Shown here one piece after another: positions 1 through 20,061 of a DNA stretch of 20,061 nt. The stretch lies in IMG/VR virus record IMGVR_UViG_3300033177_000036. One strand, 5' to 3'. The stretch is from a virus. Numbering within the stretch: position 1 is the stretch's first letter; each line of letters opens with the position of its first letter. The translations under genes were made by a program, and so were the position numbers. The notes under the pieces are model-generated. The model ran no database searches and was not told the origin of the DNA. It saw only the letters and a list, made by a program, of their open reading frames with translations.

Positions 1-2126
1 CCGAGGTCGCGGGCGGCTCCGAAAACGGTCTTGATCCCGTCGAGAATCTTGTGGCCGACTTCGGCCCATTCTATGGCCGCCAATTTCTCTTTGATGTAGC
101 TGCCTATCGCCCCGCCTATGTCGGCGAGACCGGACGTGATCTTGTCGGCGAGGTTGGACCAATCGTAAGATGTGAGGGCCTCGTAAAGCGTCTCGCCTAC
201 GTCCGAGAGGGCTCCGAAGCCCTGGCCGATCAAGCCGAGGATGGTATCGCCGACGCCGCGCCAGTCGATCTCCTTCAGCTTTTCGACGACTGCGCCGCCT
301 AAGTCGGTGAGGGTCTCGAAGGCAGACCGAAGCCCTGAGCCAATAGTGGAAGCGATCGAAGACCAATCGACCGACTTGAGCGAAGATACGATGTAACTAC
401 CGATGCCCCTAAGCTCGGTCCAAATGCCGCCCCAGTCGATCGACTGGAAGCCCTCGAGGATGTAGTCGCCGAGGTCATGGAGAGCGCCGAAGGCCGTATA
501 GGCCCCCAGGACGACGGTATCCCAGACCCCGCCCCAGTCCACGGCTCGGAGCCAGGACGCCACGCTGTTGGCTATGCCTCGGAGACCCGACCACACAGAT
601 TGTGCCGCCGATACGGCTTTCTTGAAGGCGGATTTGGTATCCGATTGGAGGCCCCGGAACATCTCCCCCCAATCCACATCTGAGAGGTATTTGACGAAGT
701 TCCCTGCTTCAGCTCTTAAGATGTCGAATGCCTCAGTGATATTGCCCTGACTCAAAGCTCCGAATAACTCGAATGCAACGTCTTTTATGTGGCCGAACGC
801 CGAGGCGATTGCATCGAAATGCTTATGCACTTCGTATCCGGCGAGCGCAGCGAAGGCCGCAGCCACTAATCCCAAAGGAGAAACCAACGCACCGACCGCT
901 CCGACAATAAGAGCGAGTGCCGGGATCATATGTGAGAACAATATCAGCGCAGGCCCAACGACCGCCGCAAGTCCGGCGATGGTGGCGATGAGCTTCACCG
1001 TTCCGCTGTCCATCTCGCCGAGCTTCCGGACGAAGGGCGTGATGGTGTCCTTCACAAGCGACGTGAGGGGCGGTATGAGGACGTCGCCGAAGACCAGGGC
1101 CAGCTCCTCGCCAGCAGAACGGAGCTGTTTGAGAGCACCCCAAAGAGTGTTAGTTTGGGTCTCCATCATCTCAGTAGCTTTGGAAGTGCCCGTGATGGAT
1201 GCCGTGTATCCTTCGAGAGCATCCTGGCCCTGGCCCAAAAGGGCCAGCATACCGGGCCCGGCCTCCTGGCCGAAGATGGCGACGGCCTGAGCCGCCGAGA
1301 GGTTCTTCGATTCCAAGACACCTATGATCTCGGCGAGGCTATGGGTCGCAGGGTTGACGTCCTCGATGGAGAGGCCAAGTTGTTTCAGCGTCTCGGCTGC
1401 GGCATCGGACGGCTTCAGCAGAGCCGATAGAGCCCCACGAAGGACCGTCCCGGCTTGCTCTCCCTTGAAGCCAGCGTTGTAGAGGCCCATCAGGCCGCCG
1501 GTGGTCTCCTCCAGACTCCAGCCGAGAGAGTTTGCTATCGGCCCGACATACCGCATTGAGTAGGCGAGCTTGTCGAGGTTGGCCTGGCTGTTGCTGGTTG
1601 CAGCGGCGAAGACGTTCGCCACCCGGCCAGCGTCCTCGGCGCCGAGCCCAAACTGGCTTATGGTGGCGGTCATCAAGTCGGAGGTGAAGGCGAGATCTTT
1701 GCCACCAGCGGCGGCGAGTTTCAGGGTGTCATTCAAGCCGGCGACGATCTGCTGATCCTTCCACCCGGCGCTCGCCATGTAATACATGGCGTCGGCCGCT
1801 TGCGATGCAGAGAAAACAGTAGTGGCCCCGGCTTCTCTCGCCGCTGCCGAAAGGGCCTTCTGAGCTTCGACACCTCCGCCGGTGACAGAGGCCACATTGG
1901 CCATCGATTGCTCGAAGTCGCCCGCCAGTTTCAGGACGCCAGCAGCCGCCCCGGCTATCGGAAGAGTGAGGCCCATCGTGAGAGATTGGCCTATCTCGCC
2001 CGCCTTCTGAGCCACAGAATCAATCTTAGATCCGAAGGTATCGAGCTTCGATCCGGCGGTAGCTAGACCGCTATCGAATCCCTTGTCTGAGAGGTATAGG
2101 CCTGCCTCTACACGGCCGACTTCCAT
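1..2126 (-). CDS. Tape measure protein (TP901-like N-terminal core), 3'-truncated at the window edge
   Basis: Manual translation from ATG 2126 (SD GGTGA upstream) is open to the edge: MEVGRVEAGLYLSDKGFDSG...DFEQSMANVASVTGG...FSASQAADAMYYMASAGW...LDKLAYSMRYVGPIANSLGWSLEETTGGLMGLYNAGFKGEQAGTVLRGAL..., followed by (D/E)W helical repeats. It lies directly downstream of the tail chaperone. Confidence 0.95.
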   Translation of the reverse strand, partial: MEVGRVEAGLYLSDKGFDSGLATAGSKLDTFGSKIDSVAQKAGEIGQSLTMGLTLPIAGAAAGVLKLAGDFEQSMANVASVTGGGVEAQKALSAAAREAGATTVFSASQAADAMYYMASAGWKDQQIVAGLNDTLKLAAAGGKDLAFTSDLMTATISQFGLGAEDAGRVANVFAAATSNSQANLDKLAYSMRYVGPIANSLGWSLEETTGGLMGLYNAGFKGEQAGTVLRGALSALLKPSDAAAETLKQLGLSIEDVNPATHSLAEIIGVLESKNLSAAQAVAIFGQEAGPGMLALLGQGQDALEGYTASITGTSKATEMMETQTNTLWGALKQLRSAGEELALVFGDVLIPPLTSLVKDTITPFVRKLGEMDSGTVKLIATIAGLAAVVGPALILFSHMIPALALIVGAVGALVSPLGLVAAAFAALAGYEVHKHFDAIASAFGHIKDVAFELFGALSQGNITEAFDILRAEAGNFVKYLSDVDWGEMFRGLQSDTKSAFKKAVSAAQSVWSGLRGIANSVASWLRAVDWGGVWDTVVLGAYTAFGALHDLGDYILEGFQSIDWGGIWTELRGIGSYIVSSLKSVDWSSIASTIGSGLRSAFETLTDLGGAVVEKLKEIDWRGVGDTILGLIGQGFGALSDVGETLYEALTSYDWSNLADKITSGLADIGGAIGSYIKEKLAAIEWAEVGHKILDGIKTVFGAARDL
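66..671 (-). repeat. Degenerate [VI]-[DE]-W protein repeats in the tape measure protein
   Basis: Trp codons of (D/E)W motifs fall at 671, 536, 434, 365, 263, 161 and 68, giving spacings of 45, 34, 23, 34, 34 and 31 aa. This approximates the 11-residue periodicity typical of TMPs. Confidence 0.8.
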
Positions 2127-2130
2127 GTTG

Positions 2131-2604
2131 TCACCTGGCGTTTTTCAAATGTTCATATCCTGGAGGAGGCTCGATGCCGTGAAGCGTCCAGGCTTCCCGG
2201 ATGCGATCCTCCAGGGGAGGCACTTCGACCCGCTCAGCGGGCCGCTTGGGGAAGTGCTGATCGAAGCCCCGGAGCTTATCAGCCCGTGAAAGCGCTGCGA
2301 CATTATAGGCAAGATGATTAAGCTTATCTTGCTCATCTATAAACTTTTTCCGGTGAGCATCGATCTTAATGTTAAGTTCGTCTATGGTGAGTTTCCAGAA
2401 CTCTTGAGGAGATAGGCCTAGCTCACCGATCCCGGTTCGCTCTGCTTCTCTCCAGTTCCAGGCGGTTCTCCGGGCTCCTCCAGAATATTCTTGTAGGTCG
2501 CCTCCATTGCGTCCAGACCTTCCATTGCTGCCTTCCGTTTGGCCCTTAGCTCGGCTTTGTTGACCGTGAGTATCCGCTTGATCTCGCCAGAGGTGTAGTT
2601 TCCC
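2131..2604 (-). CDS. Tail assembly chaperone T-like segment (-1 frame extension of the chaperone gene)
   Basis: The -1 frame is open from 2634 to TGA 2133-2131 with no ATG. It encodes WNWREAERTGIGELGLSPQEFWKLTIDELNIKIDAHRKK...HLAYNVAALSRADKL..., which resembles gpT-like segments. A G-GGA-AAC slippery heptamer is in frame at 2604-2598. Confidence 0.8.
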   Translation of the reverse strand, partial: GKLHLWRDQADTHGQQSRAKGQTEGSNGRSGRNGGDLQEYSGGARRTAWNWREAERTGIGELGLSPQEFWKLTIDELNIKIDAHRKKFIDEQDKLNHLAYNVAALSRADKLRGFDQHFPKRPAERVEVPPLEDRIREAWTLHGIEPPPGYEHLKNAR

Positions 2605-2876
2605 GTGGCGTCCAGCACCGCCTCCATCAATGTCTCAGTCAAAGACGAGAGGCCACCGTGCTTTTCGCTCCAGTCTGACATAAATTTGCCAGCGTCGGCT
2701 ATGGTGAACTTCTCATCAAATGTCCGAACGCCAGCCCACAAGATACCCCTGACCACCTTCCGGAAGGCGATGTTCTGAATGAGAGCATCTATCGGGAGGT
2801 TCAGAAGGTCTTCAACGGCAAACTGAGCCTCCATATCGAGGCGAAATTTCCGAACGTCTTTATCGGAAAGTTTCAA
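2418..2876 (-). CDS. Tail assembly chaperone (gpG-like)
   Basis: Lies between tail tube and TMP; helical sequence (FRLDMEAQFAVEDLL...ILWAGV). TTG start per the ORF track; an in-frame ATA at 2894 behind GGATGTGAT is an alternative start. Confidence 0.85.
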   Translation of the reverse strand: MKLSDKDVRKFRLDMEAQFAVEDLLNLPIDALIQNIAFRKVVRGILWAGVRTFDEKFTIADAGKFMSDWSEKHGGLSSLTETLMEAVLDATGNYTSGEIKRILTVNKAELRAKRKAAMEGLDAMEATYKNILEEPGEPPGTGEKQSEPGSVS

Positions 2877-2905
2877 GTTGTATGTCTTGGTTATTATATC
2901 ACATC

Positions 2906-3904
2906 CTAACTGTAAGTCTCGTCTTTCCAGTGGTAGAATGCCCCGGTGAATCTCCAGGTCATCTTAGATTTGATGACCTCGCCGACCGAAGCGTTCACGG
3001 GCGCGCCTTCGAGATAGCCGTCTGCTTCTATCCGATGCCGCCCGGTGTCGGTGTTCACGAAAAAGACAGCGATCATGTTCTGTCGCAGGTCTCCAGAGTG
3101 ACCTGGAGTGACCCAATAATCAGAGACGTCGCCGGACCCGCCCACCAGGCCAGGCAGGAACTCTTTGTGACCTCCGGAGCAGAACGTCGTGACCTCTTTC
3201 ATGTCTACTTCGGGGCTGACGCTGAAATCGTAGGCATGGCAAACAGCCTCCATGATATGCTTCGTCCCCGAGGCCCTGAATAAGTCGGTTGGGTCTTGTG
3301 CTACTGAAAACGTGATCAGGCCGCGATAATAGTCCACCGTGAACCCGGTCGTGATCTCGCCCCACGATCCACCGCCTAGGGGGTTCTTCTCGATCGTGAG
3401 CGTCTCGCCAGAATCCCAGTAGCGATCAGCGATAGCGGCTGCCTGGTAGTGCTTGTGGTCTCCGAGATCGACGAGCTCAACGTTCGTGAAGCTCTCGGTC
3501 GTGGCGGTGGACCCTCCAGATAGAGACGTCGAGCCCATCGCAGTCACGACGCCGGAGCCGTCGTTCCCGGTAGCCAGAGCGGCAGAGACCCATTTGGCTG
3601 CCAATTCGTCGGCATTGATCGCGTCCATGACCTGCTGAGCGGTAGACGTGATGGCACCACCAGATCCGGTAGCAAGATAGACGGTTATGGTCTGCGTCGA
3701 TTCAGCCACAGATATTGAGAGCTCTGCGTTATTGGCGCTCGGATCTCTGTATATGATCTCTATGGCATTGCCCGCCGTCCCCGGAGGGACCGCCGTAAAC
3801 GTGAGGTCGTTGTTGTCCCCGACTAGATCCGTCGTGAGTGTGGCCCTCTTCTGAGTCTCCATGAAGAAACTCGATGCGTAACCCGCAAGAGCGGCGGTAG
3901 TCAT
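2906..3904 (-). CDS. Tail tube protein paralog 2, with two inserted domains
   Basis: The C-terminal part (HAYDFSVSPEVDMKEVTTFCSGGHKEFLPGLVGGSG...VNASVGEVIKSKMTWRFTGA) aligns by eye with the 146-aa tube protein upstream. About 200 aa are inserted after the first strand. Confidence 0.8.
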   Translation of the reverse strand: MTTAALAGYASSFFMETQKRATLTTDLVGDNNDLTFTAVPPGTAGNAIEIIYRDPSANNAELSISVAESTQTITVYLATGSGGAITSTAQQVMDAINADELAAKWVSAALATGNDGSGVVTAMGSTSLSGGSTATTESFTNVELVDLGDHKHYQAAAIADRYWDSGETLTIEKNPLGGGSWGEITTGFTVDYYRGLITFSVAQDPTDLFRASGTKHIMEAVCHAYDFSVSPEVDMKEVTTFCSGGHKEFLPGLVGGSGDVSDYWVTPGHSGDLRQNMIAVFFVNTDTGRHRIEADGYLEGAPVNASVGEVIKSKMTWRFTGAFYHWKDETYS

Positions 3905-3919
3905 CGATTATACCCCCGA

Positions 3920-4360
3920 TCAGACGGAGTCTGCATCGTAAGTGATCGCGCCTGTGAACTGGAAGGTGAACTTGAGATCTACCTTATCTCCGACGCTGGA
4001 TGAGATAGGCATCGACTTCAGGAAGCCGTCTCCATAGATCCCGTATCCGTTGTTGGAGCCGTCGTCGTCCATGTTCACCCGGAGGGCGAACTTAGTCTTA
4101 TTCCGGAAGTTCGTCCAAAGGGTATCTTGGCCGCCGCTGTCGCTTTTGAGATACCTAGCCGTGACTGAAACCTGGCCACCGTCGAGACCGGCCAAATATT
4201 CTTTGTGATCTCCACTGTCCCGACTAGTCACTTCGACCATATTGACATCCCAGGCCGCGTCGAAGTCTACGACCTCTCCTATGGCGTGCGATGCCGTTTT
4301 TCCAGATCCGGCCGTATCTATATAGACCGTTCCGTTCCATACAATTGCCGCAGTTGTCAC
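3920..4360 (-). CDS. Major tail tube protein (paralog 1)
   Basis: EVTSRDSGDHKEYLAGLDGGQVSV...SSVGDKVDLKFTFQFTGA pattern of siphovirus tube proteins; GTG start with SD GAGGTG. Confidence 0.85.
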   Translation of the reverse strand: MTTAAIVWNGTVYIDTAGSGKTASHAIGEVVDFDAAWDVNMVEVTSRDSGDHKEYLAGLDGGQVSVTARYLKSDSGGQDTLWTNFRNKTKFALRVNMDDDGSNNGYGIYGDGFLKSMPISSSVGDKVDLKFTFQFTGAITYDADSV

Positions 4361-4373
4361 TTGTCAACACCTC

Positions 4374-4745
4374 TTAAATCTTTTTCATGACTTCAAAGTC
4401 ACAATACCATTTCACAATCCCAGAATCGCTTTCAAGCGACATCTGAGCCGGAGGATGCAGAGCCCGGCAAAGCGGGTACCACGTGCCGCTCAGGGTCCCG
4501 TTCGTCTTCGTGAGCGTGGCCCGGATGGCATGGCACAACGTCGCCGCCGTCTGCTGGTTTTCGTTTCTCACCTGGACTTGGAATCTTGGGTATTCGTAGC
4601 CCAGGAGGTCGTCGGGCTTACCGCCGTACACCTTCAACATCACGCAATTAACCGGACTGTTTGGGAGGTAGCCGTATGTCAGGTTGGCCGTGGTGCAGTG
4701 GCCCGCCGCTATCAGAACCGCCCCGATGTCGGTTATCACGCTCAT
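4374..4745 (-). CDS. Tail terminator / 'minor capsid 3'-like neck protein
   Basis: GYLPNSP...YEYPRFQVQVR...WYCDFEV pattern; position just upstream of the tail tube. Confidence 0.75.
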   Translation of the reverse strand: MSVITDIGAVLIAAGHCTTANLTYGYLPNSPVNCVMLKVYGGKPDDLLGYEYPRFQVQVRNENQQTAATLCHAIRATLTKTNGTLSGTWYPLCRALHPPAQMSLESDSGIVKWYCDFEVMKKI

Positions 4746-4746
4746 C

Positions 4747-4950
4747 TCAAAGCCTCGGAACTATCCAACCATAGCCCATCAGGAGAACGAGGAGACCGAA
4801 GCCACCGGCCAAGGCGCTTCTCCAGTTCTCCAAGGCTCCAATCCGATGGTCGGTAGATTTCTGCCAAGCGCACTGAGTATCAAACTTCTTTCGGATATAG
4901 GATATGTTCTCTTCCATCCTGATTATCCGATCGTGGTCTTCGTCGCCCAC
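4747..4950 (-). CDS. Coiled-coil plus C-terminal TM protein (XhlA/holin-associated-like)
   Basis: RIIRMEENISYIRKKFD...RIGALENWRS followed by hydrophobic ALAGGFGLLVLLMGYGWIV. GTG 4950 preferred (SD GAGGTG 5 nt upstream) over the track's 4959. Confidence 0.6.
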   Translation of the reverse strand: MGDEDHDRIIRMEENISYIRKKFDTQCAWQKSTDHRIGALENWRSALAGGFGLLVLLMGYGWIVPRL

Positions 4951-5021
4951 TACCGCCACCTCTTTATATTATTTCGATCCAATCCCGTCTTGCGGGCTCT
5001 GCGAGATCCCCTCTCAAACAT
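4950..5021 (-). CDS. Putative 23-aa basic peptide MFERGSRRARKTGLDRNNIKRWR
   Basis: ATG 5021 with GGGGTG upstream; its TAG overlaps the next GTG (TAGTG). It fills the gap between two membrane genes. Confidence 0.4.
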   Translation of the reverse strand: MFERGSRRARKTGLDRNNIKRWR

Positions 5022-5036
5022 GGTCTCGCACCCCGC

Positions 5037-5222
5037 TTATGCTGACACCGTCCCCGCTGTGGCTCGCCCGGCGAAGTAGTATCCGTAGCTCATCAGCGTG
5101 AGGTCGGTGAACGTCTTCGTGATCGAGTCGGGAACCGTCACTCCCCCGAATGGGAGGACAGCGAACCCGACGAGTGCCCCGGTGGATATCAGAGTGAGGA
5201 TCAGCCGGGTACTGACCGCCAT
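5037..5222 (-). CDS. Small two-TM protein, holin-like
   Basis: 61 aa with two hydrophobic segments (LILTLISTGALVGFAVLPF; FTDLTLMSYGYYFAG); SD GAGGAG. Confidence 0.6.
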   Translation of the reverse strand: MAVSTRLILTLISTGALVGFAVLPFGGVTVPDSITKTFTDLTLMSYGYYFAGRATAGTVSA

Positions 5223-5226
5223 CTCC

Positions 5227-5517
5227 TCATCTCCTCCCGAGCTTGATCGCCGTGCTTTCGGCTGCCTTCATCTTCGCGTCCTGGTGGTCTACCTCGGACT
5301 GGCCAAACTTCGACAGGGCTTCTTCTCGGGTGTAGATCTGGCCGTTGTACCCGATGTACCTGACCTCACCGTTTCTCATCTTCGTGTAGCCTGCGAGGAG
5401 GTTCTTCTCGGGGCCTTCGAAGGGGATACATCCCAGGCCGCCATCCTCAGTCTCTACGATCGTCAATGACCCGCCGCATCCGGGGCAGGCCACGGTTCCA
5501 ATTACTTCATTTGTCAA
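5227..5517 (-). CDS. Hypothetical protein with an N-terminal CPGC
   Basis: 96-aa ORF that fits tightly in the operon; protein-like composition. Confidence 0.7.
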   Translation of the reverse strand: MTNEVIGTVACPGCGGSLTIVETEDGGLGCIPFEGPEKNLLAGYTKMRNGEVRYIGYNGQIYTREEALSKFGQSEVDHQDAKMKAAESTAIKLGRR

Positions 5518-5521
5518 TTTG

Positions 5522-5869
5522 TCACCTCAAAACAACTCCGATAGCCGCGCCGATGTTTTTGATAGCGCTGTCGGAGCTTTCACTGAATTCATTCTCCAGA
5601 AACTTAGCTTCGCCTTCGTCGTGGTGGAGGGATGTGTCTTCGTGTTGCCGGACGGCGTAAGGCGTCGAAAAGCTGATAGTCGATCCCATAGCAACGTCGT
5701 CAACGTGGCCCGATCCTCGGAGAGGCCCCTCGTCAATCGGAGTCCGGGGGATCGTCCGGGTGAGGATGCCCTCGGCCTCCTGGTGGATTGCTTTCTTCCC
5801 GGCCACGAGTGCAGCGGCCGAGAGGGCTTTGCCTTTCCAAGTAACCTTGACCTTGGACGCTATAGCCAT
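5522..5869 (-). CDS. HK97 gp10-like neck/tail-completion protein
   Basis: RTPIDEGPLRGSG...ISFSTPYAVRQHE...GEAKFLE motif. ATG 5869 with SD GGAGGG; the track's N-terminal extension overlaps the upstream gene. Confidence 0.85.
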   Translation of the reverse strand: MAIASKVKVTWKGKALSAAALVAGKKAIHQEAEGILTRTIPRTPIDEGPLRGSGHVDDVAMGSTISFSTPYAVRQHEDTSLHHDEGEAKFLENEFSESSDSAIKNIGAAIGVVLR

Positions 5870-6159
5870 CCCTCCCAGAAGGTAGTTTGACCGCCGAGGC
5901 CCGGAACGTGGCTTATCTTCTGGATCTCTTTCGTGACCCCGCCGAAGGTTATTTTGTCGCCCTTCTTCAGCTCCACGTCGGCGAAGATGTGCGCTTCCGA
6001 GGTCCAGGTCTCGGTCTCCGATAGCCGGACGAGTTTCGCCGCCTCCTCGAATCTGCAAGAGATCGTCACAGGATCGGCGTAGGTCTTCCCCCAGGGGCCA
6101 TCTCCTGTGAGGCTCTCCAGAGTTGCCGTCTGTTTCAGGAGGGGCGTCATCAGGCTCAT
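5860..6159 (-). CDS. Head-closure (stopper) protein
   Basis: GDGPWGKTYADPVTISCRFEE...LKKGDKITFGG pattern; ATG 6159 overlaps the upstream TGA (ATGA). Confidence 0.8.
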   Translation of the reverse strand: MSLMTPLLKQTATLESLTGDGPWGKTYADPVTISCRFEEAAKLVRLSETETWTSEAHIFADVELKKGDKITFGGVTKEIQKISHVPGLGGQTTFWEGWL

Positions 6160-6656
6160 ATTACGCACACATCCCGCGCCAGGTAGCGCTCCAGAAGCCG
6201 CCACGCCCGCTTTGAGTAGAACCCCTCTCTCGAATCTGATGTAGAAGAGCCCCGGAACTCGTACTGAAGCCCCGTCCCGGAGATCCGGACGGACTTCACA
6301 CCGTGCTCTTGAAGGTCGTCCACCTCGTCGTAATCGCTGGATGCGGTCGCGGCGAGGATCGCCACCGCTTCGAGACAGATCGCGTCTTTGATCGCCTGGG
6401 GGATCACGTAGGCGTCGGCGTCCTCGTCGTAGTCGTAGGCCCCGAGCTGATCCACCCGAGGGAAAAGTTCCTCCTGGCCTTCCTCTACCGTCTCGTACCT
6501 CTGGCCTACAAAGGCCAGGCTTTCGAGCTTCTCGACGGCCCGGTCTAAGAGGATCTGTCTGTCGCCGTCACTGGCTGCGTTCCAGGCAGTCAACTCGGAT
6601 GACAGGCAGAGGGCCACAAGGCGCGTCTTAGCGTCGGCGAGGAGGATGTAGGCCAT
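6156..6656 (-). CDS. Head-tail adaptor (DnaT-like family)
   Basis: MAYILLADA...W...LLDRA..LE...FVGQR...QEELFPR...IPQAIKDA pattern; position downstream of the MCP. Confidence 0.8.
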   Translation of the reverse strand: MAYILLADAKTRLVALCLSSELTAWNAASDGDRQILLDRAVEKLESLAFVGQRYETVEEGQEELFPRVDQLGAYDYDEDADAYVIPQAIKDAICLEAVAILAATASSDYDEVDDLQEHGVKSVRISGTGLQYEFRGSSTSDSREGFYSKRAWRLLERYLARDVCVI

Positions 6657-6664
6657 GTGCTCCC

Positions 6665-7096
6665 CTAGACTGGGAACTTAAACGCCTCAATCGTCCCGTC
6701 GGTGGAGTTCGTGTTCACCAGGAGATAGCCGGTCTCATTGACGAACCGGGCGCTCTCAAAGGGACCGATCCAAGTCTCAGAGGTGCCGTTGGCAATGGTG
6801 ACAGTCAGATTCCCCAAAGAGGATCGGAAGGCAGGGGGATCGTCGCCAGCAAGTACCGTAATCGTCACGTTGCCGGATTCGACCACCCTCAATAGGGTTC
6901 CGGGATAGAGGGCAATGGTGTGGTTGTTGGTGGAATTGAGAGTGACAGGCGTGGCCATTGATGCCGGTTCGCCGTTCTCAACCAGGGTGGTGCAATTGAT
7001 CACAGTCCTGGCACCGGAAGCCATAGGCAGGGCGAGGAGACCGACCAGAAGAGCGGCCCCCAGGATTGCCATGAATAGTTTCTTCATCATCATCAC
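6665..7096 (-). CDS. Signal-peptide-bearing, sequon-rich beta protein in the capsid decoration-gene position
   Basis: MKK plus hydrophobic LFMAILGAALLVGLLAL plus PMASG|A cleavage-like site. Eight NxT sequons among 11 Asn. SD GAGGTG suggests a start at ATG 7090 or 7087. Confidence 0.8.
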   Translation of the reverse strand: MMMMKKLFMAILGAALLVGLLALPMASGARTVINCTTLVENGEPASMATPVTLNSTNNHTIALYPGTLLRVVESGNVTITVLAGDDPPAFRSSLGNLTVTIANGTSETWIGPFESARFVNETGYLLVNTNSTDGTIEAFKFPV

Positions 7097-7098
7097 CT

Positions 7099-7971
7099 CT
7101 AAGAAGTCGTGGCCGTCAGGACCGCCAAAGCCGTAGGTCTTACGACCTTTGCGCCGTAGACGTGCAGGCCCTTCACGGCGTCGGCGAACCTCTTCTCCAT
7201 CCGGTACGGCTCGACCTTCACAATCTGTTCAGCGAAGGACCAGGCCATCGGATGGCCGGCGATCACCTTGTACTTGGAGCCAGCGACGACGGGGCAGTTG
7301 GGCGATTCGTAGACGTCGAATCCCAGGACCCGCCCTATCTGGCCAGATCTGAGAGTGTCGGCGCTTCCGGCGACGTTGGCTTTCGTGAACCTCTCATCCT
7401 TCAGCATCACTGCTAGGATCTCAGGACCGGCTATCACGAATCGACCGCCTGTCGGGATCTTGGCTTTGTTGAGCTTGACTCTGAGGTCTACCAGCTCGTC
7501 GAAGATGTTGTACTCTCCTTCCCCAGGAGTGCCAGCGACCACAGTATGTGGCGTGGTGTTGTTGCCGATAGCGTTGGAAGCGCTGGCGTCAGTATAGAGA
7601 TCGGCAATGAACAAGTCGGCAGCATCCCGGAGGTAATACGAGGCGTCAGTCATTGCGGCGGCCATGACCTTCGGCTTCTGCTGGGCCTGGTCGAGGTCGT
7701 CCACCTGGAAGTTGAAGTACTTCGCCTGGTCGATCTTAAGCTCTGCCTGGGCGTCAGTGAGGGCTTCGGGGTCGTCGATGTCGGTATCTCTGGTGTACGT
7801 CCCGACCGAGATGGGGCCGATTGCGTTGATCTTCACCGTGTCGCCGAATGCCCGGATCTCGCCCTGATAGTCCCTATTGATGATAGCCCCCTGGCCGAAG
7901 ATGTGGACCTTCTGGAGGTTGACTAGCAACTGTTGACTCCATACTTCTGGAATGAAGTTTGCAAGAGACAT
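7099..7971 (-). CDS. Major capsid protein (HK97 fold, P22-coat-like family)
   Basis: MSLANFIPEVWS...NRDYQGEI...GDTVKIN...LKIDQAKYFNFQVDDLD...RFADAVKGLHVYGAKVVRP, a characteristic family signature. Confidence 0.93.
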   Translation of the reverse strand: MSLANFIPEVWSQQLLVNLQKVHIFGQGAIINRDYQGEIRAFGDTVKINAIGPISVGTYTRDTDIDDPEALTDAQAELKIDQAKYFNFQVDDLDQAQQKPKVMAAAMTDASYYLRDAADLFIADLYTDASASNAIGNNTTPHTVVAGTPGEGEYNIFDELVDLRVKLNKAKIPTGGRFVIAGPEILAVMLKDERFTKANVAGSADTLRSGQIGRVLGFDVYESPNCPVVAGSKYKVIAGHPMAWSFAEQIVKVEPYRMEKRFADAVKGLHVYGAKVVRPTALAVLTATTS

Positions 7972-8561
7972 TACTTGATTTCTCCTTTCGCCATTGCTTC
8001 ATGGATGGCGCTTTCGTTCTTCGAAAATTCCTCGGGTGTCATATCTTTGATCTGCTGACGAGTGAAACTGGTCTTCGGAGGGTTGCCACTGCCCCTGCCC
8101 CCGTCTCCGACGTTGGGAGGAGGATAAGAGGTCTTCATAAGGGGCATATGAGTCTCCAAGAACTTTACCGGGTCGTCGCCGGGTCGGAAGTTGACAGCCA
8201 CGTATTCAGCCGCGCCTTTGCCGAGCTGAGCCTCGGAGACCTTGGAATTGATCTCTTTGATCCCAGCGTCGTACTTCTCGCGCTTTTCGGCTGCGGCCTT
8301 CATGTCGGCGAGCTCTTTGGCGACGGCTTCGGCTTTGGCGTTGGCCTTTTCCACCTCCGTTTTTCCGGCGGATTCGAGCTCTTCCACCTTAGTTTTCAGC
8401 GTGTCCCTTTCGATGGTCAGTTTGGAGTTCGCAGTCTCAAGCTCTTTGTTTTTGGCTTGCAACGCCTCAAAATCGGCTTTGGGGACGTGGTTTTTGAGCC
8501 GTTCCCCTACGATCTTATTGACGTCTTCCTGTGTGAATTTCTTCTCGTCGTTCTCAGACAT
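7971..8561 (-). CDS. Capsid scaffolding protein
   Basis: KKFTQEDVNKIVGERL start, long coiled coil, Gly/Pro linker, C-terminal ITRQQIKDMTPEEF-like helix; TAATG coupling to the MCP. Confidence 0.88.
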   Translation of the reverse strand: MSENDEKKFTQEDVNKIVGERLKNHVPKADFEALQAKNKELETANSKLTIERDTLKTKVEELESAGKTEVEKANAKAEAVAKELADMKAAAEKREKYDAGIKEINSKVSEAQLGKGAAEYVAVNFRPGDDPVKFLETHMPLMKTSYPPPNVGDGGRGSGNPPKTSFTRQQIKDMTPEEFSKNESAIHEAMAKGEIK

Positions 8562-8581
8562 GGGAAAGCACCCGCTAAGTC

Positions 8582-8648
8582 TCGCCGATATCGGACGGCG
8601 GCGACGTCTCCAGCAGCAGGCAGCGCCCGTTTAGCGTCCGGGGAGACG
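8582..8648 (-). promoter_or_regulatory. Two adjacent stem-loops in the 5' leader of the scaffold/structural operon
   Basis: Perfect complementary pairs at 8642-8648/8605-8611 (CGTCTCC/GGAGACG) and 8599-8604/8582-8587 (TCGCCG/CGGCGA). Confidence 0.45.
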
Positions 8649-8700
8649 AGAATAGATTGCCTGAGCCGAAGATCCAATAGTGGGTTATTTAGAGGCGATT

Positions 8701-8720
8701 GTATATAAACTTATCCTTAC
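8701..8720 (-). promoter_or_regulatory. Archaeal BRE-TATA promoter of the structural operon
   Basis: Minus strand reads GTAAGGATAA-GTTTATATAC, an AT-rich island about 140 nt upstream of the scaffold ATG. Confidence 0.65.
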
Positions 8721-8804
8721 GTTTCTATCACCTCAGGGCGAAGAAGGCGTCAGCTTTCGGCATTTCGCCCCCAGGCGGCGAGGAGGAGAGGGAGTCTCAT
8801 CGCC

Positions 8805-9695
8805 TCAGCCCTCCACCAGTTCACTTTCGACGTCAACCGCGCCCCGGAACTCCGACGAGTCATAGCAACCCGACAAGTCCGAGGGGAACGCCTCTCTCAT
8901 CGCTTGGACGAGGGGGACCTTTCGGATCATCGTCGCTTTGTGCGTCCTCCAGGGGCCGTCTTTCCCGCTGTCGTAGTCCTTCAATGCCACCTCCGCCCTG
9001 ACGGGATGATCTCTATCCTTCCGGAACACCTCCGCCCACCCGCCGAGAAGCTCCTCGTCCTTCCGGACGAATGAGCCTTCCCGATAGATCAGAGAGCCCT
9101 CGCCGTCGTCTACGATGACTCCAGCCTTGAATCCTTTGTACTGAGGGTGGAGTTCCGCCTTCCGCATGAAAGCCTCTTTTCCGACTACCATCTGAGCCTT
9201 TGCCCCGTACTTGATCAGGTATGCCTCGTTTGTGAACGGGTTAAGGTTCCTCGCCTGGCATAGCTTCAGGAACATGAAAGCCTCCTGATCGGTGGCGGCG
9301 GGACAGATATAGTCCTTGATGTCATCGAGCGATAGCTCCGCCACCTGGATATCCCGCATCGGGGCGGACCGGACGACGATCGCTTTGGGGGGCGGTGTCG
9401 CCGATGAACCCGACATGCGATACTCTTTTTTGGGCGGCGGGGAGGGCGTCTCCAAAGCTTTCCTCAGGGTCTTGATCCAGGGCCGGTCGAGCTTCGTCAT
9501 TATCTCGCCCGTCTCGGCGTCTACATAGACGTGACCCTTCCCCGGTTCGTTGATGCTGATGCAGTCGGGGAGCCCGGAGACGTTCAGTGATCCGGTCCAG
9601 TCTTCGGGTTTGGGTTTTACGTTATCCGTCGCTAGTTCGGAGCCGTACTCTTTGTTTGCGGCCTCAATAAATGCGTCTACTTTTTCTGCTATCAT
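8805..9695 (-). CDS. bet: Bet/RecT-family single-strand annealing protein with an N-terminal extension
   Basis: CPAATDQEAFMFLKLCQARNLNPFTNEAYLIKYG...VGKEAFMRKAE...LLGGWAEVFRKDR...ATMIRKVPLVQAMREAFP, a Bet-family signature. Confidence 0.9.
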   Translation of the reverse strand: MIAEKVDAFIEAANKEYGSELATDNVKPKPEDWTGSLNVSGLPDCISINEPGKGHVYVDAETGEIMTKLDRPWIKTLRKALETPSPPPKKEYRMSGSSATPPPKAIVVRSAPMRDIQVAELSLDDIKDYICPAATDQEAFMFLKLCQARNLNPFTNEAYLIKYGAKAQMVVGKEAFMRKAELHPQYKGFKAGVIVDDGEGSLIYREGSFVRKDEELLGGWAEVFRKDRDHPVRAEVALKDYDSGKDGPWRTHKATMIRKVPLVQAMREAFPSDLSGCYDSSEFRGAVDVESELVEG

Positions 9696-9696
9696 G

Positions 9697-10116
9697 TTAC
9701 TCCTCCAGCTTCCGGGCGATCGTCGCCTGTGGAACCTTCGTGATCGTCACGAAGTCGGGCCGGATCGATTTTACCGCCCGCTCGAAGTCGGTTTTTTTCA
9801 GGGACAGGAGCCCCCGGTGGCCGTGGCAGACCGCCCAGTCGATTGCCAGGATATCGTCATAGTCCACCTTTTCGACCTCCCGTATCCCGACGCCGGGCGC
9901 GGGGCTCTTGTTGCCCGTCTCCTGGAATACGGAGACTGCGGCGGCGCGGATCTTCTCCTCCATCTCGTCGACGAGGTCTCCGGCGACGGATGCCGCCAGG
10001 ATCTTCCCGGCGTTCTCGTCCATCCATGCCTCTCGACTGACCTTGATCTCCTCGTCGATCTCAGCCTTCTTGCGGCGGAGTTCCGCCAGCTTTCGGACGT
10101 CTTCTTCTATGGTCAT
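9697..10116 (-). CDS. Gp157/Gam-like coiled-coil protein
   Basis: N-terminal coiled coil, then PGVGIRE...DW...LLSLKKTDF pattern; adjacent to bet. Confidence 0.55.
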   Translation of the reverse strand: MTIEEDVRKLAELRRKKAEIDEEIKVSREAWMDENAGKILAASVAGDLVDEMEEKIRAAAVSVFQETGNKSPAPGVGIREVEKVDYDDILAIDWAVCHGHRGLLSLKKTDFERAVKSIRPDFVTITKVPQATIARKLEE

Positions 10117-10256
10117 ATCCCCTCTTCCTCCAAAGCTTTCAATACCAGCGACGACAAGAGCTCGCCCTGGCCTTTCAGGGTTCCCGTCTTCCTCACGACA
10201 AGATCCTTGAGGCGGGTATTCAGCCCGTCGTCCAACTCAAAACATATTCGAGCCAT
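10113..10256 (-). CDS. Ribbon-helix-helix regulator, 47 aa (not in the ORF track)
   Basis: MARICFELDDGLNTRLKDLVVRKTGTLKGQGELLSSLVLKALEEEGI; its TGA overlaps the next ATG; first gene after the promoter. Confidence 0.8.
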   Translation of the reverse strand: MARICFELDDGLNTRLKDLVVRKTGTLKGQGELLSSLVLKALEEEGI

Positions 10257-10280
10257 CACCCATCTATATGTACTATCGGC

Positions 10281-10315
10281 ATATAAGCTTTACGGTACAT
10301 GGAAAGCTTAATATA
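10281..10315. promoter_or_regulatory. Back-to-back divergent BRE-TATA promoters
   Basis: ATATAAGCTTT (10281-10291) and AAAGCTTAATATA (10303-10315) form a near inverted repeat, each 23-25 nt upstream of a start codon. Confidence 0.65.
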
Positions 10316-10337
10316 CCTTTACGACTAATAGAAGGCT

Positions 10338-10547
10338 ATGAGAACCAAAGAGGAGCTGAGGAAGATATACGACGCCGAACACGCTGGGAACCCGCACGTA
10401 GAGCACGAACTCGCCTTCGTGAACTGGGTCCCTCTGTACTTGAAATTTGAAGCGATCGAGGGCACGCTCAAGGCAGAGCCGGGCCACCCGAACTATGACG
10501 AACTCGACCGGGAATCAAGCCGCCTGTGCCGCATCCTGGGGTACTGA
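10338..10547 (+). CDS. Hypothetical protein
   Basis: 69-aa ORF, first gene after the promoter. Confidence 0.7.
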   Translation: MRTKEELRKIYDAEHAGNPHVEHELAFVNWVPLYLKFEAIEGTLKAEPGHPNYDELDRESSRLCRILGY

Positions 10548-10548
10548 A

Positions 10549-10758
10549 ATGATATTCGACTACGACGGCCTCAAGCTGCGGCCCGTGTTCGTGATGACGC
10601 GGGCTCTGATCGGCTGCGAACATGCAGACGGCGGCGGGATGCAATCATGCGACGACTGCGAGCTGTTCGAGGAGTGCCCGATGCTGGACATGGGGGAAAA
10701 TGCTCCGGAACGATGCACGACAGGGCGAGGATCTACTGGAGATCCCGGTGGGCGATGA
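10549..10758 (+). CDS. Small Cys-cluster protein (GC...CDDC...C)
   Basis: ATG 10549 immediately after the upstream stop; MIFDYDGLKLRPVF...SCDDCELFEECPML. Confidence 0.6.
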   Translation: MIFDYDGLKLRPVFVMTRALIGCEHADGGGMQSCDDCELFEECPMLDMGENAPERCTTGRGSTGDPGGR

Positions 10759-10759
10759 T

Positions 10760-10834
10760 GTGAACTGGAAGATGATGCCCCAGGAGGCCGTCGATGCCGT
10801 ATATGATCTACTGATGAAGCGGGGGGATCTGTGA
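10760..10834 (+). CDS. Putative 24-aa peptide (M)NWKMMPQEAVDAVYDLLMKRGDL
   Basis: GTG right after the upstream stop; its TGA overlaps the ERCC4 start. Confidence 0.3.
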   Translation: MNWKMMPQEAVDAVYDLLMKRGDL

Positions 10835-11592
10835 TGGTCCCGCCCCCCATCACCCTCCGGATCTCGCCAAACGAAAGGGCGACGGCCCCGGAACGATACG
10901 CCGCCTGCATCGATGCGGCCTTGGAACGAGGATTCGAGGTCGTCCCGGACGCCGGGGCGGAGGTGGATCTGGTCTTTTCCTTCCAGATCGGACAGGACAC
11001 AATGGGGCGAGTGATGAGGTGCCTGGGCATAGATCTCAAGATGCCCCAGGATCTCATAGGAAGCCTCCAGAACGGTCATCTAGCCGAACAAAGGCGAGGA
11101 TGCACCTACCCCCTCAGAATCGCCGTCCTGGGCTCCCTGGGCGACGTGATGAGAGCCCTACCCACGGTGACAAAGGCTGGATGGAGGAACCCCGGGGAGC
11201 AAGCCCAAGCCGAGGGGATGGTACTGCGGGGGATCGTCGCCCTCCAAGCCAGCGGTGTCGAAGTGGACTTCGGCTGGTCTCCTCTGGATATGCCCCGGAC
11301 GAGGATGGAAGTGGCGGGAGAATGGGCGCTGCAAGCCAACGTCTCGCAGGTCATGAGGCGGGCCGAGTACATCCTCCGATCGAAGATCGATCTCCCTCGC
11401 GCCCGGTGCGAATCGGCTCAGGAGGCGATGCTCCGATGTCTTCCCGGCGTCGGGCCGGAGACGGCGCGGGCGATGGTGGCGGCGGGCATCCGCCCGAAAC
11501 TACAAGGGGGGATTCTATTGGACGACTTGATGAAAGTCCCCGGCATCGGGAAAAAGAAGGCGGAAAAAATCCTAAAGGCCCTCGACGGATGA
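10831..11592 (+). CDS. ERCC4 (XPF/Mus81/Hef-like) nuclease with tandem HhH
   Basis: VDLVF...GIDLKMPQDLIGSLQNGHLAEQ (a variant of ERKxxxDLxxS..GRL..Q) and two HhH motifs, LPGVGPETA and VPGIGKKKA. Confidence 0.75.
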   Translation: MMVPPPITLRISPNERATAPERYAACIDAALERGFEVVPDAGAEVDLVFSFQIGQDTMGRVMRCLGIDLKMPQDLIGSLQNGHLAEQRRGCTYPLRIAVLGSLGDVMRALPTVTKAGWRNPGEQAQAEGMVLRGIVALQASGVEVDFGWSPLDMPRTRMEVAGEWALQANVSQVMRRAEYILRSKIDLPRARCESAQEAMLRCLPGVGPETARAMVAAGIRPKLQGGILLDDLMKVPGIGKKKAEKILKALDG

Positions 11593-11925
11593 GGGCTCCC
11601 CCCATGCCTCCCCCCATGCATGACACCACGAATGCCAATGTTTGTGTATGGTGGGGGCGACCCACAAAGTAGCCATCGGGCTCCATAGATCACACCACCC
11701 CCACCGATCCTTTGAAATCGTCTTCCGCTCATGCCAGTTCGGGCAATTTTCACATCGCTGTCCTTGAATGTGGTGAGAAATCCGCCACGCGATATGATCT
11801 AGCCAATCCTCTTCTAGTATGTGATAGACTGAATACAACCCAACGAAATCGAACAATTTATATAAATTATCCGGTATAAATGGGTAGTCACGCCACCACC
11901 GTTTCCCATCCCATTTATCCATCAT
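11572..11925 (-). CDS. Trp-rich protein with a CxxC...C...C putative metal site
   Basis: 117 aa with 14 Trp; CENCPNW...WGWC...WCHAW; coupled start. Confidence 0.65.
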   Translation of the reverse strand: MMDKWDGKRWWRDYPFIPDNLYKLFDFVGLYSVYHILEEDWLDHIAWRISHHIQGQRCENCPNWHERKTISKDRWGWCDLWSPMATLWVAPTIHKHWHSWCHAWGEAWGEPSSVEGL

Positions 11926-11987
11926 CGATCATCGCCTCCTATGGCCTGCTCCCATGCGAGGAGCGCGGCGATGGTGGCGGCGGTCAT
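11922..11987 (-). CDS. Putative 21-aa peptide MTAATIAALLAWEQAIGGDDR
   Basis: ATGA overlaps at both ends, exactly bridging two genes. Confidence 0.4.
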   Translation of the reverse strand: MTAATIAALLAWEQAIGGDDR

Positions 11988-12151
11988 GGGGTGGCCTCTG
12001 CCGGCATCAGGTTTTTTTCCTCCACCATCGAAATTGTCCCATCGGCCCACTTGACTTGGACCCCTCCAGGACGACAGATGAAGAGTATCCGTACATTTTC
12101 CCAGGCCGCGAAGGTCACTCCCTGGATGTGGTGATAGACCTTGATTTTCAT
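11984..12151 (-). CDS. Small beta-rich hypothetical protein
   Basis: MKIKVYHHIQGVTFAAWENVRILF...; ATG 12151 preferred. Confidence 0.6.
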   Translation of the reverse strand: MKIKVYHHIQGVTFAAWENVRILFICRPGGVQVKWADGTISMVEEKNLMPAEATP

Positions 12152-12173
12152 CACGTCGCCTTCTTTCACGCCA

Positions 12174-12356
12174 TCACCTCGCGCCGGGGTCTCCGGCGCC
12201 CTTCTTCGGCGCGTCTCCCAATCTTGTGCCCCTCCCGGCGATCTCCACCAGGATCATCGCCGCCAGGTTCTCCATCGTGGCCTCGACGTTCCCGGCGGAA
12301 GCGTAATGCTGCGCCGCCACAGCGTATGCGGCGACGAGTCTGGAGCGGGGGATCAT
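12174..12356 (-). CDS. Hypothetical protein
   Basis: 60 aa; ATGA overlap with the upstream RHH stop; SD GGAGGAG. Confidence 0.6.
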   Translation of the reverse strand: MIPRSRLVAAYAVAAQHYASAGNVEATMENLAAMILVEIAGRGTRLGDAPKKGAGDPGAR

Positions 12357-12502
12357 TTCTCCTCCCTCTCCAGGCCGTCCAGGATGTACTCCCTGGCGAC
12401 CTCTGACATGGGTTTTCCCTTCCCTCTCGCCACGGCTTCAAGTTCCGCCCTCACATACGGCGTCAACTTGACGGCTACGCCGTCGGTCAGTCTTTCAGAC
12501 AT
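12353..12502 (-). CDS. Ribbon-helix-helix (CopG-like) regulator, 49 aa (not in the ORF track)
   Basis: MSERLTDGVAVKLTPYVRAELEAVARGKGKPMSEVAREYILDGLERRRK. Confidence 0.85.
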   Translation of the reverse strand: MSERLTDGVAVKLTPYVRAELEAVARGKGKPMSEVAREYILDGLEREEK

Positions 12503-12713
12503 GCCACCATCTATCTATCTGATCATATATCTATCTTTCCCTCTATCTTAACAACAAACTATTTATTATCTCAGGATAAGGGTATGGTATCGGATCGGGC
12601 GCGGCGCGATAAGCTCCCTGAAGGACACCCCCTTCATTGCTTCGCCGTAGCTCGATTCGCGTCTCGGAGATGCCAACCTGGCCGCCAGCACCTCTCTTCA
12701 GATTTCTTTCATA

Positions 12714-12762
12714 TAGGTATTTCGACCGAAAGGTATATATCCTAATAGGTACCAGTAGGTAT
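12714..12762 (+). promoter_or_regulatory. BRE-TATA promoter overlapped by WAGGTAY direct repeats
   Basis: CGAAAG (12727-12732) plus TATATAT (12734-12740); repeats start at 12714, 12730, 12746 and 12756. Confidence 0.6.
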
Positions 12763-12796
12763 TGTAGGGCGCGAAGCCCTGAGAGGTGTTAGGAAA

Positions 12797-13030
12797 ATGA
12801 TAATCGAGTATGCAAACGGCAGATCGGTGAAAGTAGAGGACGAAGAGGATGCGAGGAGACTCATCGGCGAGGAATATCCAGACGCCGTATACGGTGATTG
12901 GGAGGAAATAGCTGGCGAGAGGCAGCGCATCCTAGTATGGCAGGACGAAGAGGACGCAGGGGAACCGGGGACCGGAGACGATGGTAGTAACGCCGTTGCC
13001 GAAATAGTGTATTATGTAGAGGCCCCCTGA
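12797..13030 (+). CDS. Small acidic hypothetical protein
   Basis: 77 aa, strongly D/E-rich; SD GAGGTG upstream. Confidence 0.75.
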   Translation: MIIEYANGRSVKVEDEEDARRLIGEEYPDAVYGDWEEIAGERQRILVWQDEEDAGEPGTGDDGSNAVAEIVYYVEAP

Positions 13031-13224
13031 TGGCCCCGATGACAAGATCCCGGAAAGCCGCCTATATGGCTGGCATGCTGTTCATCGCCACCTTTGTATG
13101 GGCGGCGGTGTACGTTTGGGATAACGGGTTCTTTCTGTTGGCCGCCCTAGTAGGGTTTTTCGTGATCTATTGGAACTATTGCGGGGAGATGGGAGCCAGT
13201 GAGCCCCCACAAGAGGAGAGGTGA
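13030..13224 (+). CDS. Small two-TM membrane protein
   Basis: Hydrophobic AAYMAGMLFIATFVWAAVYVW and GFFLLAALVGFFVIYW; TGATG coupling. Confidence 0.7.
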   Translation: MAPMTRSRKAAYMAGMLFIATFVWAAVYVWDNGFFLLAALVGFFVIYWNYCGEMGASEPPQEER

Positions 13225-13742
13225 GAGAGATGGATAAGATGATAGAAAAGTTGGCCCGCGCATTAGCGCGGGAATATGACGTTCCATCAAAGTCGTGCGA
13301 GAACGCTGCCAGGGCACTGATCGCGAATGTGCTCGATGGATGCGAGCACATGGGAATAGAAGACGCCGCCCCCGAAGTGAGGCGGTTCGTAAAATCTTAC
13401 ACCCACCCGGTGTGGGTTCGGCTCGCCTATAATTGTGGCGAACCCATGGTGCTCCCGGGTATCTTTCCCTCCTGGGAGAAAGCCTCCCAACGAAGCTCAT
13501 ACATGGTGGATCATATTCACCATGTGGTGAAAGAGGCGGGCAGCTCCGCCTACGTCCTCGTCTACGAAGAAGAGGACGAGGAGGACGGGGAGACCCGTCT
13601 GCGGGTCAGTACCCGTGTGTCGCCCATCCCCATGGAGGGGATGATAGAGATTCCCGGAATCCGAGTGGTACCGTCGGGGAGACAGATCTGCGGGGTCCAT
13701 CCCGTAGATCCTAGATTTTATATTCGGGAGGAGGCCCCCTGA
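13221..13742 (+). CDS. Hypothetical protein
   Basis: 173 aa, coupled at both ends. Confidence 0.75.
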   Translation: MREMDKMIEKLARALAREYDVPSKSCENAARALIANVLDGCEHMGIEDAAPEVRRFVKSYTHPVWVRLAYNCGEPMVLPGIFPSWEKASQRSSYMVDHIHHVVKEAGSSAYVLVYEEEDEEDGETRLRVSTRVSPIPMEGMIEIPGIRVVPSGRQICGVHPVDPRFYIREEAP

Positions 13743-14092
13743 TGCCCTCCTCACCGTACATCGAGGTCTCCCAGGAGACGCGGGCCCGGATCGCGGAGAT
13801 CCGCCGCCGGGCCTCCGCCGACGAGGGGCGGCAGGTGACGAATGAGGAGATCGTGGCCCGGCTGATCGACGCGGCCGAGCGTGAACGGCTGGCGAGGGTG
13901 GCCTATGAGGCGATCCGCCACCAATACCAGGAGGTCATGAAAGATCTGGATGGGGCGATGCCCATCGATCATTTCGTGGCCCAGCGGAATTACGCCGCCG
14001 GGCTCCAGGAGGCACTCGATCTGATGGAGGGGAAGATCTCCGCCACCGGGGCCGCCGATCCCGAGATCGAGTACCTGGAGGGGCTCGATTGA
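13742..14092 (+). CDS. Protein with an N-terminal RHH-like DNA-binding segment
   Basis: YIEVSQETRARIAEIRR...TNEEIVARLIDAAE; TGATG coupling. Confidence 0.65.
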   Translation: MPSSPYIEVSQETRARIAEIRRRASADEGRQVTNEEIVARLIDAAERERLARVAYEAIRHQYQEVMKDLDGAMPIDHFVAQRNYAAGLQEALDLMEGKISATGAADPEIEYLEGLD

Positions 14093-15132
14093 TCCTCCAG
14101 GGCGACTGCCTCGAAATTCTCCCCACGATCGAGGATAACGCAATAAATCTTATTTTGACCGATCCACCATACTTCAAGGTCAAAAACGAGGCATGGGATC
14201 GCCAATGGAATAAGCCCGCTCAGTTCTTAGATTGGCTAGGCGAGGTGCTGGAAGAGTTCCGGCGCGTCCTGGCTCCGAACGGGTCGCTCTACCTCTTCGC
14301 GTCTCCGAAGATGGCGGCGAGGGTGGAGCTGAAGGTGGGGGAATATTTCGAGGTCTTGAATAACATTCGATGGGTCAAATCTGAAGGCTGGCATAAGAAG
14401 ACCAACAAAGGCGAGATCCGATCGTTCCTCTCTCCCTGGGAATCGGTCATCTTCGCAGAGCATTTCGGAGCCGATTCGCAGGCCAAAGGCGAGAGCGGTT
14501 ATGGCGCGAAATGCGACGAGCTGAGGGGGTTCGTGTTCGAGCCTCTGAGGGCGTATCTGGACGGGGAACGAAGGCGGGCGGGGATAGACAAGGCAGACTG
14601 TAACGCAGCCTGTGGATTCAAGAGAACGTCGGGTGCGATGGCGTCCCGTCACTACTTCAGTCGGTCGCAGTGGCTGCTACCAACCGAAGAGCATTATAGC
14701 GCCCTCCAAGAGCTATTCAACCGAGACCGCCCCGGCGAGTACTTGCGGCGAGAGTATGAGGACTTGCGGCGAGAGTATGAGGACTTACGGAGGCCGTTCA
14801 CCGTATCCTCAGAAGTCCCGTATACCGACGTCTGGAACTATCCGACCGTCCAGAACTATCCCGGAAAGCACCCCACCGAGAAGCCCTACCAGATGCACAT
14901 CGACGTGATCAACGCCTCCAGTCGCCCAGGTGATACCGTCCTCGATGCGTTCGGCGGGTCATGCAAGGTCTATGACGCCTGCCTGGAACTCGGGCGCGTT
15001 CCCATCGTGATCGAGAAGGACGAAGGATATTATCAAGCCGCCATGAAAAGGATACGAAACAAGCCGATCACGCTCGAAAAAACGATGGCGGCGGCGGAAC
15101 GGCCCCCGGCGACGCTGGAGGACTTCGGATGA
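14089..15132 (+). CDS. Beta-class amino (N6-A/N4-C) DNA methyltransferase, phage type
   Basis: GDCLE...LILTDPPYF (motif IV), HPTEKP, PGDTVLDAFGGS (motif I after motif IV), with the long insertion typical of lambdoid prophage MTases. Confidence 0.92.
   Translation: MILQGDCLEILPTIEDNAINLILTDPPYFKVKNEAWDRQWNKPAQFLDWLGEVLEEFRRVLAPNGSLYLFASPKMAARVELKVGEYFEVLNNIRWVKSEGWHKKTNKGEIRSFLSPWESVIFAEHFGADSQAKGESGYGAKCDELRGFVFEPLRAYLDGERRRAGIDKADCNAACGFKRTSGAMASRHYFSRSQWLLPTEEHYSALQELFNRDRPGEYLRREYEDLRREYEDLRRPFTVSSEVPYTDVWNYPTVQNYPGKHPTEKPYQMHIDVINASSRPGDTVLDAFGGSCKVYDACLELGRVPIVIEKDEGYYQAAMKRIRNKPITLEKTMAAAERPPATLEDFG
14741..14790 (+). repeat. 21-nt in-frame tandem repeat (LRREYED) in the MTase
   Basis: ACTTGCGGCGAGAGTATGAGG at 14741-14761 and 14762-14782, then a partial ACTTACGG. 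Confidence 0.9.
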
Positions 15133-15533
15133 GGCGGATAATCCAAATAGGAAAAAAGAAATACATTGAGGCTTTTACATGGCAAGAGAACCTCGATTTT
15201 TGGGAGGCCTGGCATCGTGACCGATCGCAGCCGGAGCCCCTCGTCTCCGGGCATATCTGGTTCGATCGGCCCGGAGACTTCGGAGGGCGATATGTTGGAG
15301 AGGTGCCTCGATCTGCTGGAGGATCTGGTTTACGAGGCGGTGGGGGTGGAAGAGTGCTTCAATCCAGCCGAATACGAAATCTCCGCCGAGATCGTCCAGA
15401 GGGCGAATCAAATCTTAGCAGACTATGCGCGGTAGAGGCGGGGCTTCCCGGCGCTCGACCCGAAGACGAGAGCGACCCTCTACGAAGGGCGCCCCGGACC
15501 CGGGGTGGGGGATCGACTAGAAAAAAGAATTAG
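15129..15533 (+). CDS. Hypothetical protein; only the first ~55 aa look genuinely coding
   Basis: ATGA coupling to the MTase; the C-terminal part is Arg/Gly/Pro-rich and overlaps the 15292 ORF. Confidence 0.45.
   Translation: MRRIIQIGKKKYIEAFTWQENLDFWEAWHRDRSQPEPLVSGHIWFDRPGDFGGRYVGEVPRSAGGSGLRGGGGGRVLQSSRIRNLRRDRPEGESNLSRLCAVEAGLPGARPEDESDPLRRAPRTRGGGSTRKKN
15292..15435 (+). CDS. Small acidic helical protein, 47 aa
   Basis: MLERCLDLLEDLVYEAVGVEECFNPAEYEISAEIVQRANQILADYAR; SD GGAGGG upstream of ATG 15292. Confidence 0.6.
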   Translation: MLERCLDLLEDLVYEAVGVEECFNPAEYEISAEIVQRANQILADYAR

Positions 15534-15565
15534 TCCGGGAAGTCGCGATCGATCCATTCCCGGAC
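15521..15565 (-). terminator. Hairpin plus T-tract at the end of the minus-strand operon
   Basis: 9-bp inverted repeat at 15533-15541/15557-15565 followed by TTCTTTTTT on the minus strand. Confidence 0.45.
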
Positions 15566-15691
15566 CTGTTGGGACAGGTTGATCCCGGCGGCTTTGATTC
15601 GCCGCCGCTGAGATGCTCGGATCATGATTTCCGAGCGGACGAGAGGGTCGCCGTCGGGCAGCGCCTCATTCCCATGTACCCATTTGTCCAT
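15530..15691 (-). CDS. RHH/CcdA-like regulator, 53 aa (not in the ORF track)
   Basis: MDKWVHGNEALPDGDPLVRSEIMIRASQRRRIKAAGINLSQQVREWIDRDFPD; the GINLSQ.VRE motif is typical of CcdA-like RHH proteins. Confidence 0.75.
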   Translation of the reverse strand: MDKWVHGNEALPDGDPLVRSEIMIRASQRRRIKAAGINLSQQVREWIDRDFPD

Positions 15692-15731
15692 CTTCTCACA
15701 TCTCCTCGAAAATGGGGGCTCAGGGGGGCGG

Positions 15732-16073
15732 TTAGAATGCCCCCAAGACCTCCCTATATGCCCGGTGTGCGTCCCTGGGGTCCATCCCAGAGACGTACTC
15801 GACTAGCCATTGTTCCCAGGATTCTATATCTGAGATGGGCTCGCGGTGGGTTGCCGTCCCAGCATCGCGGTTCCTCGGCCCGTTCTCTTCGTCCCACTGA
15901 AAGAGACAGTCGACATCGACTGACCCTTTCGCTGCTGTTTGAATCTCCGAATATGGCCCGCTCGGGTAGCTGATCTCAGCCCAAAATCCCCCATCTCTCT
16001 CTTCAAAATTCACTATCGCGGTCTTGATGCTGCCTCTTGGCCTGTTCAATTCGATCTCTATTTGTTTCATCAT
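15732..16073 (-). CDS. Hypothetical acidic protein
   Basis: 113 aa, first gene after the TATA at 16108-16115. Confidence 0.75.
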   Translation of the reverse strand: MMKQIEIELNRPRGSIKTAIVNFEERDGGFWAEISYPSGPYSEIQTAAKGSVDVDCLFQWDEENGPRNRDAGTATHREPISDIESWEQWLVEYVSGMDPRDAHRAYREVLGAF

Positions 16074-16093
16074 AGTTCACCTTCACTACATAC

Positions 16094-16170
16094 ATACGTA
16101 CGTATAGTATATATAGATTGCGCTCGGAGCCTCCGGTCACATTCCTTTTGTGCCGTTAACTACTTATACT
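16094..16170. promoter_or_regulatory. Divergent promoters with a palindromic operator candidate
   Basis: TATATATA at 16108-16115 (minus), perfect palindrome ATACGTACGTAT at 16094-16105, TTATA at 16164-16168 (plus). Confidence 0.55.
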
Positions 16171-16190
16171 CACGATACCATGTTAAGGGC

Positions 16191-16328
16191 ATGAAAAAGC
16201 CGTTGATTAGAGTGTCGGAGGAAAATAAGAAGCGGTTGGCCTCTTTCGGCGACGCTTCAGCGACGATGAACGATTGCCTCGGGCGGGTGCTGGATCTCGC
16301 CGAAGCGATGAGGGACGGGGGCGCGTGA
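16191..16328 (+). CDS. Ribbon-helix-helix regulator, 45 aa
   Basis: MKKPLIRVSEENKKRLASFGDASATMNDCLGRVLDLAEAMRDGGA; this is the 3' part of the track's 15939 ORF. Confidence 0.8.
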   Translation: MKKPLIRVSEENKKRLASFGDASATMNDCLGRVLDLAEAMRDGGA

Positions 16329-16343
16329 GGGAGGCAACGCCGT

Positions 16344-16937
16344 ATGGCAAAGGTAGATGAGGAGAAGGTGAAATCCTTCCTTTCGCAGTGGATTCAAGGC
16401 AGGATATTTTGGGAGAAAAAGAACAACTTCGGCTATCCGGTCTTTCAATGTGATACGTCGGAAAGGCCCGATATGCTGATCATAAACAACGGGTATCCCA
16501 TAGCGGTTGAAGTTAAACATGCTAAAAGCACCGGAAACGTCTTGGATGGCGTCGCCCAGACCCTTCGATATGCGAGGGACGGGATCAAGTTCTATGTGGA
16601 TCACCGCGAAATCCAGCCCGCCTGTTATGTACTGGCTACTCAAAATAGTATCCGGGGATGCCTATTCGACTTCGAGAAGAAGAAGGTTCCCGCATCGGAT
16701 GGGCGCGACTATGCCGCTAGGATGGGCGAGATTCCAAACACCGAATACAGGTACACCTTCCAGGCCCTCCGCTCCCTCTGGCGATTCGCCGAGTTTGAAA
16801 GGGATGTTCATGGCTGGAACTGGAACGTCGGGGTAGGGTTCTTATTATCTACGGCTTTGAATAATCCCGAGGGGCCGGTCTTTTCTCCGTTGATTCAGGC
16901 CAAAATCGATAAGCAGCAGTTTATTAAGGTGATCTGA
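16344..16937 (+). CDS. PD-(D/E)XK nuclease, restriction-endonuclease-like
   Basis: RPDMLI...IAVEVK...DGVAQTLRY (PD, ExK and QxxxY motifs); lower GC. Confidence 0.75.
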   Translation: MAKVDEEKVKSFLSQWIQGRIFWEKKNNFGYPVFQCDTSERPDMLIINNGYPIAVEVKHAKSTGNVLDGVAQTLRYARDGIKFYVDHREIQPACYVLATQNSIRGCLFDFEKKKVPASDGRDYAARMGEIPNTEYRYTFQALRSLWRFAEFERDVHGWNWNVGVGFLLSTALNNPEGPVFSPLIQAKIDKQQFIKVI

Positions 16938-19900
16938 TGGACACCGCAACGGAGATCACTGAGGGCCATTATCAGCGACCGGAAGTTAAAGAAGTTATTC
17001 TCAAGCTATGCAGTTATGCCGGGGGGCTCAGGGGGCTCAACGGCGACGAGGGCTGGTATTCGAAGGGTCCGGGAGGATCAGTCAAGCTTCGTGGCCCCGG
17101 TGACTACGACGACACCACGGCGAGGGCCCGATCGCTCTACATGACCGCCGACGTATTCGACCCGAAGGTATTCGATCTGTCGGCTCAGTGGATCGAAGGG
17201 CGAGGAGGCGAGGGGCGGCCAGAGTTCCCCCTGGGAACGAGGGGAGACCTCATATCTTACAGCCTCTTCGCCGATATCGACGCGGTGAAAGATCCCAGGG
17301 GCCCGGATGGGTCGAAGCTATTTCATGAAGGTCGTATCGAGGCCTTGGAAGCGGCGGCGTCTTTTATGGTGCAATACCTGAAAGACCGAGGCATCTCAGA
17401 GTCTGTGGGGGTTTTATTCTCAGGGCAGGGGATTTACGTCTGGCTTCATCCGGCCCTGTCAGATGTATCGGAGAACAGGGCCCTGGCGGGATTCGACCGT
17501 GAAAAGCAGGACCATGATTTTAAGGTCTGGCTCGAAGCATTCAACGCACTCCTCTATGATATTGAGAAGGCGTTTTGTGAGGAGTACCCGGAACACGTCG
17601 GGCGGGTGAAATTCGATAAGCTCAACAATCAGAAACGAAAAATCAAGTGCCTGCTGTCGATTCATAAGACCATGCCTTTTGCGGTCGTCCCTCTTGATCG
17701 GGATGATGTCAAGATTGATCTGGAACGGGCCCGGCTCACTCTCGATGGTGGTCTGCCTTCTGAGACGATTGCTGAAGCCGAAGCGTGGCTGGATGGATGG
17801 AAGGCAGGGGAAGGCGAAAGGAAAGCGCTTATATCTCTTCTAAAGCCCTATGCCACCAAAGCCGAAAGGGACATCTCCCGGAAGGCCAATACATCGGGAG
17901 AGATCAGCCGGGCATCGGAGCCGATACCTATCTTGGATTGGTGTCCATTCTATCAAGCACTGGGGAAGTTCCCGGGAGGTACGGGGGCTCACCGAGTATG
18001 TGGTGCGCTAGCGGCCTGGCTCTACCAAGCTGGCTGGGAAGAGGGAGATGCCTTCGACTTATGGTATAACGTTGCGGCTCGATGTGATGTGGAGACGAGG
18101 ATCTTTTACACGTCTTATGGGGTCATCAATAGCCCGTCATGTAGGACGATCCAGAAGACGAGCGCGGGATATCCGTCTCTCGGCTTCGGGGGGTTGAACT
18201 TGTGCAATCCAAATGAGAAATGCGAGGGGGCGGTCTGGCCGGGCCAGTACGGGACGCAGCCGAAAGACGAACTAAGCGATTTTTGCGTTGAAGTGTCGAA
18301 GAAGGACGGGGGAACGTATTTCAAATTTTCGCCGACGAAGGCGACCGATGCCTTAATCGGGAAGTATTTCGTGCTGGCGGCGTCGAAGATCGATACGGAG
18401 ATCTATTGGTACGATGGACAGATCTACAGGCCTGATGGAGAGAGGAAGATTGACCTGAAGATCGTCTCTGTCGTCGAGGATCGGGCCAACGGGCGGGACG
18501 TGCAAGAGGTGACGAGGCGGATCAGGAACCGGCTTTTAGAGTCGCCGGTCGAATTTGATCCCGATCCGTTCCTTTTAGGCCTGCGAAATGGGGTCGCCGA
18601 TCTGAGGACCGGCGAAGTCCGGGCTTACAGGCCCGACGACCTGATAACGGATATGATCGAAGTCGATTTCGACCCGGCGGCCCGGTGCCCTCAATTCTTA
18701 GGGTTCCTGGAGACGAGCGCCCCTCACATCTCCGACCGTTTCACCCTCATCGATTGGTTCGTCGCCACGGCGATCAAGCTCCCTCTGCCTTACGTCCTTT
18801 TTCTCCTCGGACTGGGGCGGAACGGGAAGGGGCTTTATGAGAACGTTATCAAGAGGTTTTTCGGTGGGGGGGCGTTTCGAGATATGGCCCTGGCCGAGAT
18901 AACCCGGAACAACTTCGCGGCGGCATCGTTCTACAAAAAGAGGGGATGGATCGCGTCGGAGCAATCGGGGAAGAGGAAGAGCACCATCGGGACCGACTTC
19001 ATGAAGCTGACATCCGGGGACGGGACGATCGACGGCGACAGGAAAAACAAGAGCCGGATTCAATTCAGGCCCTACTTCCAGACCATCGTCGATACAAACG
19101 CCATGCCGAAGATCGAGGACACCTCGATAGGCTGGATGGAGCGGTTCGTGAAGGTAGACCTGCCTTACGTCTATGTCGCCGAACCCAACCCCGAAAATCC
19201 CCTTGAACGGAAAAAGGACCCCCTGCTATTAAGCAAACTGACTACCGACGAGGAGCTGTCGGGAATCCTCAACCTGATCCTGTGGAGGGCCCCGGCGGTC
19301 TCCAAAACGATGACGATCCACAAGCGCCCCGCCGCCGTCATGTTTGCGGAGTACACCAGGCAAAGCGCCTCCGTCTTATCGTTCCTGGAGGCCTTCTGTG
19401 AATATGACCCCGAAATCGACCAGGAGAAGCTTATCAACTGGGCAGGCCGCCACCCGACTTATAAAATATACGAATATTATAAAAAGTGGTGTTCGGCTAT
19501 GGTGGGCGAGGTTGTAGACGAGGCCTACTTCGGCCGAAGCGTTAAGCGATTTTGTGGGGGGCGAGACGGTTCCAGGACCAAAGACTCTGATGGGAGAAAT
19601 TGCACGTATTATAGGGGCCTGTTGTTCTATGAGGATAAGGCTAAGGAAGCTATAGATCTTCTACTACCTGAGATCTCAGGTAGTAGTATCTATTCTCAGG
19701 TAGACCGTAGGTATAATACTATAGACAGTAGCCAGGAGATAACGGTTTCTCAGGTATCTCAGGTAAAAGCATGGGATTATGCCCTTAAGAGATTCGGGCC
19801 ATCTCCCTATAGGAGAGAATATGGAAAAAATGGCCTTTTGCCTGTTGTACCTGAGAAACCGTTAACGGGAGACGTTGAAGAAGTTGATTCTACCCGAGAA

Positions 19901-20061
19901 ATACATACCTTTGTCATACATCTACCTGAGAAACTTGACGAAATGGATCAAGTTCTCTCTGAAATGGAGCGCAAAGGAGAAGCTTATCACGTGGAGGTTT
20001 TCGAAATGGAGTTTGATCTGAGAGAGGGAGAAGGAGCCCCGAAGCTGACGGCGAGAGGATG
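16937..20061 (+). CDS. Primase-helicase: AEP (PriS-like), PriL-type 4-Cys domain, D5_N, SF3 helicase and winged helix; 3'-truncated
   Basis: Manual translation from ATG 16937 (TGATG coupling) is open for >1041 codons. Motifs: LFADIDA (17273-17281), SGQGIYVWLH (17420), Cys codons at 17942/18140/18203/18221, LGLRNGVADLRTG, Walker A GLGRNGKG (18809-18832), WIASE, IVDTN. Confidence 0.92.
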   Translation, partial: MDTATEITEGHYQRPEVKEVILKLCSYAGGLRGLNGDEGWYSKGPGGSVKLRGPGDYDDTTARARSLYMTADVFDPKVFDLSAQWIEGRGGEGRPEFPLGTRGDLISYSLFADIDAVKDPRGPDGSKLFHEGRIEALEAAASFMVQYLKDRGISESVGVLFSGQGIYVWLHPALSDVSENRALAGFDREKQDHDFKVWLEAFNALLYDIEKAFCEEYPEHVGRVKFDKLNNQKRKIKCLLSIHKTMPFAVVPLDRDDVKIDLERARLTLDGGLPSETIAEAEAWLDGWKAGEGERKALISLLKPYATKAERDISRKANTSGEISRASEPIPILDWCPFYQALGKFPGGTGAHRVCGALAAWLYQAGWEEGDAFDLWYNVAARCDVETRIFYTSYGVINSPSCRTIQKTSAGYPSLGFGGLNLCNPNEKCEGAVWPGQYGTQPKDELSDFCVEVSKKDGGTYFKFSPTKATDALIGKYFVLAASKIDTEIYWYDGQIYRPDGERKIDLKIVSVVEDRANGRDVQEVTRRIRNRLLESPVEFDPDPFLLGLRNGVADLRTGEVRAYRPDDLITDMIEVDFDPAARCPQFLGFLETSAPHISDRFTLIDWFVATAIKLPLPYVLFLLGLGRNGKGLYENVIKRFFGGGAFRDMALAEITRNNFAAASFYKKRGWIASEQSGKRKSTIGTDFMKLTSGDGTIDGDRKNKSRIQFRPYFQTIVDTNAMPKIEDTSIGWMERFVKVDLPYVYVAEPNPENPLERKKDPLLLSKLTTDEELSGILNLILWRAPAVSKTMTIHKRPAAVMFAEYTRQSASVLSFLEAFCEYDPEIDQEKLINWAGRHPTYKIYEYYKKWCSAMVGEVVDEAYFGRSVKRFCGGRDGSRTKDSDGRNCTYYRGLLFYEDKAKEAIDLLLPEISGSSIYSQVDRRYNTIDSSQEITVSQVSQVKAWDYALKRFGPSPYRREYGKNGLLPVVPEKPLTGDVEEVDSTREIHTFVIHLPEKLDEMDQVLSEMERKGEAYHVEVFEMEFDLREGEGAPKLTARG
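19661..19931. repeat. TCTCAGGTA iteron-like repeats, a 26-bp palindrome and a 17-bp inverted repeat (candidate origin)
   Basis: 9-mer on the plus strand at 19674, 19694, 19748 and 19757; reverse orientation at 19665, 19848 and 19923, with a variant at 19891. Confidence 0.8.

Follow-up and report, generated by a model that had tools for sequence, protein, structure and literature searches.

A leader-bearing, sequon-rich variant of a capsid-gene-linked protein family in a virus of a probable Methanothrix-type host

The heads of tailed viruses are assembled in the cytoplasm, and the classical proteins that decorate or cement capsids (lambda gpD, T4 Soc and Hoc, phage L Dec, TW1 gp56) are cytoplasmic and without a leader. 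In mycobacteriophages (Che8 and others), phage glycosyltransferases reportedly O-glycosylate capsid and tail proteins, also in the cytoplasm, and for all tailed-virus glycan coats that we know of it is there that viral enzymes attach the glycans. Viruses of Methanothrix encode secreted sheath-like (SH-like) proteins of 159-288 aa (ISME J 2024, PMC11576556), which are small, leader-bearing, beta-rich and thought to act extracellularly late in infection. The haloarchaeal tailed virus HRTV-DL1 has structural proteins that carry sequons and stain as glycoproteins; no leader was reported for them, and deletion of aglB was without effect on the virus (PMC10384203). The SH-like proteins, the HRTV-DL1 structural proteins and the glycosylation of mycobacteriophage virions are the nearest published themes to the locus described here. 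We found no paper on a head-module protein of archaeal tailed viruses that is both leader-bearing and rich in sequons.

The locus lies in a window of 20,061 nt, IMG/VR virus record IMGVR_UViG_3300033177_000036. Contigs related to the window derive from anaerobic bioreactor samples. The protein of interest, hereafter the target, is encoded on the minus strand at 6665-7096 and combines a Sec-type leader with eight sequons. Like the SH-like proteins, it is virus-encoded, small, leader-bearing and beta-rich, but it originates from a phage head-module family, whereas they originate from host sheath genes. An hhalign comparison of its family with the sheath-like protein vir525_00064 gave a probability of 0.3%, the family motif GPFESARF was not found in the supplementary sequences of PMC11576556, and the target is modelled as a two-sheet sandwich, with no sheath structure among the matches listed. 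With the decoration proteins, the target's family shares the nature of its gene, a small accessory one beside the major capsid protein (MCP) gene. As a further likeness, some of its members carry an extra surface-loop domain. Its capsid role is a candidate one, and no fold match to known decoration proteins was found, the best PDB matches being generic beta-sandwiches (Z ≤7.1). The proposed target virion would resemble that of the mycobacteriophages in being a tailed-virus particle with a glycan coat. However, no glycosyltransferase is encoded here, and the proposed route is host Sec followed by AglB, i.e. N-linked and outside the membrane. Finally, the comparison with HRTV-DL1 is with an archaeal tailed virus that has sequon-carrying structural proteins, for which, unlike the target, no leader was reported.

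Read from GTG 7096, the target ORF encodes 143 aa and ends with a stop codon at 6665-6667. As the earlier note on this DNA had stated, it is flanked by an MCP gene and a head-tail adaptor gene, both on the minus strand. The MCP gene (7099-7971; PF25209, E 7e-12; phrog_267, E 4e-75) ends 2 nt before it, and the adaptor gene (Ad1 type, 6156-6656; phrog_477, E 1e-8; PF20557) begins 8 nt downstream. The first gene of this head operon (7971-8561, minus strand) encodes a probable scaffolding protein, judging from weak coiled-coil or scaffold matches and from its position. On contigs identical to the window, gene callers placed the start of the target at ATG 7090 (141 aa) or ATG 7087 (140 aa), and either seems a likelier start than GTG 7096. 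These codons are only 2-3 codons inside the GTG, so that the residue numbers used here, which are those of the earlier note, would shift by at most 2-3. A Shine-Dalgarno sequence, GAGGTGAT (7092-7099, minus strand), shares its end with the stop codon of the MCP gene (7099-7101). Such an overlap suggests that translation of the target is coupled to that of the MCP gene, and the motif fixes the start as one that includes the leader. The same or a similar Shine-Dalgarno sequence lies upstream of the leader-including ATG of L081, L068, L017 and L089, and one is present 5′ of this ATG in 5 of 7 lineages. The reading frame and its leader are kept in homologues with 63-100% identity. The earlier note had considered that an internal start might remove the leader. 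An ATG able to do so does exist (Met25, 7022-7024, minus strand) and would yield a leaderless product beginning MASGART, but it has no Shine-Dalgarno sequence upstream, and there is no Met at this position in P0013, P0014, P0015 and P0111, nor in most sister lineages.

The leader (residues 1-28; 7013-7096, minus strand) was read from the sequence. It is made of a basic n-region (MKK), a hydrophobic core of 17 residues, a Pro at about −6 and then A-S-G-A, which is what is expected of a Sec signal processed by signal peptidase I (basic n-region, h-region of 7-20 residues, small uncharged residues at −3 and −1). As a sequence pattern, the Sec-type signal described in the earlier note is therefore confirmed, and the target is the only one of the window's ORFs to have a signal-like N-terminus. 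Three other types of signal were considered and rejected: a class III (type IV pilin-like) archaeal signal, since L-F comes right after K-K and neither G nor A stands at −1; a Tat signal, for want of twin arginines; and a lipoprotein signal, for want of a lipobox Cys. In an AlphaFold2 model computed from an alignment of 146 sequences (mean pLDDT 88.9), residues 2-19 form a helix detached from the domain, and the linker at 21-24 has low confidence. In the sister lineages the leaders have canonical ends, e.g. ASA/T or AGA/T. The leader region is open and hydrophobic in every lineage examined and contains no stop or frameshift; its dN/dS is 0.23-0.87, compared to 0.12-0.21 for the mature part. 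A faster amino-acid change than in the mature part is the usual behaviour of signal peptides. The earlier note had supposed that cleavage would regenerate an N-terminus of the MART type found in leaderless relatives. The junction is indeed placed there, as leaderless homologues begin exactly at this point. The arrangement is that of a Sec-type leader of 26-28 residues joined to the ancestral N-terminus of a leaderless family.

This family is phrog_24894. The target matches its profile with an hmmscan E value of 2.3e-21, residues 30-142 aligning to profile positions 3-120 of 123, and matches the family HMM with an E value of 1e-47. A profile search of 1.84 billion cluster representatives retrieved 705 relatives, which are uncharacterised beta-sandwich proteins of about 115-135 aa. 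The MCP gene is the constant neighbour of the family: a PF25209-type MCP gene was directly upstream in 57 of the 72 family loci fetched, and within 1.5 kb in 11 more. Those relatives that come from genomes with a name are without exception bacterial (Microbacterium, Subtercola, a Clostridia MAG, Acidimicrobiales, Pyrinomonadaceae), the family being carried by prophages of Actinomycetota, Acidobacteriota, Clostridia and others. Two motifs, G-D-x-P-P-A-F-R and G-P-F-E-S-A-R-F, characterise it, and both are present in the target; the invariant columns are G84, P87, P88, R91, G111, P112, F113, E114, R117 and F118. The bulk of the family and the target therefore have in common homology over the whole mature domain, the PPAFR and GPFESARF motifs, a predicted beta-sandwich and the gene slot. 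They differ in that almost all members begin MA(R/N)T (MART.. or MANAT..), with no leader and about 1.2 sequons, compared to a Sec-type leader and 8 sequons in the target. Both the likeness to small beta proteins encoded after P22-coat-like MCPs, which the earlier note had pointed out, and the derivation from a normally leaderless family linked to the capsid gene are upheld by these matches. We conclude that the target is by its sequence a variant of phrog_24894, given a leader unlike the usual architecture of the family.

Structure comparisons point to no particular function. The best structural matches in Foldseek and VIA-align searches are generic beta-sandwiches, jelly rolls or binding modules (Z ≤7.1), and those closest to the target include carbohydrate- and collagen-binding modules (Z 6.0-6.3). 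Matches in BFVD (TM 0.63-0.68) are all uncharacterised phage proteins, and a PDB sequence search with the target gave nothing below E 0.4. Searching isolated phages by tblastn with the target and its Microbacterium homologue gave no match, and neither did a blastn search of phages with an 8-kb part of the window; phrog_24894 is essentially absent from the cultured phages of the collection searched. Two family members, P0090 and P0110, have a domain inserted in a loop that resembles the outer domain of tail-sheath proteins (Z 7.1, rmsd 3.1 and 95 residues aligned with 9gb1; Z 5.7 with 9ezm). This insert suggests that the family may be positioned on the surface of the virion.

The mature beta-sandwich domain of the target (residues 29-143; 6668-7012, minus strand) covers the phrog_24894 match and was modelled with a pLDDT of about 96. 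It contains eight sequons, all NxT, which take up 8 of the 11 Asn of the target: N34, N54, N58, N76, N96, N103, N120 and N130, with codons at 6997-6995, 6937-6935, 6925-6923, 6871-6869, 6811-6809, 6790-6788, 6739-6737 and 6709-6707 of the minus strand, respectively. Serine and threonine make up 22.6% of the mature part. Shuffles that preserve its composition yielded 2.3 sequons on average (p = 1e-4 to 3.5e-4 for 8 or more), values close to the 23% and 2.5 of the earlier note. A compositional artefact was rejected on this ground, p being still about 1e-4 in shuffles that keep the composition. Sequon enrichment was found in 0 of the 23 other window ORFs tested, and the two neighbours that the earlier note had cited for their lack of bias have the counts it gave (2 sequons in the MCP, 1 in the 332-aa tube paralog). 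All eight sequon Asn are in loops or at strand edges in the AlphaFold2 model. At −2 the eight sequons have V, T, T, S, L, I, F and N, respectively, and thus neither D nor E, so that the sequons are not of the Campylobacter PglB type (D/E-x-N-x-S/T).

We then compared leader and sequons across the family. Among the best 150 of the 705 representatives, a leader is present in 4 only, with 8, 10, 4 and 6 sequons, compared to a mean of 1.18 and a maximum of 5 in the other 146 (Mann-Whitney, p = 5e-7, and 5e-5 with a single count per deep lineage). IMG/VR was also scanned a second time, with patterns taken from divergent leader-bearing forms, which yielded 26 distinct leader-bearing proteins with 4-7 sequons (mean 5.0) and 22 leaderless proteins with a mean of 1.5. 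In total, 31 distinct leader-bearing proteins were found, with 4-10 sequons. The earlier note had proposed to compare bacterial and archaeal homologues for the two traits, and the outcome agrees with its expectation: leader and sequon density occur together, and homologues from bacterial genomes are without both. Virus L089 offers the comparison within one genome. Behind its MCP gene come first a leaderless copy of 120 aa with 1 sequon and next a leader-bearing one of 150 aa with 6; on the tree, the leaderless copy falls outside the leader-bearing group. No second, leaderless copy of the family was seen in the available sequence of the window, L044 and L080.

In the maximum-likelihood tree, the nine leader-bearing rows are all on one side of a branch, whose support (SH-aLRT 79-84) comes from about 129 alignment columns. 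A single gain of the leader is the best reading of this topology, with moderate support. Attraction by shared sequon columns was considered as the source of the grouping and rejected, since the group persists (SH-aLRT 76) after removal of 37 sequon columns. The deep leader-bearing lineages are only 23-41% identical to each other, and yet sequons at the positions of N34, N96, N103, N120 and N130 of the window are common to 6-7 of the 9. The middle residue of these sequons is not fixed (C, T, S, A; or E, Q, S), as expected under selection on the sequon itself. Leader-bearing members thus appear to make up one large and old group of the family, in which sequons are enriched about four fold at conserved positions.

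Taken with the leader, these sequons make export of the target and its N-glycosylation by AglB a well supported prediction. The scheme that we propose would run as follows. The gene would be expressed late, its start probably being coupled by translation to the MCP gene. Host Sec would insert the precursor with its N-terminus inside, and signal peptidase would cut near A-S-G-A, so that the mature N-terminus would resemble that of leaderless homologues. Host AglB, acting at the outer membrane face, would N-glycosylate the domain at up to eight Asn, and the glycoprotein would collect between membrane and sheath. As heads are assembled in the cytoplasm, the exported protein cannot join them there; it would bind them only after a breach of the cell membrane, and the virion would thereby obtain a coat of host-made glycans. 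As a whole, i.e. a leader-bearing derivative of a head family, exported by Sec, glycosylated by AglB and binding heads after the breach, in a Methanothrix-type host, we give this explanation slightly better than an even chance. Its parts are not equally firm. The target keeps the conserved C-terminal motifs of the family, and therefore probably the ancestral partner as well; that this partner may be the capsid surface is a weaker inference. Coating of the heads after lysis is likewise favoured over action on the cell envelope with less firmness, on the basis of the retained C-terminal motifs, the association with one type of capsid gene and the loop domain of P0090 and P0110. If true, the released particle would have a host-type glycan coat that could not be made in the cytoplasm. 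Whatever its function, this head-module gene appears to have been remade for export, with sites for extracellular glycosylation by the host, and has been kept in this form through deep divergence in Methanothrix-linked viruses. Extending this to tailed viruses of sheathed methanogens in general, where a Sec-exported, AglB-glycosylated head-accessory protein would bind finished heads within the sheath after the breach, as an extracellular step of virion formation, is something we put forward tentatively and regard as doubtful.

Other explanations have to be weighed against the coating of heads. Export and glycosylation might be real while the target has nothing to do with the head, and acts on the host envelope instead, either for egress through the sheath or S-layer or for masking of a receptor. 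Superinfection exclusion and a decoy function, both suggested in the earlier note, may be counted as candidate roles only. We consider an envelope role unlikely, although several observations fit it: secreted beta-rich proteins, with a proposed role in egress, occur in 75% of Methanothrix viruses (PMC11576556); the target is a late gene and the only leader-bearing ORF in 20 kb; carbohydrate- and collagen-binding modules are near its fold; and L089 retains a leaderless copy beside the exported one, as expected if the latter took a new job. However, the comparison with the published viral sheath-like protein revealed no sequence relation, and with 140-143 aa the target is below the size range of these proteins. 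Moreover, the exported group has lost nothing of the nearly invariant motifs at the C-terminus, which points to an unchanged partner, and in the window, L044 and L080 no second copy was seen that could perform the ancestral job. Both outcomes would be of interest, the one being a virion part that matures outside the cell, and the other a structural protein with a new extracellular job, which would have arisen as a phage lineage passed from bacterial to archaeal hosts. A variant of the export scheme, which we hold to be improbable, is that the leader is not cleaved and serves as a signal anchor, the target being then a type II membrane glycoprotein that might, for example, mark the surface of the infected cell. 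The core of 17-20 residues, modelled as a single helix, would be compatible with an anchor, and some close relatives are a poor fit at −3 and −1 (A-M-G-G, or G-A-V before RT). Against it, most lineages have the ASA/T or AGA/T ends, with Pro or Gly before, and in all lineages the junction falls right on the ancestral N-terminus. A target that stays in the cytoplasm and serves the head, by starting at Met25 or through another role of its N-terminus such as assembly close to the membrane, with the sequons left unused, would suit both the cytoplasmic assembly of heads and the presence of no other copy in the window, and MASGART resembles the usual start of the family. This we judge very improbable: the strong Shine-Dalgarno sequence is found at the leader-including ATG and not at Met25, Met25 itself is absent from P0013, P0014, P0015, P0111 and other lineages, and there would be no explanation for a four-fold rise of sequons, at conserved positions, that is seen in leader-bearing members only and not in the leaderless copy of L089.

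The least probable of the alternatives, in our opinion, is that the host is a bacterium of the anaerobic digester, with a leader that exports the target to a bacterial envelope and an NxT pattern of a cause other than AglB. It draws on the capsid gene. The window MCP shares 55-61% identity with prophage MCPs from bacteria (Peptococcaceae, Caloramator, Mesotoga; 55-58% for the nearest named ones) and 57% with the MCPs of Aeribacillus phage AP45 and phage D6E. The replication module points elsewhere, and it is mainly from this module that we assign the virus probably to Methanothrix or a relative. The N-terminal 460 aa of the primase-helicase (16937-20059, plus strand), a host marker outside the target, are 64% identical to a protein on a 100-kb contig of Candidatus Methanocrinis natronophilus, 54-58% identical to Methanothrix MAG proteins, of which one is encoded in an integrase-bearing element, and 66% identical, over part of their length, to a protein of Methanosaeta sp. 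PtaB.Bin087. In all, 4 of the 5 named relatives (54-67%), including one from an isolate genome, belong to Methanothrix, Methanosaeta or Methanocrinis; the fifth is labelled Syntrophales, on a 2.3-kb MAG contig, and counts for the bacterial reading. Identity to the primase of vir525, a virus labelled Methanothrix (PMC11576556), is 37%. A candidate archaeal TATA box, TTTATATA (8702-8709, minus strand), lies about 140 nt upstream of the scaffold-MCP-target operon; this motif has three matches at two sites in the window, all between called genes, where 0.23 would be expected, and sigma-70-like sites are not enriched in the window. In addition, two leader-bearing sister contigs, IMGVR_UViG_3300037043_000179 and 3300032156_000154, are independently listed as Methanothrix-associated in a published table (PMC11576556). 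The primase relatives, the TTTATATA boxes and these two contigs make the archaeal host of the earlier note likely.

Methanothrix is a major methane producer in digesters and wetlands, and we know of no general bacterial system for which plain N-x-T suffices and −2 need not be acidic. On the archaeal side, a gene cluster for N-glycosylation that includes several copies of aglB is reported from Methanothrix harundinacea (PMC9128505), and Methanosaeta concilii is reported to have a sheath made of an N-linked glycoprotein (PMC2952790). A leader and sequons on a head gene of bacterial type also make a simple marker in the sequence for assigning such viruses to archaeal hosts. In the virus that encodes P0111, terminase and primase resemble those of Firmicutes phages, and the portal, terminase and primase of L044, L080 and L089 have matches to Firmicutes phages only, at 26-47% identity, which leaves the reading of the host neutral for these three.

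The genome in the window looks like a cross-domain mosaic. Its MCP (7099-7971) was found to be 55-61% identical to MCPs from bacterial prophages and Aeribacillus/D6E phages, while the N-terminus of its primase (16937-20059) shared 54-67% identity with proteins from Methanothrix and Methanocrinis. This double affinity of the sequences suggests that a bacterial-phage head module moved into a methanogen virus fairly recently. A homologue of the primase was also encoded on L084 (1-18512), a contig of a Methanothrix sp. MAG, in an element that also has genes for an integrase and a ParE/YoeB-type toxin, together with a complete type I restriction-modification system. The element is likely to be an integrated plasmid or virus relative.

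In the region 7971-9695, no portal or terminase gene was present upstream of the probable scaffold gene (7971-8561) of the head operon, the place being occupied by a RecT/Bet-type recombinase gene (8805-9695). The same gene order, with the recombinase upstream of the scaffold gene, was found in three sister contigs (L072, L075 and L076). Therefore, the packaging genes must be located elsewhere in the genome. In the sister virus L089 (8740-16154), the MCP gene is followed by genes for two paralogs of the target protein, first a leaderless one of 120 aa and then a leader-bearing one of 150 aa. Next come genes for proteins of 73 aa and 1819 aa, the latter with no Pfam hit on record.

In the target gene itself (6665-7096, minus strand), an in-frame ATG (Met25, 7022-7024, minus strand) lies immediately upstream of the predicted cleavage site. 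Initiation there would yield a leaderless product whose beginning resembles the ancestral protein. No ribosome-binding site was seen for this ATG, and at most a minor cytoplasmic isoform might be made from it.

Some bacterial-type members of the family, phrog_24894, have an extra segment: in P0090, P0110, P0115 and P0148 (as well as L033, L034 and L057), an insert of about 100 aa, present once or twice, separates the LGDL motif from the GPFESARF motif. In its fold, the insert is similar to the outer domain found in tail-sheath proteins (9gb1, Z 7.1). A plain copy of 130 aa lies in tandem with the insert-bearing members. Weak matches to a sheath beta-sandwich domain (PF17481, E 0.04; phrog_279, E 1e-4) were also detected in the 332-aa tube-protein paralog (2906-3904, minus strand). 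The matching region may represent an outer domain of the kind that the insert forms, as if a single surface module were reused across different virion parts.

Candidate TATA boxes were found as well. Exact copies of the archaeal TATA-box consensus, TTTATATA, lie between called genes at 8702-8709 (minus strand) and 11857-11864 (plus strand), and a TTAATATA-like box is present at about 10306-10314 (plus strand), 24 nt upstream of ATG 10338. The short distances separating boxes from ATG 11880 and ATG 10338 suggest leaderless transcripts for the genes that begin at these two codons.
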